Shown here: in pieces, positions 1 through 64,000 of the stretch
Layout: every line of letters starts with the position of its first letter
Position numbering within the stretch: position 1 is the first letter of the stretch
From: Escherichia phage HEMP5
DNA length: 64,000 nucleotides
Reading direction: 5' to 3' (one strand)
Sequence record: OR424388.1
Notes under the pieces: generated by a model
What the model saw: the letters and a program-made list of their open reading frames with translations, nothing else
What the model was told of the DNA's origin: nothing
The model's database searches: none
Position numbers and translations under genes: made by a program

Positions 1-140
1 TCGACAGAACCATCTGCGTACATCATAAATGAATGTACAACAACTTCTGTAGACCATGGTTGCAATTCATATTTCTTCATTACATGCCGTGAAATGATAA
101 TATCTAAATCTTCATTTGGTTTAATCCAACGATTTAACAT
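1..140 (-). CDS. hypothetical protein, N-terminal part only (gene runs off the window start)
   Basis: Minus-strand ATG at 138-140 with GGAG RBS, open to position 1; N-term MLNRWIKPNEDLDII...; sits just downstream of an early promoter (167-196). Confidence 0.5.
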   Translation of the reverse strand, partial: MLNRWIKPNEDLDIIISRHVMKKYELQPWSTEVVVHSFMMYADGSV

Positions 141-166
141 AGTGCTCTCCTCTATAAGATAATTCT

Positions 167-196
167 ATTATACCATACTCATTTTGGAAAGTAAAC
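167..196 (-). promoter_or_regulatory. T4-early-type promoter (-35 GTTTAC, 18-nt spacer, -10 TATAAT)
   Basis: Minus-strand GTTTAC (191-196) and TATAAT (167-172); drives the partial gene at 1-140; immediately follows the soc terminator hairpin (PeSL-like arrangement). Confidence 0.6.
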
Positions 197-205
197 CGGT
201 AGAAT

Positions 206-231
206 GAAAAAAGGACTCCCGAAGGAGTCCT
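206..231 (-). terminator. rho-independent terminator (GGACUCC-UUCG-GGAGUCC hairpin plus U-run) after soc
   Basis: Perfect 7-bp GC-rich stem with UUCG tetraloop on the minus-strand transcript, followed by a U6 tract. Confidence 0.6.
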
Positions 232-238
232 TGAATTA

Positions 239-475
239 TTAACCACCTATTTCTGTGGGCGTAAACATTGCAGCATTCTTAGTTTTCCAAGTTGCTGCAT
301 CGGAAACTACATCAGAATAAGCTGCTTTTTCTGACGGAAAGATTTGATAATGAGAATCTGCAATACGATGCTCGTTAGAATAGATTTCAAACGGAACAGA
401 AACTTCCATACCTTTAACTTCTTTGCCTTCACCTGCTGGATGAGTAAAGGTCTTGATGTTAACGAAACCACCCAT
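239..475 (-). CDS. soc: small outer capsid protein Soc
   Basis: 78 aa; conserved VNIKTF and HYQxFPSEKAAYS motifs of Soc; AAGGAG RBS; resembles RB69-type Soc more than T4 Soc (recall). Confidence 0.85.
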   Translation of the reverse strand: MGGFVNIKTFTHPAGEGKEVKGMEVSVPFEIYSNEHRIADSHYQIFPSEKAAYSDVVSDAATWKTKNAAMFTPTEIGG

Positions 476-506
476 AATAAACTCCTTTATTGTTTAATTA
501 CAGGTG

Positions 507-514
507 TATTTATA
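507..514 (-). promoter_or_regulatory. T4 late promoter TATAAATA for soc
   Basis: Exact TATAAATA on the minus strand about 32 nt upstream of the soc ATG. Confidence 0.6.
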
Positions 515-516
515 AC

Positions 517-657
517 TTACAATTTAGCGGCTTTCCAGAGTTGTTCAATAATCTCTTGGTCTATTTCTTTAGTTATTTCATTACGTAATAAAGCAGTAAG
601 GGCTTTCGCCCTTTTCTTATTCAACTTTTTGAGTTGACGTTTATTTAAACGAGCCAT
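517..657 (-). CDS. small basic hypothetical protein (46 aa)
   Basis: ATG overlaps the gene 56 stop (TAATG coupling); MARLNKRQLKKLNKKRAKALTALLRNEITKEIDQEIIEQLWKAAKL; occupies the position where T4 has segF. Confidence 0.4.
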   Translation of the reverse strand: MARLNKRQLKKLNKKRAKALTALLRNEITKEIDQEIIEQLWKAAKL

Positions 658-1175
658 TAATAACCTCGGTCTTGACGTGCGAAATTTTCAGCATTTTTCA
701 GGTAATAAAGTTTAAAGATTTCTTCTGCTGTAAGACCAAGACCTTGGAACATGTTCAGAACGAAATGGAGAATATCAATCATTTCAAACTTAATTTCCAG
801 TTGGTCTTGTGGAGACAAATCAGTAATCAGAGTTTCACGACGTTCACCATGCTGCGACTTCCAAGGTTTCCATACAGCAGATGCGTCTTTTTCACCATTA
901 CTCATACCACCAAGAGAAGTTAGAAGTTCACGGAATTCATCGTCAATATAATCTTTCTGATTACGCAACCAATCAACAACTTCACCGGCAGTAGCCAAAT
1001 CATCAGGATGACGATTATATTCAGGTTTATCTTTAGCTAAACGAATCTGCAGAGATTTCTGCATGTCAAGCATTACCTGCAACGGGTCTTTTTCATCACC
1101 GAGAATATCCCAGTATTCATTTTGAGCTTTATCAGCGCCTTCAATCAGTTGTGAACATTCATTAAAGTATGCCAT
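657..1175 (-). CDS. 56: dCTPase/dCTP pyrophosphatase gp56 (MazG-like)
   Basis: 172 aa from internal ATG (MAYFNECSQLIEGADKAQNEYWDILGDEKDPLQV...); the six-frame ORF is extended upstream through the promoter region. Confidence 0.9.
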   Translation of the reverse strand: MAYFNECSQLIEGADKAQNEYWDILGDEKDPLQVMLDMQKSLQIRLAKDKPEYNRHPDDLATAGEVVDWLRNQKDYIDDEFRELLTSLGGMSNGEKDASAVWKPWKSQHGERRETLITDLSPQDQLEIKFEMIDILHFVLNMFQGLGLTAEEIFKLYYLKNAENFARQDRGY

Positions 1176-1209
1176 TATTTTTCCTTTCAATTCATGGGTT
1201 AGTAGATTA

Positions 1210-1234
1210 ATTATACAATAAATATATAAAGCAA
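1210..1234 (-). promoter_or_regulatory. MotA-dependent middle promoter for gene 56 (MotA box TGCTTTA, 12-nt spacer, -10 TATAAT)
   Basis: Minus strand reads ..TTGCTTTATATATTTATTGTATAAT.. about 35 nt upstream of the gene 56 ATG. Confidence 0.5.
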
Positions 1235-1246
1235 TAAGGAGGACAT

Positions 1247-1447
1247 ATGGTACAAAAATTAATGGCACTTGTTAATGCCATCAAAGGTAATAAAAAGCGT
1301 ATAGCTTTTACTATTTCTGCTATGGTAGGAATTTTACTCTGGAACTTTATTTTATCACCTGTTGCAATTGCACATGGTATTAATATTCCAGTAGTTACTC
1401 TTGATACATTCGTAGATTTAGCATTCGCTTTAGTTGGGTTAATTTAA
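1247..1447 (+). CDS. possible small membrane protein on the opposite strand (66 aa)
   Basis: Plus-strand ORF with strong AAGGAGG RBS 4 nt before ATG; two hydrophobic segments; lies in the 56-61 intergenic region, convergent with primase; no clear promoter. Confidence 0.3.
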   Translation: MVQKLMALVNAIKGNKKRIAFTISAMVGILLWNFILSPVAIAHGINIPVVTLDTFVDLAFALVGLI

Positions 1448-2472
1448 ATCTTAGCATATTTAGATAACCGCATTTTAGCCATCAACCCCTGAGCAATATT
1501 ATTTTTCATATATTCCATAATTTGTTCAGTGGTTGCACCTTCCTTTCTAATCATATCATTAACATCTTTTGATTTCCAGGGAGATTTATCCCAAAACATA
1601 ACCCTTTCTCCTGCATCAACTAATTTAGTCATTCGCTTAATAGTGTCAGGATGACGAGGTTCATTATCTAAAACCCACACACGTCTATCTTTAAATGGAA
1701 CAACTTCTAGGTCTAATTGACCACCTGTAATAGCTATACCATTTTCAATAAAAAGCGAATCTATAGGTCCTTCTAGAACATATACATCACCATCTTTGAC
1801 TCGTTCGACTCCATAGATTTTTGTTGCCTCAGGATAAGCTTTGATGGTGATATATTTTTGAGGAGCATCTTTCTTTAATGCACGTCCTTGAAAAGACTCA
1901 GCTTTTCCGTTAGCATTATAAATTGGAATAACAAGACGAGGCTCAGGTGTTTCCTTTTTATATGTTCCTGGAGCTATACTATTAACTAATTTAGGCCATT
2001 CAGTTGTAAACCAAAGATATTTCCATTTATCCTTTGGAATACAACGAGCTTTTACATATTTTATAATTGGATGGTCTTCCGCCAATTTATCTAATCTGAT
2101 GCATGACGGAAGAGATTTAATTATTTTCTTCTCAGGTTGTTTAGGAAGTTCTTTAGGTTTTTCTACTGGACGACTTTTACCTTTTTCTTTTCTTATTTCA
2201 AAGATATACTCACGATATAAATCAGGTTCAAACTCCTTTAAATATATTCCGATTGGTGCATGATAGTTACAGTTATAACAATGAATATTTCCTTCATTAT
2301 TATCGCCATAATACCATCCACGGGCTTTATTTTGATCGGTTTTTGAATCTCCACAAACGGGACATCTAAACCGTAATTTAAAAGTTGAACTATTATTTAC
2401 TTGTGCGAATTTAGGTAAATGAGCCAATGCACGGTATGCAAACTCATTATCAATCCAAGGTATTGATGACAT
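1444..2472 (-). CDS. 61: DNA primase gp61
   Basis: 342 aa; zinc-ribbon CPVCGDSK...CYNC plus TOPRIM-type core; same length as T4 gp61. Confidence 0.95.
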   Translation of the reverse strand: MSSIPWIDNEFAYRALAHLPKFAQVNNSSTFKLRFRCPVCGDSKTDQNKARGWYYGDNNEGNIHCYNCNYHAPIGIYLKEFEPDLYREYIFEIRKEKGKSRPVEKPKELPKQPEKKIIKSLPSCIRLDKLAEDHPIIKYVKARCIPKDKWKYLWFTTEWPKLVNSIAPGTYKKETPEPRLVIPIYNANGKAESFQGRALKKDAPQKYITIKAYPEATKIYGVERVKDGDVYVLEGPIDSLFIENGIAITGGQLDLEVVPFKDRRVWVLDNEPRHPDTIKRMTKLVDAGERVMFWDKSPWKSKDVNDMIRKEGATTEQIMEYMKNNIAQGLMAKMRLSKYAKI

Positions 2473-2474
2473 TT

Positions 2475-2639
2475 TTACTCTTCTTTTTCTTTAGATTCCT
2501 CTTTTTTCTTTTTAGGAATCTGTTCAGGACCTTTATTTACTACAGCACCTGACGTTGTTCCAGTGGAGATATTTTCAGGATTACCACCTGAATCTCCAGC
2601 TACCATATCTTCTTTAATAAATTCTTTATATGTTTTCAT
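2475..2639 (-). CDS. small protein with internal-protein-type capsid targeting sequence (54 aa; T4 61.1 position)
   Basis: MKTYKEFIKEDMVAGDSGGNPENISTGTTSGAVVNKGPEQIPKKKKEESKEKEE; N-terminus matches the MKT(Y/F)xEFIxE CTS of IPI/IPII/IPIII; stop 5 nt before the primase start. Confidence 0.5.
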   Translation of the reverse strand: MKTYKEFIKEDMVAGDSGGNPENISTGTTSGAVVNKGPEQIPKKKKEESKEKEE

Positions 2640-2640
2640 A

Positions 2641-3267
2641 TTAACCTCTATTCATAAAAGCATTAAAAATTTGGTCATCAATAGAAACATCTACTTTAGA
2701 CTGTTTTTCTGATGGTAATTCATATCCACATATTACAATTTTGTGATCAATATCAAAATACACAGAAGCAATATGATTAATGATGTTTTCAGTAAAGTCT
2801 AAATCAACATCAATATCTTTTTGACCACAGCCCAAAGGATAAATAATGCGAGTAATTCGATTATCTTTAACAAAGATTCCACCGACATACTCTGTGCTGC
2901 GTTTAAAGTCTACACGCCAACGAAATGAAAAATATTCAGGCTCTTTATGAGCTCTGCTCATAGGACACAACGAGTAACTAGAATAAGAGATGTCAAATCC
3001 TACGCCTTCAATATGAGCCAAAGTATCATGATTAAACCAATTATAATCGTACGCCAAATCCATTAGATTATAATATGTAAAAGGCACCGGATTAACGTCA
3101 TTAATCACAAGCATGTAATTAGCAACTGCTATAATTTCATTGTTTTTAACGAATACAAACCGTGATTGATGCGAATGACCTGGACCCGCGTTTTCACGAT
3201 TAATGATATAACACTGGGCACCTTTATATTTGTATGTATCTTTGCACTTGTGCATTTGATAGAGCAT
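2641..3267 (-). CDS. hypothetical protein at the T4 61.2 position (possible AdfA-like anti-DarT factor by synteny)
   Basis: 208 aa; TAATG overlap with sp; assignment to the AdfA family rests on position and recall only, no motif confirmed. Confidence 0.7.
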   Translation of the reverse strand: MLYQMHKCKDTYKYKGAQCYIINRENAGPGHSHQSRFVFVKNNEIIAVANYMLVINDVNPVPFTYYNLMDLAYDYNWFNHDTLAHIEGVGFDISYSSYSLCPMSRAHKEPEYFSFRWRVDFKRSTEYVGGIFVKDNRITRIIYPLGCGQKDIDVDLDFTENIINHIASVYFDIDHKIVICGYELPSEKQSKVDVSIDDQIFNAFMNRG

Positions 3268-3560
3268 TATTCACCTACCACTTCAGCGATGATATTTTTA
3301 TTATTAAAGTTTTTATCGCAATACAGAACATAATTATACTGCATTACACCACCAGACTTAAGCTGTTTTTGCACTTCAGCTTTCATTTCGGGGCGATCGC
3401 GCTCAACGATATTCATAATATCTGCTTCAATTTGAGTTTCAACCTCAGTCTGATCCGCAGTCATAGACCATTCGCACAAATCTTTATCATAGCCTGCCAT
3501 GGCAGGTTGAGCAGCGCAAGAAGCTAAAGCAAAAATTGCAGCAAAGATAAATTTTTTCAT
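3267..3560 (-). CDS. sp: Spackle periplasmic protein (inhibitor of gp5 tail lysozyme; superinfection exclusion)
   Basis: 97 aa; signal peptide with lipobox-like LASC; GAGG RBS; matches recalled T4 Sp length and sequence. Confidence 0.85.
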   Translation of the reverse strand: MKKFIFAAIFALASCAAQPAMAGYDKDLCEWSMTADQTEVETQIEADIMNIVERDRPEMKAEVQKQLKSGGVMQYNYVLYCDKNFNNKNIIAEVVGE

Positions 3561-3620
3561 GATAATCTCCTCGGTAGTTTATGTTTATATAATATCTCAA
3601 TTTCCAACAAAAGTAAATAG

Positions 3621-3878
3621 TTATTTTAAAACTTCTGCGTAATCACATGTTACAAACTGTTTCTCTAGCTTGACGATTTTACGAAAGTATCTTTTGCATT
3701 GGCGAATCTGCCTCTTCGTAGGACGTACAGCAAACTTAATAAATTCCACTCGACCAAATGGAGGACTTTCTTCTGCTGGAATATCTAACACCAATTCCCA
3801 CGTATCTGCAACAAGTGCTTTGAATTGCGTATTTTTCCTGACATTATACGGAGTAGGTTTAAATAAAACAATATGCAT
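3621..3878 (-). CDS. hypothetical protein (T4 61.4 position)
   Basis: 85 aa; ATG with GAGGA RBS. Confidence 0.7.
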   Translation of the reverse strand: MHIVLFKPTPYNVRKNTQFKALVADTWELVLDIPAEESPPFGRVEFIKFAVRPTKRQIRQCKRYFRKIVKLEKQFVTCDYAEVLK

Positions 3879-3879
3879 A

Positions 3880-4062
3880 TTATCCTCGGCAATCTACTTC
3901 ACATACTTTCTTGTCATCAATGAAAGCTTTAACTAATGCTTTATTAACTTCAGCATACTGAGTAGTAACCCATTGAACATCATCTTTCATCATTGTGGTT
4001 TCTTTAGTAAACATGCTTTCATTCTTAAACCACCCCATAAAAACTACCTTTACCAATTCCAT
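3880..4062 (-). CDS. dmd: Dmd antitoxin (inhibitor of host RnlA/LsoA toxins; T4 61.5)
   Basis: 60 aa MELVKVVFMGWFKNESMFTKE...; GGAG RBS; matches recalled T4 Dmd. Confidence 0.85.
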   Translation of the reverse strand: MELVKVVFMGWFKNESMFTKETTMMKDDVQWVTTQYAEVNKALVKAFIDDKKVCEVDCRG

Positions 4063-4120
4063 AACAATCTCCTCATTTAACCAACAAGACTACTATACCA
4101 TAGTCTTGTCAGCTTGTAAA

Positions 4121-5548
4121 CTAAAATTTTAATTCATTCGCCAAAGCATCTAACTGAGCTCGAGTGGATTCATTTCTTTGATAGCGATTCTGTTCAGCCT
4201 GAATCTGTTGTGAACCTGCTACTTCACTCACTTCGGTTGGAGTAGAATCTTGTTCAATTTCTACCCATTTTTGATTTCCTTTTTGAACACCCATCAAAAA
4301 CTTATTCCACTTATTCTTATCACCATATCGTGATTTGATTTGCTTAATAAGTTGTTGTTCAGCAGCTGCCAACTCCTCGGTTTCAATGACCGCAAGCATA
4401 AAATCAGCTGTCGCTGGAAGACCAGCAGATTCTGCGATATCACTCATGTTAACATCGGAAGAGTCCCAAGCTTGTTTACCGACCTGTGCTGCAGTCCAAA
4501 GAACAGTTTCGGTTTCAACAGCAAGAGCACGCAATTCCTCTGCAATAGCTTTAACAGTTGTGTAACTATTTTCTGAATAAACTCTAATGCGGCAAGATTT
4601 ACAAATACCTAGATAGTCGACAATAATGATTGTTGGAACAAAATTCTTCTTGAGCTTCAATTCATTCAAGAGAGACCTGAATGTGTTAGCATCTGCCCCA
4701 CCAGTGGGATACTGTTTAACGATTAAACGACCAAGAGTAGATTTCTCACGCCATTTTTCCATTTTTCCTTTATACTCAGCGTAAGAAATATGCCCATCAT
4801 CAATGTCATCAAGAGAAACATCAAGCATATTAGCATCAATACGCTTAGCACAGACTTCTTCTGCCATTTCCATGGAAATGTAAAGAACATTATGTCCGAG
4901 CTGCAAATAATCTGCTGCCAATGAACAAAGTCCTAATGATTTACCAACGTTAACGCCAGCCATTAAAACGTTCAGTGTCCCAGTCTCAGCTCCGCCTTTA
5001 GTAATTTTGTTTAGAATTCTGAGTTTAAATGGAACCTTACGAGCTTTATTCATATAAGATAGCCAACGTGCTTCGTAGTCATCCATCCAATCATGACCAA
5101 CGTAACTATCAAATGAAATTGATAATGCTTGGCGCATGATGTCAGGAATAGCACCAACGTCCGGCATTTTCTTATTTCGTTTTTCCGGAGGAAGCTCAGC
5201 ATTAGTTTGAATTTCGATTATTTTAGACGTAGCATTAAACATCGCCCTTTGCTGAACATATTTTTCTGTTTCTTTTACTAACCAGCTGTGGTCTTCCGGA
5301 GAATCAGCTAGTTTTGAAATAAGTGTTTTTACACCAGAATATTCTGTTTCAGTAAATGAACTATTTTCTAATGCAACATTTAACGCATTAATAGATGGAA
5401 CGCTATGGTACTCGTTAACATGAGATTTAATTAATTTGAACGTATTTTTAGCTGGACCACTTTCAAAATATTCTGAATCCATATATGGCCAAACTTTTGA
5501 AAAATAAGCTTGATCAAATATGAGATGAGAAAGAATAATTTCTACCAC
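4121..5548 (-). CDS. 41: replicative DNA helicase gp41 (DnaB-like)
   Basis: 475 aa; Walker A GVNVGKS; initiates at GTG 5 nt after AAGGAG; start overlaps the gene 40 stop. Confidence 0.95.
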   Translation of the reverse strand: MVEIILSHLIFDQAYFSKVWPYMDSEYFESGPAKNTFKLIKSHVNEYHSVPSINALNVALENSSFTETEYSGVKTLISKLADSPEDHSWLVKETEKYVQQRAMFNATSKIIEIQTNAELPPEKRNKKMPDVGAIPDIMRQALSISFDSYVGHDWMDDYEARWLSYMNKARKVPFKLRILNKITKGGAETGTLNVLMAGVNVGKSLGLCSLAADYLQLGHNVLYISMEMAEEVCAKRIDANMLDVSLDDIDDGHISYAEYKGKMEKWREKSTLGRLIVKQYPTGGADANTFRSLLNELKLKKNFVPTIIIVDYLGICKSCRIRVYSENSYTTVKAIAEELRALAVETETVLWTAAQVGKQAWDSSDVNMSDIAESAGLPATADFMLAVIETEELAAAEQQLIKQIKSRYGDKNKWNKFLMGVQKGNQKWVEIEQDSTPTEVSEVAGSQQIQAEQNRYQRNESTRAQLDALANELKF

Positions 5549-5557
5549 ACTTACTCC

Positions 5558-5902
5558 TTAAAAGAATTTAAACTTTTTCTTTGACCTTTTATTAAATGCA
5601 TCTTGTAGTTGCATTGTAATACATTTTTCTACATGAGGAGCTAACTCAGCTTTTCTTTTTTGGTCAAGAACAGCAAAGTCCATTACGACTTTTCCATCAA
5701 CCCAATCTAATTTTGTCACATACACAATATGTGTAGAACCATCTTCTAGTTTAATGACAATCTCCTGGATAACATTTTCCATGGCAGATTTAATTATTTT
5801 AAGAGATTCATTAAAAAGACGTTCTTTTCTTTCTTCTTCCCCCTCCGAAGAGGGGGATTCATCGATAATTTCTAGATCTAAATCTAAATCATCTTTATTC
5901 AT
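5558..5902 (-). CDS. 40: gp40 head vertex assembly protein
   Basis: 114 aa from ATG overlapping the uvsX 3' end; the six-frame ORF begins at an upstream GTG. Confidence 0.8.
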   Translation of the reverse strand: MNKDDLDLDLEIIDESPSSEGEEERKERLFNESLKIIKSAMENVIQEIVIKLEDGSTHIVYVTKLDWVDGKVVMDFAVLDQKRKAELAPHVEKCITMQLQDAFNKRSKKKFKFF

Positions 5903-7076
5903 TAAATTCTTCCATATCACTTAACTGCTCGAGGTCAGTTTCTAAATCAGCAGCTGATTTACTTTTACTTTCTGGAGATTTAAATTTTTCAACCTTTGAG
6001 TTAATCAATTCATCAACTTCAGCTTCAACAATTTCATTACTATCAATAGCACCTAACTGATAAGCACGTTTAATAGCATCTCGGAATGGTTGATGCTTAA
6101 ATAAAGGACCCCAGAATGTAGTGCAGTTAGTATCTTTTGCACGCCAAGATTTTTCTTCGCGAATCATCTCGCCGGTTTCTTCGTCAAGAAATTCACGAGC
6201 ATACCAACCATTCTTAGGTTTTACTACAAATCCTAATTCTAGAGCCATATCTAACAATCCAGAATAAGGATCGATACCACCGTCAAATTTAACATCAATA
6301 AAGAATTTACTTTTTTCTTTAACGGTACGAGATTTTTCTACATTTAGAACAAATTGATACCCCTGAAGATCAGAACCATCTTTAATCTGACGTTTACCGA
6401 TAATGAATACAGTATCAGCCGAATACATTACGCCTGTACCACCTGTCATCACGGTTTTACTAAACATTTCAATTGTTTCAATTGTATGGTTAACCGCAAC
6501 ACACGGAATATTTTTAATGCTAAAATAAGGAGTAACGATACGGAATAATGACTTCAGTGATTTAGCACGAGTCATATCTGCAACAGATTTTTCATTCAAG
6601 GCATCTTCCGTTTCTTTCTTAGAAGCCATATTACCGATTGAGTCGATGAATACAATAACCTTTTCGCCACGCTCAATAGCTTCAAGCTGATTCACCATGT
6701 CAATTTTCAGCTGTTCAACTGACTGAATCGGCGTATGAATTACTCGTTCCGGGTCAACTCCCATGGATCGCAAATAAGCTGGAGTAATACCAAATTCGCT
6801 ATCATAGAATAGACAAACCGCGTCAGGATATTTGTTCAAATATGCCGCAACCATAGTCAAAGACATATTTGATTTAAAGTGTTTAGAAGGCCCTGCGAAA
6901 ATAGTTAAACCAGACTGCATACCGCCATCAATCGCACCAGAAATAGCAATATTCAGCATTGGAATTTTTGTACGGATTACATCCTTTTCATTAAAGAATT
7001 TAGATGTAGTCAGTTCAGCAGTCATTTTAGAAGTGGAAGCTTTAATCAAACGGGATTTTAAATCTGCAATAGACAT
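5895..7076 (-). CDS. uvsX: UvsX recombinase (RecA-like)
   Basis: 393 aa; Walker A GPSKHFKS; near-identical to recalled T4 UvsX. Confidence 0.95.
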   Translation of the reverse strand: MSIADLKSRLIKASTSKMTAELTTSKFFNEKDVIRTKIPMLNIAISGAIDGGMQSGLTIFAGPSKHFKSNMSLTMVAAYLNKYPDAVCLFYDSEFGITPAYLRSMGVDPERVIHTPIQSVEQLKIDMVNQLEAIERGEKVIVFIDSIGNMASKKETEDALNEKSVADMTRAKSLKSLFRIVTPYFSIKNIPCVAVNHTIETIEMFSKTVMTGGTGVMYSADTVFIIGKRQIKDGSDLQGYQFVLNVEKSRTVKEKSKFFIDVKFDGGIDPYSGLLDMALELGFVVKPKNGWYAREFLDEETGEMIREEKSWRAKDTNCTTFWGPLFKHQPFRDAIKRAYQLGAIDSNEIVEAEVDELINSKVEKFKSPESKSKSAADLETDLEQLSDMEEFNE

Positions 7077-7153
7077 TCATTTTTTCCATAGGCATCATTA
7101 TATTTTCCTCACTGGTTAAAGATAGAATAATTATAACACAATAAATTTAGGCA

Positions 7154-7996
7154 TTAATCAACTGCTATTGGATGAATAGCATTAAACTTATGAAATGCTT
7201 CTGATTTTTCTTTACGTGAAACGCACATGCGAAGAACCTTTAATGGCTCGTCTTCTTCACCCAACGATTTTCGTTTTTCAATATTAGAAGTTTTCCAACG
7301 AGCTTGCTCTGGAAACTCTCTATTGATTTGCTCAAGCGCTCTATTATGTTTAGAATTACTACGAATTGAACTGCACCCGCCAGGAGCTTGTGCTTTTCCA
7401 GATACAACCAGATATTTGAACAAGGCCAAATGCGGATAACCTTGATTAATTAAATTGAGAAATGCATACATATCTTCGCACAAATCAATTTTTCCATACC
7501 CAATTTGTTCTGTCGTAAGTTTTCCGAGGTCATACCATGTATTCGTGAATCCATATGAGTTTTCACGATAATTACCCCAAGATGAAGTAATTTTAAAAAT
7601 TGGTAGGCGAGCATGACCGTGATAATACCCGCAATCCATGGCATCTTCGACGTATTGAATCAATTCATAGAACTGTTCATGAGTCAATTGATTGACTTTA
7701 TCTACACAACGACGGTCATCTCTTTTTCGCATTGAACTCATACGAATAGTAGTATCATCGTCAATCATCCAGATTCGTTGACCTGCATACATATCAGTAA
7801 TTGCTTTACGAGTACCGGCAATTCCGTTTACATCATCAGGAATAGTTACAATTTTAGCTCTAGACCCATAGGCATCATAATAAGCTTTTTCTTCATGTTC
7901 ACGCACTACAATATGGGGTTCATAATCAGTCGGAAACATATCAAGGGCAGAAACTGCCCCGACACGCTGATAACTTGGAATTACGAATTGAATCAT
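7154..7996 (-). CDS. glycosyltransferase with DxD motif, T2/T6 beta-alpha-gt type rather than T4 beta-gt
   Basis: 280 aa from ATG overlapping the gene 42 stop (ATGA); IWMIDDDTTI DxD motif; no similarity to recalled T4 beta-gt although it sits at the beta-gt locus. Confidence 0.75.
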   Translation of the reverse strand: MIQFVIPSYQRVGAVSALDMFPTDYEPHIVVREHEEKAYYDAYGSRAKIVTIPDDVNGIAGTRKAITDMYAGQRIWMIDDDTTIRMSSMRKRDDRRCVDKVNQLTHEQFYELIQYVEDAMDCGYYHGHARLPIFKITSSWGNYRENSYGFTNTWYDLGKLTTEQIGYGKIDLCEDMYAFLNLINQGYPHLALFKYLVVSGKAQAPGGCSSIRSNSKHNRALEQINREFPEQARWKTSNIEKRKSLGEEDEPLKVLRMCVSRKEKSEAFHKFNAIHPIAVD

Positions 7997-8733
7997 TTCC
8001 ACTCACCTTTATAGTCTTTTTTCACAATATGAGTTTCGCCAGTATTCCACCAATGATCAACCAAGTAAAAATGACGAGAATATACATGAAGACTTCCGAC
8101 ATTCCATATAATAGAACCTGCTTTATACTGACGAGTTGAATCGCCGGCATTCAAATCAGATACTAATTTATCTAATACGTATTTTTGCCATGCATAATCA
8201 TTGCGGAATCCGAAGACCACGTCATTTGAGCGCATGCTTACTACTGCATTTACTTTCTTATCACGAATCAGGTACTGTACTGTATTAGTACACATGAAAT
8301 CTGACATACCATCTTTATTGTAGTCAAATTGCATGGATGGACGAGTATAAATCATGATACCACGCCGAGAATCAGGATTTTGACCAAGTTCAGCTAAACA
8401 CATATCATACTGGGCATAGTTATCTTCTGACCAAATAGCCCAACCATAATTCGAGTTAATTTCGCCTTTAGAAGATGCTACCTGCTGCCAAATCTTTGGT
8501 GTTTCACCTGGAATATCTTTAACAAACAAGCTCTTAGATTTATACCATTCAAGTTCGCGCTGAATGTATTCATCATTAAGAGCGCCAAAAATAAACGGTT
8601 CATCTGCTACAAATGATGCGCCAATAATTTCAATAGTTTTAACACCGGTTTTATCAACTACGAAATCTTTTTCTTTTAATGCAAGCCCCAAATGAAGACG
8701 GATTTCTTCAACTGTCATAGAGTCACTAATCAT
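7993..8733 (-). CDS. 42: dCMP hydroxymethylase gp42
   Basis: 246 aa; thymidylate-synthase-like fold; matches recalled T4 gp42. Confidence 0.95.
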   Translation of the reverse strand: MISDSMTVEEIRLHLGLALKEKDFVVDKTGVKTIEIIGASFVADEPFIFGALNDEYIQRELEWYKSKSLFVKDIPGETPKIWQQVASSKGEINSNYGWAIWSEDNYAQYDMCLAELGQNPDSRRGIMIYTRPSMQFDYNKDGMSDFMCTNTVQYLIRDKKVNAVVSMRSNDVVFGFRNDYAWQKYVLDKLVSDLNAGDSTRQYKAGSIIWNVGSLHVYSRHFYLVDHWWNTGETHIVKKDYKGEWK

Positions 8734-8740
8734 TTAAACC

Positions 8741-8890
8741 TCAATTGATACATTCATATTTAACTTGTAACAGTAATAAGCTCCAACCTAAAATAATAGT
8801 TGGAATCATAAGAGGAACCGTTACACTATAGTATATACTTATTATAATCATCAAGATTAAAAGCAACACTGTTATAATTTTGCTTTTCAT
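8741..8890 (-). CDS. small hydrophobic protein (49 aa; imm.1-like)
   Basis: ATGA overlap with the imm stop; MKSKIITVLLLILMIIISIYYSVTVPLMIPTIILGWSLLLLQVKYECIN. Confidence 0.45.
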   Translation of the reverse strand: MKSKIITVLLLILMIIISIYYSVTVPLMIPTIILGWSLLLLQVKYECIN

Positions 8891-9138
8891 TCCTTCTCTC
8901 TGATGATAATTACCTGATTTGGTTGTGCAGACTTTTTAGTTTCACCCGCAATTGACCAAATAAATGTAATAAACCAACCAATAATTGACCAGTTAAACAG
9001 TAAAGACGTGAAAAAGATTCCTACTGTTGATTTTGACCCACGCATCAAGGCGATGAACCATGGAAGCATGTATATAATAATAGCCAACACACCTGAAACT
9101 AAAACCATAAAAATTGAACCTGCTACTAAAGTTTCCAT
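8887..9138 (-). CDS. imm: Imm superinfection immunity membrane protein
   Basis: 83 aa; two transmembrane segments; matches recalled T4 Imm. Confidence 0.9.
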   Translation of the reverse strand: METLVAGSIFMVLVSGVLAIIIYMLPWFIALMRGSKSTVGIFFTSLLFNWSIIGWFITFIWSIAGETKKSAQPNQVIIIREKE

Positions 9139-9145
9139 GTTTTCC

Positions 9146-9526
9146 TCACTTAGTCAAATTTTTTACACATGAATTATAAGAATTCACTACATACTCCATC
9201 GGAGCATTTTTACCAGTACGCCATTGGTAATTATTAGCCCAATTAGCCCAAATTTCGGCGCAGTAGTTTTCAATTTTTTCTTCGCGTGTAATTACATCAG
9301 AATTACGATATGCTTGAGCAGATTCATCTGGACGAATAGCTTCGTCAAAATTCGCCTGCATTTGTTCGACTGTTTGCTTTGGAGCTTCTTTATAACACTT
9401 GACATTAGGATTATAAAACTTGCTTGAACAGTTTACAATTTTTCCTGCATCAGACTGATTTACTACCGGTCCTTGAGCTACACAACCAGTAAGACCTAAT
9501 GCAATAACCAAAATAGCGATTTTCAT
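9146..9526 (-). CDS. putative lipoprotein
   Basis: 126 aa; signal peptide with lipobox LTGC; GAGGAAA RBS. Confidence 0.7.
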   Translation of the reverse strand: MKIAILVIALGLTGCVAQGPVVNQSDAGKIVNCSSKFYNPNVKCYKEAPKQTVEQMQANFDEAIRPDESAQAYRNSDVITREEKIENYCAEIWANWANNYQWRTGKNAPMEYVVNSYNSCVKNLTK

Positions 9527-9536
9527 AATAATTTCC

Positions 9537-9773
9537 TCAAATGCAAGTAGTAATTACTCCAGTAGTGCTTATGCAGGTATTACCCATTTGCACACCTAAA
9601 GATCCATTTGTATTCGCATGAAGATTATCATCAATTTTAACTGATATTTTACCATTAGTGTGAATAACAGTGCTAGATTCAATCACAGGTTGAGTATCAT
9701 TTTCAACACTAACAAATGGAACTGCTGCTAATGCAACTAAACAAACTGCTAAGCATCCCATAACAATTTTCAT
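9537..9773 (-). CDS. small secreted/membrane protein
   Basis: 78 aa from internal ATG with GGAG RBS (MKIVMGCLAVCLVALAAV...); the longer six-frame ORF start lies inside the upstream promoter. Confidence 0.6.
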   Translation of the reverse strand: MKIVMGCLAVCLVALAAVPFVSVENDTQPVIESSTVIHTNGKISVKIDDNLHANTNGSLGVQMGNTCISTTGVITTCI

Positions 9774-9810
9774 TTTATTCTCCAAATCCGTATCAGTAGT
9801 TGATAGTTGT

Positions 9811-9840
9811 ATAGTACCATGGAAGAACATTCTTGTAAAC
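9811..9840 (-). promoter_or_regulatory. T4-early-type promoter (-35 GTTTAC, -10 TACTAT), one copy of a repeated promoter-leader cassette
   Basis: About 45 bp nearly identical to cassettes at 34905-34959, 36345-36399 and 50970-51038. Confidence 0.55.
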
Positions 9841-9922
9841 AGTTTTGTGAAAATTTTTTAGTGAATTCTAAATGTCCAGAATCATCTGTTTTTCATAAGT
9901 ATAGATTTATATTACTTGTATG

Positions 9923-9943
9923 AAAAAGGGACCCGGAGGTCCC
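9923..9943 (-). terminator. terminator hairpin after gene 43 (GGGACC-UCCG-GGUCCC plus U-run)
   Basis: 6-bp GC stem with tetraloop followed by U5 on the minus-strand RNA. Confidence 0.55.
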
Positions 9944-9956
9944 TAGATTTATTCTA

Positions 9957-12653
9957 TCAGCCAAACAGGAAGTCTAACGAAGCTTTTTCTTCATAGTCCA
10001 TACCAGCTGATTCACACATGCCCGCAAGCGGTTTAACAAACGATTTTTGGAACAAAGTTGAGTAGTCAATCCAAGACAGTACGTCAGAACGAATTTCTTT
10101 TGGAAGTTCTGTACCCGACGGCCAAGCAATGCATTTGTCACCAAATGGATTTCCTTCACGCAATGGAAGAACCATTACTTTATTTCCATCCAAAATTGGA
10201 GCTACACCTAAACCGCTAACAGCTCGACGATAAGTTAGCACACCACGAATATGGAACGGACATTTAAATCCTGGCCAACCTTTATCATCATATTTCGCTA
10301 TATCGTTCGCAGTTTTTACTTCAGCAATAACTTTATAGTCGAGTTGACGATATTCTTTCTCGAAGTTCTTGTAATATTCTTGGACAGACTCTTCACCTTC
10401 CTGAAGAATACGACGAATACTTTCTTCGAGAGCTTCTTGGACCGCTTTGGGCGTTGAACTCTGCTGAGTTTCCATACCCATGATTTTTAGATGCGGTTCA
10501 GCAAATCGCTTATCTTCCATATCATAAACGTTCAGAGCATAACGCTTTTTCGCTTTCCAAAATCCACCAACGCCCTTTGAACCAAGTGGAGGGCAAGAAA
10601 TAGCTTCACGGTCCATATGCATCAGATGCTCGCGGTTATTCATATAATCACATAACTCACGATATGCAACATCAATCATAGGTTCCATCTTTTTCTTACC
10701 GAACTGATTCATGAATTCAACTAAATCGTTCTGCTCTTTGAATCGGTCAAGACCAACTTTTTCAATAACTTTATCTACACAAACATATACCGAATCAGTA
10801 TCACCTGCTGCGATGAAATCTTCGCCATTGGTTCCGCATACTTTATTCAGATATTCATTAATTTTACGAGCAATCCACTGAATACCAACTTGGCCGAAAA
10901 TTGTGATAGCAGTAGCATTTCGTAAATCATAGTAACGGAAATGAATATTACCAAGAGCACCATAAAGACTGTTAATAAGAATTTTACGGTTCAGCTGATT
11001 TGTATTAGCAAGTGTAGCCGCTTTTTCACATTCCTCAATCAGACTATTGAGAACAGATTCAGTATAATTCGATAGTTCATTTAAGAAATCATCACTGAAC
11101 TTAACATATCGTTCAACTTCAGGTTTAGTTGAACAAGACCCTGCGCCTTTCATAATAATCTTTTTAATAGCTTCGGCATTCATTTCTTCAGCGAACATTT
11201 TCTTTTTCCAATCTTTACGCTGGAAAAATACTTTAGCGATTTCCTTTGGAATGATACCTTCTTGATGCTTATCATACATCCATCCATTCGGAGAACAAGA
11301 ATATTCATCACTCGGTTTAGGAGCTGTTCCTGCGATATATTCATGAATTGGATGAACTTTAAACTGACCACGAATAGTCTCAGGACTAATGTTAACCTGA
11401 CGAATAATGCTAGGATACAGAGACGTCAAGTCAAAACTCATAATATATCGACGAGCAATTGGTTTAGGTTCAAATACAAATGCACCTGGAAAACTTTGTT
11501 TAACGTGCGAACCTTGTTGAGGAATAACCTTATGTTCACCTTTCAATGAGTTAAAAATAATAGCATCCCAGGTTTTAATAGGACTCATTACACCAGAAAA
11601 AGGCATTTTAGCGTAATAAGACATACTTAAAACTAGATCGATAAACCCGCGAATTTTATCAATTGCTTGAACTGATTCTACGTCAATGATGTTATAACTA
11701 ATATATCGTTGATGATTAGTCTCACGAAGTTTATTAATAGGACCGTCGTATGGTAATTTGCCCTTTTTAGTTTCATGCTGAGCAACTGATTCCAAAGAGA
11801 ATGACGGCAAATTAGTAAATGCGAATTTCTTATACAAATCTAAATAATCAAGAATAGATACGCCATCAATAGAATAAATTTCTTTGCTGCCGTACATATT
11901 TTGAATTAGTTTAGATTTTACCCGACCGATTGGAGAGAAGCGTTTCATACTGCGTTCACCGAGAACCATTTTAACGCGATTCATGATATACGGAACGTCA
12001 AATCCCTCAATATTCCAACCAGTAAAAATAGCAGGTCGTTTCTGTTCCCAAAGATTGATATATTCCATGAGCATATCGCGCTCATTATCGAATGGCATAT
12101 AAATTACTCGGTCAAGAATTTCTTGAGGAACTTCATCACCACCTTCACAGTCAAGCTTAGCAGCTAACTTTGCATCCCATTTTGATACTGAACCGTACAT
12201 TGAATTCAAAAGGTCGAAAACATAAAAACGATCATCAATTGAATCGTAATGAGTGATAGCATCAATTTCATATTCAGCTTTCATTGGGTCAGGAAATTTA
12301 TCACCAGTAACCTCAATGTCACAGTTAGCTACACGAACAAATTTTCGGTCATAAACAATTTCCGAACCATATGTATCACTGATATAAGCGAGTTTAAAAT
12401 CGTTCATACCGAGAGCTTCGAGACCGATGTCTTCCATTCGTTTCATCCAATCTCGAGCATCTTTCATTGATGGAAATTTTTGAGGAGCACAATTTTTACC
12501 ATAGATGTCTTTGTATTTTGACTCTTCCTTACAATGCCTAAACATAGTCGGAAGATATTCTACTTCACGAGTACGTTCCTTTCCGTTTTCATCAATATAA
12601 CGTTCAACAATGTTATTTCCGACTGTTTCAATAGAGATATAAAATTCTTTCAT
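9957..12653 (-). CDS. 43: DNA polymerase gp43 (family B, with 3'-5' exonuclease)
   Basis: 898 aa; exo and polymerase motifs (DTDS); essentially identical to recalled T4 gp43. Confidence 0.97.
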   Translation of the reverse strand: MKEFYISIETVGNNIVERYIDENGKERTREVEYLPTMFRHCKEESKYKDIYGKNCAPQKFPSMKDARDWMKRMEDIGLEALGMNDFKLAYISDTYGSEIVYDRKFVRVANCDIEVTGDKFPDPMKAEYEIDAITHYDSIDDRFYVFDLLNSMYGSVSKWDAKLAAKLDCEGGDEVPQEILDRVIYMPFDNERDMLMEYINLWEQKRPAIFTGWNIEGFDVPYIMNRVKMVLGERSMKRFSPIGRVKSKLIQNMYGSKEIYSIDGVSILDYLDLYKKFAFTNLPSFSLESVAQHETKKGKLPYDGPINKLRETNHQRYISYNIIDVESVQAIDKIRGFIDLVLSMSYYAKMPFSGVMSPIKTWDAIIFNSLKGEHKVIPQQGSHVKQSFPGAFVFEPKPIARRYIMSFDLTSLYPSIIRQVNISPETIRGQFKVHPIHEYIAGTAPKPSDEYSCSPNGWMYDKHQEGIIPKEIAKVFFQRKDWKKKMFAEEMNAEAIKKIIMKGAGSCSTKPEVERYVKFSDDFLNELSNYTESVLNSLIEECEKAATLANTNQLNRKILINSLYGALGNIHFRYYDLRNATAITIFGQVGIQWIARKINEYLNKVCGTNGEDFIAAGDTDSVYVCVDKVIEKVGLDRFKEQNDLVEFMNQFGKKKMEPMIDVAYRELCDYMNNREHLMHMDREAISCPPLGSKGVGGFWKAKKRYALNVYDMEDKRFAEPHLKIMGMETQQSSTPKAVQEALEESIRRILQEGEESVQEYYKNFEKEYRQLDYKVIAEVKTANDIAKYDDKGWPGFKCPFHIRGVLTYRRAVSGLGVAPILDGNKVMVLPLREGNPFGDKCIAWPSGTELPKEIRSDVLSWIDYSTLFQKSFVKPLAGMCESAGMDYEEKASLDFLFG

Positions 12654-12690
12654 AGATATTCCTTAGTTTATAGCCCGAGTTATTAGGCTC
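12654..12690 (-). promoter_or_regulatory. gene 43 translational operator (hairpin with AAUAACUC loop adjacent to the RBS)
   Basis: Minus RNA reads GAGCCUAAUAACUCGGGCUAUAAACUAAGGAAUAUCU-AUG; matches the known autogenous repression site of T4 DNA polymerase. Confidence 0.7.
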
Positions 12691-12713
12691 TTGATATATT
12701 ATACTCCAATTAA

Positions 12714-12727
12714 GGGGCCGAAGCCCC
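12714..12727 (-). terminator. GGGGC-UUCG-GCCCC hairpin in the regA-43 intergenic region
   Basis: Perfect 5-bp stem with UUCG tetraloop on the minus RNA; weak U-tract, so may be a stability element rather than a terminator. Confidence 0.45.
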
Positions 12728-12731
12728 TTGC

Positions 12732-13100
12732 TTAATTACCAATCGTATATTTAGGAACGAGTTTCCATTCATGTTTTTGTTTAAAAGAAATAACTCGGAA
12801 ATTATTAGTTAAATCTTTCATAAAAGTTCTTTGACCAGGAACGATTTCAATCAGTCCCCAATCTTCTAACAACCATGCAATCGAATCACGACGAACTTCA
12901 TCTTCTTCTGTCATTTCAACCTGGCGACCATCCATACGAAGCATTTCTTTAAAATGAACGATATAGTATAGTCCTTTTTTCTGAAGAATATGACAGGACT
13001 GATACAGAACTTTATCTTTATTATTAGCAATTCCCATACGAGTCAAAGTTTCTTTTACTTTCAGAAAATCTTCAGGTTTTTTAAGAGTAATTTCAATCAT
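12732..13100 (-). CDS. regA: RegA translational repressor
   Basis: 122 aa; matches recalled T4 RegA. Confidence 0.95.
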   Translation of the reverse strand: MIEITLKKPEDFLKVKETLTRMGIANNKDKVLYQSCHILQKKGLYYIVHFKEMLRMDGRQVEMTEEDEVRRDSIAWLLEDWGLIEIVPGQRTFMKDLTNNFRVISFKQKHEWKLVPKYTIGN

Positions 13101-13101
13101 T

Positions 13102-13665
13102 TTACCATTCCAATGCTAGTTTTTTGAGTTGTTTCTGTTCTTTTACGTTCTTAGTCACTTCTTTCAAAAAATCATCCGTGACTAATCCTTTAAGTTCTTT
13201 TAATACTAAAGGTAGTTTTCCATTTTTAGTAAGAATTGATTTATAGTTAATTGCATCATTTGTATTAACTTGATAACGCTTAGCAAGTAACTTAATAATC
13301 AATACTTCGGTGGAATCTTCAACTAGTTTTGCCCATTTACCATATCTTTTACCACGAGGAACTGCAGCCATTAGATAATTAAAATGAGCTTCATCACTTA
13401 ATCCAGAACCGATTAAATTCATAGCATATACAGCTGGCATGCACTCTGGAAATTGTGATAATGCATTTTCAACCATGAATTTTGAATAATCTTTTTGAGC
13501 AATAGAGCATTTAGTTTTATTATTAATAGCTCCAATTATTTCAAAAAACTCATTTTCAGCTTTTTCTTTAAAAGAATCAGCAGCGGATTGGACAGCCGTC
13601 CAATCTTTTGAATACCAAGCAACTTGATGCTCGTTTAATTGAATATCATCTTCAAATAAGCTCAT
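13102..13665 (-). CDS. 62: clamp loader small subunit gp62
   Basis: 187 aa from ATG ([14 protein letters not shown]...); the six-frame ORF starts at an upstream GTG. Confidence 0.9.
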
Positions 13666-13666
13666 A

Positions 13667-14626
13667 TCACTTCCACTGCATTTCACATGCTAACTGAATG
13701 AAAAGATAAGCTAAATGCAATTCAGTATTAGCTGCAATACCATGATACTGATTATTTTCGCCGACAATTTCGTACATACGAATAATACTCTGTGGAGTTA
13801 CACGTGAATAGATTTCTTCGGCAAGTTTACCCACGAACCACGAATAATCGGCTGCATATTTTGGTGCTAAAGCTCTGAGTTGTTTAACATCTTTATTTTT
13901 GAGAGACTCAAGAACATCATCAATAGCACCACGATCGTTAGTAACCAGTGATAAAATACCAGCATCCAAAACACCCTTAGATGAATAACTATCGAGCTCG
14001 CCAATAGTTTTACGAAAATCAGGAAAATTCTTTTTAACCAAAGCTGCTACAACTTTCATATCAGCTATAGCAATTCCTTCATGCTTGCAGATTTCAGTCA
14101 ATCGACGAATCATCTGCTTCATCATTTCAATTTTATCTTCATCGGTCGGTTGACCGAATGTAATAACTCGGCAGCGTGACTGAAGTGGTTTAATAATACC
14201 ATCAATATTGTTAGCAGTAATAATAATACTACAGTTTGAACTATAAGCTTCCATAAAGGAACGAAGATGTCGCTGAGACTCTGCTAACCCTGAACGGTCA
14301 AATTCATCAATAACGATTACTTTTTGACGACCGTCAAATGAAGCTGCGCTGGCAAAATTAGTCAAAGGACCACGAACGAAATCAATTTTACAATCTGATC
14401 CATTCACAAACATCATATCAGCATTTACATCATGACACAATGCTTTCGCTACAGTTGTTTTACCTGTTCCTGGAGAAGGAGAATGAAGAATAATATGTGG
14501 AATCTTACCTTTACTTGTAATAGATTTAAAGGTTTCTTTATCAAAGGCGGGAAGAATACATTCATCGATAGTAGATGGACGATATTTCTGTTCAAGAATG
14601 TGTTCTTTTTCATTTACGGTAATCAT
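13667..14626 (-). CDS. 44: clamp loader ATPase gp44 (AAA+)
   Basis: 319 aa from ATG ([11 protein letters not shown]...); Walker A SPGTGKTT; the six-frame ORF starts at an upstream TTG. Confidence 0.95.
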
Positions 14627-14661
14627 AATTTCCTCATTCAAGTTTTAGTGTAAATTATAAA

Positions 14662-14673
14662 GGGCCGAAGCCC
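14662..14673 (-). terminator. GGGC-UUCG-GCCC hairpin between genes 45 and 44
   Basis: 4-bp stem with UUCG loop on the minus RNA followed by a U/A-rich tract. Confidence 0.4.
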
Positions 14674-14677
14674 TCTA

Positions 14678-15364
14678 TTAAAAATCGTGGGTAGAATCAG
14701 CTTCAAGAGCTACTACATAATTCGCATGTTCACCTTCAAATTTAGCAGCACCTTGTTTACCTTTTGCCCAGAGCAGAAGTTTATAATTTCCTGGTTGCAT
14801 TTTCATATTTGCCATATTGATAATGAAATTAAATGTATTTTCACCATCATAATCACCAAGAGTCAAAGAATATTTAACACGGGTCAAAGCAGAATCTTCT
14901 ACTTTATTAAAACCGTTAATTACGATTTTACCTTCTTTTACCGTGATAGCAATTGTATCAATTTGCAGACCACGAGATACACGCAACAGTTGTTGAAGGT
15001 CTTCAGCTTTAATTTCAGTAACAACAGATGCTACCGGGAATGGAATTGGTTTATTAGGAGCAACTACTGTACTCGGATCGGCTGCTGGCCAAAAAATTGT
15101 TGAGCGGGCATCAGCAATTTTAATATTTCCATCTTCTGACTGGGAAATTTCTGCATCATCATTAACTAGCGACAGAATACCGAGAAAACCGTTCAAATCG
15201 TAAATTGCTACATCAAAATCAATAACGTCAGAAATATTCGCTTCTGCATAAGTTGTACCATTAACCGCACGAGTCATAATAAATTGACCGGATTTAAGCA
15301 TAATACCAGAGTTAATAGTAGCGAAATTTTTCAGCAGAGCAGTAGTATCTTTAGACAGTTTCAT
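14678..15364 (-). CDS. 45: sliding clamp gp45
   Basis: 228 aa; matches recalled T4 gp45. Confidence 0.95.
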   Translation of the reverse strand: MKLSKDTTALLKNFATINSGIMLKSGQFIMTRAVNGTTYAEANISDVIDFDVAIYDLNGFLGILSLVNDDAEISQSEDGNIKIADARSTIFWPAADPSTVVAPNKPIPFPVASVVTEIKAEDLQQLLRVSRGLQIDTIAITVKEGKIVINGFNKVEDSALTRVKYSLTLGDYDGENTFNFIINMANMKMQPGNYKLLLWAKGKQGAAKFEGEHANYVVALEADSTHDF

Positions 15365-15393
15365 GTAATTTCCTTCAATTCAAATGAGATTTA

Positions 15394-15420
15394 ATTTTAT
15401 AACTAATTAAATAAAGCAAT
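15394..15420 (-). promoter_or_regulatory. MotA-dependent middle promoter upstream of gene 45
   Basis: Minus strand reads ATTGCTTTATTTAATTAGTTATAAAAT (MotA box TGCTTTA, 12-nt spacer, -10 TAAAAT). Confidence 0.5.
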
Positions 15421-15809
15421 TAACGATTAAAATCAGCTGCGATTGTTTCGGCAACAATTTGAGCAGCAACAATTAGACGTTCATCTGCATTACCGCAATA
15501 TTCATCTTCAAGGCGTTCACCACATGAAGTCATAATAAATTTAGCACCGGCGTTTAGAGATTCTGTAGTATGTTTGCGCATTAGTTCAATCCATTTATTA
15601 CTTACTTCATGATCGATAGCTTCATAATACGCATGACGAGCAGGTGCAGATTTAATTTTGTTCTGAATAACTTCCATTGCGTTATCAGAAAGAGACAAAA
15701 CCCATGCTCGACGAATTTTATTTTGGTTTTGTGGATTTGATTCAGAACGCACGTGTTTTGGCTGAATATCTTTTACATCAACAGTATAATTCACAGTAAT
15801 TTTAGTCAT
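15420..15809 (-). CDS. rpbA: RNA polymerase binding protein RpbA
   Basis: 129 aa; same length and position as T4 rpbA. Confidence 0.85.
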
Positions 15810-15818
15810 AATACACCT

Positions 15819-16007
15819 TTAGTCATAATAATCAGTAACAGTCCAAGCTTCATTTCTATTGGACATTATTTTTGTATATTCTGCTTTAAATGCATTCCTA
15901 AGCATAGATTCAGTAACTATATGCTCTTCATTAGAAAAATTATTTCTCAGAATATATCGTTTTATTTCAGGAATAGTTAATAGATGTTGTCCAGTTGAAT
16001 ATTCCAT
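15819..16007 (-). CDS. hypothetical protein (T4 45.2 position)
   Basis: 62 aa; strong GGAGG RBS. Confidence 0.65.
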   Translation of the reverse strand: MEYSTGQHLLTIPEIKRYILRNNFSNEEHIVTESMLRNAFKAEYTKIMSNRNEAWTVTDYYD

Positions 16008-16062
16008 GTTTTTCCTCCACAGAGATTATACTCTAATAAATTAAAGCATAATCTCTTATAAA

Positions 16063-17745
16063 TTAAACCATTACAGTAAATCGACCAACTTTCTTCATTT
16101 GAAGGTGCTGACCATATGCTTGTGGGTCATGATCTCTATGCGAAATAACAAAAACATTAGTATTTTTTAAACTATCTAAAATAGTTGAAATAGCTTTTAC
16201 ACCTTCAACATCGGTCGCTGAATCAAAAACTTCATCAAGAATTAGTGTGTTTATTTTAACACCTGAAACTTTTTCAGCAATATCACGCCAAGTAAATAAA
16301 AGAGCAATATCAATTCGTGCTTTTTCACCTTGACTGAATGAAGCATAACTAAAATCTTCACGACCACGGGATTTAATTGTCTCATTAAATTCTTCATCTA
16401 ATGTAAACACATAATCCGCTTCCATTATTTTAAGATAATGGTTAATCTGCTTATTAAATAATGGAATGTACTTTTTAATAATAGCACCTTTAATACCAGA
16501 ATCTTTGAGCATATCAGTCAAAATTCCTCGGTGGTATTTTTCCATTACTAAATTAGTTTTTGTCTTAACAATTTTATCAAGTTCTTCTTGAAGCAGTGCT
16601 ATTTCATCAGCATGGTCAATAAACTCAGAAGATGCTTTTTCTATAGCCGCTTTAACTTTTTTAGCTTTATCTACCGTCGTGATTAGAGATTGCTTTTTAT
16701 TGCGAATATCATTTGCCAACGACTGCTGGGTTTTAATATTATCTCGGTATTCATCAACAAGAACTTTTAAATTATCACGATGTGTTGAAAGCTGTTCAAA
16801 CGAATGCGTGCATTCAGAAACTTTATCTTTAATTTTAGAAACAACTTTATCACCGGAACTTAATTGTGACAAACAGGTTGGACATAATCCACCTTCGTGA
16901 TACATATTAATGACTTTATTATACGAGTCAATTTTTGATTTAATTAAAAATGCTTCTTGACCGATTTTATTAAATGCATCAGTCGGGTCTTCATCTAAAA
17001 CAATATTAACTAATCTTTCATTAGCTTCTTCTATTTCCGATTTTAGCGTTCTAGCTTCTTTTGCCAAATCATCATACATATTTTGAAGACGAGTAAGGTT
17101 GTCACCCGTTAATTTTTTCTGGCGTTCAACGTTATCATTATATATTTTAATTTGTTGGATAATACTATCTTTTTTAACATCAAGCACTTGGTTTTGTGAA
17201 TTTAATTCACGTATTAGTGCTTTATTAAGCTTATCCATTTCAGCTAATGTTCCTACCTCAAGCAGGTCTTCCACAAGCTTTCTTCGTGCAGGGGTCGACA
17301 AACCCATGAAAGGGGTATACCCTGCTGTACCAAGGACAACAATCTGCTTGAAACTGGCATATGACATTCCGATAAGCTGTTCAAATTCTGCTTGGAAATC
17401 TTTACTGCTGGCAGATTCATTAAGACGTGTACCGTTAACGGTGATTTCGAAAACGTTTGGTTTTTGTCCTCTTTTGATATAGTACTTTTTCTCATCATAT
17501 TCCATCCACAGTTCAACTAAAAGTTCTTTCTTATTTGTGCTGTTTATTAATTGACCTTTCTTTACATCACGAAATGGCTTACCAAAAAGCCCAAATGTGA
17601 TGGCTTCTAGCATAGTAGACTTACCACCGCCATTTCGTCCAGTAATAAGAGTTTTTTGAACCTTATCTAATTGAATGTCAATAGGATTTCCACCTACTGA
17701 CATTATATTTTGATACCTAACTCGGTTTAGTTTAAAATTCTTCAC
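16063..17745 (-). CDS. 46: recombination endonuclease subunit gp46 (Rad50/SbcC-like)
   Basis: 560 aa; Walker A GRNGGGKST and zinc-hook CPTC; initiates at GTG overlapping the upstream stop (GTGA). Confidence 0.95.
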   Translation of the reverse strand: MKNFKLNRVRYQNIMSVGGNPIDIQLDKVQKTLITGRNGGGKSTMLEAITFGLFGKPFRDVKKGQLINSTNKKELLVELWMEYDEKKYYIKRGQKPNVFEITVNGTRLNESASSKDFQAEFEQLIGMSYASFKQIVVLGTAGYTPFMGLSTPARRKLVEDLLEVGTLAEMDKLNKALIRELNSQNQVLDVKKDSIIQQIKIYNDNVERQKKLTGDNLTRLQNMYDDLAKEARTLKSEIEEANERLVNIVLDEDPTDAFNKIGQEAFLIKSKIDSYNKVINMYHEGGLCPTCLSQLSSGDKVVSKIKDKVSECTHSFEQLSTHRDNLKVLVDEYRDNIKTQQSLANDIRNKKQSLITTVDKAKKVKAAIEKASSEFIDHADEIALLQEELDKIVKTKTNLVMEKYHRGILTDMLKDSGIKGAIIKKYIPLFNKQINHYLKIMEADYVFTLDEEFNETIKSRGREDFSYASFSQGEKARIDIALLFTWRDIAEKVSGVKINTLILDEVFDSATDVEGVKAISTILDSLKNTNVFVISHRDHDPQAYGQHLQMKKVGRFTVMV

Positions 17746-18005
17746 AAAAGATTCCTTTTAATGTATCTTTTAGACCATTCTATCATATCATCATAATCTA
17801 AAAAGTATTCATCAAATTCAGCCACGCAAACAACGCCTTGTGCTGTTTTTGATGTAATATAAATTATTCCAACATATCTAGAATCTTCTTCGGTATAATC
17901 AATATTTGCTATGAATTCATCATTAATGTCAAATGTCGAAAACTTCACAGTATGCATCCTTAATACAAGATACAGCCATATCTTGTAATGATTTAGGTGT
18001 GTCAT
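17742..18005 (-). CDS. hypothetical protein (46.1-like)
   Basis: 87-aa six-frame ORF; start uncertain (alternative ATG at 17957); overlaps the upstream ORF. Confidence 0.55.
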   Translation of the reverse strand: MTHLNHYKIWLYLVLRMHTVKFSTFDINDEFIANIDYTEEDSRYVGIIYITSKTAQGVVCVAEFDEYFLDYDDMIEWSKRYIKRNLL

Positions 18006-18192
18006 TATCTAAAATGTTGAAGTTAAAAGATACAGCCCAGTCAGTGCAGACCGTAACCTTTTTAATACAATTATCTTCAACCTCTAGCGGTTCAAACCAA
18101 TATTCAATAATTTCTTTATGACCAATATCATCTTTTACTTCGCATTCAAAATGCTGACTCATCATAACATTTTTAAATTCATCAAAAGTCAT
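17929..18192 (-). CDS. hypothetical protein (46.2-like)
   Basis: 87 aa; ATGA overlap with the gene 47 stop; GAGG RBS. Confidence 0.6.
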   Translation of the reverse strand: MTFDEFKNVMMSQHFECEVKDDIGHKEIIEYWFEPLEVEDNCIKKVTVCTDWAVSFNFNILDNDTPKSLQDMAVSCIKDAYCEVFDI

Positions 18193-19208
18193 TGTGTTGC
18201 CTCTACATATAGCTGATTCGCATATTGAATAAGTGCTTCACGGTCAGAATCAGTGATGTCTGGAATTGCATTAATGTATTCTTCCATCAACGTCTGAAGA
18301 GATTGAACTTCAACTTCTTCACTTTCATCTGACTCGACAGAGTTATCAATTTTTGACACAACTCGTAATGAATGCACAACTTTTTCTAGTTCAGATTCGA
18401 ACTTCGTCAGATTTTTGTCTACCTCAGTTACTATAACACGTACTGATAGATTTGTAAAATCTTTATAGTCAATTTTTCCTTTAAATGGATAATGAATTCT
18501 ACGATGCCAGGTAGTATTGTTTGGAATAAATTCCATTCGTTCTGTTTCTGTATCAAACATCCAGAACCCACGAGGGTCATTCTCGTCACCTGCAGTTAGT
18601 GTCCATGGTGTCCCAATATATCTGACGTTAGCAGCCTCAGAGATAGTATGGAAGTGACCAGACCACACTTCCTTATAAGTCTTAAGGAAATCAGGTTCAA
18701 GACCGTGAGATTTCATTCCTTTATAAAAATAAAATCCGTTCAGTTCCCAGTGACCAACGCAAAAAGAAGCAGATGAAGTTTTGATGTGTTCAAGAATTTC
18801 ACCAGTATTTTCTTCACACATCCAAGGAATTAAATCAATTAAACATCCGTCAAAATCTACTGTAGTAGGCTTATCATATACTTTAACATTAGGATATTTA
18901 GCCAAAAGCTCAGTAGAGGCATTTGGAGTTAAAGTATTTTTAAAGTGCATATCATGGTTTCCTACAACAGTATGTAGGGTAATACCAGCATCATCAAGCA
19001 TTTGAACTATTTCACGAGCGAACTCCATAGTTTTATGCGTGATTGCTTTTCGCACATCAAAAATATCGCCGTATTGAATCCATGTAGTAATTCCATTTTT
19101 CTTAGAATATTCTATTGCTTGTTTAATTCCATCCAACTGAATGGATTGAACCCACTCATCATCGGCTTTAACGCCTAAATGCCAATCACCTAAATTTAAA
19201 ATTTTCAT
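18189..19208 (-). CDS. 47: recombination endonuclease subunit gp47 (Mre11/SbcD-like)
   Basis: 339 aa; calcineurin-like phosphoesterase motifs (GDWH, GNHD). Confidence 0.95.
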   Translation of the reverse strand: MKILNLGDWHLGVKADDEWVQSIQLDGIKQAIEYSKKNGITTWIQYGDIFDVRKAITHKTMEFAREIVQMLDDAGITLHTVVGNHDMHFKNTLTPNASTELLAKYPNVKVYDKPTTVDFDGCLIDLIPWMCEENTGEILEHIKTSSASFCVGHWELNGFYFYKGMKSHGLEPDFLKTYKEVWSGHFHTISEAANVRYIGTPWTLTAGDENDPRGFWMFDTETERMEFIPNNTTWHRRIHYPFKGKIDYKDFTNLSVRVIVTEVDKNLTKFESELEKVVHSLRVVSKIDNSVESDESEEVEVQSLQTLMEEYINAIPDITDSDREALIQYANQLYVEATQ

Positions 19209-19345
19209 ATATCAAGAACCGTCATTGAAATGCAAAATAAAATTATTGAAATAAACCCATCTGGAGTGCTAAAGAACCCAATCCAACATGCTCTAGTGAA
19301 TAGATAAAATGCAAGAAAAAGTATCACATATCCAAGAAATATCAT
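19205..19345 (-). CDS. small hydrophobic protein (46 aa)
   Basis: ATG with GGAG RBS; stop overlaps the gene 47 start (ATGA); MIFLGYVILFLAFYLFTRACWIGFFSTPDGFISIILFCISMTVLDI. Confidence 0.4.
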   Translation of the reverse strand: MIFLGYVILFLAFYLFTRACWIGFFSTPDGFISIILFCISMTVLDI

Positions 19346-19384
19346 TATATCAAACTCCGTATAAAGCTAAAGGGCCAAAGCCCT

Positions 19385-20587
19385 TTATTTTGTAATAATG
19401 TCAAACTGTTCTTTAAAGCAGAAGCTTGAATCTTGATGCTGATACAAAAATTCATAAGCTTTTTCGCGTTCGCGGTCATAAAGAGTTCGATCAGATGACA
19501 GTTCTTTAATACGTTCAAATGTTGATTCCATGTCATTTTCATCAAACCAAATGATACCGCTATCATGCGAGGTCAAAGGAGTATTATCAACACGGAATTT
19601 TAAATTTTCGCCAGTAGATTTCCAAAATACCGGAATTGTTCCACATGCACCAAGCTCGAGATGAGTATATTCTAAAGAACGTTGTAGATATTTTTTATCC
19701 AACTTACTCAACTGATAACCAAAACCGGATTTACTCATACGTTCAAGCATTTCGCTATTTACATAACGGTCAAGAATTTGCGTTGGCAAATTAGAAGCAA
19801 TTTTAATTTGGTCTACTTGATGAAGACGATAATACTCGTATGGAATTCCTTTTTCTTTAATAGGAATGAACGCTGGAGAACGTTCCAGACCTTCCATAAT
19901 AGTACTTAGTCCTGCAGGTTTAAGATGTTTTTCATGAAAATCAAACATCTGATAAAAACCTTTCCATGTGGTCGTACGACCAATCCAACGGTTGATATTC
20001 ATGTTAATTTCAGAAACATCTTTCCAGTAGGTTGACCGAACCTTCGCAATATCCATAGGAGGCTGAAAGTTATATACTGTCGGTGCTTCTTCAATATCAT
20101 CAAACAGAGAAACTGTTTCAGGATACCATTCTTTCATCAGAACTTTATTAAAATCACCATTATCAGAATGGCTAAAAATAACATCAGCTCGACGAACAGT
20201 TTCTTCTAATCCCAAATTTCGGCGCAAAGAAAGAGAAGAATGGTCATGTTGATAAACTACAACACGAACAGAAGGTTTAATGTTATCAATAATTTTTTTA
20301 TAGTTATTAATAGTGTCTTCTTCAACCGAAGTAGCAGGAACTGAATTGATAATTAGAATATCACAATCATTTACCAGCTTAAGTGTTTTATCATATTCTT
20401 TTGCCAATAAAACCGGAATTGAAAATGATTTATAATCATGCGCGCAATTACGAGTAAATGATTTATCTTTAGCATAAACCAAAGTTACTTCATGACCATT
20501 CTTAATAAACCAATCACGTTGCTCAAGAGAAAATTTAGTTACACCACAACCTTCAAGACCTCGAGCCATAAAAATACATACTTTCAT
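19385..20587 (-). CDS. a-gt: DNA alpha-glucosyltransferase
   Basis: 400 aa; near-identical to recalled T4 alpha-gt. Confidence 0.95.
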   Translation of the reverse strand: MKVCIFMARGLEGCGVTKFSLEQRDWFIKNGHEVTLVYAKDKSFTRNCAHDYKSFSIPVLLAKEYDKTLKLVNDCDILIINSVPATSVEEDTINNYKKIIDNIKPSVRVVVYQHDHSSLSLRRNLGLEETVRRADVIFSHSDNGDFNKVLMKEWYPETVSLFDDIEEAPTVYNFQPPMDIAKVRSTYWKDVSEINMNINRWIGRTTTWKGFYQMFDFHEKHLKPAGLSTIMEGLERSPAFIPIKEKGIPYEYYRLHQVDQIKIASNLPTQILDRYVNSEMLERMSKSGFGYQLSKLDKKYLQRSLEYTHLELGACGTIPVFWKSTGENLKFRVDNTPLTSHDSGIIWFDENDMESTFERIKELSSDRTLYDREREKAYEFLYQHQDSSFCFKEQFDIITK

Positions 20588-20653
20588 TTAATATCCTCTT
20601 TGTTTTGGTTTATTTTACCAAAAATTTATAAAGCAATATAGGAGCCGAAGCTC

Positions 20654-20827
20654 CTATCCACATAATACGCCATACAGAGGCTCGTTAGAACTTTTAAATT
20701 TTATGCGCTTATATTTTATAGTTCCTTCTGCTTTAGCTTTATCATGAGACTCTTTAAAGCGTCTCATCATTTCCTCTTTAGAGGAACGAATTTTATTATA
20801 ATCTATTTCAGAAGTCTGGGTGTTCAT
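20654..20827 (-). CDS. possible small basic protein (57 aa)
   Basis: Hand-translated ORF downstream of the next gene; weak RBS; overlaps a GGAGC-UUCG-GCUCC hairpin. Confidence 0.25.
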   Translation of the reverse strand: MNTQTSEIDYNKIRSSKEEMMRRFKESHDKAKAEGTIKYKRIKFKSSNEPLYGVLCG

Positions 20828-20830
20828 CTT

Positions 20831-21034
20831 TCATAACTGCCACCATTTTTTGACTTGATAAGAATCAACCCACACTTTCATATTAGGGTCTGCTCTTACA
20901 ATAGGAGGATTAACTTCTTTAATTGAACTATCATGGTATTCTTTTTCAGAAATTTTCACACAAAGATGACCATTCAAAGATTCAGTAAATCCTGCATTAA
21001 TTTTAAGACGCTTGAATTTTACGTGTGTAAGCAT
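20831..21034 (-). CDS. hypothetical protein
   Basis: 67 aa from ATG with GAGGA RBS (the six-frame ORF starts one codon upstream at TTG). Confidence 0.55.
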   Translation of the reverse strand: MLTHVKFKRLKINAGFTESLNGHLCVKISEKEYHDSSIKEVNPPIVRADPNMKVWVDSYQVKKWWQL

Positions 21035-21320
21035 CAATCATATCCTCAATTTGCGATCTAGTAGTCTTCCAAAGAATACTGATGAGTTCATCGTTATATG
21101 GCTGTTTTAGAATATCCCGACTTTTCTTGATAGCATATTCGTATTGAGCAAAATTATTGTTTTCAGCTGCAGTCTGAGCGTGCTTATAAAGACGATTCAG
21201 TTCGCGTTTGTTTTTAGACAATAACTTATTTGCTTTTCTTTCTGCTTCAAGACGGTTCTTTTCTTCAATAGAAGAAATAAGCTTTTCCACTTCATCATTA
21301 ATTTCGGGTTTATCAGTCAT
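21003..21320 (-). CDS. hypothetical protein (coiled-coil rich)
   Basis: 105-aa six-frame ORF with ATG start. Confidence 0.65.
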   Translation of the reverse strand: MTDKPEINDEVEKLISSIEEKNRLEAERKANKLLSKNKRELNRLYKHAQTAAENNNFAQYEYAIKKSRDILKQPYNDELISILWKTTRSQIEDMIDAYTRKIQAS

Positions 21321-21321
21321 A

Positions 21322-21540
21322 TTATTTCTCTAATATAAAATAAAAATCATCATCTGTTAAATGATACCTGTAATTTAATTCTACACCATTAGATTTAAAA
21401 GCGGTATCATACGGATTTTCTGGATCAATATCAATGTCAAGAGCTAAAACTTCCCTGAGATACATTTTAAGTAAATAGGGAATAGCTTCAACTTCAGGTA
21501 TTTCTTCCAAGAATCCGGAGAGGTTAATCGTTAGCCTCAT
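21322..21540 (-). CDS. hypothetical acidic protein
   Basis: 72 aa; start overlaps the gene 55 3' end. Confidence 0.6.
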
Positions 21541-22081
21541 ATAAAAAATCCAAACTAGGAGAATCGTCTACAACACTTTTCTTTTCAGCCCCCGGTGTTC
21601 TATAGGTTGATTCTTCGTAATGCGTCATTTTATCGTAGATGTCTTGAATAAAAGTTTCATCTACTAACGCAACCATATCGTCGTCACGACTGTCATAGAC
21701 ATTGTGAACGAAGTAACTATATTTCTTTGCAACTTCCTTACGTTCTTTTTTAATACGTTGGACGAATGCATTAAAACAAGCTTGAGTTATATATGCATGT
21801 GGGTTTTTATATTTCGTTTCATCAAAATTGTGAAGCCCCTTAATAGAAGCTTCTATACCATCTGCAATCATTTCTTGTTTCCAAGACTGGGTGTATCCTG
21901 AAAAGTTGAAACGCTTAGATAAGCCTTCTGCAATAAGCATAATGGCTAATCCGATAGTATCATTCTGACGAACTACTTTATTTGGGTCTTTATTATTTGC
22001 TAATTCTGTTTTCCAATCAATAATAGCTTGTAAAAGCTCTTTATTGTTTACGTAATTATATTTAGGCTTAGTTTCTGACAT
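21524..22081 (-). CDS. 55: late sigma factor gp55
   Basis: 185 aa from ATG ([18 protein letters not shown]...); matches recalled T4 gp55. Confidence 0.93.
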
Positions 22082-22159
22082 TTTCACCTCTTAGCTCAAT
22101 TCATAGATCTATTATATCATAATATTTGAAGATCTATCTTAAAGCATAGAGGATATCAG

Positions 22160-22429
22160 TTATCTAAGTAAACAGTATGCTTGGAATACTTTCTCCATCA
22201 TCTTTTTAAATTCATGAATATCTATATAATGACTAGTTAGATCAGCATGATATAAAAAGTCTAAAAACTTTTCATGTGTACTAACATATTCACTTTCATT
22301 TAATTCAGAAACATGGCTTTCCCAATATCCAACACCAGTCTTATTTGGGAAAAATGAAATTTTCATGTATTGGTCAACATAGAAAATGCCATAATTTTCA
22401 ATAGTAATAGAAATATTAATAAATTTCAT
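22160..22429 (-). CDS. hypothetical protein
   Basis: 89-aa six-frame ORF, ATG start, in the 55.x block. Confidence 0.6.
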   Translation of the reverse strand: MKFINISITIENYGIFYVDQYMKISFFPNKTGVGYWESHVSELNESEYVSTHEKFLDFLYHADLTSHYIDIHEFKKMMEKVFQAYCLLR

Positions 22430-22641
22430 ACATTCATCAACTTAGCCGCTCCAAGAGCTGCATCTAGTGAATCAAATTGGTCAACATATTCAATCAATTC
22501 GCCGTAATTGGCATATAACCACCATTGGCTAAATTCATACTCAAGGATGAATCCATTTCCTTCAATTTGAGTTAAACCATTGCCGTTTGTATTTACTTCA
22601 TATCCGGCAAGACGCAAATCGTTAATAAGAGCTTCGTTCAT
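22426..22641 (-). CDS. hypothetical protein
   Basis: 71 aa; ATG start overlapping the downstream gene. Confidence 0.6.
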   Translation of the reverse strand: MNEALINDLRLAGYEVNTNGNGLTQIEGNGFILEYEFSQWWLYANYGELIEYVDQFDSLDAALGAAKLMNV

Positions 22642-22643
22642 AA

Positions 22644-22970
22644 TTATACCTTAGTAATTTTCAGGTCTGCAAATTTTTTCTTGCGTTGATTTTTCATGCG
22701 ACGAATAGTTTTATCGGAAATTTCATGCTTTTGATAAGCTTTAGATTCTACACCAAAAGCTTTAACATCAAATTCTGACAAGATATATTGAACCAACAAT
22801 TCACGGACAGTATTGCGTCCAATCTTCTGATCATTCTGTTTCATCATTTGATGAAGCTCTTTTTCCCATTTATCCAAAATTTGAGGAGTTACAATATCGC
22901 CTTTTTCTAGCAAAGAAACTACTTTATCATATGCGTAAGAATTGATGGCGTTTTTAATTTGAATAGTCAT
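22644..22970 (-). CDS. hypothetical protein
   Basis: 108 aa; ATG start. Confidence 0.65.
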   Translation of the reverse strand: MTIQIKNAINSYAYDKVVSLLEKGDIVTPQILDKWEKELHQMMKQNDQKIGRNTVRELLVQYILSEFDVKAFGVESKAYQKHEISDKTIRRMKNQRKKKFADLKITKV

Positions 22971-23005
22971 ACATTATCCTCAATTGCGTTAAAATTTTAT
23001 TATCC

Positions 23006-23022
23006 AAAAAGGGCCGAAGCCC
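23006..23022 (-). terminator. terminator hairpin GGGC-UUCG-GCCC plus U5
   Basis: Immediately 3' of the stop of ORF 23023-23223 on the minus RNA. Confidence 0.55.
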
Positions 23023-23223
23023 TTAGCTAAACTTTTTGGCACCCTTCCAGCCTTCGTACATCATTGCGACTGACAATGACAAAGCTCCTTCGCATGCTGT
23101 GTACTTATTATTCCAGAACCAATTTAGAAAAACTTCGTCCTCAATACCATTGTGTTTCATGTTCTGGAAAAATTTGGCGCGTTCTTCACGAAGCTTTTGC
23201 GATAACATAGATTCAGGATTCAT
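23023..23223 (-). CDS. hypothetical protein
   Basis: 66 aa; ATG start. Confidence 0.6.
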   Translation of the reverse strand: MNPESMLSQKLREERAKFFQNMKHNGIEDEVFLNWFWNNKYTACEGALSLSVAMMYEGWKGAKKFS

Positions 23224-23355
23224 TTAAATTTCCCAATTACCATTTTCATCAATGAATTTAATCCAGTCATTTACTGACCACTTAGTTGTATCGCCTTTTG
23301 GAGTAACATTTAAAGTGTATAACCCCTGCTTAAAAAGCATTCGTTTGATATTCAT
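23224..23355 (-). CDS. small hypothetical protein
   Basis: 43 aa from internal ATG with GAGGA RBS; the six-frame ORF extends to 23439 via a TTG, so the start is uncertain. Confidence 0.4.
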   Translation of the reverse strand: MNIKRMLFKQGLYTLNVTPKGDTTKWSVNDWIKFIDENGNWEI

Positions 23356-23362
23356 ATTTTCC

Positions 23363-23656
23363 TCAGCTGTAACGATAACACTCGTTTGATTTGCGCTTAG
23401 CAACTCGTTGAGATGTATTATAATCAAAATCATCGTCAATGTAAACTGATTTTTTCAACTTTCTTACTTCACCACGCAGTTGACGATTCAATTCATTCTT
23501 AACCTCTGAATCAACACCTCGCATACGTCGCCATTTATCTGAACGAAAAATGTTTTCAACCATATCTTTATGACTTACCCCATCAGGAGCTTTACGCTTT
23601 CCGAAATAGTCATAATCACGAACTTTCAAGTCTTTACGACGATACGTTTTACCCAT
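23363..23656 (-). CDS. hypothetical highly basic protein
   Basis: 97 aa from ATG (MGKTYRRKDLKVRDYDYFGKRK...); start chosen by RBS. Confidence 0.55.
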   Translation of the reverse strand: MGKTYRRKDLKVRDYDYFGKRKAPDGVSHKDMVENIFRSDKWRRMRGVDSEVKNELNRQLRGEVRKLKKSVYIDDDFDYNTSQRVAKRKSNECYRYS

Positions 23657-23831
23657 GGAGTTTAATTTCCTTAGCAACTGAACTAAATACAGCACGATCA
23701 CAAATCATGTGTTTATGTAACTTAAGTATAAGATAATAAACATCATAACCATTTACGTAAGTAACACGAACAACATTACCATTAATAAAATAATATTGTC
23801 CCTTTTTAATTTCTTTATCAACCACAACCAT
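23649..23831 (-). CDS. hypothetical protein
   Basis: 60 aa; ATG with GAGGA RBS, directly downstream of an early promoter. Confidence 0.6.
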   Translation of the reverse strand: MVVVDKEIKKGQYYFINGNVVRVTYVNGYDVYYLILKLHKHMICDRAVFSSVAKEIKLHG

Positions 23832-23861
23832 ATCAATTCCTCAAAGGTAATTCATATGTTA

Positions 23862-23891
23862 ATAATACCACGGTTTGAACTTGTTGTAAAC
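23862..23891 (-). promoter_or_regulatory. T4-early-type promoter (-35 GTTTAC, 18-nt spacer, -10 TATTAT)
   Basis: Minus strand; about 30 nt upstream of the ATG at 23831. Confidence 0.55.
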
Positions 23892-23962
23892 AACTTTGTG
23901 AAAAATATTTTAGGGAATGACAAGAAGGGAACGATAGCTTAGAATGGTAATATACAGAATGT

Positions 23963-23985
23963 AAGAAAGAAAGGCCCAGAGGGCC
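23963..23985 (-). terminator. terminator hairpin (GGCCC-UCU-GGGCC plus U-rich tract) after nrdH
   Basis: 5-bp GC stem followed by UUUCUUUCUU on the minus RNA. Confidence 0.45.
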
Positions 23986-23989
23986 CGTC

Positions 23990-24361
23990 TTAGTCTTCTA
24001 TGATATCTCTATCATATCCAAGTGAAATGAGAGTTTCTTTGAAGTGTTTAATGTTCTTTTGTCTAGAATCATTGATGAAAATGACTGGATAACGAATGTT
24101 AAGAGATGTGAATCCAGCGCGTTTAGCAAGAGATACAATCAGTGGACGATCATACTCAATCTTACCATTATTTGTAAGAACTTTATAGAAAGTAAAAGGA
24201 GCATTAAGCTCCTTTAGAAGTTTTGTAACTGATTGACATCCAGGACAACGACCTACTTCATCTGGAATTCCATAGACTTCAATCTTATTCTTTAAGTTCG
24301 AGTTTTGTTCCACGAGAAATAATTCCTTGATAAGCCCAGTATGGCGGGTTAACAGAATCAT
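23990..24361 (-). CDS. nrdH: NrdH-like glutaredoxin
   Basis: CPGC redox motif in a thioredoxin-fold context (KIEVYGIPDEVGRCPGCQSV); start ambiguous (ATG at 24361 or GTG near 24313) because of overlap with the upstream ORF. Confidence 0.7.
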   Translation of the reverse strand: MILLTRHTGLIKELFLVEQNSNLKNKIEVYGIPDEVGRCPGCQSVTKLLKELNAPFTFYKVLTNNGKIEYDRPLIVSLAKRAGFTSLNIRYPVIFINDSRQKNIKHFKETLISLGYDRDIIED

Positions 24362-24596
24362 CGCCAGAATTTTCTTCAGGAAAATAAACCTGGATAACAA
24401 ATCCAGATGCATCAAAGGTAAAATAAACCGTAGGTAATTCACCTAACAATTCAGCGCGGTTATTAATTTCTTCAAGTTCTCGTTCTCGTCCAGCCCAAAA
24501 ACTAGGATTTAGACTACATTCATAGAAATAATAGTCATTACCGAACATATCAAAACCCTTCCAACTCTCTACCACATATCGCTCAAAACTAATCAT
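24285..24596 (-). CDS. hypothetical protein
   Basis: 103 aa; ATG start. Confidence 0.55.
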   Translation of the reverse strand: MISFERYVVESWKGFDMFGNDYYFYECSLNPSFWAGRERELEEINNRAELLGELPTVYFTFDASGFVIQVYFPEENSGDDSVNPPYWAYQGIISRGTKLELKE

Positions 24597-24598
24597 AA

Positions 24599-24814
24599 TT
24601 AGGCCTTTTTATCAAGAACAGCATTCAGTTTGTTAGTAATTTTATCCAGACGCTCATTGAACTCGCTAGAAGATAAGCCTTTTTCTGGAGAAATTAAGCT
24701 AATCACGAAAAATATAGCAATAAAAGGAATAAGAAAAATAGCACCAACTGCCATAAACAAAAAGAACGTTACAGTTGTAAGAAAATCAGCTAAACCTTTA
24801 CGAAATTTATACAT
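24599..24814 (-). CDS. small membrane protein
   Basis: 71 aa; one long hydrophobic segment. Confidence 0.6.
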   Translation of the reverse strand: MYKFRKGLADFLTTVTFFLFMAVGAIFLIPFIAIFFVISLISPEKGLSSSEFNERLDKITNKLNAVLDKKA

Positions 24815-24823
24815 ATTTTACCC

Positions 24824-24937
24824 TTAATTGATTAACCAAGCATTGATAAGCACTAAACTATATTGCGAATAAAATTCTGGACCAAAATGAAAAATCATAT
24901 CATTTATAGTATCCATAATGTAATTCAATTTAATCAT
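24824..24937 (-). CDS. possible small ORF (37 aa)
   Basis: ATG overlapping the nrdG stop; the six-frame ORF extends into nrdG out of frame. Confidence 0.2.
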   Translation of the reverse strand: MIKLNYIMDTINDMIFHFGPEFYSQYSLVLINAWLIN

Positions 24938-25400
24938 GTGTCCACACCCCATCGGTATTTGACCAAAGTCGCTGATTATCTGATCCTCGCCACAGCTTTT
25001 TGGTCGGAAGATTTTTCTCATACTTCCCATCAATAATAACATCAACATATTTAAGCATTTCTAGTTGTTTAATATCTTCAAACTTATATCCTGTCCACAA
25101 CCAAATGCTTTTATTGGGATAAAGATTTTTAATAGTTTGAACCACAGAGTGAATCACGTCTCTGTTATCAGGATAGAGAGGGTCACCTCCGGTTATAGTC
25201 AATCCTTCTATATAATCATTATTCAAACATTCAATTAATTGTTCTAGTGTTTCACCAGTGAATGGAACACCATTTCTAGCATTCCATGTTGATTTATTAT
25301 AACACCCTTCACATTTATGCAAACAACCTGTAACGAAAAGAACGGTCCTGCAGCCAGGACCATTAACAAAATCGCAAGGATAAAATCTATCATAATTCAT
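24930..25400 (-). CDS. nrdG: anaerobic ribonucleotide reductase activase NrdG (radical SAM)
   Basis: 156 aa; CxxxCxxC cluster motif (CLHKCEGC); ATGA overlap with nrdD. Confidence 0.95.
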   Translation of the reverse strand: MNYDRFYPCDFVNGPGCRTVLFVTGCLHKCEGCYNKSTWNARNGVPFTGETLEQLIECLNNDYIEGLTITGGDPLYPDNRDVIHSVVQTIKNLYPNKSIWLWTGYKFEDIKQLEMLKYVDVIIDGKYEKNLPTKKLWRGSDNQRLWSNTDGVWTHD

Positions 25401-27214
25401 TGGTGCTTAACCCTATGCATGATTTCTTTATTTTTGCCGAGATTAAATCCGCGTTCGTTCGGATTTCCCAAATAACCACATGTTCTTCTTATTGTGTTCA
25501 TCTTTTTAGGATCAGTTTCTCCACAAATAGAACAAACAAATCCGTTTTCAGTAGGAGTCATTTCATGGGTACTTCCACATGTAAAACATTTATCTACTGG
25601 CATATTAACACCAAAATAATCTAAATGTTGTGCAGCATAATCCCAGACAGCCTCAAGACCTTTTAGGTTATTTTTCATATCAGGAAGTTCAACATAAGAA
25701 ATGTGACCACCTGTCGCAATGAAATGATATGGGGCTTCGCGAGAAATCTTTTCAAACGGAGTAATATTTTCTTCTACTGAAACATGGAAACTGTTAGTGT
25801 ACCATCCTTTATCGGTAACATCTTTTACACTTCCATATTTTTCTGTATCAAGTTTACAGAAGCGATAACAAAGGTTTTCAGCAGGAGTCGAATACAAACT
25901 AAAAGCAAACCCAGTTCTTTCAGCCCACTGTTTAAGACGAGCATTCATTTTAGTTAAAATTTCTTGTCCAATATCACGACCGACAAGAATATTCAATTCA
26001 TGAATACCAATGTATCCTAAAGACACTGAACTTCTACCGTTTTTAAATAACTCAATTATGTCGTCATCAGGTTTAAGACGAACCCCGAATGCACCTTCTT
26101 GATAAAGAATAGGAGCAACAGTAGCTTTAACTCCTTTTAAGGAACTAATTCTACACATCAAAGCTTCAAAACATAAATCCATTCGCTCATTGAACAATTC
26201 GATAAATTTCTGTTCATTGAACTGTGTTCCAATATAAGAATCCAACGCAATACGAGGAAGATTCAGTGTTACAACACCAAGATTATTACGTCCATCAAGA
26301 ATTTCATTACCGGTTGAATCTTTCCACGCACTCAAGAAACTGCGGCAACCCATTGGAGAAACAGGAATAGATGAGCCGGTGATAGCTTTATTGTTCTTAG
26401 CTGAAATAATATCAGGATACATTCTTTTGCTTGCACACTCTAGAGCAAGCTGCTTAATATCATAGTTCGGATCGTCTTTATAAAGATTAACACCTTCTTC
26501 AACGAACATAACAAGCTTAGGGAAAATAGGAGTTATCCCATCACGACCGAGGCCTTTAATACGATTTTTCAGAATTGCTTTCTGAATCATTCGTTCAGTC
26601 CAGTCAGTTCCCGTACCAAATGTAATTGTTACAAAAGGAGTCTGTCCGTTTGAACTAAAGAGAGTATTTACTTCATATTCATAAGCTTGGAATGCATCGT
26701 ATACATCTTTTTCTGTTTTAGATTGAGCATAATTTAACGCATCAGCGATTTGCCATTTTTCTGCATCCTCAATATGTTTTGCATAGGTGCGTTTAACATA
26801 AGGAGAAAGTACTTTATCTACATTCGCAAAAGTCGTTCCGCCGTATTGGTGAGAAGCAACTTGCGCAGTAATTTGTGCCATAATTGCAGTAGCAACTCCA
26901 ATTGATTTAGGAGTTTCAATCTGTGCATTACCTAGCTTAAATCCGTTTTCAAGCATTCCTTTTAAATCTACTAAACAACAATTAGTAAATGGAAGAGCAG
27001 GGGAATAATCAATATCATGGAAATGAATAATTCCGCTTTCATGCGCTTTCATAATAAAAGACGGGACCATATTTTTGGCAATGTGTTTAGACACAATACC
27101 AGCCATAAGGTCCCGTTGAGTTGGAAAAACACGAGAATCTTTATTAGCATTCTCGTTTAAAAGGTCTTTATTAGTTTTATGAATCAATCCTTCAATTTCT
27201 TTTTCAATTGTCAT
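25397..27214 (-). CDS. nrdD: anaerobic ribonucleotide reductase NrdD (glycyl radical enzyme)
   Basis: 605 aa continuous ORF; C-terminal zinc ribbon and glycyl radical motif RRTCGYLG; no intron interrupts it. Confidence 0.97.
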   Translation of the reverse strand: MTIEKEIEGLIHKTNKDLLNENANKDSRVFPTQRDLMAGIVSKHIAKNMVPSFIMKAHESGIIHFHDIDYSPALPFTNCCLVDLKGMLENGFKLGNAQIETPKSIGVATAIMAQITAQVASHQYGGTTFANVDKVLSPYVKRTYAKHIEDAEKWQIADALNYAQSKTEKDVYDAFQAYEYEVNTLFSSNGQTPFVTITFGTGTDWTERMIQKAILKNRIKGLGRDGITPIFPKLVMFVEEGVNLYKDDPNYDIKQLALECASKRMYPDIISAKNNKAITGSSIPVSPMGCRSFLSAWKDSTGNEILDGRNNLGVVTLNLPRIALDSYIGTQFNEQKFIELFNERMDLCFEALMCRISSLKGVKATVAPILYQEGAFGVRLKPDDDIIELFKNGRSSVSLGYIGIHELNILVGRDIGQEILTKMNARLKQWAERTGFAFSLYSTPAENLCYRFCKLDTEKYGSVKDVTDKGWYTNSFHVSVEENITPFEKISREAPYHFIATGGHISYVELPDMKNNLKGLEAVWDYAAQHLDYFGVNMPVDKCFTCGSTHEMTPTENGFVCSICGETDPKKMNTIRRTCGYLGNPNERGFNLGKNKEIMHRVKHQ

Positions 27215-27684
27215 TTTAAACTCTTTCTAAGCTGCTTCTTAAATGAAGCTATTAATTGTGTTTTAGTGTCAGATTCATTATATTCAAATCCTCTTTGAAG
27301 CATCTCAGCCATCATTTCCTCTTTTCCTAAACGAGAAAATTCCTTTGATTTATCTCCAACAAAGTTAGGGTGAATATTATTTTGGGTGTAATCGGATTTT
27401 AAATAAGTAAGTAAATTTTCTAACCATTCAAGATAATCAACACCTTGCCCCTTTAAGCCAGAACGATTAAATTTATGTTTCATTTGACCTTCTGCGGCAT
27501 TGCAGAGATTACAAAGCAATCCACGTACCTTTCCTGCTTTTGGTCCATTTAATTCATGGTCATGATCAAGATGATTAGCTTGAACATCAGGATTTAGTTC
27601 TCGTTGGCAAATTAAGCATTTACCGTTTTGTGCATCATAAAATTTCTGTTTTTCTTCTTTGTATAATTTGCCAGTCAATAACAT
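27211..27684 (-). CDS. 49: endonuclease VII gp49 (Holliday junction resolvase)
   Basis: 157 aa; zinc-binding CxxC...CxxC and HNH-like core; matches recalled T4 gp49. Confidence 0.93.
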   Translation of the reverse strand: MLLTGKLYKEEKQKFYDAQNGKCLICQRELNPDVQANHLDHDHELNGPKAGKVRGLLCNLCNAAEGQMKHKFNRSGLKGQGVDYLEWLENLLTYLKSDYTQNNIHPNFVGDKSKEFSRLGKEEMMAEMLQRGFEYNESDTKTQLIASFKKQLRKSLK

Positions 27685-27725
27685 AATAAACCCTTACCTT
27701 AAATAGATAAGGGTATTTATTATTT

Positions 27726-28211
27726 TCAAGTATTGTAAAACATTTGATTCAATCGCTTATATTGCCGAATCTTTTGGTCAGAAAAAGAAATTTGGGTTTC
27801 AAGCCATTCAATATATTCTGCCGCAGCTTGCATCAAATTTCCTTCATAGCCATCGTTATTTTCTTGTGCAGCTAATTTAGCTAATGCATATGAAATACGT
27901 TCACCTTGAAAATCGGCTTTAGGCTTCTGAACAACTTGATTAGTTCGCTCTACAACTTCTTCAATTTCGCCATTTTCTACTGATTCAGTATTCCACAAGC
28001 ACCAATACGTAATTGGCTTATCGTAGATGTTAATAATCTTTCCATCAGAAAGTTCAATTTCAATAATTCCAGTATCAGGCTCTATATCATCTTCACATTC
28101 TTTTGCAAGTTCACGAACTTTAAAGACAGTACCTGCACTAAGTTCCGGCCAGTAATTACACAGCCCTGTATCAGCACGATTAATTCTAAACCACTTATCT
28201 ACTGTAATCAT
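27726..28211 (-). CDS. pin: PinA-like protease inhibitor
   Basis: 161 aa from ATG (the six-frame ORF begins at an upstream TTG); same position and length as T4 pin. Confidence 0.7.
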   Translation of the reverse strand: MITVDKWFRINRADTGLCNYWPELSAGTVFKVRELAKECEDDIEPDTGIIEIELSDGKIINIYDKPITYWCLWNTESVENGEIEEVVERTNQVVQKPKADFQGERISYALAKLAAQENNDGYEGNLMQAAAEYIEWLETQISFSDQKIRQYKRLNQMFYNT

Positions 28212-28251
28212 GTCCCATCTCCATATCAATTAAGTCATTTATCGTTGGTTC

Positions 28252-28281
28252 ATTATATATTGTTTCTTCATCAGTGTAAAC
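28252..28281 (-). promoter_or_regulatory. T4-early-type promoter (-35 GTTTAC, 18-nt spacer, -10 TATAAT) upstream of pin
   Basis: Minus strand; consensus hexamers. Confidence 0.55.
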
Positions 28282-28334
28282 CGGTTCTTCCGGCTCTGGC
28301 TCTACAGTTTCCCATCTAGCCGCCCACCAAGGTT

Positions 28335-28655
28335 TTATAGCGTAATCCATTCTCGTACTGTCTGAGTTACTACACGTTCATGGGGCTCGACTAGTTCAAC
28401 AGTCGGAACTGCATAATACCAGTCAGAATGATAAGAACCTGACCGAGATTCATTTACAGCCACATGTACATTATGTTTTGGACTAAAGTAAACACACTGA
28501 CGATATTGACATTTACCATCTTGCACCCAGTCTTCTATTTCGACAGGTTTAAGATAATCGGAAAAATCGAAATCATAGTTTTCCGAAAATGCATCATGGT
28601 CTTCAATGATTTCGCTCAGAACTGCATCAACATCTAATTTATTTTCAATAGTCAT
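28335..28655 (-). CDS. hypothetical protein
   Basis: 106 aa; ATG start. Confidence 0.65.
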   Translation of the reverse strand: MTIENKLDVDAVLSEIIEDHDAFSENYDFDFSDYLKPVEIEDWVQDGKCQYRQCVYFSPKHNVHVAVNESRSGSYHSDWYYAVPTVELVEPHERVVTQTVREWITL

Positions 28656-28665
28656 TTTTCACCAA

Positions 28666-28836
28666 TTAATTTCGCAATTTATTAAGTTCTTCATCATCAA
28701 TCCAGGATTCTAGTCCTGATGGCAGGTCACATTCAATTTCCCAAAGAAGTTCTTCAATTTTCTGAAGACGATCTAGTTCTTCGGCTGGAATAGTAACCAT
28801 TGACGGAGCTCGTGATACATTAATATCGTAAATCAT
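28666..28836 (-). CDS. hypothetical acidic protein
   Basis: 56 aa from internal ATG; the six-frame ORF starts at GTG 28875. Confidence 0.5.
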   Translation of the reverse strand: MIYDINVSRAPSMVTIPAEELDRLQKIEELLWEIECDLPSGLESWIDDEELNKLRN

Positions 28837-28838
28837 AT

Positions 28839-29054
28839 TTACCCCAGTTTGACCATGCAATCGCCGTATTTCCACTTAGAAATAGACTTTTCGCCATTAG
28901 AATAATAAACTTCGAGTTTAGCACGATTATTTTTAATTTGAATAACCTTGGCTGTCATCAAAGTTCCATACCCATAATAAACTGCAACTTCATCACCTAC
29001 ATATACCGCGCTTCCGCGGTAATCATGAATATAGTCAGTTCCTTCGAGCATCAT
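28839..29054 (-). CDS. hypothetical protein
   Basis: 71 aa; ATGA overlap with the nrdC stop. Confidence 0.6.
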   Translation of the reverse strand: MMLEGTDYIHDYRGSAVYVGDEVAVYYGYGTLMTAKVIQIKNNRAKLEVYYSNGEKSISKWKYGDCMVKLG

Positions 29055-29314
29055 TTAAAATATTCTCGCAGTTGGTCAAATCCACCAATATGACTTCCAT
29101 TAGGAGCAAATACCTGAGGCATTGTCAAGCCGATTTGAGTATCACGACCTAGTTTAGTCAGAAGCTCAGCGATTTTCTCATCATCAAAAACACCTTTTTC
29201 CGGCATAATGTTGATAAATTCAAACGGCTGTTTCTTCACAGTCAAAAGACGTTTTGCATTATCGCAATACACGCATTTATGAATGTTGCTATCATAACCA
29301 TATACTTTAAACAT
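29051..29314 (-). CDS. nrdC: thioredoxin/glutaredoxin NrdC
   Basis: 87 aa; CVYC active site; matches recalled T4 NrdC. Confidence 0.9.
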   Translation of the reverse strand: MFKVYGYDSNIHKCVYCDNAKRLLTVKKQPFEFINIMPEKGVFDDEKIAELLTKLGRDTQIGLTMPQVFAPNGSHIGGFDQLREYFK

Positions 29315-29315
29315 A

Positions 29316-29558
29316 TTATTCCTTAATTCCTAGTACTTGTTTAAAAGTCTCGTCGTAATCAAGACTTTGGCCCGTTTGTTCTTTATGTTTGTATATAATA
29401 TCACTTACTTCTGATAGCATATTTTTATATGAACGAGTTAAAGCAGATTTAAGCACGCTGTATCTATCAGGAAATTTACCGTGTTCATTATAATAAGCTA
29501 TTGCTAATTCACGGACTGCCTTTTCAGCAGCCTCCATATATTCTTTACGCTTGGTCAT
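29316..29558 (-). CDS. hypothetical protein (nrdC.1 position)
   Basis: 80 aa; ATG start. Confidence 0.65.
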
Positions 29559-29560
29559 TT

Positions 29561-29950
29561 TTAATCCAAAATATTATTAGGCATTGGTTGAACACTCACA
29601 AGTTCTTTAAAGAACTCAGTAGAGTCAGGCAATTTAACCATTTCCGGAGCATGCTTACTGAATTTATGTTTACATTGACGGCATTTATATTCAAGCTCTG
29701 GTTTACGCCAGTTAATCAACTGAACTTGTTCAGTACCGCATTCAGGGCAATTAGGAACGTTTTTAGAAGCTCTTTCACGTCGTTCAACCATAGCCATAAT
29801 AGCATCCCATGCTGGAGGTTTAAAATCTAAATCGTCGCAGCCGTGAATCTTTCCACGCATTTCCATATCATCTTCCTCACCAGCCATAATAATTTTAATT
29901 AAACTGGAATTACTTGAAGCTGCAATGTCTTCTAATAAACGCTTTTTCAT
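29561..29950 (-). CDS. zinc-ribbon protein (nrdC.2 position)
   Basis: 129 aa; CPECG...CRQCKH zinc ribbon; ATGA overlap upstream. Confidence 0.7.
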
Positions 29951-30876
29951 TTCAATACCTCAATAGCATTACGTAAACCATTTGCTTTTGCATTAAGAGC
30001 TTTTAACAATTTGGTGTGTTCTGCAATTTGGGCTTCAACTTCAATCAAACGGGCATTGAGATATTCACGTTCTTCACTCAGATTATCAACCTTTTCTACT
30101 TTAGGCTCTTTTACAACTGTCTTATATGTATTAGGGTTCTTCAGTTTAATTAGAATGCGTGAACTGTATAACATTGAACCATTATCTTCGGTTTCGTCAT
30201 ACATTTCCACTACGTCCATAATTTTTAACATCATGCGGAGTTTATAAGACAACGAACGAATAGTTTTGTTGTGCTTATTAATTTCTTTAGCTGTCATGGT
30301 GCCAAGATTACGTGAGTAATAATAAGGAACCTGGATATTAATTAATACTGATGAACCACCTGGCTTGTGTGTTACTTCATCAGCAATAACCCAGTCCTTA
30401 ACATGAACTGTATTTGTACGGTCATCGCCCGCGGTAAATAGTTTGCGAGCATGCTTAAAAAGCATATTCACTTGGTCATTGAATTGACAAGCAAATTTAT
30501 CAGCAAATTTAGTTTCAGGAATGGTAGAAAACCAATCAGCCAAATGAGTCTTTTTAACATCATTAACAATAGTAAATTCAACCAAATCGGTTATAGATGT
30601 CTCAGATTTAATGAAGCTCGGCTTCATAAAGTTTTTAATGTTCTCATGAGCTACAGTAGAAGATAACATACGAGAACGTTTAAACCATTCAAGCAAATTG
30701 CCTAACGAATGAGAATAAGCGTTTTGAGTATCTTTACAGATATGATTTTCCTGACCAACATATTGAAGGAAATCACGAAGAATATTATTGATTACTGCTC
30801 TGTGCCCGATCTGATAATTACGGTGTTTAGTAATAAGACTGTCAAAATAATCAATATAATGTTTACGAGTTTTCAT
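29947..30876 (-). CDS. hypothetical protein, paralog family member A with C-terminal coiled coil
   Basis: 309 aa; about 45-aa heptad-repeat tail; central motif KIMDVVEMY shared with neighbours. Confidence 0.75.
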   Translation of the reverse strand: MKTRKHYIDYFDSLITKHRNYQIGHRAVINNILRDFLQYVGQENHICKDTQNAYSHSLGNLLEWFKRSRMLSSTVAHENIKNFMKPSFIKSETSITDLVEFTIVNDVKKTHLADWFSTIPETKFADKFACQFNDQVNMLFKHARKLFTAGDDRTNTVHVKDWVIADEVTHKPGGSSVLINIQVPYYYSRNLGTMTAKEINKHNKTIRSLSYKLRMMLKIMDVVEMYDETEDNGSMLYSSRILIKLKNPNTYKTVVKEPKVEKVDNLSEEREYLNARLIEVEAQIAEHTKLLKALNAKANGLRNAIEVLK

Positions 30877-30928
30877 ATTCTTCTCACTTGGTTAATGGTT
30901 TATACTCCGAGCCATCCTTGGCTTTAAA

Positions 30929-31930
30929 TTACTTAATTAACTGTAAAGCTTGTTCAAGACGATCAAGACGATTAACGGATTCTTCCCAAATCTTTTTAGC
31001 CTGCTCATATTCTTTCTGCGCTTTATTAGAAATTTCTAGAACTTCTTTATAAGCTTTTTCTAGTGCAATAACTTCTGGACGAATTTCTACTGGTTCAGGC
31101 GAATCGTCAAGACATTCCATTAGTTCCTCGAGGGTAGTTTCTTCTTTAGGAGTATTCACAATTTCATCACATTTTTGTTGGTAAATTTCTTTATCAGTCG
31201 GTGAGTACGCACACTTTACTCCACGGAGACTAACTACAATTTTATATCCTTCCCAACCGCATATATTCTTAAAAGGATAAGTATGAATATTTTCTACTGT
31301 TTCCATACAAAGTAATGCGGTCTCTAACTGACGAGTTATATCGCTAGCAATTGAGAAAAATTTATTAATGTTCTTTTGATTAGCTTCTGGTGTAAAAAAT
31401 TCATAATTCACAAAAATAGCTGCTTTATTTTTATCAAGCTCATATTCTTTTATGATAATCATATCAGAAGCCCAAGGATGGATTTGACGATAATCACCAT
31501 AGCATAATTTAGAAGCTGATTTTAGAATTTGCTTCTTGAAAAGTCTAAAATTACTAATCCAACGACGAGTAAAAATATTCTCAGGGTCTTCTTTATTATT
31601 AAGATGATAAGAATTAACATCACCGAACCAACTGTATCCTACTACATCTTTAGTTCGTTTAATTTCTTTCCCAAATTTACCAAGAATATCTTGATTAACT
31701 AAATATGAAAGAAGACGAGAACCTTTAAAAGTTTCCTTAATATCATCTTTATATTCGCGACTAGAAATTTTATGAACTTCATGAATAAATTTGCTTGAAG
31801 AAACAATACTTGCATCAATATTATTGAGCCATTGATTGATAATGGAAATAACACTATTCTGACTAAACACAGGTTTAACTTTATCATCAATAACGCTATT
31901 GAATGATTTGATATATTCGTTACGAGTCAT
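30929..31930 (-). CDS. hypothetical protein, paralog family member B with C-terminal coiled coil
   Basis: 334 aa from ATG with GAGGAG RBS (the six-frame ORF starts at an upstream TTG). Confidence 0.75.
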   Translation of the reverse strand: MTRNEYIKSFNSVIDDKVKPVFSQNSVISIINQWLNNIDASIVSSSKFIHEVHKISSREYKDDIKETFKGSRLLSYLVNQDILGKFGKEIKRTKDVVGYSWFGDVNSYHLNNKEDPENIFTRRWISNFRLFKKQILKSASKLCYGDYRQIHPWASDMIIIKEYELDKNKAAIFVNYEFFTPEANQKNINKFFSIASDITRQLETALLCMETVENIHTYPFKNICGWEGYKIVVSLRGVKCAYSPTDKEIYQQKCDEIVNTPKEETTLEELMECLDDSPEPVEIRPEVIALEKAYKEVLEISNKAQKEYEQAKKIWEESVNRLDRLEQALQLIK

Positions 31931-31987
31931 ATTAATCTCCTCAGTAGAAAGTAAGAACATTATACCACATCCTTGTGGCAAAGTAAA

Positions 31988-33007
31988 CTAGTTTAGTGCA
32001 TTTAGTGCATTGTTCAGTTTAGAACGTTGCTTCGTAAGATTTTTGACTTTTTCTTGAGCTTTTTCTAGCATCTTTTCAGCTTCTAACACTTCATTAGTTG
32101 CTTTAACGAGTTCATCATCTACTGCCTTGATAGACTTCTCAATCGCATCCGCGTGCCATTTTTCAACAGGTTTAAAACTCGGATTTTCAACAGGAAGAAA
32201 ATTCACTTTATTGAATTTCCATGTATCTTTATTACCTGAACTATACATCCAAAATTTAGGATCGTTTGATGAGTAATTGGATAAATTTAAGATATCTTGC
32301 ACTTCCTGCTTTTTCTCTTGCGGGACTTCGTCCTTTCTCAAAAAATCGTATTTAAATGAAACGATCATATCAAGTTCATACGTTGTTGTATGTTCCCAAT
32401 TTCGCTCAAAATGAGGTAAAATCTTAGACTGAACCGCGGCAACTACATCCATATACTTAAATGCTTCTGTCAACTGTGATTTAAGGCATTCACAAATTGA
32501 AAGAGAATTTTTTGTATTAGGTTTAAAGCTAATTCGTGCAGTTCTGTTATTTTCTTTTAATGGTCTTACTTCCATCTGAAGAGTATAACCATCAAATTTC
32601 AGATTCTTTAAGTTAATATCAGAACCTTTTAATCGACTAGCCGTCGACAAAATTTGCTTTAATTGTTTACGGAATAGAGCAATAAATCTCCACTCAATAC
32701 GATAATGATTTGGATTGAAAAATCCAGATGATAAATCGACCTTACTCTGACCAACACCTTGAACAAATAGAGGATTTTTATAATCAATAGTTTTACAGAA
32801 ATCAGTGAGCTGCTCACGAGCAGTCATTTGTGTAATATACCCCGCTTTACTAAAATGACGTAATAATTCACTGCTATTTAGATATTTAAAGTGAATAGCA
32901 CGATTAACTTTATCAGGGTCTAAATTATTTTCACACAAAAATGTCATAACATTACGAGTATCGCTGCCAGTACGAACCATATCTTCAATTTGAGAACGAG
33001 TTTTCAT
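31988..33007 (-). CDS. hypothetical protein, paralog family member C with C-terminal coiled coil
   Basis: 339 aa; AAGGAA RBS; motif KYMDVVAAV. Confidence 0.75.
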   Translation of the reverse strand: MKTRSQIEDMVRTGSDTRNVMTFLCENNLDPDKVNRAIHFKYLNSSELLRHFSKAGYITQMTAREQLTDFCKTIDYKNPLFVQGVGQSKVDLSSGFFNPNHYRIEWRFIALFRKQLKQILSTASRLKGSDINLKNLKFDGYTLQMEVRPLKENNRTARISFKPNTKNSLSICECLKSQLTEAFKYMDVVAAVQSKILPHFERNWEHTTTYELDMIVSFKYDFLRKDEVPQEKKQEVQDILNLSNYSSNDPKFWMYSSGNKDTWKFNKVNFLPVENPSFKPVEKWHADAIEKSIKAVDDELVKATNEVLEAEKMLEKAQEKVKNLTKQRSKLNNALNALN

Positions 33008-33015
33008 GGTGTTCC

Positions 33016-33903
33016 TTAAGATTTAAGTAAATCAACAATTTTAATTAACTTTTCACGCTCAGATTTAGCTTTACTACTCAGTCCAGATAGTCTGAAAATT
33101 TCATCATCATATTGTTGAATAGAAATATTCAGCTCTTCAATCTGTTTATTAAAATAATCAATTTGTTCAGAATGTTTTTCGTTACTACGAACTGGTACAG
33201 GTTTTGTAGGCAATTTAGTTGAACTGGATTCATCCGGGCGATAAATTAAAACACAACTTGAACCAATAGGGCATTTTGCACCAGATGAATATTCTAATGT
33301 TCCAGCTTCTTTTAAAACTTCAAAAGCTAAACAGAGATGATGCCCCATATTAACATAATCTGTAGAGCGAGCTCTGATGTAATAATCATCGCCGCGAATA
33401 CTAAATTTAAAGCATTTAAGGTCTTCTGTATTATTGGTCTTAAAAATCATTTGTTTATCTAGACCTTTAGCTAATCGAGCGCCTAATGCTAATAATCGTC
33501 TTTGATTTTCCCACAAATCCGCAATCATTTGATCGAATGATAATTTTGGCATTAGTCGACCATAAAGGTCATATCCTTTATTATAATTACGAAGGATTTC
33601 ACTCGCATTAATACGAGACAATGCTCCAATTTTATTAAGGGCTTTCATAATGCGATTAGATAAACTCATTCCAGATCCGTTTGTTCGCTGCAAATGTTTT
33701 TCTAATCCAAATCCAATATCAACTTTAAACTTATCTAAAATTTCTGCATGAACATCTCTGTCAATAACATTCAAATCCAAAGTTGAGTTAAATCTATGAA
33801 AAAATTTATCTGGCTCTGCACTGCGAAATACAGTCCATTCATTTAATTTTTTATTAACTAAAGATTTAATTACTGCATTGACATTATTAATTACTACTGA
33901 CAT
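33016..33903 (-). CDS. hypothetical protein, paralog family member D with C-terminal coiled coil
   Basis: 295 aa from ATG with GAGGAAA RBS. Confidence 0.75.
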   Translation of the reverse strand: MSVVINNVNAVIKSLVNKKLNEWTVFRSAEPDKFFHRFNSTLDLNVIDRDVHAEILDKFKVDIGFGLEKHLQRTNGSGMSLSNRIMKALNKIGALSRINASEILRNYNKGYDLYGRLMPKLSFDQMIADLWENQRRLLALGARLAKGLDKQMIFKTNNTEDLKCFKFSIRGDDYYIRARSTDYVNMGHHLCLAFEVLKEAGTLEYSSGAKCPIGSSCVLIYRPDESSSTKLPTKPVPVRSNEKHSEQIDYFNKQIEELNISIQQYDDEIFRLSGLSSKAKSEREKLIKIVDLLKS

Positions 33904-33910
33904 ATTTTCC

Positions 33911-34318
33911 TCACTCAATTTCAATTTTACTAAATATACAGAATAAGATGGAACAGACTATATAAGCACCACACACAGATTGAACTAATACCATTCCAAA
34001 GAACCAAACAATATTATCAAACAATGTCTGTTTTACGTCGAAAGGACGTAAACTTACAGTAATATTATCACCTTTTTCTATTGAAGAATACATCTCTGGG
34101 GAAATATATTCACTAAATCTATAACCATCTTTGAGTTCATATACGGCAATAAACGATAAACTAGACCCTTTTCCTTGTGTTCCTGTAATGGTATTAACTA
34201 CAGTAACATCATAATCTTTATAATGCATATAATCATTAATTGCGTAATAACCATATGCAATTACTACACATAAACAACATATCAATAAATTCAATCTTTT
34301 AATTATCAACTGTTTCAT
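33911..34318 (-). CDS. membrane protein
   Basis: 135 aa; N- and C-terminal transmembrane helices. Confidence 0.7.
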   Translation of the reverse strand: MKQLIIKRLNLLICCLCVVIAYGYYAINDYMHYKDYDVTVVNTITGTQGKGSSLSFIAVYELKDGYRFSEYISPEMYSSIEKGDNITVSLRPFDVKQTLFDNIVWFFGMVLVQSVCGAYIVCSILFCIFSKIEIE

Positions 34319-34373
34319 AATAATCTCAATTAAAAGGGCTTAGAACCATTATACCATCCTTGGTATAAAGCGG

Positions 34374-34901
34374 TTATGCGAGTACCGTCTTTAACCGTTC
34401 TTCAAACTTCCGAAGAGTATTTTGGCGTTCAGCTCTTTGCTTTTTGTAAGTTTCAATACGCTCTGAAATGAGAGTGTATCGTTCATTTACTGATTCTTTC
34501 ATAAAATCAGGAATTTCACGAGAAGCTTTAATCTCGTCAAATTTATCAATAACAGCTTGCTCTTCAGCAATTAAGTTATCATACATTAAAATATCTTTCT
34601 TGATAAACTCAATATCTTCTTGAGTTACACGAGATAATTTAGATGCTTTATCCTTTTTGTACTGTTCGTTAGTATCACGAGACCAGTGTAATGTACGATT
34701 TTTATTCGTATTTTTGTAAATTTCTACAATACCGATCTCATCGATAATAACGATCCAATTCCAACGGGATTTGTAAATTTGTCCTCCATCAACAGTGATT
34801 TCACCTCCGATTGAGATGTCATTAAAGAACTTGCTTTGCGCTTCAGATTTAAATTTACCATCGTTGTAATTTACTAAGTTGAAAATATCTTTAGCGTTCA
34901 T
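34374..34901 (-). CDS. hypothetical protein
   Basis: 175 aa; GGAGG RBS; directly downstream of an early promoter cassette. Confidence 0.7.
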   Translation of the reverse strand: MNAKDIFNLVNYNDGKFKSEAQSKFFNDISIGGEITVDGGQIYKSRWNWIVIIDEIGIVEIYKNTNKNRTLHWSRDTNEQYKKDKASKLSRVTQEDIEFIKKDILMYDNLIAEEQAVIDKFDEIKASREIPDFMKESVNERYTLISERIETYKKQRAERQNTLRKFEERLKTVLA

Positions 34902-34929
34902 TTTCTGTTCCTCCGTAGTTGATAGTTGT

Positions 34930-34959
34930 ATAGTACCACAGAGGAACAGTCTTGTAAAC
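34930..34959 (-). promoter_or_regulatory. T4-early-type promoter (repeated promoter-leader cassette copy)
   Basis: -35 GTTTAC and -10 TACTAT with 18-nt spacer on the minus strand. Confidence 0.55.
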
Positions 34960-34961
34960 CA

Positions 34962-35264
34962 CTAAAAGAAACTTCTTTCACAATTTTTTCCACTGAACCA
35001 TGCGCTTACCGCTTTCTTAGTCTCAGGAGCAGTGTTATCCATAAACCATTCAAAGGCAGCCTTTTTATGATTCTGGAGGGCTTCTCGGGCTTTAATCTGC
35101 TCACGGTCTATTAACACTAACATATGAGCCTTTCTTGTCACCATGGGCTTCTTATGATTTTTTGAATACTCCCAGTCATTTGTCCATCGCATTGTCGTTG
35201 CGAACTTAAATACTGCTTCTTTAATTTTAGTTTCGTAAATTTCACGAGCCTTTGAGTATAACAT
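34962..35264 (-). CDS. hypothetical protein
   Basis: 100 aa from ATG with GGAGG RBS (alternative starts 1-4 codons upstream). Confidence 0.6.
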   Translation of the reverse strand: MLYSKAREIYETKIKEAVFKFATTMRWTNDWEYSKNHKKPMVTRKAHMLVLIDREQIKAREALQNHKKAAFEWFMDNTAPETKKAVSAWFSGKNCERSFF

Positions 35265-35365
35265 CATTACCTCCATTCACCAGTTTAATTCTAGTCATCT
35301 TTTTAATGGCAGTCCATATAATCTATTTCTGAACTGCCTTTTTGTCATAGAAGTCCTCTTATGAA

Positions 35366-36334
35366 TTATTTCAGAAGAGTAACCTCAGCAATTTCTTCCC
35401 AACCGTTTTTGTCGGTCATAATAAAGTCAGCAAGATAAAGAGCAGTACGCAGTGAAACATTGCGTAAACGATTAACATTAACTTTCATCCATGATAATGC
35501 TTTATAAGTTTCTTCATCAGAAAGACCGCGCTTTTGCATCATGTCAGTTGAAAGAATAACATCTTCAACCCTGACCATAATTTCTTCATTAGTGTGAACA
35601 CCCAAATCCAAATAAACCGAGCGGGACACTAATGCTTGTAAATGTGGAGCAAGTTTAGTACCACGGTCTAATTCGCGGTCAATGTCAACGTTTGTGATAA
35701 AAACAATCGTTCCTTTAAATTCAAACTCACGCTCAATGCCTTTTTCTTCTAAGTAAGAAGACGCAGTGCTCCAGCAGACTTTACGGGTCTCTCCGGTGTC
35801 CAGAGCAGCTTTCAGAAGATTAAGAATGTCCATATCAGAGAAAACATCCACATCATCAATCAAAAGGACAGAATTCTCTTCACGATTATTCCAAAGCTGT
35901 TCATAAAGACCAATACCAGAGATTTTACCATTAATGCTTTTATATTCAATGTATCCAATATCATTTGCTTTATTTAAAGCTTTATCTAAAGAATACGTTT
36001 TACCAATGCCTGCCGCACCAGAGATAATTAATGAACGAATGTTTCCGTTAATAATACCATTCGTCATCATTCCCATAACATTAAATCTTTTATTAATGCG
36101 GGTTTTCATATCTTCATACGATTCTTTAACTTCTTCAACTTTTACACCATCATATGAAATGTCTGATTTGTAAACCCAAACACCGCGACGTTTACCGTCA
36201 ATTTCAACAAAAACTTTACCATCTCCTTGTGCATCTACTGGAGCATTATCTGGGAACCATTCGCCTAAGAGCTCAAAAGTTCCAGAGATTTCTTTACCGA
36301 AGTAGATACCCTTATTGATAGTTACAGTTTTCAT
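35366..36334 (-). CDS. P-loop ATPase (Walker A GAAGIGKT, Walker B VLLIDDVD)
   Basis: 322 aa from ATG with GGAG RBS (MKTVTINKGIYF...); the six-frame ORF N-terminal extension is promoter read-through. Confidence 0.8.
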   Translation of the reverse strand: MKTVTINKGIYFGKEISGTFELLGEWFPDNAPVDAQGDGKVFVEIDGKRRGVWVYKSDISYDGVKVEEVKESYEDMKTRINKRFNVMGMMTNGIINGNIRSLIISGAAGIGKTYSLDKALNKANDIGYIEYKSINGKISGIGLYEQLWNNREENSVLLIDDVDVFSDMDILNLLKAALDTGETRKVCWSTASSYLEEKGIEREFEFKGTIVFITNVDIDRELDRGTKLAPHLQALVSRSVYLDLGVHTNEEIMVRVEDVILSTDMMQKRGLSDEETYKALSWMKVNVNRLRNVSLRTALYLADFIMTDKNGWEEIAEVTLLK

Positions 36335-36369
36335 TTTATTCTCCAAATCCGTATCAGTTGATAGTTGTA

Positions 36370-36399
36370 TAGTACCATAAAGCTTTATGCTTGTAAACA
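36370..36399 (-). promoter_or_regulatory. T4-early-type promoter (repeated promoter-leader cassette copy)
   Basis: -35 GTTTAC, -10 TACTAT; leader nearly identical to the 9781-9830 copy. Confidence 0.55.
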
Positions 36400-36423
36400 A
36401 TTTTGTGAAAAAATTTTTGAAAT

Positions 36424-36447
36424 AAAAAAGGGAGCCCGAAGGCTCCC
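36424..36447 (-). terminator. terminator hairpin GGGAGCC-UUCG-GGCUCCC plus U6
   Basis: 7-bp stem with UUCG loop immediately 3' of the nucleotidyltransferase gene stop; with the adjacent promoter forms a PeSL-like cassette. Confidence 0.6.
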
Positions 36448-36449
36448 TA

Positions 36450-37463
36450 TCATTTATAATAACTTCGGTGGTTTTCAAGATAAACCTGTTCGAGGAAATT
36501 ATTCCAAAAGCTCATATCTACTGTTTTAGGCATACCATTCTTAGAAGCTTCAGTAGATGCTGCTTCTACTTGATCGACCACATCTTCCAAAAACTCTTGA
36601 ACTGTTTTAAATGGATGTTTACCCAACTTCACGTCGAGAATAAATGGAGCATCTTGGAGTGGATAAACCAAGTCACCAGTTTTGTAAATTTCCAATAGTT
36701 GAAGTCCACCACGACAAGCATGACTCAGAGCTTTCCAGTCAATACCTTCATTGGCTTCGGCCTTACGAGCACGTTCACCATATTCAGCATCTAATTTGTT
36801 CAGTGACTGCTTAAGCTCAATAAGAGAAAGCGTTGTCTGATATTTACGACCCAACACTGTGTAGAACGTTTGTGGACCTGTTTTCTCATGATTATGGAAC
36901 ACCCATTCACAGAATTCGTTTTCTGGAAGACGATGCTTAATATCTTCAACTTTAGTGCGACGCTGCTTAATAGAACCATCTTCTTGGTAATCAACCCATT
37001 GCTCAGGGATTTGATTAACTACTTTCAATACATCACGTAATGCAGCCAAACGAGAACCCTTGACACCGTATTTAGAAGCTTGCTTGCGGACATATCCTAA
37101 ATATGATTTCATGTTAGTCGTATAAAAACGAGAACGGTTGTCTTGAATAAACTTCCACACATCAGGCAAATCAGATTTAACCACTAGTTCAGGTGGAGTG
37201 TGAAGCATATCCAACGCTACAGTTTCACCATCTGCCGCTAATTTAAAGAAATACTTAAGACTGTATAGTTCATGGTCAATATCATCTTTAGTGTTTTTAG
37301 ATGATGTGTTGTTAGTGTTTTTACTCATGTGCTCTTTGACATTTCCGATAAGAATATCGCGAGCAGGAGGAACAAAGATTTCTTTAAAATCTACATCAGA
37401 TTCTGGGGTAGAAGTTCCATAAAGATGACTACCAAAATAGCTTTTCATTACTGTTTTCATCAT
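36450..37463 (-). CDS. Pol-beta-superfamily nucleotidyltransferase
   Basis: 337 aa; GS-x9-DxD motif (GSHLYGTSTPESDVDF) and a downstream acidic residue (ALDMLH); ATGA overlap with the upstream gene. Confidence 0.8.
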   Translation of the reverse strand: MMKTVMKSYFGSHLYGTSTPESDVDFKEIFVPPARDILIGNVKEHMSKNTNNTSSKNTKDDIDHELYSLKYFFKLAADGETVALDMLHTPPELVVKSDLPDVWKFIQDNRSRFYTTNMKSYLGYVRKQASKYGVKGSRLAALRDVLKVVNQIPEQWVDYQEDGSIKQRRTKVEDIKHRLPENEFCEWVFHNHEKTGPQTFYTVLGRKYQTTLSLIELKQSLNKLDAEYGERARKAEANEGIDWKALSHACRGGLQLLEIYKTGDLVYPLQDAPFILDVKLGKHPFKTVQEFLEDVVDQVEAASTEASKNGMPKTVDMSFWNNFLEQVYLENHRSYYK

Positions 37464-37921
37464 TCAGCCTTATATTCAATAACAGGACATACTTTAGCTT
37501 TACGCGCTTTTAAAAATTCGACGATAATAGATTTCTTGGGTTGAATAGGAGGTAAACCTTTATACGCCCTATCAATATTTTCTACATGTAAAGCATAATC
37601 CTTTTTCCATTTATAATCTTTATATTTTTCATGCAGTTGTGCAGGAATAACAAATGAACCAATAATAAGTAAAATAAGCAAAATGGCAAGTATAAATGCT
37701 GATGGAATAAGAGTCCATAAACTACCAAAAATAAGCCATTTCTGTATGATTTCTGCACAGATAATAGTTAGACCTGCGAGTATAGTACATCCGAAAAAAG
37801 AAACGAAAAATGTAGGGATAACAATAGACCAAAAGTATGCACACAGTGTCTTAGGTCGTTTCCATTCGTCGTTAAACAGTTTGAATAATTTATAGTGCCA
37901 AGAGTTTTCATTAATAATCAT
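37460..37921 (-). CDS. membrane protein
   Basis: 153 aa; 3-4 predicted transmembrane helices; AGGA RBS. Confidence 0.7.
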   Translation of the reverse strand: MIINENSWHYKLFKLFNDEWKRPKTLCAYFWSIVIPTFFVSFFGCTILAGLTIICAEIIQKWLIFGSLWTLIPSAFILAILLILLIIGSFVIPAQLHEKYKDYKWKKDYALHVENIDRAYKGLPPIQPKKSIIVEFLKARKAKVCPVIEYKAE

Positions 37922-37923
37922 AA

Positions 37924-38445
37924 TTATCCTTTCATTGAAGGTGTAACAGTTGTTAAATACTTAATCATAGCTTCAGCTTCTGATTTTGATAATGAAATTT
38001 CTCCATTGTTTTGACGAATAGAAATAAAATCCGGATGACGGTCACCACCAGCTTTTAAAACACACATATAAGTATCAGTTTCATCTTCAATATCTGAAAT
38101 GATTGAAGCAGTTCCACATGAATGTGGTTTTTGATAAATCAATACAGCTTTTCTTCCACCGTTTGACTGTTCATAAACTTTTAACACATCAAACAAATCG
38201 CTTCTTTTATCAATAGCTAAGATGTTGTTTTCATCTTCAATATTAAATCCTTCGGATACTTCATAAAGTGTCACCCATAAATCACCAATATCAATAACAG
38301 CGTTCACTTTTCCATGACTTTCAAGAGCATTACAAATTTTCTTAATTTCATCATAACTCATTTTAATAATATCATCTCCTTGAATAAGGAAGATGTCATT
38401 TTTAAATTCAACGCGAATTAAACCACTTCCACTTGAAATAAACAT
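37924..38445 (-). CDS. hypothetical protein (tandem paralog 1)
   Basis: 173 aa; C-terminal motif EAEAMIKYLTTVTPSM shared with the next gene. Confidence 0.7.
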   Translation of the reverse strand: MFISSGSGLIRVEFKNDIFLIQGDDIIKMSYDEIKKICNALESHGKVNAVIDIGDLWVTLYEVSEGFNIEDENNILAIDKRSDLFDVLKVYEQSNGGRKAVLIYQKPHSCGTASIISDIEDETDTYMCVLKAGGDRHPDFISIRQNNGEISLSKSEAEAMIKYLTTVTPSMKG

Positions 38446-38451
38446 ATTTCC

Positions 38452-38985
38452 TCACTTTGAAATCATAGTTGGAATGACAGAATCAAGATAAGTCTTTAGC
38501 GCAATAGCTTCGTCTTTGGTAAATGTGACAATATGCGATCGAAAATCATCAATTTGACGAATAGTTAAGACATCTCCATCTTCATAACATTTTGATACGT
38601 TTAAAACAGTTTCATCATTATGATTGCAAGCGTTAGTAATAATAGCATTGCAATTTTTAAACCATTTTAAACTATGTTTTCTTTCATTAGAATAATAAAA
38701 ATATTTAATCTTATCTATAAAACTGTCCCAATGAATAACTGATAGGCATATTGACTCGCTTTCAATATTAAATCCTGGGCATGAAGAATAAAAATGAATT
38801 TTGTGCTCATCATTGATGCTTACTATTTTATCAGTATAAGGATATTCAATTTGGGTTAAATGAATGATTTCACTAGGCGTAAAATATAGCATATCGTCTT
38901 CTTGTGTCAAACGATACATATTATTTACTTTTTCTATAGCTAATTCACCAAAAAGCGGACTAACTTCTAATACTAATCGTTTCAT
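38452..38985 (-). CDS. hypothetical protein (tandem paralog 2)
   Basis: 177 aa from ATG (the six-frame ORF starts at an upstream GTG); C-terminal EAIALKTYLDSVIPTM. Confidence 0.7.
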   Translation of the reverse strand: MKRLVLEVSPLFGELAIEKVNNMYRLTQEDDMLYFTPSEIIHLTQIEYPYTDKIVSINDEHKIHFYSSCPGFNIESESICLSVIHWDSFIDKIKYFYYSNERKHSLKWFKNCNAIITNACNHNDETVLNVSKCYEDGDVLTIRQIDDFRSHIVTFTKDEAIALKTYLDSVIPTMISK

Positions 38986-39149
38986 ATTGATTCTCTTCGA
39001 CTCACCCACAATTACATACTCCTTTGAATAATATCAATAATGTTGTTCACCAGATTATAAGTAAACATTGGATAATTATATTGAATCATCACATACACAA
39101 CAAACAAAACTTTCATTCTCTTCTCCTTGGCAGTTGACAAGATTACTAT

Positions 39150-39350
39150 ATCATAACCTTGCCAACTTGTAAACCATTAAATGACGTTTTCAATAAAATT
39201 CTGAAGCTTTGTGTGAGCATCAACCATGATTTTCATTTCTTCCTTTGCGAAAGCTGTACCTCTTTCCCTAGCAGAATACTCATAGTCAGAAACTGCATTA
39301 GCATATTCTTCAATTAGCTTCATTAAAAACATCTGCTTTTCAGTTTTCAT
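39150..39350 (-). CDS. possible small protein (about 57-66 aa)
   Basis: Hand-translated ORF (MKTEKQMFLMKLIEEYANAVSDYEYS...) filling a 330-bp gap; not in the six-frame track, so my reading may contain an error. Confidence 0.3.
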
Positions 39351-39534
39351 TATTCCACCTAATCATTTCAAGATATTGAACTAACTTAGCTTTGGATTTA
39401 TCCAAATCCTTTTTAGCTGCTTCTATACCATCGTATGAGTATCCTTCACAATGCTCAACTGCTAATTGATATGAATCTATTTCAACATCACGTGCTAATT
39501 TAATAATTTTTTCAAACTGTTCACGTGTTAGCAT
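39340..39534 (-). CDS. hypothetical protein
   Basis: 64 aa; ATG start. Confidence 0.55.
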   Translation of the reverse strand: MLTREQFEKIIKLARDVEIDSYQLAVEHCEGYSYDGIEAAKKDLDKSKAKLVQYLEMIRWNNEN

Positions 39535-39536
39535 AC

Positions 39537-39740
39537 TTAAACTCTCGTATTATGATCGATAATTTCATCAAGAAACATATCTAAAGCTTCTACAGCATTA
39601 TCAACTTTAGCTTCAAATTTTTCAATACCTTTATTTGCAATGCCTGCCGAAAACCAAGCAAAGTCACTAAGTTCCTCATCTGCTTTGCGAATTAAAGCTA
39701 CCAATTCTTTAATTTTATCTGCTTGTTCAATTCTAGCCAT
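39537..39740 (-). CDS. hypothetical protein
   Basis: 67 aa from ATG with GGTGGA RBS (the six-frame ORF starts at an upstream GTG). Confidence 0.55.
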   Translation of the reverse strand: MARIEQADKIKELVALIRKADEELSDFAWFSAGIANKGIEKFEAKVDNAVEALDMFLDEIIDHNTRV

Positions 39741-39928
39741 TATTCCACCACATATGAAAGAGAGAATATTGCACACGCCATATGAGTTGCAGCTTCATCA
39801 CACATATCATAACGTTTCTTAAGAAGTTCTACAAGTTCTTCACTAGTAACTTCATCCATGTCGACGAAAAAATCACCATTAATGATGACGTAGATATTTC
39901 CTTCTTGATTGAGTGCTTCAATTTTCAT
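39740..39928 (-). CDS. hypothetical acidic protein
   Basis: 62 aa from ATG just downstream of an early promoter; the six-frame ORF extension is leader read-through. Confidence 0.55.
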
Positions 39929-39956
39929 GATGTTCTCCTCTTTATCCGATGGTTGT

Positions 39957-39986
39957 ATAGTATCACAGCTCAAATTGAAAGTAAAC
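39957..39986 (-). promoter_or_regulatory. T4-early-type promoter (-35 GTTTAC, -10 TACTAT)
   Basis: Minus strand; adjacent to the terminator hairpin at 39997-40018 (PeSL-like cassette). Confidence 0.55.
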
Positions 39987-39996
39987 TGGTAAAATG

Positions 39997-40018
39997 AAAA
40001 AAGTCTCCCGAAGGAGAC
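39997..40018 (-). terminator. terminator hairpin GUCUCC-UUCG-GGAGAC plus U6
   Basis: Immediately 3' of the rI.-1 stop on the minus RNA. Confidence 0.6.
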
Positions 40019-40023
40019 TAATG

Positions 40024-40410
40024 TTATTCGAGGGAAAGAAGATATTTGCTCTGGTAAAACATCCCAGTAATATCATCTATCGTGCTTTGAATAGCTGGAG
40101 GCATTTCTTTATAAATGCTGTTAGATTGGTCTAGTATGTGATCAATCATTCTAATTGTGTCGGTAGGAAGTTTACTGGCATCTGGAATAGAAGGCGTGTA
40201 TTTTCTACCAGAATACCCCAAATATTGCTCACCAAATTTATCAATCAAATCTGGCAACTCAGAGAAAATAAAATCGTATGCTTTGTGTCTAGCATAACTT
40301 TTAGTTTCAAAATGCGCAGAATGAAAATAAGCTTGTGCAGCCATTAATAAACCTAAGTATTCATCTGCCTTTGAAGGTTTTCCACTTTGTGAAAAGTCGC
40401 TGAATTTCAT
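40024..40410 (-). CDS. hypothetical protein (rI.-1 position)
   Basis: 128 aa; ATGA overlap with the rI stop. Confidence 0.75.
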
Positions 40411-40700
40411 TCAGTCTCCAATTTAATGTTCATAATTCTAGCGTATGATTGTGCCATCTCCGCGCCTCGTTCTATACATTCAAAATCGGAAGAGCACGGG
40501 TCATTTTTATAAGTCGTTCGCATAAAACTATAGAACTGTTCAGATGATTCTACGCTTTTATTTTCAAAAAGCATATAAACGTGTCTAATACCAGATTCCA
40601 TAAATTTATCAAAATGAGGATCGACATTCGCTTCAATTGGTGGAGATAAAGCAAACGCTAATCCTAGCATGGCAAATAGTGCCGTTGCTTTTAAGGCCAT
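40407..40700 (-). CDS. rI: antiholin RI (lysis inhibition)
   Basis: 97 aa; signal-anchor N-terminus; GGAGG RBS; near-identical to recalled T4 RI. Confidence 0.93.
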   Translation of the reverse strand: MALKATALFAMLGLAFALSPPIEANVDPHFDKFMESGIRHVYMLFENKSVESSEQFYSFMRTTYKNDPCSSDFECIERGAEMAQSYARIMNIKLETE

Positions 40701-40712
40701 AAAGGCCTCCTA

Positions 40713-40925
40713 TCATTTTTGTCCTGTATTTACTTTATGCCGATGCACGGCCTTAACTTTATCAAGGTATTTTTCAAAATTTCGCAATCTAGTATAGTCT
40801 GCCGGAGATTGGTTGAGTGATACTTCTCGACGCAAAGCTGAAATGATATTTCCAACTTCCCTACGAATTTCATCTAATTGAAGAACAGTAAGATTGCGAA
40901 GTTGCTTTTCAGTTAATTGTAGCAT
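40713..40925 (-). CDS. hypothetical protein (rI.1 position)
   Basis: 70 aa; ATG start. Confidence 0.7.
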
Positions 40926-40967
40926 ATATACCCCTTTAGTTAGATAAACCTATTTATAACTTTTGCA

Positions 40968-41549
40968 CTAACCGAGCTTTTTAGTTAATTCATTCCAATG
41001 TTTTCTACACAAAGAAACATAAATTTCATCACCAATACAGATTTGATTACCTTCTTTAACTGGTGTTCCATCTTCCATTAATCGAGCTGTCATAATAGCT
41101 TTTTTACCACAATGACAAACTGCCTTTAGTTCAATAAGTTTATCTGCAATCGCCAAAAGTTCTTTAGAACCTTCAAATAATTTTCCAGCGAAATCAGTCC
41201 TTAGCCCATAAGCCATAACAGGAACATTATATGTATCAACAATTCGACTTAATTGATGCACCTGTTCAGTTTTTAAAAACTGAGCTTCATCTACAAATAC
41301 ACAATGAATATCTTTTTGTGCTTCAGCCCATTTATAGAACTCAAAAATATCCATATCATCCGTAATAATATTCGCTTCCTGCTTAATTCCAATGCGAGAA
41401 ACGACTTCACAGACAGAATCGCGAGTATCAATAGCAGGCTTAAGAACTAATACACCCATTCCGCGTTCTTTATAATTATGTGCAGCAGTCAAAAGAGAAG
41501 CAGATTTTCCAGCATTCATTGCTGCGTAAGTAAAAATTAAACTCGCCAT
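40968..41549 (-). CDS. tk: thymidine kinase
   Basis: 193 aa; P-loop GKSASLL and zinc ribbon CHCG...C. Confidence 0.95.
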   Translation of the reverse strand: MASLIFTYAAMNAGKSASLLTAAHNYKERGMGVLVLKPAIDTRDSVCEVVSRIGIKQEANIITDDMDIFEFYKWAEAQKDIHCVFVDEAQFLKTEQVHQLSRIVDTYNVPVMAYGLRTDFAGKLFEGSKELLAIADKLIELKAVCHCGKKAIMTARLMEDGTPVKEGNQICIGDEIYVSLCRKHWNELTKKLG

Positions 41550-41558
41550 ATCACCTTC

Positions 41559-41744
41559 TTAAAGCATATTCACATAAGCTATTAATTCGTTTTCTTTCTT
41601 ATCAAACCGATCAGCAAATTCTTCCTGGTGTTCGGGAGATAGCGGGCCGTATTCATCATAAAAGGTGTTTGCTTCTGTATGCTCATCTAGAAGTTCATGG
41701 ATAAGCTCAAACAATTTATCTTTTTGTTCTTTACTCAGACTCAT
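41559..41744 (-). CDS. hypothetical acidic protein (tk.1 position)
   Basis: 61 aa; ATG start. Confidence 0.6.
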   Translation of the reverse strand: MSLSKEQKDKLFELIHELLDEHTEANTFYDEYGPLSPEHQEEFADRFDKKENELIAYVNML

Positions 41745-41914
41745 ATATTAATTTCCAGAAGTTTTAAAATAATTCGCTTTTGCTTAAATATTTCCATAGT
41801 TAAATGATCAGTATCTTTTTGACCAATTCCGATGGCAAAACCTTTATTAACAGCGAGTTCAATTAAATTATCAAGCTCACGTAACACTTCATATTGTAAC
41901 TCAGAACTATTCAT
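41741..41914 (-). CDS. small hypothetical protein (57 aa)
   Basis: ATGA overlaps at both ends with neighbouring genes; MNSSELQYEVLRELDNLIELAVNKGFAIGIGQKD... Confidence 0.45.
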   Translation of the reverse strand: MNSSELQYEVLRELDNLIELAVNKGFAIGIGQKDTDHLTMEIFKQKRIILKLLEINI

Positions 41915-42117
41915 TTTGGTTTACCTTCTTTAACAAAATCGGGATAAGGATAAAATCCTGAATAAAATCCTTCACCTTTATGATTAATGCATCCTTTATT
42001 AGAGCAATAGCACCAATAATCGAAATCACAAGCCATTTCATCATTGCATAAAGCAAAAACAACTGGCCATTTACACTTTTCACAATGTGCATTTTTAAGA
42101 ATGCTAATTTGGCTCAT
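41911..42117 (-). CDS. cysteine-rich small protein
   Basis: 68 aa from ATG overlapping the upstream stop (ATGA); 9 Cys (CEKCKW...CNDEMAC...CYCSNKGC). Confidence 0.55.
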   Translation of the reverse strand: MSQISILKNAHCEKCKWPVVFALCNDEMACDFDYWCYCSNKGCINHKGEGFYSGFYPYPDFVKEGKPK

Positions 42118-42326
42118 AACCATGTAACCTTTAAGCAATATTCTTCTACATGCTGTTTACGACCTTTCTTATCAATAAAGGTATATTCAACGAATGTTCC
42201 AATATAGTCTTTATCTACATCATGTGGACTATTAATTGGGCATTTAGTACGGCAAATGCGTTCCCATTGACGAATAATTTCCACTTTGTTTTTAGGATCA
42301 AACGGATGCGGGTAATGTGCTTTCAT
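42114..42326 (-). CDS. hypothetical protein
   Basis: 70 aa; ATG start. Confidence 0.6.
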   Translation of the reverse strand: MKAHYPHPFDPKNKVEIIRQWERICRTKCPINSPHDVDKDYIGTFVEYTFIDKKGRKQHVEEYCLKVTWL

Positions 42327-42777
42327 AATCCACCACTATTAAATCAATATCAGGAGTAAACATGTCGATTAATTTAGAAACCTTATCCCAATCACCGCCA
42401 GCAATACCACAACCTATGCGTGGAATGTAAATTACTGGTTTAAACAAAAGGGTTTCTGCCTGTAGATTTAATTCTATCATGCAGTTTACTAAAGCACCAT
42501 AATCAAGATTAGGACCTGGTTCGTATTGTGTATACAGGTTATAGCATATACCAAATCCTGTAGGATTATGTTTAAAAACAATAGACATATCACCTAATTT
42601 ATCACGAGAACCGTACTCAGTAGTGGTTTTATCTATTTCTAAAATTTTAGGATAGGCCCTTGCTAATTGACCTGCTACACCTGAACCCATAGTATGAAAG
42701 CAGTTGCACCCATGCGCAATAATATTACCTTGAAGAAATAGGGCGACAATATCGCCCTTGATATATTTTACAATCAT
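42298..42777 (-). CDS. macro-domain protein (predicted ADP-ribose binding/hydrolase)
   Basis: 159 aa; macro-domain-like motifs KGDIV...IIAHGCNCFHTMGSGVAGQLA and IPRIGCGIAGGDW; ATGA overlap upstream. Confidence 0.8.
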   Translation of the reverse strand: MIVKYIKGDIVALFLQGNIIAHGCNCFHTMGSGVAGQLARAYPKILEIDKTTTEYGSRDKLGDMSIVFKHNPTGFGICYNLYTQYEPGPNLDYGALVNCMIELNLQAETLLFKPVIYIPRIGCGIAGGDWDKVSKLIDMFTPDIDLIVVDYESTLPASV

Positions 42778-43115
42778 CTAGTACTCAATCCTCGATTATA
42801 AGAATCTACCAAACGGTCAACCATTGAATGACAAGCGGCTTTATCTTTCTCCTCCGCAACTGAACATTCTAAGGTATTCCACTTTTTAGCATATCGTTTT
42901 AATAAAGTATCATTTTTGTATCTGCTTGATTTATCTCTTTCTCCGTCTTTATATGCATATATTAATTTCTGCGCAAATTCAGCTTGGCATGCTTTATTTT
43001 TCCCGCAATAATCCGCGGCAGTACGGTTTACATACTCTCTAATTTCAGTATATGATGTATTTGCTAACGCAGAAAATGAAATTAATCCTATACATAAAAC
43101 CAAAATTTTAGTCAT
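42774..43115 (-). CDS. secreted protein (signal peptide)
   Basis: 113 aa; N-terminal signal peptide MTKILVLCIGLISFSALA; 4 Cys. Confidence 0.7.
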   Translation of the reverse strand: MTKILVLCIGLISFSALANTSYTEIREYVNRTAADYCGKNKACQAEFAQKLIYAYKDGERDKSSRYKNDTLLKRYAKKWNTLECSVAEEKDKAACHSMVDRLVDSYNRGLSTR

Positions 43116-43653
43116 TTACTATTTCCAGTAGTTTATTATTTTTAAGGTAGTTAGCCTTTTCTAGGACTTCAGAAGCATATTTAGAACCTGCTTTAACATT
43201 CCATCCCGAATTATAAGAGGATATTGCCTTTCTTATATCACCCTTATGTATATTTAACCAATAAGAAAGTTCAATGTACGCCCAGGAAGCTGAATTGGAC
43301 CGTTTATTCAACATTCTTTTTATTTCAGCATCGGTCATATTATAACCAAGTTCCTTAACTCTTGCTCGCATTGTCGGCAAATAATTTTGGAACATTCCGT
43401 AGGCATGATGCTTTGGTTTAGATTTTAAATTAACTCCGGCAGAGCTTTCTTGCCATAAAATAGCAGCCATTATATGACCTAATCCGCTCTTGTGGATATT
43501 TTTGTGTGTTTTATATTTTCCATCCTTAGAAAATTGTTCCCCGAATTGATACGCGTAACGCATGTTATCGAGTTGGACATTACTGAAAGTATGCTCGGAG
43601 CTATGCGCCATCATTGAAATGGCCAATAGACCAGCGAGTAGTGCTTTTCTCAT
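43108..43653 (-). CDS. periplasmic lytic-transglycosylase-like protein
   Basis: 181 aa; signal peptide; SLT-type motif ILWQESSAG...YGMFQ. Confidence 0.75.
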   Translation of the reverse strand: MRKALLAGLLAISMMAHSSEHTFSNVQLDNMRYAYQFGEQFSKDGKYKTHKNIHKSGLGHIMAAILWQESSAGVNLKSKPKHHAYGMFQNYLPTMRARVKELGYNMTDAEIKRMLNKRSNSASWAYIELSYWLNIHKGDIRKAISSYNSGWNVKAGSKYASEVLEKANYLKNNKLLEIVND

Positions 43654-43660
43654 GCTTACC

Positions 43661-44122
43661 TCATTGAGTTTTAATTACTGCTTTAGAAGCCTTTCCTGGT
43701 AAACGACGACTGTTAATAATTGCCATCCTGCACTGAAGTGACGGGTCTTTGAACTTCGCATTAGGTTTACAAACTGTAAATCCAAGCCAAAGATTTCCAT
43801 CTGTGATTTCTAAACGTCCAGGACGATATTCAACCCCATCAATAAAATCCTCATTAATGTCAGGACGCGGAGGCATACTTAGGAATTCATTAACTTCTAA
43901 AACATGGTCTTTTATTTTATGGAATAATTCAAAAACATATGTCTCATCAATCTCCCGTTGAATTGCACGATCAAGAAGATGTTGAGAATATTTTAGATGA
44001 AACGATGAGACCCCTGCTGCTTTTGATGCCTCACGAATCTCATTGTTAATTTGACGAAACTCCGACTCAAAGTGACGACGGAGCTTATTTCGACGGATAA
44101 AAACTTCTGTGTTGATAGTCAT
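43661..44122 (-). CDS. regB: RegB endoribonuclease
   Basis: 153 aa; near-identical to recalled T4 RegB. Confidence 0.93.
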   Translation of the reverse strand: MTINTEVFIRRNKLRRHFESEFRQINNEIREASKAAGVSSFHLKYSQHLLDRAIQREIDETYVFELFHKIKDHVLEVNEFLSMPPRPDINEDFIDGVEYRPGRLEITDGNLWLGFTVCKPNAKFKDPSLQCRMAIINSRRLPGKASKAVIKTQ

Positions 44123-44149
44123 GTTATTCTCCTCTTAACTGATAGAAAA

Positions 44150-44179
44150 ATTATACCACAGTCAAGAGGAAAAGTAAAC
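44150..44179 (-). promoter_or_regulatory. T4-early-type promoter upstream of regB (-35 GTTTAC, 18-nt spacer, -10 TATAAT)
   Basis: Minus strand; consensus elements about 25 nt upstream of the regB ATG. Confidence 0.55.
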
Positions 44180-44181
44180 AG

Positions 44182-44463
44182 TTATTCTTTAAATCTAATC
44201 AATTTATTCATAGACTTTGAAACTTCTGCACGAACCTCATGTAGGTTTTTAAGCTGTTCAAGACGCTGCTCATAGTAAGCAATTTCATCTTCTTCGAGAC
44301 AGTCCTGTGAATCTTCTTTAAGATAACTCGCATAATCCTGGAAAGCTTTACGAACTACTTCCTGGAAGTCATCAAGACTTTGAATTTTCTTAGGAGCAAC
44401 AGATACACGACGAGGGGCAGCAGTATAATACTCATAACCAAACCCTGCGCTTAATTGAGCCAT
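44182..44463 (-). CDS. hypothetical protein
   Basis: 93 aa from ATG overlapping the upstream stop (TAATG); the six-frame ORF starts further upstream. Confidence 0.6.
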
Positions 44464-44729
44464 TAATATTTTTCCTCTGGTTGGAACACAGCACGACAAG
44501 CCCACATACTGGCTTCTTTGAGTTTCGTTTTAGCAATAGTTAACTGATCGAGGCTTTCAGCATAATTCTTCGCGAATTCACAGTCTTCACAATTATCTAG
44601 TGCTTCCCAGAATTCATCATATAAAGCGTCAAAGATAAATCCTAAACGAACTTCAGCATCTTTGATAGCATTTACTTTACCGATTTTTTCGTCGGTATGT
44701 GGCTTATAACCTTTAACATCTTCAATCAT
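44463..44729 (-). CDS. hypothetical protein
   Basis: 88 aa from ATG with GAGGAA RBS (the six-frame ORF starts at an upstream TTG). Confidence 0.6.
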
Positions 44730-44943
44730 ATTTGACTTCCTCACCAGTACATAAATCGTATTCAACTAAACGAATAGGTTCATGAATGCCATATCCCTGA
44801 ACAGAAATTTCTGTCGTAGGATAAATTCCATTAATATCACCCATGTTCCACGCTTCATTAAATTGCTGTTCGCCTGAATTACTAAACCACTCGGCGAAAG
44901 CATTTAGCACATCTTCAGAACCTTCAATAATTATCTTTGCCAT
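44722..44943 (-). CDS. hypothetical acidic protein
   Basis: 73 aa; TAATG overlap with the next gene. Confidence 0.6.
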   Translation of the reverse strand: MAKIIIEGSEDVLNAFAEWFSNSGEQQFNEAWNMGDINGIYPTTEISVQGYGIHEPIRLVEYDLCTGEEVKYD

Positions 44944-45305
44944 TACAGACTCTCAGTAAAGGTACGAGCGATAACGTCGCGCTGCTGTTCCGGAGTCAGA
45001 GAGTTAAAGCGAACTGCATAACCGGATACACGGATGGTCAGCTGCGGATATTTTTCCGGATGCTTAACTGCATCTTCCAGAGTTTCGCGACGCAGAACGT
45101 TAACGTTCAGGTGTTGACCACCTTCAATTTTAACCGTAGGCTGTGGTTCAATTTCAATTTCACGGGCATGCAAACCATAGAAAATTTCTGGGTCTACAAA
45201 AGAGTCCTCTTTAAAAGTTTTAGAGACAATAATTCGTGCTTGAATACCATCTTCAAAATAAATAGTACCTTTATGCGTGCCTTCAAGAATTTGATATGCT
45301 TTCAT
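44943..45305 (-). CDS. autonomous glycyl radical cofactor (GrcA/YfiD-like, T4 Y06I-type)
   Basis: 120 aa from ATG with GAGAGG RBS; C-terminal about 60 aa matches the E. coli GrcA/PflB glycyl radical domain ([39 protein letters not shown]). Confidence 0.88.
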
Positions 45306-45313
45306 ATAACCTC

Positions 45314-45694
45314 TCAATTAGAAAATAAATTTATCCAAGATTGTTCTTTAATTAAAAATGGCTCAGAATCATATGCCATTAAACTTTGGGTGATTAGTCC
45401 TTTAAAAGGTCCATCAATAAATTCCATGGTAAAATATGGAATTTTATTCATTAATCTTGCATTAGGAGCAGTACACAAAACTCTGCATCCTTTGAATACA
45501 CCTTTTTGTAATTTGTATTGCTTAGGATAAAATTCGCTCAAGACGTTGTTATTTGCCAAAATTTCAAAATGATTCACCAATTTATTTTTAATAGTTTTTG
45601 GCGAAAAATAAAGATATTCGAAAAGTTGCGTATCTGTCATCATTGCATCCCAATTACGAAAAACTGTGGACGAGTAATACCACCAATGCAACAT
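45314..45694 (-). CDS. hypothetical protein
   Basis: 126 aa; ATG start. Confidence 0.65.
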
Positions 45695-46209
45695 TTACTA
45701 TTGCAGCAGTAATGTACAGTGTCAATATGGACACTATAAATTTTATCCATATCGGGAGCTTTAACAGGCTCATCAATTATATACAAAATTCGCGAAAGCA
45801 ATAAACCCCTGAACTTGCTTCCTTTATTGCCAATAAAACTGCGCACAGAATCAGTAAATAAGCGGAATCGAATATCATCATTAGAATAACGCGAAAATTC
45901 TTTTTTAATGTGGCCCGCAGAAATTTTAGCGTAAGCTGAAGTATTAGAAAGAACAATAACTGTTCCGCCATCATACAGCCAATTAGCAGCGAAGTTAGTC
46001 ACAGCAGTTGATTTACCGGATTGACGTCCACCATCTAGTCGAAGTGTGCAATACTGTTTGAGTAAGTCTTCAAATGGTGGGATATAATCGTTTTTACAAA
46101 TTTCTTCTACTCTAGCATCAGAATGGTGTGTAAAAGCATTCATCAGGGATAGATAAGGACCAGTTAAAAATGTTTTCATTTTGTTATCTCTAAATTTGGG
46201 CCATTCCAT
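45640..46209 (-). CDS. P-loop NTPase (Walker A GGRQSGKST, Walker B ILYIIDE)
   Basis: 189 aa (or 179 from the second ATG); no recognisable RBS. Confidence 0.65.
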   Translation of the reverse strand: MEWPKFRDNKMKTFLTGPYLSLMNAFTHHSDARVEEICKNDYIPPFEDLLKQYCTLRLDGGRQSGKSTAVTNFAANWLYDGGTVIVLSNTSAYAKISAGHIKKEFSRYSNDDIRFRLFTDSVRSFIGNKGSKFRGLLLSRILYIIDEPVKAPDMDKIYSVHIDTVHYCCNSKCCIGGITRPQFFVIGMQ

Positions 46210-46336
46210 GGCGCATGAATTGTCCGTTTCTGTATTTACCCATTACCGCACTTGGGCTCGACCTTATTACAGGTTGGCGGGAATCCCTCACAGAATCATG
46301 AGGTCCAGCTTGTTCCCATGTTATTTGAATGTAAAT

Positions 46337-46354
46337 AGGCCTAAGTATAGGCCT
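46337..46354 (-). terminator. terminator hairpin (AGGCCUA-UACU-UAGGCCU) after ipIII
   Basis: 7-bp stem, 4-nt loop, U-rich tail on the minus RNA. Confidence 0.5.
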
Positions 46355-46356
46355 TA

Positions 46357-46935
46357 TTAATTACCACGGGCTGCATTAGCAACGGCATAAGCGTACTGAA
46401 CATTAGCGTCCTTAAACGTACCTTTAGAGGTATCTATTTCTGCCTTAAAGCCGCCTTTAGCCATAACATCGGCAAATTCTTTACGGAAAGCCATTGCATC
46501 AAGACCTTTCCATGATGATTTGTGCTTAGCGAATTCAAGACCAGCGTAGTTGACAGCCTTAGCTAATTTGTTATCAATAACCCATTTACCAGCTTTAGGC
46601 ACAAACACCGGGCCTTTCTGTTTAGAGAACAGTTTTAAATTCCAGCGACGAAGATCACTGTCGGCTTTAACAAAAGCTGCGTCTAAGTTACTAGCAACAA
46701 CATCCTGAATATGGCCAAATTTAAGCCCATCAACTTCAATATTTAGATCGGTACGCCAGCGAAGTCCTTCCCAAGCGAAGGCTTTAAAATCAGAAGCTTT
46801 TGTAGCTAAGTATCGTTCAATAGGGGCTGTTTTAGGGTCAAAGCCGTTTCCACCACGATAAGTCCACTCGTCCTTATTAATGCCTTGAGCTTTTCCTGCA
46901 AAGGCCTCGGCGATAAATTCTTTGTATGTTTTCAT
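46357..46935 (-). CDS. ipIII: internal protein III (capsid-targeted, CTS MKTYKEFIAE)
   Basis: 192 aa; N-terminal CTS; size matches T4 IPIII. Confidence 0.85.
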   Translation of the reverse strand: MKTYKEFIAEAFAGKAQGINKDEWTYRGGNGFDPKTAPIERYLATKASDFKAFAWEGLRWRTDLNIEVDGLKFGHIQDVVASNLDAAFVKADSDLRRWNLKLFSKQKGPVFVPKAGKWVIDNKLAKAVNYAGLEFAKHKSSWKGLDAMAFRKEFADVMAKGGFKAEIDTSKGTFKDANVQYAYAVANAARGN

Positions 46936-46965
46936 TTTTGTTTCCTTGTTTGTTTTGATAGAGTA

Positions 46966-46995
46966 ATTATACTATATTAATACTTAAGCGTAAAC
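46966..46995 (-). promoter_or_regulatory. T4-early-type promoter for ipIII (-35 GTTTAC, 18-nt spacer, -10 TATAAT)
   Basis: Minus strand; about 30 nt upstream of the ipIII ATG. Confidence 0.55.
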
Positions 46996-47060
46996 TGTTT
47001 AAGCTTTACCGCCAGAAATAATTCCAAAGTTGTTAAAATCGTATCCAATATCGTCAACAT

Positions 47061-47162
47061 CTACTTTAGGACTGCACCAAATACGCGTGGTAATTCACGA
47101 TACTCAGCCATAAGATGTTGGTCGGTCAGTTCAGAAACAAGTGTTAAATTGATACGAGTCAT
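47061..47162 (-). pseudogene. denV: denV (endonuclease V, pyrimidine dimer glycosylase) remnant: first 30 codons then premature stop
   Basis: [31 protein letters not shown] matches the recalled T4 DenV N-terminus, then LK-stop; the remaining roughly 100 codons are absent. Confidence 0.6.
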
Positions 47163-47189
47163 AATTTCCTCCAAGTAGTTGATGAATGT

Positions 47190-47219
47190 ATAGTATCAAA
47201 ACCCTTGGAGGAAGTAAAC
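47190..47219 (-). promoter_or_regulatory. T4-early-type promoter (-35 GTTTAC, -10 TACTAT) upstream of the denV remnant
   Basis: Minus strand; 18-nt spacer. Confidence 0.5.
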
Positions 47220-47221
47220 AA

Positions 47222-48462
<1,241 letters not shown>

Positions 48463-48466
<4 letters not shown>

Positions 48467-48825
48467 TTTAATTTCCTGCAATCACTCACAAACTCTTTCA
48501 TTGATTCATTTTCAATATAAGACATGTAGCTATTATATTCCTTTAATTGTATTTTGTAATCCTTTTTTCTTTGCCAATTTATTTTAAAATTATCATAATG
48601 AAAATATAAAATGATACCAAAGAATGAAAACAATGAAATAATTTTAGTATAACAAAGCTCACTCCAAACTTCTGTTATATTTACTGTGCCGTCGATGTTT
48701 AAAATAAGACAGTCAATTAACAATCCAAAAAGACTACCCGCAAGAGCTGCAGCCAACGCCACAGCAAAAATTAAAAATGACTCAGGAAACGAATATTTGA
48801 CTTTATTTAATTTTGGCTTTTGCAT
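48463..48825 (-). CDS. membrane protein
   Basis: 120 aa; two hydrophobic helices; AAGGAA RBS. Confidence 0.65.
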
Positions 48826-49199
48826 CGTGATTCCTTAACAAATTTCATAATTTCATTAAATTCATACATATCAAGTTTAAGCTGATGCTCCTTTTTAATC
48901 TTTTTGCATTGGGCTTTCCAATCGCGTACACGTTTACGATAATGTCTTCCTTGATACCAATATCCTATCCAGTTTACAGGTACTAATAAAAATGGAACTA
49001 TTAATGGAAGAATTAGCATTAACACAAGTATTTCGCCAGAATCAATATCAGTCATAACATCTAAAACACCTCCAATAATCAATAGAATTACAAATGATAT
49101 GAGTATAACAGGACCTATTAATACATCAGTAGAAATTATCTGACGCTTTGGCTCATACTTCAAAGGTTTACTTGGAAGGTATAGTGATGGTTTTGACAT
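48807..49199 (-). CDS. membrane protein
   Basis: About 130 aa from internal ATG (MSKPSLYLPSKP...); two transmembrane helices; the six-frame ORF starts at TTG 49220. Confidence 0.6.
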   Translation of the reverse strand: MSKPSLYLPSKPLKYEPKRQIISTDVLIGPVILISFVILLIIGGVLDVMTDIDSGEILVLMLILPLIVPFLLVPVNWIGYWYQGRHYRKRVRDWKAQCKKIKKEHQLKLDMYEFNEIMKFVKESRCKSQN

Positions 49200-49779
49200 A
49201 TTCTCTGCATTCCTTAACAAATTTTTCTAGTAATAAATCACTTTCAAAATTAGGATTTTCCACTAATTTATCAAAAAGATCATCAACAATATTCAAGATA
49301 TTTCTTTTACTAAGAATACGTTTATTTTCATGTTTCGTTTCAGAATCAACTATAAGAGTAAAGAAATATTTCTTTCCCTGAAATTTTACTGTAGTATCAA
49401 TATAGAACAAATTTGACTTTTGTAAATTACGTTTAAACCATGCGTCACTTAAACTATAAACACCGAGATAATCAAAATCGTCGTTTAAATAACAAACTGT
49501 CCATTCAGGAGAAATGAAATCAGTAAATTCAACGTCAAAATCGCATGTTAATAAATGAATTGATTCAATACTGTTAATAAGTATTCCAGGACGTATTAAA
49601 GACTTTTTACCTCTAGAAAATCTTCCAGAAAGACTTTCATCAGTTTCATATGAAGAACCCCAATAATAATTACGCCCTTCTGCCATACGTTTAAGAGCAT
49701 TTAGCAATTGGTCTGGAACATCAACTTGTCTTTGGAATTCTTCAAACATTGAATTGAAATCAATTTGCATTCTTCTCAT
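49168..49779 (-). CDS. hypothetical protein
   Basis: 203 aa; ATG start with GGAG RBS. Confidence 0.65.
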   Translation of the reverse strand: MRRMQIDFNSMFEEFQRQVDVPDQLLNALKRMAEGRNYYWGSSYETDESLSGRFSRGKKSLIRPGILINSIESIHLLTCDFDVEFTDFISPEWTVCYLNDDFDYLGVYSLSDAWFKRNLQKSNLFYIDTTVKFQGKKYFFTLIVDSETKHENKRILSKRNILNIVDDLFDKLVENPNFESDLLLEKFVKECREYVKTITIPSK

Positions 49780-49800
49780 TCCTATTTACTCCAAGTAATA

Positions 49801-49814
49801 GGGGCCGAAGCCCC
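49801..49814 (-). terminator. GGGGC-UUCG-GCCCC hairpin
   Basis: Perfect 5-bp stem with UUCG loop 3' of the coiled-coil protein gene. Confidence 0.45.
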
Positions 49815-49820
49815 TTATCA

Positions 49821-50414
49821 TTATTTCAGAGAATTAATATATTCCTGAACATCGGCAGAGGTAGTTTCAACCCCAGAAATATTGCCATTAAAGGTTTCAA
49901 CTCGGGCAAGAGTATCTTCAATATCAACTTTAGTCAGTGCTGCAATTTCAACTACATCATCAGCAGTACTAATTCCAAGGGCATTCGCAGCACGAGTTTC
50001 ACGGATATATTCCAATTTAACTGCAAGTTCTTGGCGAGCATCATCTAACTCAACTACTTTCTTGGCGATTTCAATTCGCATTTCAGCATAACCATCAGCT
50101 TTAGTAGTCAACTGTTCAGCTGTTCGACGATATAGCAAGCCGAGTTTAGCATGCATTGTTACATCTTGACCTTCAGAAAGAAGCTTGCGAATTTCACGCT
50201 CTTTTGATTCGGCTTGCTTATTCTTTTCGACAATAAGTTCACGAATACGCTTTTCTTCATTAATAGATTTAACGGAAGCAGTTTTTAGATCTTTAATCTT
50301 ATCAAGTAGTTTTGCTGCCGCAGCAGTATACTGTTCTTCAACAGATAGATTTTTAGCCATAGCAGAACCAAGTTTAGTGCGAATAAACTCAACAATTTTC
50401 TTCAGTGTGTTCAT
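49821..50414 (-). CDS. coiled-coil protein (possibly PspA/IM30-like)
   Basis: 197 aa; long helical heptad-rich sequence; AAGGAAA RBS; the PspA resemblance is by eye only. Confidence 0.7.
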
Positions 50415-50456
50415 AGTATTTCCTTAGGTTAATTAAGATTTAAAATCCATGAGATA

Positions 50457-50633
50457 TTATACTCCGGATAGGTTGTAAACTATTTCAACATCGCCTTTTG
50501 CTGCTTTATAACCTTCAGCCCAAGATACAACCGAGTTTTTATCCGAAGATTCAAATTCTGGCATTGGGCTTTCGCCAATGTTCACGCAGTATGTTTCTTC
50601 ATTTTCGTCGAACCAAATAATTAAAGTAGTCAT
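50457..50633 (-). CDS. small acidic protein (58 aa)
   Basis: Hand-translated; ATG with GGAG RBS; MTTLIIWFDENEETYCVNIGESPMPEFESSDKNS... Confidence 0.35.
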   Translation of the reverse strand: MTTLIIWFDENEETYCVNIGESPMPEFESSDKNSVVSWAEGYKAAKGDVEIVYNLSGV

Positions 50634-50701
50634 TTATTTCTCCGTTTCTGTATTTGTTTTGATAAGTCTATAATAACACCGTCCTTGGTGTTTGTACACA
50701 A

Positions 50702-50965
50702 TTATTTCATATTATTGAAATATTCTTCTGCGATTTCGTCGTTATCATGGTAAACTTTAGAAGACAGTTTAACATAACTTTCAGCAGTGAACATGTTAAT
50801 CACAACCTTTACAGTATACCACTGACCATCTTCATTACCCATTACTGCGTAAGTTTCAAACATCGGATGGTCAGGACCGATAACTTTAATATCATTCACT
50901 GTACGACCAAAATCTTCTGAAACACATTTCATAAAGAAGTTGAACAGTTCACCGTAATTATCCAT
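50702..50965 (-). CDS. hypothetical protein
   Basis: 87 aa from ATG with GGAG RBS downstream of an early promoter cassette. Confidence 0.6.
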   Translation of the reverse strand: MDNYGELFNFFMKCVSEDFGRTVNDIKVIGPDHPMFETYAVMGNEDGQWYTVKVVINMFTAESYVKLSSKVYHDNDEIAEEYFNNMK

Positions 50966-51008
50966 TTTATTCTCCAAGTTGTTTTCTGTATCAGTAGTTG
51001 ATAGTTGT

Positions 51009-51038
51009 ATAGTACCATGGAAGAACGGGGATGTAAAC
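51009..51038 (-). promoter_or_regulatory. T4-early-type promoter (repeated promoter-leader cassette copy)
   Basis: -35 GTTTAC, -10 TACTAT, 18-nt spacer. Confidence 0.55.
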
Positions 51039-51172
51039 CGTTTTGTGAAAAATTTTTTAAAAAGTTTTGGGGGAATTCTAGGGCAGGGAGGGGCAATTAA
51101 AGGATAGGATAATATATTATAAAGGATAGAAACTAAATGATGCCTAGAGAGGCCCAGAAAGGTCTAGATGCC

Positions 51173-51199
51173 AAAAAGCCCCAACCTTTCGGAAGGGGC
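51173..51199 (-). terminator. rho-independent terminator at the distal end of the tRNA/stable RNA transcription unit
   Basis: GCCCC...GGGGC stem with an inner CC-UUUC-GG hairpin, followed by U5 on the minus RNA. Confidence 0.55.
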
Positions 51200-51500
51200 T
51201 AAGCCTTGCGGCAACCTTGTCGGGGTTCCACCTGCTAAGGCAAGTGTTTGTACGAAACGCCGGGATTCGAACCCGATTATTAAGTAGTTGACGCTACTCA
51301 ATATTTTTAAAAGGCCATATCTCGACCATATCCGAACGTTCCGTCAAAAACGCTACTCGGCTTACGGCAAAGATATTTCCTCGAATCGATAATTCGGTGC
51401 GCCGTTTCTGCTGTGATATAAGGGGGCATTAACAAAACATAAAGATTTATTAATGCCAGTCCTTAAACAGGGAACATCAGTCCGACGACTTGCCGGTAGC
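51200..51500 (-). ncRNA. region likely encoding the small stable RNAs that follow the tRNAs in T-even phages (RNA C/D-like)
   Basis: No ORF; contains a tRNA-like T-arm (CGGGUUCGAAUCCCG at about 51261-51276) without a matching acceptor stem; boundaries approximate. Confidence 0.35.
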
Positions 51501-51516
51501 GACCCGGCTTCTTGTT

Positions 51517-51591
51517 TGGTATCCCGCCCTGGGATCGAACCAGGACCGCAAACTTAGAAGGATCGTATGCTATCCATTACACCAGCGGGAC
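51517..51591 (-). tRNA. tRNA-Arg (anticodon UCU), CCA encoded
   Basis: Hand-folded cloverleaf: 7-bp acceptor stem, T-arm CCUGG-UUCGAUC-CCAGG, anticodon loop CUUCUAA. Confidence 0.8.
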
Positions 51592-52213
51592 GTAATTTAT
51601 TTAAAAGACAAGACAAATCGGAAATCTCATCTTTTTCTAAAACTACCAAATTTTCTAAAGCTTTCCATTTACAAAGATCTCTATCTCTTTTATATCCTTT
51701 GACTTCTATATAAAAATCATAAGTGGGTAAATAAAAATCAGGAAAATAGAGATGTTCTGAACCTTCCCATTCGTAAGGAATTGGCTTTATTTTATTAGTA
51801 TATTTGATATTGTGTTCTTTTAAAAACTTAGCAACTTTTAATTCCCAGGTCCCTTTAAATTTAAACCCGTCAAACTCATATGTTTTTACTCGACCAGAAA
51901 CATTAGAAGCAGAATATGAATCAGGATTATCAAGAACAGCTTGCCGCATTCTTTTAGAATGTGCTTCTTTGCGTTCATTAGACCATACATATCCAGTATT
52001 GGCTTTTCTAAGTTTTTCTCTAGTTTTATCAGAGACTTTTATTTCTTTACCTAGTTCTTTGGCTTTGGTAAATTGATTACTACCTTTAAGACCATAACGA
52101 GGGTTATTAGGGCCGCTCATATCTAATCTATTTGGGTTAGATTTGCACCGTTTTTCATGCTGCTTTAGTGAATTTAAATTTTTACATTCTTTAGAACAAT
52201 ATTGACAAAGCAT
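51554..52213 (-). CDS. putative nuclease with N-terminal C2HC zinc finger and C-terminal PD-(D/E)xK-like motif; possible free-standing homing-type endonuclease
   Basis: 219 aa from ATG with GGAG RBS; CQYCSKECKNLNSLKQHEKRC and HLYFPDFYLP...DFYIEVKGYK; the last about 12 codons overlap the 5' end of tRNA-Arg; no GIY-YIG motif. Confidence 0.65.
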   Translation of the reverse strand: MLCQYCSKECKNLNSLKQHEKRCKSNPNRLDMSGPNNPRYGLKGSNQFTKAKELGKEIKVSDKTREKLRKANTGYVWSNERKEAHSKRMRQAVLDNPDSYSASNVSGRVKTYEFDGFKFKGTWELKVAKFLKEHNIKYTNKIKPIPYEWEGSEHLYFPDFYLPTYDFYIEVKGYKRDRDLCKWKALENLVVLEKDEISDLSCLLNKLRPAGVMDSIRSF

Positions 52214-52282
52214 AATTTTCTCCATGAATTTTATATAGATATTTATTCATGGAGAAGTTGACTGCTCTACCTAATCAAAATA

Positions 52283-52356
52283 TGGCCCAGACCAGATTTG
52301 AACTGGTAACCTTTCCCTTATGAGGGGACTGCTGCTAACCATTGAGCTACAGGGCC
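52283..52356 (-). tRNA. tRNA-Ile (anticodon CAU, lysidine-type; formally could be Met)
   Basis: Cloverleaf with T-arm ACCAG-UUCAAAU-CUGGU and anticodon loop CUCAUAA; one U-U mismatch in the acceptor stem. Confidence 0.75.
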
Positions 52357-52362
52357 TTGATA

Positions 52363-52435
52363 TGCTGATTGACGGAATCGAACCGCCGACCTTCTCATTA
52401 CAAGTGAGTTGCTCTACCTACTAAGCTAAATCAGC
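52363..52435 (-). tRNA. tRNA-Thr (anticodon UGU)
   Basis: Cloverleaf with T-arm GGCGG-UUCGAUU-CCGUC and anticodon loop CUUGUAA. Confidence 0.8.
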
Positions 52436-52440
52436 AAAAC

Positions 52441-52530
52441 TGGCGGAGGCGATAGGATTTGAACCTATGAGTCGCCGGAGCGACTGCCGGTTTTCAAGAC
52501 CGGTGCATTAAACCACTCTGCCACGCCTCC
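52441..52530 (-). tRNA. tRNA-Ser (anticodon UGA), class II with long variable arm, CCA encoded
   Basis: 90 nt; acceptor GGAGGCG/CGCCUCC; anticodon stem CCGGU/ACCGG with loop CUUGAAA. Confidence 0.85.
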
Positions 52531-52532
52531 AG

Positions 52533-52606
52533 TCTCCATACAAGGATTTGAACCTTGGACCTCCTGATCCCAAATCAGGCGCTCTACCAAACTGAGCTAC
52601 ACGGAG
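52533..52606 (-). tRNA. tRNA-Pro (anticodon UGG)
   Basis: T-arm CAAGG-UUCAAAU-CCUUG; anticodon stem CCUGA/UCAGG with loop UUUGGGA. Confidence 0.85.
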
Positions 52607-52616
52607 TAAATTAAAT

Positions 52617-52690
<74 letters not shown>

Positions 52691-52695
52691 AAATT

Positions 52696-52782
52696 TGGTG
52701 CGAGAAGTGGGACTCGAACCCACAAGGAAATCATTCCGCAGCATTTTAAGTGCTGTGCCTTTACCAATTTGACCATTCTCGC
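52696..52782 (-). tRNA. tRNA-Leu (anticodon UAA), class II, CCA encoded
   Basis: 87 nt; acceptor GCGAGAA/UUCUCGC; anticodon stem CAGCA/UGCUG with loop CUUAAAA; first gene of the cluster. Confidence 0.85.
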
Positions 52783-52788
52783 GCTATA

Positions 52789-53397
52789 TTATTTATTACG
52801 TGAAAAAGACTGTTCTATCAATTCTGGACACTTTCGTTCTATCCATTTTCTAGCTTTTTGTGGGCTTATACCTATTATTTTAGCAGCTTTACTAACCCAT
52901 CCAAATTTAGAATAATCGATTTTAACTAATTCTTCGTAAATTTCATCAGTTAAAATCTTTTCATTAATATTTACCAGTAAATGATATAATTTATTATCAT
53001 TAGCAATTTTAATGAATCTTTTATAGTTTCCGCCTTTACTTAAACCTAATGAAGTAATTGCAGATGATATAGTAGCCGAATTTAATAGTGCGTTTAAAAT
53101 TTCTTCATCACTAACATTATAACGCTTTCTATTATTTTTAATATTTTTACCAGCAAAAGTATCAGTTTGCGAATGGCAATTTGGACATAATAATCTTAAA
53201 TTTGATTTAAGATGATTTTTGTTATTTCCATCAATATGGTCTAATTGTAGAACAATATGCTTATTTTGCCATTTTGAAATTTTACAAATTGCGCACTCAT
53301 ATGGAAAAATATTTTCTTTTATTATTTTGTCTTTCAGCTTTCCTGTACTAAAATTTGGATGTTTTCCTTCAAAAATTTCAGCTAATTTAGTATCCAT
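52789..53397 (-). CDS. HNH-family endonuclease (free-standing homing-endonuclease-like)
   Basis: 202 aa from ATG (the six-frame ORF begins at an upstream TTG); HNH motif HLDHIDGNNKNHLKSNLRLLCPNCH; stop abuts the tRNA-Leu 5' end. Confidence 0.8.
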   Translation of the reverse strand: MDTKLAEIFEGKHPNFSTGKLKDKIIKENIFPYECAICKISKWQNKHIVLQLDHIDGNNKNHLKSNLRLLCPNCHSQTDTFAGKNIKNNRKRYNVSDEEILNALLNSATISSAITSLGLSKGGNYKRFIKIANDNKLYHLLVNINEKILTDEIYEELVKIDYSKFGWVSKAAKIIGISPQKARKWIERKCPELIEQSFSRNK

Positions 53398-53496
53398 AAT
53401 ATGATTCCCAATTATTAACAAAGGCTCTCAAACAAGAACCCTTGATGATAGAGGGTATTAATCAGTGCGGTATGAGTTAATAATAACAAATAATTC

Positions 53497-54012
53497 TTAA
53501 AGCAAATTAAACATTTTAACGGTAGGCAAAACAATTTCTTCTTCTATATAAGAGTATTTAACACTCTCAACTACACGCAAAAAATCATAATCATAATACT
53601 CAGAAGCATTACCTAAAATATTAATAAGTCCTTCAAGCACTTTATTACCATTCACAAAGAATAAGTCAAATACACGTTCTTCATCTTCTTCAGATTTATT
53701 ACCAAGATCAACTTCTATGCGAAAGACCTTTTTAATGAATTCTGGATAAAGCTGGTCTGAGAACAGTCCTTCAACTAAGTATTCATAAATAAAAAGAGAT
53801 TGCTCGCTGAACAAACCATTACCACAATAGCGCTCAATTTTAGTACTAGAATATCTGCTTTTAAACTTCTTTAAAAGATACTGAAATTGTAAGATTTCAT
53901 GCTCTTCTACGCCAAACAGTGTTTTGGTTTTATAGTTGTCACCATCATTTTCCCAGGTAGTGACATCAATTACGTAGCCCTGCGGAATTGTAGTACCTAA
54001 ACAAATATTCAT
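53497..54012 (-). CDS. hypothetical protein
   Basis: 171 aa; ATG start. Confidence 0.65.
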   Translation of the reverse strand: MNICLGTTIPQGYVIDVTTWENDGDNYKTKTLFGVEEHEILQFQYLLKKFKSRYSSTKIERYCGNGLFSEQSLFIYEYLVEGLFSDQLYPEFIKKVFRIEVDLGNKSEEDEERVFDLFFVNGNKVLEGLINILGNASEYYDYDFLRVVESVKYSYIEEEIVLPTVKMFNLL

Positions 54013-54015
54013 TTT

Positions 54016-54306
54016 TCACCACGCTGCGTTAATGTAAGTATATTTAATACATTCAAGACCCAAAGGATTCTTGAAAATATCATATTCAAGAGGACCTTTT
54101 TCTGTTTCAATAAAGAAATCAAAATTTACTGTATTAAATTTACGGTCTTCCTTCACTAATTTAACTTGTGAAGATGAACGGTCAATGTAAACCTTTTCAA
54201 CTTCAAAACATGTTAAAATGCCATAATCATCAATCAAGGCTTTAGCTGCTTCTTGATCATATTTATATCCATTTTCAATGGATGATACTTTAGCATAAAG
54301 AATCAT
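54016..54306 (-). CDS. hypothetical protein
   Basis: 96 aa from ATG (the six-frame ORF starts 2 codons upstream at TTG). Confidence 0.6.
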   Translation of the reverse strand: MILYAKVSSIENGYKYDQEAAKALIDDYGILTCFEVEKVYIDRSSSQVKLVKEDRKFNTVNFDFFIETEKGPLEYDIFKNPLGLECIKYTYINAAW

Positions 54307-54308
54307 TA

Positions 54309-54710
54309 TCAACCTTCATCAACAACAGTATGCGTATTGGCATTTACGATTTGCCACCAATCAAAGCGATTAGAACCATACATCGGTTTGTTTTCATTTT
54401 CTTTGATAATGTCACGGAGTTCATCTTCAGAGAATGCTTTAGCGATTAAATCGGTATACCCACCACGTGGATAATAATTATCACCTGCAAACAAAAGGAA
54501 ATTTACCTTCCCGGAAGGAACATACGCTTCCTTAGGATACTTGTTTCCTGCGTGGTCAACCACTTCAATATAACGGTAAGGAATATCGGTTCTTTCAACC
54601 CATTGCCATGCCGCTGCAGGGGAATCGAAAGCATCTACACCTAAACGATTATCTTCATCTTTAGACGGATTATTTTCGTAATCCGCATATACATAATATT
54701 CAACGTTCAT
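54309..54710 (-). CDS. hypothetical protein
   Basis: 133 aa; GGTGA RBS. Confidence 0.65.
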   Translation of the reverse strand: MNVEYYVYADYENNPSKDEDNRLGVDAFDSPAAAWQWVERTDIPYRYIEVVDHAGNKYPKEAYVPSGKVNFLLFAGDNYYPRGGYTDLIAKAFSEDELRDIIKENENKPMYGSNRFDWWQIVNANTHTVVDEG

Positions 54711-54895
54711 TATTCACCTTTAGAAATTTTATCCATAACGATAGCAATTAAACCAATTAAAAATGCTACTACAAGTGAAAAAACATTTTCTGCCGTAGTC
54801 AATAATCCGCATATAAATCCAACAAACATTGAAAAACTGAAAGCGGAAGCAGAAATTGCAATAGCAACATTTCGAATTAATTCACAGCGTTTCAT
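54710..54895 (-). CDS. small membrane protein
   Basis: 61 aa from internal ATG (MKRCELIRNVAIAISASAFSFSMFVGFICGLL...); the upstream six-frame extension is promoter/leader. Confidence 0.5.
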   Translation of the reverse strand: MKRCELIRNVAIAISASAFSFSMFVGFICGLLTTAENVFSLVVAFLIGLIAIVMDKISKGE

Positions 54896-54923
54896 TTTAT
54901 TCTCCTCAGTAGTTGATAGGGTA

Positions 54924-54953
54924 ATAGTATCACTACCCCATCTAAAAGTAAAT
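54924..54953 (-). promoter_or_regulatory. T4-early-type promoter (-35 ATTTAC variant, -10 TACTAT)
   Basis: Minus strand; 18-nt spacer. Confidence 0.45.
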
Positions 54954-55187
54954 TTATTTTTTACGAAAAATTGATTTATTTTCTGCTGCCCATTTTTCAA
55001 TAACTGCAGCAGGACCAGTAACAACAATTTTATCACCGTAAACTTCTGCGGCGAGTTGACCGAAATTATCTAATGCATCACGAAGAACTCCATGAGGCAT
55101 TTCACCCATTTTATCTTTCTTGCCGGTGTAAATAAACTCAACTTTTGCATCAGAAGATTCAGCGATAAATTCTTTGAAAGTTTTCAT
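54954..55187 (-). CDS. internal protein (IPI-position, CTS MKTFKEFIAE)
   Basis: 77 aa from ATG; CTS N-terminus; body not obviously like recalled T4 IPI, so possibly a lineage-specific internal protein. Confidence 0.7.
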   Translation of the reverse strand: MKTFKEFIAESSDAKVEFIYTGKKDKMGEMPHGVLRDALDNFGQLAAEVYGDKIVVTGPAAVIEKWAAENKSIFRKK

Positions 55188-55224
55188 TTTAGTTTCCATT
55201 CGATTGTTTTGTTTTGATAGGGTA

Positions 55225-55254
55225 ATAGTATCACAACTAAAACCCTATGTAAAC
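55225..55254 (-). promoter_or_regulatory. T4-early-type promoter (-35 GTTTAC, -10 TACTAT)
   Basis: Minus strand upstream of the IPI-position gene. Confidence 0.55.
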
Positions 55255-55266
55255 AACTTTGTGAAA

Positions 55267-55524
55267 TTATTTTAAATCTTCTAATCGTTTCTTCATCTTA
55301 GAACCATTTTTAGCAATTTCTCCTGCATCGGAGCATAATGCTAAAAGTGCTTTAACTTTAGTTTGGTCTCCTTTAAAAGATGAAGGATCGACTGCAGCAG
55401 CAAGTTCTTTAATACGAGAGAAAAGACGCTCAGCTTCAGCTAAAGCCATTCCAAGCTTTACTTCCATACCGTGAGAAGATTCAGTGATAGTAGTTTTTGT
55501 AGCAAACTCTTTGAAAGTTTTCAT
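55267..55524 (-). CDS. internal protein, paralog of IPII (CTS-like MKTFKEFATK)
   Basis: 85 aa; clear similarity to the IPII-like gene at 47222-47503 (LAEAERLFSRIKELAA... vs LVEAESLLARISELAS...). Confidence 0.7.
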   Translation of the reverse strand: MKTFKEFATKTTITESSHGMEVKLGMALAEAERLFSRIKELAAAVDPSSFKGDQTKVKALLALCSDAGEIAKNGSKMKKRLEDLK

Positions 55525-55554
55525 TTTATTTTCCTAATTAATTTTGATGAGATA

Positions 55555-55584
55555 ATAGTATCACTATCTCATCAGCATGTAAAC
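55555..55584 (-). promoter_or_regulatory. T4-early-type promoter (-35 GTTTAC, -10 TACTAT)
   Basis: Minus strand; 45-bp block nearly identical to the 55225-55275 copy. Confidence 0.55.
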
Positions 55585-55596
55585 AACTTTGTGAAA

Positions 55597-56293
<697 letters not shown>

Positions 56294-56294
<1 letters not shown>

Positions 56295-57019
56295 TATAGT
56301 ACCTTTAGTGTATTTTTAATTTTAGAAAAAAGTTCTTCAAGAGAACCATCGTTTGTAATTACTAAATCGCCATCACGAATTGGCAATCCAGCTTCTGTAA
56401 TATGTGTATCATTGGATTTTTGACCAGGACGAACTACATGAATTACTGTAGCACCCATCGCCCTAGCCGCATCCATTTCATGATCTTGACGGGTATCAGG
56501 AACGATATAATAATCATAACCTGAGTTAAATTTATCAAGATAATCTAAAGCAAATAATTTTACCCAGTACATGCGGTCGAAGTTATTAACAATCAAATCC
56601 GTACCTAGGGCTTGCATCAGACGACGGACTGACCATTGATCTTCAATATTATTTATAACGTCAGTAATTTTGTTAAATGCTACGAAATTAACTGATTCTT
56701 TTCCTTCGTCGTCAAAAACAAACACGCCTTTAATCGGGCTTTTACTATTAAGATAGCAAAATGCTTGTTCCATAATCATAATTACTTCTAATTTAGTCAA
56801 ATTCAAATTAGTCTCACGATCATAGTCAATTCCTTCAAACTCTTTACGAGTTAAGCAAGGATAATCATTGTTTGCAGCAAATACACCCCATGCATAAGCC
56901 AATGCATCCTTAATAGGACCAGCAAGTTGATATTTAACTGCAGAATAATTATTCATGATAAAATCTGCAGTAGTATCTTTTCCACTACGCTTTACACCAC
57001 TTAAAAAGATTAGTTTCAT
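56294..57019 (-). CDS. 1: deoxynucleoside monophosphate kinase gp1
   Basis: 241 aa; P-loop GVKRSGKDT. Confidence 0.95.
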
Positions 57020-57068
57020 GTGTTTCTCCTCAAATTTAGTTAAGATTATAACACATGAAACTGAAGCA

Positions 57069-57599
57069 TTAAACTTCTGCTATAATTTTGCCATCTTTTT
57101 CTACTTGAAAATACGTATAAGGAATCGTTGCTGTGCATACTAAAGCCGGGTCTGAATCTTCCGTGTAGCTAAATTCTACTTCAGACAGGTCAGAAACCCA
57201 GGGCTTATAAAAATTTATTGACATCACGATTTCAGTTTTACTATTATCTAAAATGTAAAGCGTAATGTATTCAGGACCTGTTTTTTGGGCAGTATTTTCG
57301 CCTGTAAGATAGTTACTAGTTCCTAACATCCATTCATACATTCCTATCCACGACTTAAGTTCTTCATCAACTATAAATCTCACAATGAGTGGATCATACT
57401 CAAATGTAACACCTGGACGTTGTGCTCGACCCAGGCCAAATGGCCCAGTCACGGTATCAGTAACAGGTATTCTAATTCCTGGAATAGGAACTGACTGAGC
57501 ATTTAAAGTAAAAGCAGATGTAGTATTACTATGTGGTATTGATACTACAAAGTTAGTTGTATTTGCTTGGTTAAAAATTTGTTGCAGAGCTTGCGACAT
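57069..57599 (-). CDS. 3: tail sheath stabiliser/tail completion protein gp3
   Basis: 176 aa from ATG; the six-frame ORF N-terminal extension starts at TTG. Confidence 0.9.
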   Translation of the reverse strand: MSQALQQIFNQANTTNFVVSIPHSNTTSAFTLNAQSVPIPGIRIPVTDTVTGPFGLGRAQRPGVTFEYDPLIVRFIVDEELKSWIGMYEWMLGTSNYLTGENTAQKTGPEYITLYILDNSKTEIVMSINFYKPWVSDLSEVEFSYTEDSDPALVCTATIPYTYFQVEKDGKIIAEV

Positions 57600-57705
57600 A
57601 TATTCCTCATAATGCTTTATAACTGTTGGTGGTATAATGGGTCTAAGTCCCTTCCATTCAATTCCATTTAGAACAAACAACAGAAAAGAATGGAAGATAA
57701 TAGAA

Positions 57706-58530
57706 TTAGATATTTGACCAGACTTTGTTTGCAGAGAAACGTTTTCCTTTTGAAACGAACTGCTGAAGTGGCATCAATACAACGTTCGCCCAGTCTTTCG
57801 GGGCGATTTCAACAAGGCTACCCATAATATTACCAGGTATATATGCCTTAATCATTTGGTCTGCGCCCCTAAATCCTTTCACTTGACTCCAATCAATTTT
57901 TAATTTCGTTTTATTAGTAATAGTAGGTGTATTTGCATATTGCTTTAAAAGCTCTTCTAGGAATTGCTGACGAGCTTTAGGTGGAATATAGTGCAAGTTT
58001 AATCCGTACATTAAGTTATGCTTACCTAAACCAAGATAAATTATCAAAGGAAATTTATCCCAGTAAGGAAGAGTTTCCTTGTGTTTAGCGTCATAAGCAA
58101 AAGCATATATTCGTCCCGGCTGCGGGCGAACAACTTTATGTCCTTTTACTTGCTTAATAGTTTCAGCAAACCATTTTCTGGTTTTATTATTAATTGCTGC
58201 ACCTTCATTACGAATTTTATCACGCAATGTTTGTCTGAATGAATTTATCATAAGCAGTTGTCTTTCTTGCTTATTGAGCTTATTCATTGGTTTTGATTCA
58301 AGCTTTTGAATCTTTTCAGCCGTTTTAATTCCTGAAGCATATTTTGACATTGCCGAAGTAAACGTAGAGTATTTGATTCCTCTTTCTTCAGCAAATTGCT
58401 TTCCTGTCATTCCTTTTGCTTTGGCCTTTTTATATTCAAGACCTATTTGAATCCATTTCTTTTCGTTTAATGATTGCTTAACCTTTGGAACTTGGGGAGT
58501 GCTTTCATTAATTATTTGAAAAATAGCCAT
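57706..58530 (-). CDS. 2: DNA end protector gp2
   Basis: 274 aa; TAATG overlap with gene 4. Confidence 0.93.
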
Positions 58531-58982
58531 TATGCCCCCTTAAAGCCAAGAGCTCGTAATCCATCTTCTGTTAGAATTCTAAATTTTATTCCACGCTTTT
58601 CAGCTAAAGCTTGCGCTGCTTTCCATTTGTCGGTATTAACGGAATATGTATAAATTTCATTCATAAATCTTTTCTTCGCTGCAGTTGTTAGATGTGCTGG
58701 TTTAACTGGTGGTTGTGTTTCTTTTTTAGGTTTTATTTCAATAAAAAATTCTTGTCCAGAAGAATCTTTCATCCAAATATCCATGAAGTATCTACGTTTT
58801 TTCCCTTCTGCATTACAAAAATAAGGAATTACTGCTGTTTCACTACCCCATGCAATAATTTCTGGATTTTTATCTAACCATTCAAAAAAGAATTTTTCCC
58901 AATTTGATCTATACGTAATTTTTTTAGGGTCACCTCTATATTTTGATATATTTTTAGGAACCCATTTTCCAGAATATGCCAT
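58530..58982 (-). CDS. 4: head completion protein gp4
   Basis: 150 aa; ATG start. Confidence 0.9.
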
Positions 58983-58993
58983 TGGATTCTCCT

Positions 58994-59001
58994 TATAAAT
59001 A
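58994..59001 (+). promoter_or_regulatory. T4 late promoter TATAAATA for gene 53
   Basis: Exact TATAAATA on the plus strand 29 nt upstream of the gene 53 ATG. Confidence 0.65.
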
Positions 59002-59008
59002 GATAATA

Positions 59009-59016
59009 TATTTATA
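59009..59016 (-). promoter_or_regulatory. T4 late promoter TATAAATA for gene 4 (divergent from the gene 53 promoter)
   Basis: Exact TATAAATA on the minus strand about 27 nt upstream of the gene 4 ATG. Confidence 0.6.
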
Positions 59017-59029
59017 AACAGGAGGGCCC

Positions 59030-59620
59030 ATGCTCTTTACATTTTTTGATCCGATTGAATATGCGGCCAAAACGGTGAATAAAAACGCGCCGACTATTCC
59101 TATGACAGATATTTTTAGAAACTATAAAGACTATTTTAAACGCGCTCTTGCGGGATACCGCTTACGTACTTATTATATCAAAGGTTCACCACGCCCGGAA
59201 GAATTAGCAAATACTATATATGGAAATCCACAGTTGTATTGGGTTTTATTGATGTGTAATGATAATTATGACCCGTATTATGGATGGATTACTTCACAAG
59301 AAGCAGCTTATCAAGCATCTATACAAAAATACAAAAATGTAGGTGGAGACCAAATAGTATATCATGTGAATGAGAACGGTGAAAAATTTTATAATTTAAT
59401 ATCATACGATGATAATCCATATGTTTGGTATGATAAAGGTGATAAAGCTAGAAAATATCCTCAATATGAAGGAGCACTTGCTGCTGTTAATACGTATGAA
59501 GATGCTGTTCTTGAAAATGAAAAACTTCGTCAAATAAAAATAATAGCAAAATCAGACATTAATTCATTTATGAACGACCTTATACGTATAATGGAGAAAT
59601 CTTATGGAAATGATAAGTAA
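59030..59620 (+). CDS. 53: baseplate wedge protein gp53
   Basis: 196 aa; GGAGG RBS. Confidence 0.93.
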   Translation: MLFTFFDPIEYAAKTVNKNAPTIPMTDIFRNYKDYFKRALAGYRLRTYYIKGSPRPEELANTIYGNPQLYWVLLMCNDNYDPYYGWITSQEAAYQASIQKYKNVGGDQIVYHVNENGEKFYNLISYDDNPYVWYDKGDKARKYPQYEGALAAVNTYEDAVLENEKLRQIKIIAKSDINSFMNDLIRIMEKSYGNDK

Positions 59621-61331
59621 TAACCTTAATTGGTTTGTTGGTGTTGTTGAAGATAGAATGGACCCATTAAAATTAGGTCGTGTTCGTGTTCGTGTGGTTG
59701 GTCTGCATCCACCTCAAAGAGCACAAGGCGATGTAATGGGTATTCCAACTGAAAAATTACCATGGATGTCAGTTATTCAACCTATAACTTCTGCAGCAAT
59801 GTCTGGAATTGGAGGTTCTGTTACTGGACCGGTAGAAGGAACTAGAGTTTATGGTCATTTTTTAGACAAATGGAAAACTAACGGAATTGTCCTTGGCACG
59901 TATGGTGGAATAGTTCGCGAAAAACCGAATAGACTTGAAGGATTTTCTGACCCAACTGGGCAATATCCTAGACGTTTAGGAAATGATACTAATGTATTAA
60001 ACCAAGGCGGAGAAGTAGGATATGATTCGTCTTCTAACATTATCCAAGATAGTAACTTAGACACTGCAATAAATCCCGATGATAGACCACTATCAGAGAT
60101 TCCAACCGATGATAATCCAAATATGTCAATGGCTGACATGCTTCGCCGTGATGAAGGATTAAGACTAAAAGTTTATTGGGATACTGAAGGATATCCGACA
60201 ATTGGTATTGGTCATCTTATCATGAAGCAGCCAGTTCGTGATATGGCTCAAATTAATAAAGTTTTATCAAAACAAGTTGGTCGTGAAATTACTGGAAACC
60301 CAGGTTCTATTACGATGGAAGAGGCGACGACTTTATTTGAACGTGATTTGGCTGATATGCAACGGGACATTAAATCACATTCTAAAGTAGGACCAGTCTG
60401 GCAAGCTGTCAACCGTTCTCGTCAAATGGCGTTAGAAAATATGGCATTTCAAATGGGTGTTGGCGGTGTAGCTAAATTTAACACAATGTTAACTGCTATG
60501 TTAGCCGGAGATTGGGAAAAAGCATATAAAGCCGGTCGTGATTCATTGTGGTATCAACAAACAAAAGGCCGTGCATCCCGTGTTACCATGATTATTCTTA
60601 CGGGGAATTTGGAATCATATGGTGTTGAAGTGAAAACCCCAGCTAGGTCTCTATCAGCAATGGCTGCTACTGTAGCTAAATCTTCTGACCCGGCTGACCC
60701 TCCTATTCCAAATGACTCGAGAATTTTATTCAAAGAACCAGTTTCTTCATATAAAGGTGAATATCCTTATGTGCATACAATGGAAACTGAAAGCGGACAT
60801 ATTCAGGAATTTGATGATACTCCTGGGCAAGAACGATACAGATTAGTTCATCCGACTGGAACTTATGAAGAAGTATCACCGTCAGGAAGAAGAACAAGAA
60901 AAACTGTCGATAATTTGTATGATATAACCAACGCTGATGGTAATTTTTTGGTAGCCGGTGATAAAAAGACTAACGTCGGTGGATCAGAAATTTATTACAA
61001 CATGGATAATCGTCTTCACCAAATAGATGGAAGCAATACAATATTTGTACGTGGCGATGAAACTAAGACAGTTGAAGGCAATGGAACTATCCTAGTTAAA
61101 GGTAATGTTACTATTGTAGTTGAAGGTAATGCTGACATTACAGTTAAAGGAGATGCTACCACTTTAGTTGAAGGAAATCAAACTAACACAGTAAATGGAA
61201 ATCTTTCTTGGAAAGTTGCTGGGACAGTTGATTGGGACGTTGGTGGTGATTGGACAGAAAAAATGGCATCTATGAGTTCTATTTCATCTGGTCAATACAC
61301 AATTGATGGATCGAGGATTGACATTGGCTAA
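59604..61331 (+). CDS. 5: baseplate hub / cell-puncturing protein gp5 with tail lysozyme domain
   Basis: 575 aa; OB-fold N-terminus, T4-lysozyme-like domain (DEGLRLKVYWDTEGYPTIGIGHL) and C-terminal beta-helix VxGxxxxx repeats. Confidence 0.97.
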   Translation: MEMISNNLNWFVGVVEDRMDPLKLGRVRVRVVGLHPPQRAQGDVMGIPTEKLPWMSVIQPITSAAMSGIGGSVTGPVEGTRVYGHFLDKWKTNGIVLGTYGGIVREKPNRLEGFSDPTGQYPRRLGNDTNVLNQGGEVGYDSSSNIIQDSNLDTAINPDDRPLSEIPTDDNPNMSMADMLRRDEGLRLKVYWDTEGYPTIGIGHLIMKQPVRDMAQINKVLSKQVGREITGNPGSITMEEATTLFERDLADMQRDIKSHSKVGPVWQAVNRSRQMALENMAFQMGVGGVAKFNTMLTAMLAGDWEKAYKAGRDSLWYQQTKGRASRVTMIILTGNLESYGVEVKTPARSLSAMAATVAKSSDPADPPIPNDSRILFKEPVSSYKGEYPYVHTMETESGHIQEFDDTPGQERYRLVHPTGTYEEVSPSGRRTRKTVDNLYDITNADGNFLVAGDKKTNVGGSEIYYNMDNRLHQIDGSNTIFVRGDETKTVEGNGTILVKGNVTIVVEGNADITVKGDATTLVEGNQTNTVNGNLSWKVAGTVDWDVGGDWTEKMASMSSISSGQYTIDGSRIDIG

Positions 61332-61341
61332 TATACTTCCA

Positions 61342-61860
61342 ATGAGCGCTGATTTAGGAGAATCCATGGAAGGTTCTTCTATCGACGTCACCTTTACCGC
61401 TCAATTAGAAACAGGTGAAACGTTAGTATCTATAAATATAACTAGTTACGAAGAAACTCCTGGGGTTTTAGTAGAAGAAAATCGCTTATACGGAACATAT
61501 GAATCTGTGTTTGGATTTGGAAATGACGCGTTGAAATATCGTTTAGGCGATGAATTTAAAACTGCTGCTTCATGGGAAGAACTTCCTACTGATTCTGATA
61601 CTCAGTTGTATTTATGGAAAGCTCCTCAAAACCTCCAGAAGACATTCACTTACGAAGTAACATTAATATATGACTACCAAGAACAAAGTGAATCTGGAGG
61701 TTCTGGCAGTAATTCTAGGTCATCTTCTGATACTACTGAACCGACAGATCCTCCTGCTCCAGTAAGAAAAACTCTCGTTAAAAATTATACTAAAACTATA
61801 GTTGGAAATTGGAGTCGTTGGGCTAATAAATTAAGAAGCTATGTGTATGAGAGGTCATAG
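61342..61860 (+). CDS. gp5.1-like protein
   Basis: About 172 aa from the first ATG after the gp5 stop; the six-frame ORF begins inside gp5. Confidence 0.7.
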
Positions 61861-62154
61861 ATGTCAGGATTAAGTTATGATAAATGTGTTACTGCTGGTC
61901 ATGAAGCATGGCCTCCAACAGTTGTGAATGCTACACAAAGTAAAGTATTCACTGGAGGAATTGCTGTTCTCGTAGCAGGTGATCCAATTACAGAACATAC
62001 AGAAATTAAAAAGCCATATGAAACACATGGCGGAGTGACACAACCCAGAACTTCTAAGGTATATGTCACTGGAAAGAAAGCCGTTCAAATGGCTGATCCA
62101 ATATCATGCGGTGATACTGTGGCTCAGGCATCATCTAAAGTATTCATTAAATAG
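61861..62154 (+). CDS. 5.4: gp5.4 PAAR-repeat spike tip protein
   Basis: 97 aa; PAAR-like motifs; ATG immediately after the upstream stop. Confidence 0.85.
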
Positions 62155-62162
62155 GATTTAAA

Positions 62163-64000
62163 ATGGCAAATACCCCTGTAAATTATCAATTAACAAGAAC
62201 AGCAAATGCTATTCCCGAGATATTCGTCGGGGGTACGTTTGCTGAAATAAAACAAAACCTCATTGAATGGCTTAATGGCCAAAATGAATTTTTGGATTAT
62301 GATTTTGAAGGCTCAAGATTAAACGTTCTGTGTGACCTTTTAGCTTATAATACATTGTACATTCAACAGTTTGGTAATGCTGCTGTGTATGAAAGCTTTA
62401 TGCGTACTGCTAACTTACGAAGTTCAGTTGTTCAAGCTGCACAAGATAACGGATATTTACCTACTTCAAAATCCGCTGCGCAGACCGAAATTATGTTAAC
62501 ATGCACCGACGCATTGAATAGGAATTACATTACTATTCCTCGCGGAACTCGCTTTTTAGCATATGCAAAAGATACTTCTGTTAATCCATATAACTTCGTT
62601 TCTACCGAAGACGTTATTGCTATTCGTGATAAAAATAACCAATATTTTCCGCGTTTAAAATTGGCCCAGGGACGTATAGTAAGAACTGAAATCATTTATG
62701 ATAAATTAACACCTATTATCATTTATGATAAAAATATTGATAGAAACCAGGTTAAATTATACGTTGATGGAGCAGAATGGATTAACTGGACAAGAAAGTC
62801 AATGGTTCATGCTGGTTCTACATCGACAATTTACTACATGCGTGAAACTATTGATGGAAATACTGAATTCTATTTTGGTGAAGGTGAAATTTCTGTTAAT
62901 GCTTCTGAAGGAGCTTTGACCGCTAATTATATCGGAGGTCTTAAACCTACTCAGAACTCTACGATTGTTATTGAGTACATCAGTACTAATGGTGCTGACG
63001 CGAACGGAGCAGTCGGATTTTCATACGCAGATACATTAACAAATATAACTGTCATCAATATTAATGAAAATCCAAACGATGACCCAGATTTTGTTGGGGC
63101 AGATGGCGGCGGTGATCCAGAAGATATTGAGCGTATCCGCGAATTGGGTACTATTAAACGCGAAACCCAGCAACGCTGCGTAACTGCGACTGACTATGAT
63201 ACATTCGTTTCAGAGAGATTTGGTTCTATTATTCAAGCAGTTCAGACTTTCACTGATTCTACTAAACCTGGTTATGCATTTATTGCTGCTAAACCTAAAT
63301 CAGGTCTGTATTTAACTACTGTACAGCGTGAAGATATTAAAAATTATCTCAAAGACTATAATTTAGCTCCTATTACGCCATCAATTATTTCTCCTAATTA
63401 TCTTTTTATTAAGACTAATTTAAAAGTCACATATGCTTTAAATAAGCTGCAAGAATCCGAGCAGTGGCTCGAAGGTCAAATAATTGATAAAATTGATCGT
63501 TATTATACCGAAGACGTAGAAATTTTTAATTCATCTTTCGCTAAATCTAAGATGTTGACATATGTAGATGATGCAGATCATTCTATCATTGGTTCATCAG
63601 CGACTATTCAAATTGTTCGTGAAGTACAAAACTTCTATAAAACGCCTGAAGCAGGTATTAAATACAATAATCAAATAAAAGATCGTTCTATGGAATCTAA
63701 TACGTTTTCATTTAATTCTGGACGAAAGGTTGTAAATCCTGATACCGGTTTAGAAGAAGATGTATTATATGACGTTCGCATAGTATCAACAGACCGAGAT
63801 TCTAAAGGAATTGGTAAAGTTATTATTGGTCCATTTGCTTCTGGCGATGTTACAGAAAATGAAAACATTCAGCCATATACAGGCAACGATTTTAACAAAT
63901 TAGCAAATTCTGATGGACGCGACAAATACTATGTTATCGGTGAAATAAATTATCCAGCTGATGTGATTTATTGGAATATCGCTAAAATTAATTTAACATC
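62163..64000 (+). CDS. 6: baseplate wedge protein gp6, N-terminal about 612 aa (gene runs off the window end)
   Basis: ATG at 62163 (MANTPVNYQLTRTANAIPEIF...) open to the end of the window; not in the six-frame track because no stop lies within the window. Confidence 0.9.
   Translation, partial: MANTPVNYQLTRTANAIPEIFVGGTFAEIKQNLIEWLNGQNEFLDYDFEGSRLNVLCDLLAYNTLYIQQFGNAAVYESFMRTANLRSSVVQAAQDNGYLPTSKSAAQTEIMLTCTDALNRNYITIPRGTRFLAYAKDTSVNPYNFVSTEDVIAIRDKNNQYFPRLKLAQGRIVRTEIIYDKLTPIIIYDKNIDRNQVKLYVDGAEWINWTRKSMVHAGSTSTIYYMRETIDGNTEFYFGEGEISVNASEGALTANYIGGLKPTQNSTIVIEYISTNGADANGAVGFSYADTLTNITVININENPNDDPDFVGADGGGDPEDIERIRELGTIKRETQQRCVTATDYDTFVSERFGSIIQAVQTFTDSTKPGYAFIAAKPKSGLYLTTVQREDIKNYLKDYNLAPITPSIISPNYLFIKTNLKVTYALNKLQESEQWLEGQIIDKIDRYYTEDVEIFNSSFAKSKMLTYVDDADHSIIGSSATIQIVREVQNFYKTPEAGIKYNNQIKDRSMESNTFSFNSGRKVVNPDTGLEEDVLYDVRIVSTDRDSKGIGKVIIGPFASGDVTENENIQPYTGNDFNKLANSDGRDKYYVIGEINYPADVIYWNIAKINLT

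Follow-up and report, generated by a model that had tools for sequence, protein, structure and literature searches.

In Escherichia phage HEMP5, a T4-like phage, the repeated promoter-leader blocks are very probably early promoters of the host-sigma-70 type with the 5′ leaders that follow them, and secondarily occasional substrates for recombination. We analysed a stretch of 64,000 nucleotides of this phage (sequence record OR424388.1), hereafter the window, in which a preliminary description had noticed recurring promoter-leader cassettes and terminator-promoter modules and had proposed that they supply homology for the shuffling of accessory genes. To judge from the sequence, the primary role of the cassettes is regulatory, and their extended identity is best read mainly as functional constraint on orthologous promoters. 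Cassette exchange is real at particular hot slots; in the panel of relatives compared here, it neither dominates gene-content variation nor stands out statistically as a source of it.

Results

Sequence identity and gene order place the window in a Tequatrovirus (T4-like) genome, of which it covers the part from soc to gene 6. A piece of about 3 kb around the cassette at 9781-9943 matches Escherichia phage Paracelsus and Yersinia phages PYps32T and PYps47T at 100% identity, and hundreds of further Tequatrovirus genomes at about 98%; a 25-kb piece shares 99.4% identity with PYps32T. Comparison with T4 gives the gene order soc/mrh.2, 56, 61, 41, uvsX, 42, imm, 43, 45, 46, 47, 55, nrdD, nrdC, tk, regB, e, the tRNA cluster, ipI and then genes 5 and 6. 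Every gene up to about 58.5 kb lies on the minus strand and, therefore, all the cassette elements are read on the minus strand, as are all features whose coordinates are given below. The order in which the preliminary description had placed them, terminator before promoter, also implies a minus-strand reading. Searching the window against Rfam at the gathering threshold returned seven tRNAs only, with no match at the cassettes.

Exact matches to GTTTAC-N18-TAnnnT number 17 in the window, where 0.99 would be expected; they all lie on the minus strand and include every claimed copy. Adding the one-mismatch sites that lie just 5′ of an SD-ATG gives about 19 early promoters in the 58-kb early region, of which the named copies are therefore a subset. 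A generic sigma-70 scan did not discriminate (92 sites versus 84 expected), so that the T4-specific pattern was needed. The joint consensus of the approximately 19 promoters reads tttt.a.a.A.t.GTTTACat...tgTGgTAttATa.a..tATcAa.Ta...aggagaa. Within it, 17 of 19 promoters carry TGGTACTAT, TGATACTAT or TGGTATAAT, that is, a TGn extended −10 plus TAnnnT with a 17-nt spacer relative to TTTACA. The UP element AAAAA(A/T)TTTTCACAAAA is found in three family-1 and both family-2 copies; the nrdC.8 copy and the terminator-adjacent modules show it less clearly. These promoters are located 5′ of, and co-oriented with, imm.1, nrdC.8, nrdC.10, e.8, regB, dmd, mrh.2 and the internal-protein (IP) genes. Consensus lists of T4 early promoters are reportedly to be found in Liebig & Rueger 1989, Wilkens & Rueger 1996 and Miller et al. 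2003. T4 early promoters have GTTTAC at −36 to −31 and an A-rich stretch at −40 to −44 (PMC1524935), and they combine UP, −35, TGn and −10 elements, the UP element being a defining part (PMC2988021). The HEMP5 cassettes resemble these classical promoters in GTTTAC, UP element, TGn, −10, further conserved positions and orthologous loci; nothing essential differs, and HEMP5 adds an ORF between the gene 43-proximal promoter and imm.1. Elements of this kind (UP element, −35 GTTTAC(A/T), 17-nt spacer and TGn-extended −10 TA(C/T)(T/A)AT) would recruit E. coli RNA polymerase immediately post infection.

All four family-1 cassettes have orthologs at the same loci in T4, T2, Paracelsus, PYps32T, LF73P1, SH-1 and TH09. 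The T4 orthologs lie at about 27,080, 53,943, 55,384 and 70,696, upstream of imm.1, nrdC.8, nrdC.10 and e.8, respectively. Two further paralogs occur in the T4 ndd region (T4 record X75802), where the depositor annotated a promoter with −35 GTTTACA and −10 TACTAT, the same hexamers. The T4 RefSeq annotation, inspected for promoter features, holds none, and a literature search for T4 transcription-start-site maps returned nothing relevant.

The first repeat family had been described as nearly identical copies of a promoter and leader. It is indeed present at four sites, on the minus strand, with −35 to −10 cores at 9811-9840, 34930-34959, 36369-36398 and 51009-51038, but near identity is too strong in one respect: the 16-nt spacer between the −35 and TGG is copy-specific. 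The 27-base pattern GTTTAC-N16-GGTACTATACAACTATCAACT matches the four copies without mismatch and was found in none of 100 dinucleotide shuffles. Ungapped identity of the other three copies to the one at 9787-9859 is 74%, 71% and 89% over 73 nt, and leader plus start codon at 9763-9797 and 36324-36358 agree at 97% over 35 nt. Over 80 anchored nt, identity within the family averages 70% (range 64-84%), as compared with a background of 47% ± 8% among the 19 early promoters of the window and 47% between family 1 and the other early promoters. In reverse complement, the layout consists of an A/T-rich block AAAAA(A/T)TTTTCACAAAAC(T/G), GTTTAC, the copy-specific spacer, TGGTACTAT, ACAACTATCAACT(ACT), GATAC(G/A)G and TTGGAGAATAAAATG.

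Copy 1, after gene 43, comprises the UP element AAAAAATTTTCACAAAACT (9841-9866, common to the 9840, 36398 and 51038 copies and to a T4 ndd-region promoter), the core, with −35 GTTTAC, 18 nt and TGG-TACTAT, and a leader ACAACTATCAACTACTGATACGGATTTGGAGAATAAA (9774-9810) followed by the ATG at 9771-9773. The nrdC.8 promoter, copy 2 (34902-34985, leader 34902-34929), has the −35, extended −10 and +1 block common to the family, with a shorter, different leader and a UP element that is not clear. Copy 3, the nrdC.10 promoter (36335-36448), runs from a terminator (36429-36448) through the UP element (36399-36423) to a leader at 36335-36368, and copy 4, the e.8 promoter (50966-51064), has its UP element at 51039-51064 and its leader at 50966-51008. 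The second family is confirmed: 55212-55282 and 55542-55612 are 82% identical over 71 nt. Its two members, at 55188-55282 (promoter 55225-55254) and 55525-55612 (promoter 55555-55584), each with a spacer/+1 hairpin, would drive two IP-like ORFs that start with MKTFKEF. Thus, it does not hold that the copies share only the promoter hexamers, the finding that had been named as speaking against extended repeats: beyond the hexamers, identity takes in the UP element and extended −10 as well as the +1 region and leader.

What could such extended identity be for? The leader GGAGAATAAAA, which holds the SD GGAG, is present in three of the four family-1 cassettes (9840, 36398 and 51038) and in the 54953 cassette. 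It matches the strong-site consensus for cleavage by RegB/S1, GG*AGRAYARAA (PMC3014915), and is thus a candidate site by sequence match. The 9840, 36398 and 51038 leaders have no significant RNA structure (z +0.6, +1.3 and −0.2). The RegB/S1 endoribonuclease would cut the family-1 leader, so that the message would be made at once and inactivated a few minutes later. Because the leader fits such a site, the extended identity would find a functional explanation in strong initiation followed by RegB-mediated inactivation.

A UUCG hairpin terminator directly before a promoter had been claimed in several places, and folding bears this out, with a T-run after each hairpin, at 211-232 (−15.1 kcal/mol, z −4.5), 36429-36448 (−17.3 kcal/mol, z −3.5) and 40002-40019 (−10.8 kcal/mol, z −3.6). 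The first belongs to a terminator-promoter module at 141-232 with its promoter at 167-196 and a leader to the mrh.2 ATG (138-140), the second to family-1 copy 3, and the third to a paralog of the first module at 39929-40019 (promoter 39957-39986). The terminator after gene 43 (9922-9944), which lies in the very range given in the preliminary description, has a UCCG loop, not UUCG: its hairpin GGGACC-UCCG-GGUCCC (9927-9944, −13.9 kcal/mol, z about −2.7) is followed by a U-run and kept in 7/7 panel genomes. A G+C-rich hairpin with an immediate U-run, as predicted here by folding, is what defines a Rho-independent terminator.

A different kind of hairpin is embedded in eight cassettes (4121, 34959, 39174, 44179, 47219, 54953, 55254 and 55584). 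In each, the promoter spacer supplies the 5′ arm and pairs with the +1 region or the SD as 3′ arm, at −15 to −23 kcal/mol and z of −2.8 to −5.5; in five of the eight, it is the +1 region, not the SD, that lies in the 3′ arm. In the nrdC.8 cassette, a 15-bp hairpin (34905-34949, −23.2 kcal/mol, z −5.3) pairs the spacer with the SD GGAGG. The spacer of the regB early promoter (44123-44179) pairs the regB SD AAGAGGAG (−22.4 kcal/mol, z −5.5), and that of the early promoter of a truncated denV (47163-47219) pairs the SD CTTGGAGGAA. Hairpins of 15 bp span spacer, −10 and +1 in the early promoter upstream of dmd (4063-4121, −18.9 kcal/mol, z −3.9) and in another at 39117-39174 (−19.0 kcal/mol, z −3.8). 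An ATTTAC variant at 54896-54953, the first of three tandem early promoters in the IP locus, also has an embedded hairpin. When the 62 nt before start codons were scanned, z ≤ −2.5 was reached by 8/16 promoter-driven genes versus 8/99 other genes (Fisher P=1.6e-4); the latter include the control genes e and 49, whose known SD-sequestering hairpins the scan picked up. Energies of −15 kcal/mol or below occur in 8/19 real cassettes as compared with 10/342 chimeras whose 5′ and 3′ halves come from different promoters. Since chimeras rarely reach this value, the complementarity of the spacer is copy-specific. In addition, the 55584 stem shows A-U to G-U to G-C covariation among orthologs. In the embedded-hairpin class, the upstream stop codon abuts the −35, which leaves no room for a separate terminator. 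Either the upstream UUCG-loop terminator or, in about eight cassettes, the spacer/+1-SD hairpin would insulate the gene from upstream transcription or translation.

The slot after gene 43 illustrates how genes come and go beside a constant cassette. Terminator, UP element, promoter and leader are kept in all genomes compared, while the slot itself has three alleles: the ORF of the window, a T4-like deletion and a T2-like replacement. The window's ORF (9537-9773, from cassette to imm.1) encodes 78 aa with a signal/lipobox-like N-terminus, has no Pfam match and is present in 317/518 records; in the others the slot shows a T4-like deletion or, in 31 of them, a T2-like replacement. In T4 the ORF is absent and the deletion joint ATGAAAAT runs from start codon to start codon, not from promoter to promoter. 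T2 has a different ORF from leader position 9793 on, and its gene 43 cassette is a chimera whose spacer and leader are identical to the nrdC.8-type cassette. The T2 replacement ORF, sought at other loci, was always at this one locus in the 31 records, so there is no sign of inter-locus ORF mobility.

At the nrdC.11/nrdC.10 junction we found at least four independent gene modules, each bounded by cassette repeats. T2 carries a 568-bp ORF between two terminator-UP-promoter modules, with a 51-bp direct repeat of 36382-36432 composed of the terminator tail, the UP element and the −35. In TH09 a different ORF of 275 bp is inserted after the leader CTATCAA, with a second promoter behind it; in G9062 a two-ORF module is joined to the leader at the same point as in TH09, with a hairpin-type promoter after it; and ACG-C40 holds both the T2 and the G9062 module. 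Insertions of about +260, +480, +620 or +1,100 bp occur here in about 19 of 45 evenly sampled records. One of the accessory genes swapped at this junction or in the gene 43 slot is annotated in its RefSeq record as ModB (RNA polymerase ADP-ribosylase); the ORF so annotated has no match in Pfam.

In the IP locus, T4 and SH-1 are without 280 bp between the promoters at 54924 and 55225, with a 21-24-bp overlap GT(T)GTGATACTATTACCCTATCAA at the joint and the 54896-54953 promoter as the left joint of the unit, and the body of the neighbouring internal protein is replaced. The MKTFKEF start of the family-2 ORFs is the capsid-targeting sequence seen in T4 ipI, ipII and ipIII. Elsewhere, replacement breakpoints at 245-247 (T4, SH-1 and LF73P1) adjoin the 167-232 module, a 614-bp insertion in SH-1 adjoins the −35 of the promoter at 3589-3618, and breakpoints adjoin the −35 of 50670-50699 and that of 47190-47219, the latter in five panel genomes. 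Other cassettes are quiet. The nrdC.8 junction is a single intact piece in 498/505 records, the e.8 query is covered in one piece in 511/605 records with no break at the cassette in any sampled or panel genome, and the 39957-40019 module has no breakpoint in the panel. Of the four family-1 sites, only two are plastic.

Cassettes have also traded parts. The gene 43 site of SH-1 has the e.8 type of spacer and the e.8 site of PYps32T the gene 43 type, and promoter P2 of the T4 ndd region is a mosaic: its spacer is of the gene 43 type, its +1 block of family 2 and its SD of the nrdC.8 type. It appears that early-promoter cassettes exchange segments across loci by gene conversion. A cassette match in a 46-kb "phage", considered as a transfer to an unrelated virus, was rejected: the record is a partial Tequatrovirus and the match is the e.8 paralog.

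For a quantitative view, the window was aligned to seven relatives and indel or replacement events of at least 40 bp were collected over positions 1-58,530. The 54 distinct events give 81 breakpoint clusters, of which 14 fall inside cassettes where uniform placement would give 3.5 (P<1e-4). It had been stated that an absence of rearrangement breakpoints from these sites in related genomes would refute the shuffling idea; breakpoints inside the cassettes are thus found. As many as 69 of the 81 clusters lie within 30 bp of some gene junction, and in this seven-genome panel breakpoints are not enriched at promoter junctions (9/18 versus 38/100 other junctions, Fisher P=0.43). Fifteen of the 54 events touch a cassette, four of them at both ends, and 39 touch none. 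Further short direct repeats also delimit indels: a stretch of 30 bp made of gene end, SD and ATG at 48463-48492, a terminator repeat of 25-30 bp at 51168-51197 and ATGAAAA(T) start-codon microhomology of 7-14 bp, which do so equally well, and 21-41 bp at homing-endonuclease insertions.

Discussion

The likeness to promoter-early stem-loops (PeSLs) of T4-type phages (Arbiol et al. 2010, PMC2839356; Comeau et al. 2014, PMC4122927) to which the preliminary description pointed is apt, as the same composite is described in Comeau et al. 2014 (PMC4122927). Both combine a stem-loop and an SD-ATG with a strong early promoter of the sigma-70 kind that has an A/T-rich region upstream, and both occur in many copies of one orientation before non-essential ORFs; PeSLs lie at indel or replacement joints of close relatives, as do HEMP5 cassettes at some sites. 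In HEMP5, promoters are accompanied by a stable stem-loop (three upstream terminators and embedded hairpins in 8/19), about 19 copies stand in the same orientation before non-essential or unknown ORFs in plastic regions, and joints in or next to the element are clear at three to four sites. In the T4/PST pair, the consensus is TTTACW-N17-TAYWAT with the stem-loop just upstream of the promoter (PMC4122927), a pattern matched by the three terminator-promoter modules of HEMP5. In contrast, the stem-loop of about eight HEMP5 cassettes lies across spacer, −10 and +1/SD, which is not the arrangement reported for T4/PST and is that of RB49/phi1, where a stem-loop between or overlapping the −35 and −10 forms the commonest PeSL subclass (PMC2839356). 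HEMP5 also departs from the PeSL model in that the association of breakpoints with cassettes in the panel is no greater than that with other gene junctions.

The IP locus has its own precedent in the polymorphic internal-protein locus of T-even phages (Repoila et al. 1994, as cited in PMC4122927). As that work is cited there, the HEMP5 locus resembles it in its tandem conserved promoter/leader and MKT(F/Y)(K/Q)EF N-terminus, in its variable IP bodies and in units gained, lost and swapped among phages. HEMP5 represents another allele set, with two IP-like ORFs where T4 has ipI.

How far, then, do the cassettes shuffle genes? Stretches of 20-50 nt of identity, in one orientation and between non-essential genes, would permit occasional homologous or short-homology recombination; given that such identity recurs, the cassettes would therefore act as occasional recombination substrates. 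The predicted outcome, namely cassette-bounded gain, loss and swap of small modules together with mosaic cassettes, is the PeSL mechanism of Arbiol, Comeau and Krisch. The claim of gene shuffling stands at nrdC.10/11, the gene 43 slot and the IP unit, and has its limits: of the four family-1 copies, two keep an unvarying structure across about 500 genomes, and in the panel promoter junctions are not preferred over others. Nor do the cassettes bracket small accessory ORFs, as had been proposed: they precede genes instead, and nrdC.10 and nrdC.8 encode 322 and 175 aa.

The embedded hairpins invite a more ambitious reading, which we regard as doubtful though worth stating: that spacer-+1/SD hairpins, in about 8/19 early promoters including regB, are a general insulation device, combined with inter-locus gene conversion of cassette segments. 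In read-through transcripts the hairpin may form and would mask the SD and RegB site, and transcripts from the cassette's own promoter, which would start without the 5′ arm, may be translatable. Alternatively, the hairpin may serve as a 3′ stabiliser or attenuator for the upstream cistron. The scheme has a parallel in the SD-sequestering hairpins of T4 e, soc, 49 and I-TevI (PMC3014915), whose 5′ arm likewise lies upstream of the start site of the proximal promoter and whose 3′ arm covers the SD, so that only transcripts from the proximal promoter would be translatable. In those genes the proximal promoter is late, whereas in the HEMP5 cassettes it is early, and we infer the function here from base pairing. 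A literature search on early-promoter hairpins returned nothing specific, and neither their prevalence nor their copy-specific covariation was found described in T4 proper.

Could the cassettes be purely regulatory, their similarity maintained by purifying selection on very strong promoters and on leaders sensitive to RegB, and indels end there simply because gene boundaries are where promoters lie, with no causal role in shuffling? We consider this unlikely, even though it would accommodate the absence of enrichment over other gene junctions, the two copies that do not vary among about 500 genomes, the attribution of most events to other microhomologies or homing-endonuclease insertions, and spacers that are largely locus-specific and orthologously conserved. 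It is at odds with joints whose 51-bp and 21-24-bp repeats are cassette sequence itself, with the four or more independent module combinations at one junction, each delimited by cassettes, and with chimeric cassettes whose crossover lies inside the promoter. That the cassettes are autonomous mobile elements, either MITE-like or actively transposed PeSL units carrying ORFs to new sites, is very improbable: paralogs do occur at distant loci such as the ndd region, and a 47-nt leader/−10 segment has a 96% match in the 158-kb Salmonella phage STML-198 with no flanking homology reported, but common reliance on host RNA polymerase and RegB accounts equally well for such cross-phage conservation, no terminal inverted repeats, target-site duplications or associated transposase were seen, the four copies hold fixed orthologous positions, and the ORF of the T2 allele keeps to one locus in 31 records. 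The early-promoter reading, with recombination as a secondary and occasional effect, is the one that we retain.

All the essentials of this reading are published (Arbiol 2010; Comeau 2014; Repoila 1994; the T4 promoter literature). Few promoters of bacterial viruses are better characterised than the early ones of T4, and as a discovery the present reading carries little weight. Its value for annotation is that the cassettes fix transcription units and that one gene start is corrected to 9773, not 9830. If the hairpin reading were true, the e/soc/49/I-TevI principle would extend from late to early promoters in T4 proper. For the biology of the group, the analysis identifies the nrdC.10/11 junction and the gene 43 slot as sites of accessory-gene swapping among about 500 sequenced relatives, and the lack of enrichment at promoter junctions cautions on how much genome plasticity the PeSL model explains.

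Hairpins embedded in the early promoters

In eight early promoters, all on the minus strand, the promoter's own spacer pairs with the +1/SD region to form a stable hairpin (z -2.8 to -5.5; 4063-4121, 34905-34949, 39117-39174, 44123-44179, 47163-47219, 54896-54953, 55188-55254 and 55525-55584). These hairpins are copy-specific, being found in 8 of the 19 real cassettes (sigma-70 early promoter plus leader) compared with 10 of 342 chimeras joining the 5' half of one promoter to the 3' half of another. They are also commoner at promoter-driven than at other gene starts (P=1.6e-4), and the SD itself lies within the stem in the nrdC.8, regB and truncated-denV cassettes.

A separate point is where translation begins downstream of the gene 43-proximal promoter, in the variable slot ORF that precedes imm.1; the stretch concerned is 9774-9830. 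Public annotation starts this ORF at 9830, in Paracelsus (bas36_0158) and PYps32T (PYps32T_153) alike. That ATG sits in CCATGG, within the promoter spacer/extended -10, and is 5' of every transcript that this promoter would start. The ATG at 9773, which is preceded by an SD, is the likely start.

The leader/-10 segment of the nrdC.10 cassette has a 47-nt match, at 96% identity, in the 158-kb Salmonella phage STML-198 (NC_027344.1, 89265-89311), with no homology to the nrdC.10 query reported in its flanks. Shared constraint or cassette transfer could account for this match.

Variable gene content

At the nrdC.11/nrdC.10 junction, T2 and ACG-C40 have an accessory ORF, annotated ModB (RNA polymerase ADP-ribosylase; 1039-1524 in ACG-C40 locus L017, about 37264-37833 in the concatenated T2 loci L006 and L013), in a slot bounded by cassettes; the window lacks this ORF. 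R / S-x-S / E-x-E motifs were judged by eye in this ORF, and it gave no Pfam match.

The denV (endonuclease V) fragment at 47064-47162 (minus strand) keeps only the first 33 codons, with 94% identity to T4. An ipIII-like gene with a promoter (46357-46995, minus strand) stands where the remaining denV would be, and no intact denV occurs within the 64-kb window. The gene order is e, ipIII, ipII, denV in T4 and e, denV in Paracelsus.

Two minus-strand ORFs adjoin the tRNA cluster: one of 202 aa (52789-53397), missing in all seven relatives compared, and one of 171 aa (53497-54012), missing in five of them. The former has an HNH match below threshold (E=0.005), an indication that it may be a homing endonuclease. 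Between tRNA-Arg and the main cluster, the ORF at 51554-52225 (minus strand) occupies the position of T4 segB, with which no alignment was possible; it has a weak, below-threshold Phage_endo_I match. ARAGORN called seven tRNAs in the window, compared with eight annotated in T4, and made no call there for the T4-annotated tRNA-Gln and tRNA-Ile.

Other direct repeats also bound indels. The window lacks a 1.2-kb segment, present in 5/7 relatives, at 51168-51197, a site bounded by a terminator-like 25-30-bp repeat (CCCTTCCGAAAGGTTGGGGCTTTTT) and followed 130-160 nt downstream by the e.8 cassette. It likewise lacks a 455-bp ORF, which six of the seven relatives have, at 48463-48492; here the flanking 30-bp direct repeat consists of gene end, SD and ATGA, and this site is a clean case of a promoter-independent indel.

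Follow-up and report, generated by a model that had tools for sequence, protein, structure and literature searches.

The four consecutive genes next to nrdC in Escherichia phage HEMP5 raise the question of whether they represent one expanded gene family and, if so, what the family does for the phage. We analyzed a window of 64,000 nt (OR424388.1) from this Tequatrovirus. The first-pass annotation had reported four ORFs in the window; all four exist, encode proteins of 295-339 aa and are located on the minus strand, and based on synteny with NC_000866 they are orthologs of T4 nrdC.3, nrdC.4, nrdC.5 and nrdC.6 (Table 1). The window nrdC.4 and nrdC.5 genes each show 91% identity to their T4 counterparts, T4 nrdC.5 being the published anti-Dsr1 gene. 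The window nrdC.3 is a divergent allele, showing 61% identity to T4 nrdC.3 and 74-77% to the Mosigvirus copies, and nrdC.6 is the most distant family member. The DUF7235 model matched the window nrdC.5 over its full length (413.3 bits against a gathering cut-off of 30, E 8.9e-124), and nrdC.5 lies between nrdC.6 and nrdC.4 within the nrdC-mobD accessory block, as it does in NC_000866 and five other Tevenvirinae loci. On the one hand, the window nrdC.5 therefore corresponds to T4 NrdC.5 in orthology, position and full-length model match. On the other hand, the relationship of nrdC.3, nrdC.4 and nrdC.6 to it shows up solely in profiles and fold, and DUF7235 did not match them at E <= 1. A promoter-like site between nrdC.5 and nrdC.4 showed 10/12 consensus matches with an extended -10 element and resembles a T4 early promoter; the four genes are probably co-transcribed in two units.

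Table 1. Positions of the genes, tails, motifs and promoter-like site of the nrdC.3-nrdC.6 array in the window.
Feature	Position	Strand	Description
nrdC.3 ortholog	29947..30876	-	309 aa; phrog_1435 and PF26897, together with nrdC.4
nrdC.3 heptad tail	29950..30087	-	residues 264-309
KIMDVV, nrdC.3	30208-30225	-	residues 218-223
nrdC.4 ortholog	30929..31930	-	333 aa from ATG start MTRNEY; phrog_1435 / PF26897
nrdC.4 heptad tail	30932..31069	-	residues 288-333
LCMETV, nrdC.4	31295-31312	-	degenerate equivalent of the motif
Promoter-like site between nrdC.5 and nrdC.4	31959..31987	-	TTTACT, 17 nt, TG-n-TATAAT; consensus match only
nrdC.5 ortholog	31988..33007	-	339 aa; Pfam DUF7235 (PF23882); phrog_2351
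nrdC.5 tail	31991..32170	-	residues 280-339; AF2: single long helix 280-338
KYMDVV, nrdC.5	32441..32458	-	residues 184-189; end of helix 168-184 / start of strand 189-199
nrdC.6 ortholog	33016..33903	-	295 aa from ATG start MSVVIN; phrog_2257 / PF26899
nrdC.6 tail	33019..33180	-	residues 242-295; AF2: helix-turn-helix, 242-271 and 277-294

The relationship among the four proteins is not evident from direct sequence comparison. The identity between paralogs is 15-25%, and BLASTP among the four was significant for nrdC.3-nrdC.4 alone (E 6e-6, 25% over 229 aa). PHROGs and Pfam keep three separate families, and hmmsearch of the window ORFs with an nrdC.3/nrdC.4/nrdC.5 profile detected nrdC.6 at just E 0.024-0.077. 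These results could indicate four unrelated proteins that have converged on helical tails and share nothing else. However, pairwise BLASTP is too insensitive to settle paralogy, and profile comparison revealed significant, collinear similarity that persists when the tails are removed. In hhalign, the nrdC.3 and nrdC.4 profiles matched with P 2e-11 (4.6e-11 without tails), the nrdC.4 and nrdC.5 profiles with P 2.4e-4 over 243 collinear columns (7.5e-5 without tails), and the tail-less nrdC.3 and nrdC.5 profiles with P 8e-4. The nrdC.6 profile matched the combined nrdC.5+nrdC.4+nrdC.3 profile with P 4.9e-5 over 215 collinear columns, and its head alone scored 26.9, against 14.7 +/- 2.9 (maximum 25.3) for block-shuffled decoys.

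The predicted structures agree with these profiles. AF2 monomer models of nrdC.5 and nrdC.6, of moderate confidence (pLDDT 69 and 79), present their secondary-structure elements in an identical order: a helical N-terminal part, a helix pair, a beta-hairpin, a helix, a second beta-hairpin, a linker and a long C-terminal helix. When the nrdC.5 model was searched against BFVD with Foldseek, it matched nrdC.6 of phage JS10 over its full length (E 6.6e-5, probability 1.0), and three further targets were common to the nrdC.5 and nrdC.6 models. Considering the tail-less profiles, the nrdC.6 head score, the shared order of elements and the Foldseek match, convergence of unrelated proteins is very improbable. 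We conclude from profile comparison and predicted structure that all four genes belong to one family, as the first-pass annotation had proposed for this accessory region. The membership of nrdC.6 is the weakest link, being based on P values of ~1e-4 to 1e-5 and on Foldseek, without strong sequence identity. The models suggest a common plan in which a disordered linker joins a globular, fast-evolving head (~225-245 residues) to a coiled-coil tail.

An hmmsearch over all window ORFs found no further paralogs. A match to gp47 (E 0.025) in this search was due to chance, and nrdC.8, which carries the tail but does not resemble the family in profile comparisons, was rejected as a fifth member. No nrdC.8 ortholog was found in JD18, and a 175-aa Foldseek match from KPV15 was therefore not identifiable in that way. 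A weak match of nrdC.3 to XerD / integrase SAM-like domains (E 0.003-0.12) was set aside because no other member shared it. When the four proteins and 17 diverse members were scanned against Pfam, NCBIfam and PADLOC, the output contained nothing besides DUF7235 and scattered sub-threshold coiled-coil matches. None of the solved structures resembles the nrdC.5/nrdC.6 fold, and when all PDB chains were searched with profiles of the nrdC.5/nrdC.4/nrdC.3 and nrdC.6 alignments, no match fell below E 0.02.

Two sequence features had been proposed to unite the four proteins. The K-x-MDVV motif is exact in nrdC.3 and nrdC.5, but nrdC.4 has a degenerate form and nrdC.6 none, and JD18 gp070 carries HMDVVK, the MDVV core without the lysine. 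This motif is not a family-wide marker. The C-terminal heptad helices are 46-60 residues long. Among 68 gene-like ORFs of the window, nrdC.3-nrdC.6 and nrdC.8 make up the top five by C-terminal heptad score, and the scores of nrdC.4, nrdC.5 and nrdC.6 exceeded all 200 shuffles. The score of nrdC.3 did not, as 14% of shuffles reached it. The tails share the ending L-x-x-A-x-x-x-L-K, in nrdC.6 in the version L-I-K-I-V-D-L-L-K. They had been described as low-complexity; instead, between genera the tail is the most conserved part of each of the four proteins, as in nrdC.6, where it shows 61% identity versus 31-40% for the head. Its polar residues are strictly conserved, which simple self-association does not explain.

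Only T4-like phages carry the family, always next to nrdC, and it is very narrow in sequence (22 representatives among 1.84 billion proteins). Its copy number in Straboviridae lies between 1 and 4: Tequatrovirus has four copies, Mosig-, Dhaka- and Gaprivervirus have three each, Acinetobacter phage Acj61 has two and Klebsiella phage JD18 has one. Viable natural isolates carry deletions of one to three copies as well as in-frame fusions, such as the nrdC.6::nrdC.4 fusion of phage Manna, which keeps one tail, and the nrdC.3 allele is dimorphic. A related-locus search of IMG/VR recovered only close relatives for nrdC.5 and nothing for three distant members. We also observed a putative ORF in metagenome ERZ27280904 (P0072 / L017) in which a foreign head appears to stand on an nrdC.5 tail; the head was tested as a frameshifted nrdC.5 and as a known endonuclease, and neither held.

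Regarding function, plasmid-expressed T4 nrdC.5 allows a T4 deletion clone to plate again on dsr1-carrying cells (Srikant, Guegler, Laub, eLife 2022, PMC9391042). Dsr1 is a SIR2-TPR NADase defence that T4 NrdC.5 neutralises (PMC9391042). Its TPR sensor binds the phage major capsid protein (PMC12803255), and thus offers a surface for an inhibitor to block. The published functions of the flanking genes gp49.2 and nrdC.1 are inhibition of OLD and Septu, and transposon mapping in T4 showed that all four nrdC genes are non-essential (bioRxiv 2025.11.20.689424 supplement). The phenotype is known for one of the four only, T4 nrdC.5, to which the window copy is 91% identical. The earlier guess of an anti-defence role accordingly matches published activity for one member, and the other three are candidates. 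With moderate confidence, we consider these genes to be paralogs specific to T4-like phages, both early and dispensable, and their products most likely to be inhibitors of host anti-phage defence proteins. The head would bind the defence protein directly and set the specificity, and the tail may oligomerise the inhibitor or make a second conserved contact. In this case, NrdC.3, NrdC.4 and NrdC.6 would have other defence proteins, or other Dsr1-like variants, as their targets, and host range could be tuned as genes of the array are gained, lost, fused or replaced by other alleles.

Alternatively, the four genes may be true paralogs of which NrdC.5 alone acts against defence, the others having different host-takeover roles or being redundant, drifting copies. 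The single phenotype on record, the dispensability of all four genes in T4, the viability of isolates without one to three copies, and a paralog divergence large enough for functions to differ are all consistent with this idea. However, the surrounding genes are anti-defence genes, and the paralogs are not decaying, because each family persists in three or four phage genera and its tail is conserved. The selection data point in the same direction. Within Tequatrovirus, the pairwise dN/dS of the four genes is 0.13-0.28, and that of the neighbouring genes is mostly 0.00-0.12, with nrdC.2 and nrdC.7 reaching 0.20-0.21. Selection is purifying but relaxed, and these proteins evolve faster than most of their neighbours. 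We therefore regard a role restricted to NrdC.5 as less likely. The diversifying selection suggested in the first-pass annotation was not seen gene-wide: there is no arms-race signature at whole-gene resolution, because dN/dS is well below 1.

The conserved tails could also mean that the paralogs act jointly, the tails forming a hetero-oligomeric coiled coil and the array encoding one multi-headed complex. The ending common to all tails, their degree of conservation, which is unmatched elsewhere in each protein, the adjacency and probable co-transcription of the genes, and the tail retained in the Manna fusion would suit such a complex. Nevertheless, the tail sequence of each family is distinctive, with weak tail-to-tail profile scores between families (P 4e-4 to 0.13), and the partners are not obligatory, given copy numbers of 1 to 4 and the lone copy of JD18. 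In addition, plasmid-borne nrdC.5 alone sufficed against Dsr1, in a T4 clone whose paralog content is not stated (PMC9391042). A joint complex is thus unlikely.

Within the reading of the four proteins as defence inhibitors, it is possible, and we propose it tentatively, that they form a modular system, in which a common coiled-coil tail serves as a chassis for oligomerisation or host-factor docking and carries interchangeable heads against different immune sensors. New specificities would then arise via duplication, allele replacement and head/tail recombination, and the Manna fusion and the metagenomic foreign-head ORF may represent snapshots of head/tail exchange. If this is true, nrdC.3, nrdC.4 and nrdC.6 would be three undiscovered anti-defence proteins.

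A comparable inhibitor is known from other phages: DSAD1 of SPbeta-like phages counteracts the SIR2 NADase DSR2 (PMC11087589, PMC10973363, PMC11263360). DSAD1 may be a functional analogue of the proposed NrdC.3-NrdC.6 inhibitors, but it differs in host, phage family and target paralog, and neither DSAD1 nor SIR2 chains were matched in the profile searches of all PDB chains (nothing below E 0.02). Reportedly, DSAD1 inhibits DSR2 by direct binding. In T4 itself, small, early genes that the phage can do without are likewise clustered in the dmd-tifA-adfA, IPI-IPIII and gp49.2 / nrdC.1 groups; every such gene is directed against one host defence, and recombination adds, removes or amplifies them. 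These anti-defence islands hold unrelated genes, whereas the nrdC.3-nrdC.6 array is a single fold expanded in tandem. PHROG 1435, 2351 and 2257 and Pfam PF26897 and PF26899 already hold nrdC.3 with nrdC.4, nrdC.5 and nrdC.6, but as three separate families, which we propose to unite in one superfamily. The link among the three families and the addition of the Acj61 and JD18 relatives are new here. Paralogy to the anti-Dsr1 gene nrdC.5 makes nrdC.3, nrdC.4 and nrdC.6 specific immunity-inhibitor candidates that are cheap to test, and these three genes sit in T4, the best-studied phage. That natural isolates differ in copy number suggests that differences in host range between therapeutic T4-like phages have a genetic basis, and the predicted head-linker-tail plan, with its unexpectedly conserved tail, may indicate a mechanism amenable to dissection.

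We also considered whether the four products are packaged internal proteins. T4 internal proteins carry the N-terminal capsid-targeting sequence MKTYQEFIAE, ending in an (L/I)-x-E protease site. The N-termini of the four proteins are MKTRKHYIDY (nrdC.3), MTRNEYIKSF (nrdC.4), MKTRSQIEDM (nrdC.5) and MSVVINNVNA (nrdC.6); the (L/I)-x-E cleavage site is absent from all four, and this candidate role was rejected. The ipIII-like ORF of the window starts with MKTYKEFIAE.

The four minus-strand ORFs of the array matched the T4 reference one to one as nrdC.3, nrdC.4, nrdC.5 and nrdC.6 (c3 to c6), and their coordinates and lengths in the first-pass annotation were correct. The ATG starts of nrdC.4 and nrdC.6 in the window match the T4 annotation. 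Relative to the T4 reference, nrdC.2, nrdC.1 and nrdC lie downstream of the array and nrdC.7 to nrdC.11 upstream. A 4.9-kb query covering the array matched 741 phage records, and the region, which is 99.9% identical to that of Yersinia phage PYps32T, is typical of Tequatrovirus. On the T4 side, the nrdC.6 of NC_000866 is annotated as 275 aa and is covered by tblastn only in two pieces, and the protein has about 296 aa in other T4 records and in the HIDEN-SEQ T4 annotation; the reference record probably has a frameshift, or a sequencing difference, close to the tail. At nrdD the T4 reference has a group I intron with I-TevII and, adjoining, mobC, whereas nrdD in the window is uninterrupted. Two small ORFs of the window occupy the place of T4 49.3, between 49.2 and nrdC.

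Coordinates of the genes and variants discussed
Feature	Record	Coordinates	Strand	Length (aa)	Remark
nrdD	window	25397-27214		605	single unbroken ORF
49.2 ortholog	window	28335-28655			ortholog of the published OLD inhibitor gp49.2
small ORF	window	28666-28875
small ORF	window	28839-29054
nrdC.1 ortholog	window	29316-29558			ortholog of the published Septu inhibitor nrdC.1
nrdC.2	window	29561-29950
nrdC.3 (c3)	window	29947-30876	minus	309
nrdC.4 (c4)	window	30929-31930	minus	333
nrdC.5 (c5)	window	31988-33007	minus	339
nrdC.6 (c6)	window	33016-33903	minus	295
nrdC.8	window	34374-34901	minus	175
ipIII-like ORF	window	46357-46971	minus		begins MKTYKEFIAE
nrdC.6	T4 NC_000866, extracted locus	14067-14894		275
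nrdC.6::nrdC.4 fusion	Salmonella phage Manna locus	3215-4252
ORF in nrdC.5 slot	ENA contig ERZ27280904 k141_89665 (803 bp)	12-641
Acj61 locus	Acinetobacter phage Acj61	11229-13938

Pairwise BLASTP among the four proteins supported only the c3-c4 pair (E 6e-6), and PHROGs and Pfam place them in three families: c3 and c4 in phrog_1435/PF26897, c5 in phrog_2351/DUF7235 and c6 in phrog_2257/PF26899. Profiles (C3 to C6) were built with orthologs from Mosigvirus, Dhakavirus and Gaprivervirus genomes. Their comparison linked C3 with C4 (P 2e-11) and C4 with C5 (P 2.4e-4, 243 collinear columns; without the tails, P 7.5e-5), and C3 with C5 with the tails removed (P 8e-4). With deeper alignments, C6 matched the combined C5, C4 and C3 profile at 68% probability (P 4.9e-5, 215 collinear columns). 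In a stricter run with heads only, C6 scored 26.9 against 14.7 +/- 2.9 (maximum 25.3) for 60 block-shuffled decoys. The AlphaFold2 models of c5 (pLDDT 69.2) and c6 (pLDDT 78.7) have the same order of elements: helices at the N-terminus, two helix pairs, a beta-hairpin, a long helix, another beta-hairpin, a disordered linker and, at the C-terminus, a further long helix. The positions of these elements agree with the pairing in the profile alignment. In Foldseek searches of BFVD, the c5 model matched JS10 nrdC.6 (E 6.6e-5, probability 1.0), and both models found uncharacterised proteins of Klebsiella phage Mineola, Erwinia phage Cronus and Yersinia phage fHe-Yen9-01. We conclude that the four proteins are all homologs and that c6 is the most distant of them. 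The proposed paralogy is thus upheld, and the likeness reaches beyond the tails, as seen in the tail-less profile matches, the heads-only C6 score and the shared model elements. No known domain or solved structure matching the four proteins was found. In BFVD the c5 model also repeatedly hit models labelled 'tail completion protein', each time weakly (E about 0.01, probability 0.47-0.94); these hits may reflect a general alpha/beta likeness or may hint at mimicry of a virion protein by the head.

In the models the tails form helices, and their sequences show heptad periodicity. The first-pass annotation had all four proteins ending in a heptad helix; the heptad score exceeded 200/200 shuffles for c4, c5 and c6, but that of c3 was not significant (reached by 14% of shuffles). 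Of the window's 68 gene-like ORFs, c3 to c6 and the nearby nrdC.8 have the five highest C-terminal heptad scores. Rather than low-complexity sequence, as had been supposed, the tail is the best-conserved segment between phage genera in each family, with tail versus head identities of 61% and 31-40% for c6, 59-65% and 41-49% for c4, 78-80% and 60-76% for c3, and 28-37% and 20-24% for c5. The c6 tail contains invariant polar residues. The K-x-MDVV motif, located at a helix-to-strand junction, had been ascribed to all four; c3 and c5 have it exactly, c4 has a degenerate form and c6 lacks it, and JD18 gp070 retains its MDVV core (HMDVVK). The C-terminal heptad helix of nrdC.8 ranks third of the 68, amid the paralogs; profile comparison did not relate this protein to them, and its conservation is far higher (dN/dS 0.03). 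The c5 model weakly matches a 175-aa protein of Klebsiella phage KPV15 (E 1.1e-3). The ipIII-like ORF begins with a capsid-targeting sequence. The C3, C4 and C5 families begin M(K)TRxEY, and T3 and R4 do not vary when the three families are aligned; we rejected these N-termini as capsid-targeting sequences, the likeness being superficial and the protease site missing.

The sequence family is very narrow, because only 22 of 1.84 billion representative proteins were found at E <= 1e-3 in a profile search. Up to four copies occur in Tequatrovirus. Dhakavirus and Gaprivervirus have C6, C5 and C4, Mosigvirus has C6, C5 and C3, and the same region of Klebsiella phage JD18 contains one member. Acinetobacter phage Acj61, from a different subfamily, has two adjoining members directly beside nrdC. 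Within Tequatrovirus, nrdC.6 is the only intact copy in ACG-C40 and is lost in Pinarejo, LYE-01 is without nrdC.4, and nrdC.5 is split in Ec_YwIITB1. In phage Manna, an in-frame fusion joins nrdC.6 residues 1-268 to nrdC.4 residues 251-333 at a shared DEI, wholly removing nrdC.5 and retaining the head-linker-tail layout. Shigella phage Sf25 gp220 (also Sf22) is an nrdC.6 enlarged to 378 aa by an 83-residue internal tandem duplication (IRAHSTDY...QIEEL). On the ENA contig, the ORF directly before the nrdC.4 start ends in the last 53 nrdC.5 residues (100% identity), fused to an unrelated N-terminal part of about 155 residues that matched nothing in Pfam or PHROGs; the ORF represents either a genuine exchange of heads or a chimeric assembly.

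The pairwise Nei-Gojobori dN/dS of the window against up to nine other Tequatrovirus loci was 0.28 for c3, 0.16 for c4, 0.18 for c5 and 0.13 for c6, compared with 0.00-0.12 in most neighbour genes (exceptions, nrdC.2 and nrdC.7, 0.20-0.21). Accordingly, the four proteins change faster than most neighbouring gene products do, yet under purifying selection, and the diversifying selection suggested earlier is unsupported at the whole-gene level. Two allele classes exist for nrdC.3; the window allele is 61% identical to that of T4/T2/T6, with dS near 1, where the flanking paralogs are 91-96% identical. nrdC.2 is also dimorphic within Tequatrovirus (80-83% identical to some loci, 100% to others). 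Since the genes flanking nrdC.2/nrdC.3 are >90% identical, the sequences suggest allele replacement by recombination.

The best-supported reading of nrdC.3 to nrdC.6 is an anti-defence family. A T4 clone that lost accessory genes failed to plate both on ECOR17 and on MG1655 with the ECOR17 gene dsr1, which encodes a SIR2 defence protein, and nrdC.5 expression alone restored plating (PMC9391042). The TPR sensor of Dsr1 recognises the phage major capsid protein (PMC12803255). Transposon mapping found nrdC.3 to nrdC.6 non-essential in T4 (bioRxiv 2025.11.20.689424 supplement). OLD is inhibited by gp49.2 and Septu by nrdC.1; because the orthologs of both are no more than 1.6 kb away on the downstream side of the array, the whole pin-to-nrdC.6 stretch looks like an anti-defence island. 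Judging from the protein architecture and the analogy with DSAD1, a phage inhibitor, and its target DSR2, the head would bind the defence protein, and the tail would oligomerise or dock the inhibitor.

The genes themselves and the nrdC.5 phenotype are already known. What appears to be new is that the three database families are linked as a single fold, that a conserved tail goes with a variable head, and that the tandem arrangement next to nrdC is more widespread. Taken together, these points make nrdC.3, nrdC.4 and nrdC.6 candidates for anti-defence genes. Acj61 also encodes a nicotinamide phosphoribosyltransferase and a ribose-phosphate pyrophosphokinase, which we take to be an NAD-reconstitution gene pair. 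With this pair and its two family members, Acj61 may counter NAD-depleting defences in two separate ways.

Follow-up and report, generated by a model that had tools for sequence, protein, structure and literature searches.

A pair of diverged y05I/MobD.1-family paralogs with a predicted PUR/Whirly-type fold in the early region of Escherichia phage HEMP5

Introduction

Two neighbouring genes of Escherichia phage HEMP5 (sequence record OR424388.1) encode proteins of similar length with related C-terminal ends, and they raise the question of whether such a pair reflects a local duplication and of what its products might do. The DNA analysed here, referred to as the window, is the whole stretch of 64,000 nucleotides, in which gene A occupies positions 37924..38445 (minus strand, 173 aa) and gene B positions 38452..38985 (minus strand, 177 aa from its ATG). 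The genes are adjacent, co-oriented, similar in length and 6 nt apart. An alternative GTG start of B at 39009 would yield 185 aa, and both starts are used in public records. Our reading of both minus-strand ORFs agrees with an initial annotation of the sequence on the position of the pair, on the lengths of 173 and 177 aa and on the C-terminal segments quoted there, which are ...SKSEAEAMIKYLTTVTPSMKG in A and ...TKDEAIALKTYLDSVIPTMISK in B.

Judged by their sequences, A and B are true paralogs of old divergence within the catalogued y05I/MobD.1 family, and both genes are already known through curated Pfam and PHROG families. In our best explanation, to which as a whole we assign a probability of about 55%, they are expressed, selectively maintained y05I paralogs acting as dimerising acidic modules with a basic partner; the functional part of this explanation rests on fold and composition. 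Paralogy, family membership and fold assignment are jointly well supported and very probably correct. The pair is real but ordinary for T4-like phages, whose early regions are hyperplastic, and, as a sequence feature, of little weight, near-identical proteins being found in hundreds of T4-like genomes. Part of its modest interest lies in the predicted three-repeat Pur-alpha architecture and acidic surface of T4 MobD.1 and its sister gene, which offer a cheap and concrete hypothesis of dimerisation and a protein partner.

Two full-length members of the y05I family

In a single BLASTP comparison (E=7e-10), residues 3-171 of A align with residues 8-174 of B; 26% of the aligned positions are identical and 48% score as positives. 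Identity rises from 23% in the N-domain to 29% in the C-domain and reaches 38% in the final 22 residues, and at the DNA level the two genes have only short patches of similarity in common. Both proteins score far above the Pfam gathering thresholds of two domains (24.9 bits for PF24449 and 27 bits for PF24448): PF24449 (T4_y05I_N) is matched by A with 119.6 bits (E=1e-34) and by B with 132.7 bits (E=8e-39), and PF24448 (T4_y05I_C) with 82.7 bits (E=2e-23) and 73.8 bits (E=1e-20), respectively. In addition, A (E=6.5e-67) and B (E=9.6e-81) match phrog_1502 from end to end of each protein. The remark that no domain could be recognised is therefore out of date, and A and B are both full-length members of the T4_y05I family. 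Since the BLASTP match is full-length and the Pfam domains and phrog_1502 are shared, the resemblance goes beyond chance; the suspicion that it might be confined to a chance likeness of the C-terminal segments fails on an alignment that is essentially full-length, and the paralogy is further borne out by a common predicted fold.

The N-terminal PF24449 domain comprises aa 1-102 of B (38680..38985, minus strand), where two β4-α units are predicted to form one PUR-like domain, and aa 1-98 of A (38152..38445, minus strand), as delimited by Pfam (residues 2-95) and the model. The C-terminal PF24448 domain comprises aa 103-177 of B (38455..38679, minus strand), a predicted β5-α unit delimited by Pfam (residues 105-174), model, conservation and HHalign, with the conserved end helix TKDEAIALKTYLDSVIPTM; in A it comprises aa 99-173 (37927..38151, minus strand; Pfam residues 102-171) and ends in SKSEAEAMIKYLTTVTPSM. 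The helix TKxEAxALxxYLxxVIPTM of this domain is the most conserved element of y05I proteins, and the shared C-terminal motif that first drew attention to the pair is thus the hallmark of the whole family, not an incidental segment.

With about 85% identity to T4 MobD.1 (UniProt P39240), the type member, and an equivalent position on the mobD.2 to nrdC.11 side, B (bas37_0209 in Bas37) is by these measures the MobD.1 ortholog. A, called 'RB32ORF097c' in RB-phage annotations and bas37_0208 in Bas37, is the second, Tequatrovirus-specific y05I paralog; it forms a separate deep-branching subfamily and is lacking from T4. Searches of the literature under 'y05I' and 'mobD.1' yielded no study of function, and the PADLOC defence library gave no match to A, B or the neighbouring membrane protein.

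A predicted fold of three PUR-type units

Structure prediction assigns the same fold to A and B. The AlphaFold2 model of A is confident over residues 1-95 (pLDDT about 90) and poor in the C-domain, and a model of B, built on a deeper alignment that included stand-alone C-domains, reaches a mean pLDDT of 88.6. The predicted layout is β4-α-β4-α for the N-domain and β5-α for the C-domain. In HHalign comparisons, the N-terminal unit 1 matches the C-domain at E=5.4e-6, against 0.27-0.42 for reversed-sequence controls, and the two align in register from the strand, Q, turn and strand into the beginning of the helix; unit 2 showed no similarity to unit 1 or to the C-domain detectable by HHalign. Taken together, the models and the match between unit 1 and the C-domain point to three PUR-type units in the layout of Pur-alpha. 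Each protein is accordingly predicted to consist of three β-sheet-plus-helix units, of which units 1 and 2 would form an intramolecular PUR/Whirly-type domain. Unit 3, the C-domain, is to judge from homologous sequences an autonomous module that also occurs as stand-alone proteins of ~70 aa. The β-β-β-β-α repeats of the PUR family, two per intramolecular PUR domain, are present in the predicted structures of A and B, as is the Whirly fold.

Sequence-based searches do not extend this likeness. Neither A nor B has a Pfam match to PurA, PUR, Whirly or PC4 even at E<=1, and the family profile found no sequence match among PDB chains at E<=10. A KGKAAL ssDNA-binding motif is a defining feature of the Whirly family, and no KGKAAL-like motif is present in the translations of A and B. 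Among viral predicted structures (BFVD), Foldseek gave significant scores for y05I members only, with no characterised viral analog.

The top structural neighbours are Pur-alpha, MRP1/2, p24/StWhy2, PC4/Sub1 and the T5 PC4-like protein 4bg7. The likeness to Pur-alpha (PDB 3k44, 5fgo and 8chw; Borrelia 3n8b) lies, according to the models, in the domain of repeats I-II and in the layout with a third repeat; y05I proteins differ from it in being acidic, in lacking a conserved basic or aromatic nucleic-acid surface and in their five-stranded C-domain, and sequence similarity is not detectable. The trypanosome MRP1/MRP2 and plant Whirly proteins (p24/PBF-2, StWhy2) are basic tetrameric binders of RNA or ssDNA, whereas A and B lack KGKAAL. 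There is no sequence relationship to the T5 PC4-like protein (PDB 4bg7), nor to ChmC of chimalliviruses, which binds RNA via Lys/Arg clusters, has a disordered tail and is important for infection, its loss causing a sharp drop in the efficiency of plaquing (PMC11077065); y05I proteins, by contrast, are dispensable, acidic and compact. SsgA/SsgB (PDB 3cm1), which are restricted to actinomycetes, are single-domain trimers without sequence similarity to y05I and without an extra C-terminal unit, and neither an SsgA-like profile match nor an actinomycete cell-division context was found for the pair. SsgB illustrates the use of this fold for protein recruitment instead (PMC8061694).

Acidic composition and the probable partner

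Thirty of 32 y05I members have a pI of 4.1-5.8 and a net charge of -1 to -22, and the conserved charged positions of the family comprise 14 acidic against 3 basic ones, with Glu/Asp on several β-strands. Acidity extends throughout the family, and Asp and Glu make up nearly all of its conserved charged residues, which suggests a basic partner. In the mechanism that we propose, unit 3 would mediate dimerisation in the manner of PUR repeat III, Borrelia Pur-alpha and PC4, so that A and B could each form homodimers or pair with one another. Such dimers would not coat ssDNA or RNA but bind a basic host or phage protein, possibly as a nucleic-acid mimic. As an accessory early factor, they might contribute to host takeover or counter-defence, with a benefit that varies from host to host. 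If this were true, y05I would represent a new fold class in that repertoire. The specific picture of an accessory early protein that dimerises through its C-terminal unit and either has a basic protein as its partner or acts as a nucleic-acid mimic is tentative, and we would put it at somewhat less than an even chance.

It weighs against the preferred explanation that binding of single-stranded nucleic acids is common to all the proteins closest in structure (Pur-alpha, MRP1/2, Whirly, PC4 and phage ChmC) and that net charge is a weak predictor. Both points bear on its main rival, which we regard as unlikely and in which A and B would be classical Whirly/PUR regulators that bind ssDNA or RNA, their early targets perhaps being phage or host transcripts or ssDNA, in analogy to ChmC (mRNA) and the T5 PC4-like protein (ssDNA). 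Such a role agrees with the Pfam label 'putative transcription factor', with top structural neighbours that are without exception binders of single-stranded nucleic acids, with the conserved aromatics F12, Y66 and W108 on or next to strands, and with the adjacent nrdC.11, an RlaP-type nucleotidyltransferase of RNA-repair contexts. The composition of the family is at odds with it: binding of purine-rich ssDNA or RNA by A and B is argued against by the acidic pI and the 14 to 3 ratio of conserved positions, both of them sequence proxies, and by the acidic residues on the very strands of the sheet. MRP1/2 reportedly use an electropositive sheet, as described by Schumacher et al. in 2006, and this, too, counts against a classical role, as do the missing PurA, Whirly and PC4 matches. 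ChmC provides both a phage precedent for RNA binding by a Whirly fold and an argument in the opposite direction, given that mutation of its Lys/Arg clusters abolishes binding (PMC11077065).

A further possibility, which we consider quite improbable, is that y05I is a phage-specific, acidic PUR/Whirly offshoot that has lost nucleic-acid binding and would instead inhibit a basic host protein or serve as its decoy. The target could be, for example, a nucleoid-associated protein or a nucleic-acid-sensing component of a defence system, and homo- and heterodimers of A and B, joined by the conserved C-terminal unit, would widen the range of targets. This would account for the presence of two diverged copies in most Tequatrovirus genomes and for the shuffling of alleles and domains described below.

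Expression, selection and dispensability

The preferred explanation, in which A and B are expressed and selectively maintained, draws on data from T4 and on comparison of orthologs. T4 MobD.1 (P39240) appears as an early RNA and an early protein in time-resolved omics (PMC9697503 supplements). The dN/dS values of the pair against orthologs are 0.00-0.25, and 0.07-0.20 where at least 14 nucleotide differences are available; examples are A against RB18 (0.08, 19 differences) and B against T4 (0.20). By these ratios, A and B are under purifying selection.

Several screens speak to the requirement for these genes. A T4 deletion from nrdC.11 to mobD.3 is viable (PMC9825161), mobD.1 was scored as 'Not Fit' with a value of -0.04 by CRISPRi-ART (PMC11879866), and HIDEN-SEQ assigns T4 mobD.1, bas37_0208 (A) and bas37_0209 (B) to the non-essential genes (10.1101/2025.11.20.689424). 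By these screens, the genes are dispensable on laboratory hosts. In two HIDEN-SEQ comparisons of Bas37 on clinical isolates, conditional importance was seen for neither A nor B (log2FC from -0.07 to +0.18 at an adjusted p=1; 10.1101/2025.11.20.689424), and these two comparisons thus lend no positive support to a counter-defence role of the pair.

The genomic context counts in favour of the preferred explanation. According to this preprint from 2025, T4 nrdC.1 is an anti-Septu factor and Bas37_0203, the NrdC.8 ortholog, inhibits Druantia type III (10.1101/2025.11.20.689424). The window carries an NrdC.8 ortholog at 34374-34901 (minus strand, 175 aa) that is 99% identical to Bas37_0203, and with nrdC.1 and NrdC.8 both reported as anti-defence proteins in that source, the dispensable early block carries counter-defence genes. 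The anti-Druantia gene bas37_0203 was considered as a possible member of the pair and discarded, being the NrdC.8 ortholog, whereas A corresponds to bas37_0208 and B to bas37_0209.

Gene order and a putative early unit

The pair belongs to an early block encoded entirely on the minus strand, in the order tk, rI.1, rI, rI.-1, mobD.5 to mobD.2, the pair, a membrane protein, nrdC.11 and nrdC.10 onward (gene names follow the RefSeq notes of phage Sf21 and the T4 record). Its position between the small genes on the mobD.2 side and the membrane protein with nrdC.11 is that of y05I genes in the Tevenvirinae early region. The mobD.2 ortholog (39012..39116, minus strand) is a 34-aa ORF without a match in a Pfam search, whose stop codon precedes the alternative GTG start of B by 2 nt, and mobD.2 is annotated at the equivalent position in T4, RB18, BW-1 and Bas36/37. 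On the other side, a predicted membrane protein of 153 aa (phrog_944; 37460..37921, minus strand) lies 3' of the y05I gene or genes in Tequatrovirus, a membrane protein of similar size being found there in Mosigvirus. It is followed by the nrdC.11 ortholog (36450..37463, minus strand), identified as an RlaP-type nucleotidyltransferase by PF10127 (E=3e-11) and by annotations, which would be the last gene of the unit.

A site resembling T4 early promoters lies 5' of mobD.2 (39145..39174, minus strand), where a consensus scan and motif search found GTTTACA, 17 nt and TATAGT with a TG before the -10 hexamer. Directly 3' of nrdC.11 lies a hairpin resembling an intrinsic terminator (36429..36448, minus strand); its 8 bp stem contains 6 GC pairs and is followed by a T run. 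From this promoter-like site and this terminator-like hairpin, both of them consensus matches, mobD.2, B, A, the membrane-protein gene and nrdC.11 are suggested to form one early unit. A motif search in front of A or B found neither a MotA-box middle promoter nor a late promoter (TATAAATA).

The strong terminator-like hairpins at 36429-36448 and 40002-40019 (minus strand) are each followed within ~30-50 nt by an early-promoter-like site of the form GTTTAC...TACTAT, at 36398 and 39986, and the two combinations are possible boundaries of early units, one following nrdC.11 and the other following rI.-1. A larger tandem array of paralogs is present in the same region as A and B: four minus-strand genes (39177-39350, 39340-39534, 39537-39740 and 41559-41744) match DUF7438 with E values of 1e-16 to 1e-18. 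They are the orthologs of mobD.2a, mobD.3 and mobD.4, which are consecutive and directly 5' of the pair, and the gene immediately 3' of tk.

Recombination and replacement at the locus

A and B are located in a plastic early unit that has been remodelled by domain-level recombination and by homing-endonuclease replacement. Between the window and T4, homology breaks exactly at 37465-38426, where T4 has the HNH homing-endonuclease gene mobD, which stands in for the membrane-protein gene and A. Right after its mobD.1 stop, T4 carries GAGGAAATATGTTTATTTCAAGTGGAA, which corresponds to the ribosome-binding site, the ATG and the first six codons of A. In the T4 record (NC_000866; L003 6210-6283, the mobD.1-mobD interval), the ribosome-binding site, ATG and MFISSG of A are unchanged and then give way to unrelated sequence leading into mobD, only the first 27 nt of A being retained. 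Since T4 keeps the ribosome-binding site and start codons of A after mobD.1, A was lost there by replacement with the mobD cassette, and the 27-nt stub is the molecular scar of this event. The locus thereby documents the displacement of two accessory T4 genes by a homing-endonuclease cassette, and mobD itself is found at 95% identity or more in only 47 records.

Exchange has also taken place within the pair. Compared with RB18, the window has 95% DNA identity through nrdC.11, the membrane-protein gene, A and ~135 nt at the 3' end of B, where similarity breaks off to resume at mobD.2. RB18-type Tequatrovirus genomes have a mosaic allele of B (L009 2425-3016 against 38588-39010 of the window), in which DNA-level similarity is limited to the final ~45 codons, the N-terminal two-thirds represent a diverged allele and the protein identity is about 48%, and they carry an extra 61-aa ORF between mobD.2 and mobD.1. 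The recombination breakpoint therefore lies inside the gene. In at least three metagenomic samples, a single gene of 179 aa stands in place of the pair, a natural chimera with the 5' part of B and the 3' part of A. Its crossover point coincides with the 10-nt microhomology GATGAAACTG, which occurs only twice in the 64-kb window, at homologous positions of B (38607..38616, minus strand) and A (38076..38085, minus strand). Together, natural chimeras and mosaic alleles show that domains are exchanged within the y05I family.

The chimera-bearing phages (metagenomic contigs L006-L008) have an 88-aa Phage_tudor gene (PF24144; ~3733-3999 in L006) directly 5' of the chimera, at the place of mobD.2 in the window, and a Phage_tudor domain also adjoins the C-domain genes of Gelderlandvirus SEA1. 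A 57% tblastn match in T2 (AP018813) was initially taken for a divergent allele of A and rejected; it is an ordinary A allele with a broken reading frame, N- and C-terminal stretches matching the A of the window closely. In that record (AP018813.1; L005 1940-3481), frameshifts disrupt B, A and the beginning of the membrane-protein gene, which are annotated as fragments. With three adjacent genes broken, indel errors in the record are a more likely cause than true pseudogenes.

Distribution and origin of the second copy

A 2-kb stretch around the pair matched 502 phage records at up to 99.3% identity, nearly all of them Tequatrovirus phages of Escherichia, Shigella or Yersinia. A was found in 433 phage records at 90% identity or more and, by these matches, is kept by most Tequatrovirus genomes; B-type genes were found in 728 records, in allele classes of 85-99%, about 48% and about 33% identity. 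In public records, proteins 99-100% identical to A and B are encoded by hundreds of T4-like genomes. Single copies occur in other genera: Gaprivervirus VR25 and Mosigvirus LF82-9 have one y05I gene, then a gene of ~150-157 aa and then nrdC.11, the intermediate gene being annotated as a membrane protein in LF82-9 and unannotated (150 aa) in VR25.

An exhaustive search of 1.84 billion representative proteins with the y05I profile gave only 30 hits, comprising two-domain forms and many stand-alone C-domain proteins of ~70 aa, all of which end in ...TKxEAxALVxYLNSVIPTMK. The hits that could be placed in sequenced phages were all T4-like (Tevenvirinae where the taxonomy was shown) with hosts among the Enterobacterales, and y05I/MobD.1 is on this evidence a Tevenvirinae-restricted family. 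One hit (P0069, 1572 aa with 8 matched stretches) was judged to be spurious, as a repetitive surface-type protein. In the syntenic region of SEA1, a Salmonella phage (L004), two tandem genes encode C-domains only, at 3501-3737 (78 aa) and 3727-3957 (76 aa), the second of which falls below the Pfam cut-off (E=8e-5); tandem copies of the C-domain module thus appear to have arisen in another genus as well.

The proposal of a local duplication holds in so far as A and B are paralogs, and fails as a recent tandem event. That the pair arose by recent local duplication, with both copies doing the same job as dosage or simple redundancy, is very improbable. Adjacency, common orientation, the 6-nt gap, similar length and identical domains would all be expected of such an event; the natural chimera indicates that halves of A and B can be combined, and the SEA1 genes that duplication recurs in the family. 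Against this stand the protein identity of 26% with essentially no identity at the DNA level and the separate retention of each copy under purifying selection, at 85-100% identity in more than 400 records, as well as the occurrence of B alone in T4 and of one y05I copy in the same slot in Gaprivervirus and Mosigvirus. In a midpoint-rooted neighbour-joining tree, moreover, the A clade falls outside all MobD.1-type sequences, those of other genera included, with the caveat that accelerated evolution of A is an alternative reading of this placement. A has 22-30% identity to every MobD.1-type sequence, and B has 31-51% to MobD.1 orthologs of other genera. As A lies outside the MobD.1-type sequences and has almost no DNA similarity to B, the recent origin is not supported; the second copy may instead stem from an old duplication with fast divergence or from horizontal acquisition of a distant homolog that came to lie beside its relative. 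The notion that A and B are unrelated ORFs with a common short C-terminal segment and AT-rich composition has a negligible probability, its sole support, the low overall identity, being already outweighed by the BLASTP alignment and the Pfam and phrog_1502 matches that refute it.

Labels in public records

In RefSeq and some GenBank records (for example NC_042077, NC_000866 mobD.4 and OR125554), mobD.x genes bear the label 'molybdopterin-guanine dinucleotide biosynthesis protein MobD'. This label is wrong and results from a name collision with the T4 symbol mobD, for mobile endonuclease D. There seems to be just as little foundation for other labels in use here, among them 'helicase loader', 'prohead core scaffold protein' and 'integrase and recombinase'.

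What the first reader, a model, noticed from the sequence alone, without database searches (positions are those of the whole stretch)
42298..42777. Phage macro-domain protein in an operon of small Cys-rich and secreted proteins
The 159-aa ORF has macro-domain hallmarks (KGDIV...IIAHGCNCFHTMGSGVAGQLA and IPRIGCGIAGGDW). Macro domains bind or hydrolyse ADP-ribose, and the antitoxin DarG uses one to reverse DNA ADP-ribosylation by DarT. A phage macro domain could therefore counter ADP-ribosylation-based or NAD-derived-signal-based defences. The window also carries a gene at the 61.2 position (2641-3267), where I recall the anti-DarT factor AdfA being reported. I do not recall any assigned function for a T4-family macro-domain gene.
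Basis: partly seen in the sequence, partly recalled or inferred. Interest (0 to 1): 0.7.

Follow-up and report, generated by a model that had tools for sequence, protein, structure and literature searches.

The report
T4 tk.4 (AdfM) macrodomain anti-DarTG2 gene

Summary
Window 42298-42777 (minus strand) is a 159-aa ORF with a significant Macro domain hit and a confident macrodomain model (pLDDT 92.9). The window is a Tequatrovirus. The ORF lies between tk.3 and vs, so it is the positional orthologue of T4 tk.4.

In a Nov 2025 bioRxiv preprint, tk.4 was the only T4 gene needed to grow on DarTG2. A clean knockout sensitised T4, and the gene was renamed adfM. The 61.2/AdfA recollection is also correct (Pfam AdfA, E=1.9e-134).

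Two points go beyond the literature I found:
- The T-even protein is not DarG-like. The catalytic lysine of DarG and TARG1 is an invariant glutamine (Q84) here. The nearest solved relatives are BT1257 and SCO6735, and SCO6735 is a Gln-dependent thymidine-ADP-ribose DNA hydrolase. PhiKZ "AdfM" is a different, DarG-type protein.
- This allele is only 57-58% identical to T4 Tk.4, while the flanking genes are 93-100% identical. The gene is a local divergence island.

Hydrolase activity has not been shown biochemically for any T-even Tk.4. Verdict: real, correctly interpreted, essentially already known, modest interest.

The parts
42298..42777 (-). tk.4/adfM orthologue: 159-aa single-domain macrodomain protein (ATG 42777-42775, stop TGA 42300-42298)
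   Evidence: ORF and translation; Pfam Macro E=5.8e-8; PHROG 335 E=1.6e-71; AF2 pLDDT 92.9; Foldseek hits to TARG1, Poa1p, DarG and BT1257; 58% identity to T4 Tk.4, E=1e-69; same position as T4 tk.4
42700..42714 (-). codons H22-G23-C24-N25-C26 (HGCNC), the ADP-ribose-site motif. N25 corresponds to SCO6735 Asn27 and DarG's conserved Asn. G23 corresponds to SCO6735 Val25, whose backbone positions the proposed catalytic water.
   Evidence: H22, G23, N25 and C26 are invariant in the 69-sequence family alignment A1. Correspondence comes from the profile alignment to 5e3b and the SCO6735 mutagenesis paper PMC9411070.
42526..42540 (-). codons N80-L81-Y82-T83-Q84 (NLYTQ). Q84 occupies the position of the catalytic Lys of DarG (K80) and TARG1 (K84), and of Gln85 in SCO6735.
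   Evidence: N80, Y82 and Q84 are invariant. hhalign to Taq DarG (97.6%) and to TARG1 (98.2%) puts Q84 on the Lys. The profile alignment to BT1257 and SCO6735 puts Q on Q. Q85A and Q85E are inactive in SCO6735.
42388..42423 (-). codons P119-W130 (PRIGCGIAGGDW), the glycine-rich phosphate-binding loop. G122 and G124 correspond to SCO6735 G126 and G128. A126 sits where TARG1 has catalytic Asp125.
   Evidence: P119, I121, G122 and G124 are invariant; G127, G128 and W130 are conserved in at least 90% of sequences; alignments
42774..42793 (-). translation start region: GAGGA (42793-42789), then the tk.4 ATG (42777-42775) overlapping the vs stop TGA (42776-42774) as ATGA, which suggests translational coupling to vs
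   Evidence: read directly from the sequence and the ORF list
42290..42650 (.). divergence island relative to T4: 42-73% nucleotide identity, against 95% or more in the flanking tk.3 and vs
   Evidence: sliding-window identity on a MAFFT alignment to NC_000866; per-gene protein identities are tk.4 57% against 93-100% for rI.-1, rI, rI.1, tk, tk.3, vs, vs.1 and regB
42740..42758 (-). terminator-like G+C-rich hairpin (AGGGCGAUAUUGUCGCCCU followed by a U-rich tail) inside codons 7-13 of the ORF; function unknown
   Evidence: pattern scan; RNA fold -14.3 kcal/mol, z=-2.05; annotated as 'terminator' at the same place in phage vB_EcoM_SP1
2641..3267 (-). 61.2 / AdfA, a second and unrelated anti-DarT factor in the same window (context only)
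   Evidence: Pfam AdfA PF23813 E=1.9e-134, full length; T4 adfA = 61.2

Best explanation
The ORF is this phage's orthologue of T4 tk.4 (adfM), an orphan, antitoxin-like macrodomain enzyme. It most likely protects replicating phage DNA from the DarTG2 toxin-antitoxin defence by hydrolysing the ADP-ribose that DarT2 puts on thymidine N3 in single-stranded DNA. Shown here: the macrodomain fold and motifs, and orthology to T4 tk.4 by position and sequence. Shown in the literature, for T4 only: the genetic requirement of tk.4 for growth on DarTG2 hosts. Inferred: the enzymatic step. By residue conservation it would follow the Gln-dependent, water-mediated mechanism described for SCO6735, using N25, Q84, G122/G124 and the backbone at G23. 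It would not follow the Lys-dependent mechanism of DarG and TARG1. Also inferred: that this 58%-identical allele has the same target as the T4 allele.
For: Fold and family: Pfam Macro, AF2 pLDDT 92.9, Foldseek hits to TARG1, Poa1p, DarG and BT1257 at TM 0.7-0.8. Orthology: the window is a Tequatrovirus; the gene order tk, tk.3, tk.4, vs, vs.1, regB matches T4; identity to T4 Tk.4 is 58%, E=1e-69. Genetics in T4: tk.4 was the only significant hit on DarTG2, and the knockout was sensitised. Mechanism: Q84, N25, H22, G122 and G124 are invariant across 69 homologues. Q84 aligns with DarG K80, TARG1 K84 and SCO6735 Q85. The family profile matches BT1257 (7.9e-19) and SCO6735 (6.2e-16) better than DarG (8e-13 and 8e-11). 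SCO6735 cleaves thymidine-linked ADP-ribose from ssDNA, rescues DarT toxicity and loses activity with Q85A/E and N27S (PMC9411070). A phage macrodomain has been shown in vitro to remove DarT2 ADP-ribose (PhiKZ gp104).
Against: No biochemistry exists for any T-even Tk.4; the preprint infers hydrolysis from structure similarity. This allele is only 57-58% identical to the tested T4 protein and sits in a recombinant divergence island, so its specificity could differ. The two lysines that SCO6735 uses to hold DNA (K34, K89) are not conserved: S32 replaces K34, and the mobile loop is about 5 residues shorter. By my count from the sequence the protein is net acidic, with 12 K+R against 17 D+E. The T4 result comes from a preprint using plasmid-expressed DarTG2 at 30 C in minimal medium.
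Confidence: 0.72

Rival explanations
1. ADP-ribose-1''-phosphate (Appr1p) phosphatase of the Poa1p type, as the long-standing T4 annotation says. It would clear a small-molecule by-product of RNA repair or a toxic ADPr-phosphate metabolite, rather than repairing DNA.
For: The T4 record annotates tk.4 as 'phosphatase; contains A1pp phosphatase motif', and PHROG 335 is named 'phosphatase'. Yeast Poa1p structures are strong sequence and fold hits (6lfu 1.5e-9; 6lfr 1.1e-9). The HxCNC motif, with H22 and T29, matches the Poa1p positions whose H23A and S30A mutants were crystallised.
Against: This activity would not explain the DarTG2-specific phenotype of T4 tk.4. The family profile matches BT1257 and SCO6735 better than Poa1p. 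Many macrodomains show weak Appr1p phosphatase activity in vitro without that being their role (general knowledge, and the review).
Confidence: 0.08
2. A broader or different eraser: this allele mainly removes ADP-ribose from other substrates, such as uracil in RNA or Glu/Asp in proteins. That could include marks made by the phage's own ADP-ribosyltransferases or by other host defences. DarT2 reversal would then be one of several activities, or a property of the T4 allele only.
For: SCO6735, the closest characterised relative, also acts on protein substrates and on uracil-linked RNA ADP-ribose. The allele is strongly diverged from T4 within an otherwise near-identical backbone, a pattern expected for genes under arms-race selection.
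Against: All active-site residues are identical between the two alleles (alignment; invariants). No defence that ADP-ribosylates uracil or acidic residues is known to target T-even phages. T4 Alt and ModA modify arginine (general knowledge), which this macrodomain class is not known to reverse.
Confidence: 0.12
3. A binder or degrader of NAD-derived immune signals (for example Thoeris gcADPR or His-ADPR), acting as a sponge or signal hydrolase.
For: [quoted passage not shown] Macrodomains bind ADPr-containing ligands generally.
Against: There is no experimental link. The T4 screen tied tk.4 to DarTG2 only. The conserved residue set matches an enzyme that acts on base-linked ADPr.
Confidence: 0.04

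Closest known systems
T4 Tk.4 = AdfM (anti-DarT factor Macrodomain), bioRxiv 10.1101/2025.11.20.689424
   Same: Same genomic slot between tk.3 and vs, with the stop and start codons overlapping. Same size (159 vs 155 aa). 58% identity over the full length, E=1e-69. Identical active-site motifs HGCNCFHTMGSGVAGQL and NLYTQ.
   Different: Only 57-58% identical, although the flanking genes are 93-100% identical. The glycine loop is GCGIAGG here and GAGIGKG in T4. The C-terminus is 4 aa longer and overlaps tk.3 by 29 nt. This allele has not been tested.
Streptomyces coelicolor SCO6735 (PDB 5E3B) and Bacteroides BT1257 (2AFC/2FG1): Gln-type ALC1-like macrodomains
   Same: They are the best solved-structure matches to the family profile (7.9e-19 and 6.2e-16). 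They share Gln at the catalytic position (Q84 = Q85), plus Asn (N25 = N27), His (H22 = H24) and the two glycines (G122/G124 = G126/G128). All are stand-alone proteins not encoded next to a DarT. SCO6735 hydrolyses thymidine-ADPr on ssDNA and rescues DarT toxicity.
   Different: About 25-28% identity only. The DNA-contacting K34 and K89 of SCO6735 are absent and the mobile loop is shorter. SCO6735 and BT1257 are cellular proteins; this one is from a phage.
DarG antitoxin macrodomain (T. aquaticus 5M31/5M3E, M. tuberculosis 5M3I)
   Same: Same fold (TM 0.73-0.77). Detectable sequence homology (hhalign 97.6%). Same presumed substrate, dT-ADPr on ssDNA made by DarT2.
   Different: The catalytic Lys80 is replaced by Gln. 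There is no C-terminal DarT-binding domain (159 aa in total, against HMMs of 329-338 positions). There is no adjacent darT. It scores 27.8 bits against the NCBIfam DarG cutoff of 250 and 27.7 bits on PADLOC DarG, where PhiKZ gp104 scores 132.9.
PhiKZ gp104 'AdfM' (Cell Rep 2026, PMC13309987)
   Same: It is a phage-encoded orphan macrodomain that counters DarTG2. In vitro it removes DarT2-made ADP-ribose from DNA.
   Different: It belongs to a different macrodomain subfamily. gp104 is DarG-like and keeps the FPTK lysine (5m3i 9.4e-25). BLASTP to the window protein gives only a 23-residue match at E=0.001. The same name therefore covers two independently recruited proteins.
Human TARG1/OARD1 (4J5S)
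   Same: Top Foldseek hit (E=6.7e-10, TMt 0.82). TARG1 also removes thymidine-linked ADPr.
   Different: The TARG1 catalytic dyad Lys84/Asp125 corresponds to Gln84/Ala126 here.

Membership tests
Macro domain superfamily (Pfam PF01661) | Significant match to the Macro HMM above the gathering threshold | tested here: met
   E=5.8e-8, 33.1 bits against a cutoff of 22, covering residues 22-136
Macro domain superfamily (Pfam PF01661) | Three-layer alpha/beta/alpha macro fold with a glycine-rich ADP-ribose cleft | tested here: met
   AF2 pLDDT 92.9, pTM 0.88. 177 PDB hits at E<=0.001, and all 50 listed are macrodomains or macrodomain-derived designs. GxG and GCGIAGG loops are conserved.
T-even Tk.4 / AdfM | Located between tk.3 and vs in a Tevenvirinae genome | tested here: met
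   ORF order in the window against the NC_000866 annotation; flanking genes are 93-100% identical to T4
T-even Tk.4 / AdfM | Full-length sequence homology to T4 Tk.4 | tested here: met
   58% identity, 74% positives, no gaps, E=1e-69. This is a distinct allele class: 312 phage records are >=90% identical to the window type and 224 to the T4 type.
T-even Tk.4 / AdfM | Required for phage growth on DarTG2-expressing hosts | not testable with these tools
   Shown for T4 only
SCO6735/BT1257-type (Gln) ALC1-like macrodomain hydrolases | Gln at the position of the DarG/TARG1 catalytic Lys, with the supporting Asn and Gly residues | tested here: met
   Q84, N25, G122 and G124 are invariant in 69 homologues. 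Alignment to 5e3b and 2fg1. The mutational importance of these residues in SCO6735 is reported.
SCO6735/BT1257-type (Gln) ALC1-like macrodomain hydrolases | Basic residues K34 and K89 and an extended mobile loop that hold ssDNA | tested here: not met
   S32 replaces K34. The loop after Q84 is about 5 residues shorter and has no lysine.
SCO6735/BT1257-type (Gln) ALC1-like macrodomain hydrolases | Hydrolysis of thymidine-N3-linked ADP-ribose on ssDNA | not testable with these tools
   Requires an in vitro assay
DarG antitoxin (DarTG2) | Catalytic lysine (Taq K80) in the FPTK motif | tested here: not met
   NLYTQ aligns to NFPTK, and the Gln is invariant in the family
DarG antitoxin (DarTG2) | C-terminal DarT-binding domain; full-length match to DarG models | tested here: not met
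   The protein is 159 aa. It matches only positions 2-142 of 338 and scores 27.8 bits against a cutoff of 250. PADLOC DarG gives 27.7 bits.
DarG antitoxin (DarTG2) | Encoded next to a darT toxin gene | tested here: not met
   The neighbours are tk.3 (DUF7202) and vs, with no ART-like gene nearby
Poa1p-like Appr1p phosphatase | His and Ser of the HxCNC...S motif (Poa1p H23, S30) | tested here: inconclusive
   H22 is present and invariant; T29 stands where Poa1p has S30. SCO6735 and BT1257, which are not known as phosphatases, share the same His.
Poa1p-like Appr1p phosphatase | ADP-ribose-1''-phosphate phosphatase activity | not testable with these tools
   Requires an enzyme assay

The most novel reading that the evidence does not exclude
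T-even phages carry at least two tk.4/adfM allele classes, 57-58% identical, swapped as a cassette into an otherwise 95-100% identical backbone. The classes may be functionally diversified. This allele might counter a different ADP-ribosylating defence, such as another DarT2 clade, uracil/RNA ADP-ribosylation or a small ADPr-derived signal. Alternatively it might escape a host factor that inhibits or senses the T4-type protein. In that case the T4 result would not simply transfer. A linked point: the T-even enzyme would be the first phage counter-defence shown to use the lysine-free, Gln/water mechanism rather than the DarG mechanism.
Probability: 0.15. Interest if true: 0.5.

Novelty: already known. 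Interest (0 to 1): 0.25.

Why it matters
With 61.2/AdfA in the same window and 30.3/AdfN elsewhere in T4-type genomes, T-even phages carry at least three separate anti-DarT genes, which underlines how strongly DNA ADP-ribosylation selects on them. Two things remain useful. First, 'AdfM' now names two unrelated macrodomain subfamilies: the PhiKZ protein is DarG-like with a catalytic Lys, and the T-even protein is SCO6735-like with Gln. Mechanistic and inhibitor conclusions should therefore not be carried from one to the other. Second, the gene is a recombination and divergence hotspot, so allele-specific host-range effects are worth testing when choosing or engineering T4-like therapeutic phages.

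Tried and rejected
1. I first read the gene as DarG-like, as the preprint does. I rejected DarG membership because the catalytic Lys is absent, there is no C-terminal domain, there is no darT neighbour, and the DarG HMM scores are far below cutoff.
2. I compared the protein with PhiKZ gp104 'AdfM', expecting homology. There is only a 23-residue match at E=0.001, so it is a different subfamily.
3. I looked for the Poa1p structure paper to learn its residue at the Lys/Gln position. It is not in the searchable library, so the Poa1p comparison rests on PDB titles and partial alignments.
4. The promoter and terminator scan found no excess over shuffled sequence (13 promoter-like sites against 14.9 expected), so it neither supports nor refutes the 'operon' claim.
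5. I checked whether bacterial homologues sit beside DarT. The one chromosomal example (Pelagimonas) stands alone, and the other example is a phage-like contig. That sample is too small to generalise.
6. The CmdTAC paper mentions macrodomains only in its reference list, so it offers no link to this gene.
7. One call used 42298-42774 on the minus strand by mistake, which dropped the initiator Met. This does not affect the results.

Full report
**Observation.** Window 42298-42777 contains a 159-aa ORF on the minus strand, running from ATG at 42777 to TGA at 42298-42300. The ORF is clearly a gene:
- It matches Pfam Macro (PF01661) at E=5.8e-8 and 33.1 bits, above the gathering score of 22.
- It matches PHROG 335 ('phosphatase') at E=1.6e-71.
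- tblastn finds homologues in 2,777 phage records.
- An AlphaFold2 model built on a 69-sequence alignment has mean pLDDT 92.9 and pTM 0.88.
- Its best Foldseek matches in the PDB are all macrodomains: TARG1 6.7e-10, Poa1p 1.1e-9, T. aquaticus DarG 5.5e-9, BT1257 6.6e-9 and M. tuberculosis DarG 3.3e-8, with TM-scores of 0.7-0.8.

**Identity of the gene.** The window comes from a T4-like phage. A 1.8-kb stretch around the ORF is 99.8% identical to Escherichia phage FL33, and 95-99% identical to 368 further phage records, most of them from Escherichia and Shigella phages.
- On the same strand the order is rI.-1, rI, rI.1, tk, three small ORFs, tk.3 (DUF7202), this ORF, vs, vs.1 (SLT-like) and regB.
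- In the T4 reference record the gene between tk.3 and vs is tk.4. It encodes 155 aa and is annotated 'phosphatase; contains A1pp phosphatase motif'.
- The window protein aligns to T4 Tk.4 over its full length without gaps, at 58% identity and E=1e-69. It is therefore the positional and sequence orthologue of tk.4.
- Its ATG overlaps the vs stop codon (ATGA) and follows a GAGGA. Its 3' end overlaps the tk.3 start by 29 nt. This fits co-translation within a run of early genes.
- The 'small Cys-rich and secreted proteins' description is fair. The 41911-42138 ORF is a phage zinc-binding domain protein. vs and vs.1 begin with hydrophobic leader-like segments, which I read from the sequences.
- 'Operon' itself was not tested, and the promoter and terminator scan showed no excess over shuffled sequence.

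**What is already published.** A bioRxiv preprint of November 2025 (10.1101/2025.11.20.689424) screened a T4 transposon library on E. coli expressing DarTG2.
- tk.4 was the single significant hit, and a clean tk.4 knockout became sensitive to DarTG2.
- The authors renamed the gene adfM (anti-DarT factor Macrodomain).
- They inferred enzymatic removal of ADP-ribose from DNA from similarity to the M. tuberculosis DarG macrodomain, without biochemistry.
- Separately, a Cell Reports 2026 paper gave the same name to PhiKZ gp104. It showed in vitro that gp104 removes DarT2-made ADP-ribose from DNA.
Window 2641-3267 matches Pfam AdfA over its full length at E=1.9e-134, and T4 adfA is gene 61.2.

The statement that no function had been assigned is out of date.

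**Mechanism: like DarG in outcome, but not a DarG.** In the 69-sequence family alignment the invariant residues are H22, G23, N25, C26, M30, G33, A35, N80, Y82, Q84, P119, I121, G122 and G124.
- Profile-profile alignment places NLYTQ (80-84) on the NFPTK of T. aquaticus DarG and the LITK of human TARG1. Q84 therefore occupies the position of the catalytic lysine (DarG K80, TARG1 K84), and A126 that of TARG1 Asp125.
- T4 Tk.4 has the same Gln.
- The family profile matches BT1257 (7.9e-19) and S. coelicolor SCO6735 (6.2e-16) better than TARG1, Poa1p or DarG, and both of those have Gln at this position.
- SCO6735 has been characterised (PMC9411070). It lacks the Lys/Asp dyad, yet cleaves thymidine-linked ADP-ribose from ssDNA with high turnover and rescues DarT toxicity.
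- SCO6735 is inactivated by Q85A or Q85E and nearly so by N27S. The proposed mechanism uses a water molecule held by the Val25 backbone, with Gln85 positioning the distal ribose.
- The window protein conserves the equivalents: G23 (backbone), N25, Q84, G122 and G124.
- It does not conserve the lysines SCO6735 uses to hold DNA. K34 corresponds to S32, and the K89 loop is about five residues shorter. By my count from the sequence the protein is net acidic.
- DarG models score it far below membership level: NCBIfam DarG 27.8 bits against a cutoff of 250, and PADLOC DarG 27.7 bits against 132.9 for PhiKZ gp104.
- PhiKZ gp104 keeps the FPTK lysine and hits DarG structures at 9.4e-25. It shares only a 23-residue BLASTP match with the window protein.

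The two 'AdfM' proteins are therefore independent recruitments from different macrodomain subfamilies. I did not find this distinction stated in either paper.

**Divergent allele.** Protein identities to T4 are 93-100% for rI.-1, rI, rI.1, tk, tk.3, vs, vs.1 and regB, but 57% for tk.4.
- Nucleotide identity is 95% or more in tk.3 and vs. It falls to 42-73% across about 42290-42650 and recovers to 80-87% at the 5' end of the ORF.
- Both allele classes are common: 312 phage records are at least 90% identical to the window type, and 224 to the T4 type.
- The active-site motifs are the same in both classes. The glycine loop differs, with GCGIAGG here and GAGIGKG in T4.
- This pattern of cassette exchange is typical of arms-race genes. 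It leaves some doubt that the T4 phenotype transfers unchanged.
- The tk.1/tk.2 region just downstream in the transcript is also replaced relative to T4.

**Rival explanations.**
- The old 'Appr1p phosphatase' annotation rests on Poa1p similarity and does not explain the DarTG2 phenotype.
- A broader eraser role, on RNA uracil-ADPr or protein Glu-ADPr, is plausible because SCO6735 has those activities. It may coexist with DarT2 reversal.
- A role against NAD-derived signals, as argued generally for phage macrodomains, has no specific support.

**Verdict.** The function is essentially already known through the T4 orthologue (preprint-level genetics), although no biochemistry exists for the T-even protein. 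The remaining novelty is modest: a Gln-type, SCO6735-like catalytic site rather than a DarG-like one, and a strongly diverged allele whose specificity is untested.

Noticed in passing
window 42740-42758 (minus strand): A terminator-like G+C-rich hairpin (8 bp, -14.3 kcal/mol for the 61-nt context, z=-2.05) followed by a U-rich tract lies inside codons 7-13 of tk.4. This stretch is 100% identical to T4, and phage vB_EcoM_SP1 annotates it as 'terminator'. It could attenuate read-through from vs, or it could be chance.
   Followed up: partly
window 41559-42138 (minus strand): Between tk and tk.3 the T4 genes tk.1 and tk.2 are replaced by three different small ORFs. One is DUF7438 (61 aa, 54% identical to T4 Tk.2). 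One is a 57-aa ORF with no Pfam hit. One is a 75-aa Cys-rich 'Phage_zn_bind' protein (PF23895) that overlaps tk.3 by 25 nt. This is a second mosaic patch right next to the tk.4 divergence island.
   Followed up: partly
window 42774-43115 (minus strand): vs (valyl-tRNA synthetase modifier, 113 aa, 97% identical to T4) has no Pfam match. It begins with a hydrophobic signal-peptide-like segment, which is odd for a protein said to modify a cytoplasmic synthetase. The HIDEN-SEQ preprint reports vs as the most depleted T4 gene in minimal medium.
   Followed up: no
window 2641-3560 (minus strand): AdfA (61.2; PF23813, E=1.9e-134) sits directly next to Spackle (61.3; PF25676, E=5.5e-45). The window therefore holds two distinct anti-DarT genes, adfA and tk.4/adfM, about 39 kb apart.
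   Followed up: partly
literature (PMC13309987 vs bioRxiv 10.1101/2025.11.20.689424): The name AdfM has been given independently to two non-orthologous phage macrodomains. PhiKZ gp104 is DarG-type with a catalytic Lys. T4 Tk.4 is SCO6735/BT1257-type with Gln. This naming collision could mislead annotation transfer.
   Followed up: yes
L003 (Pelagimonas phthalicica SOAP01000002.1) 4001-4459: A chromosomal bacterial homologue of the Tk.4 family (P0088, about 40% identity) is a stand-alone gene with no DarT or other ART neighbour, as is the case for SCO6735.
   Followed up: partly
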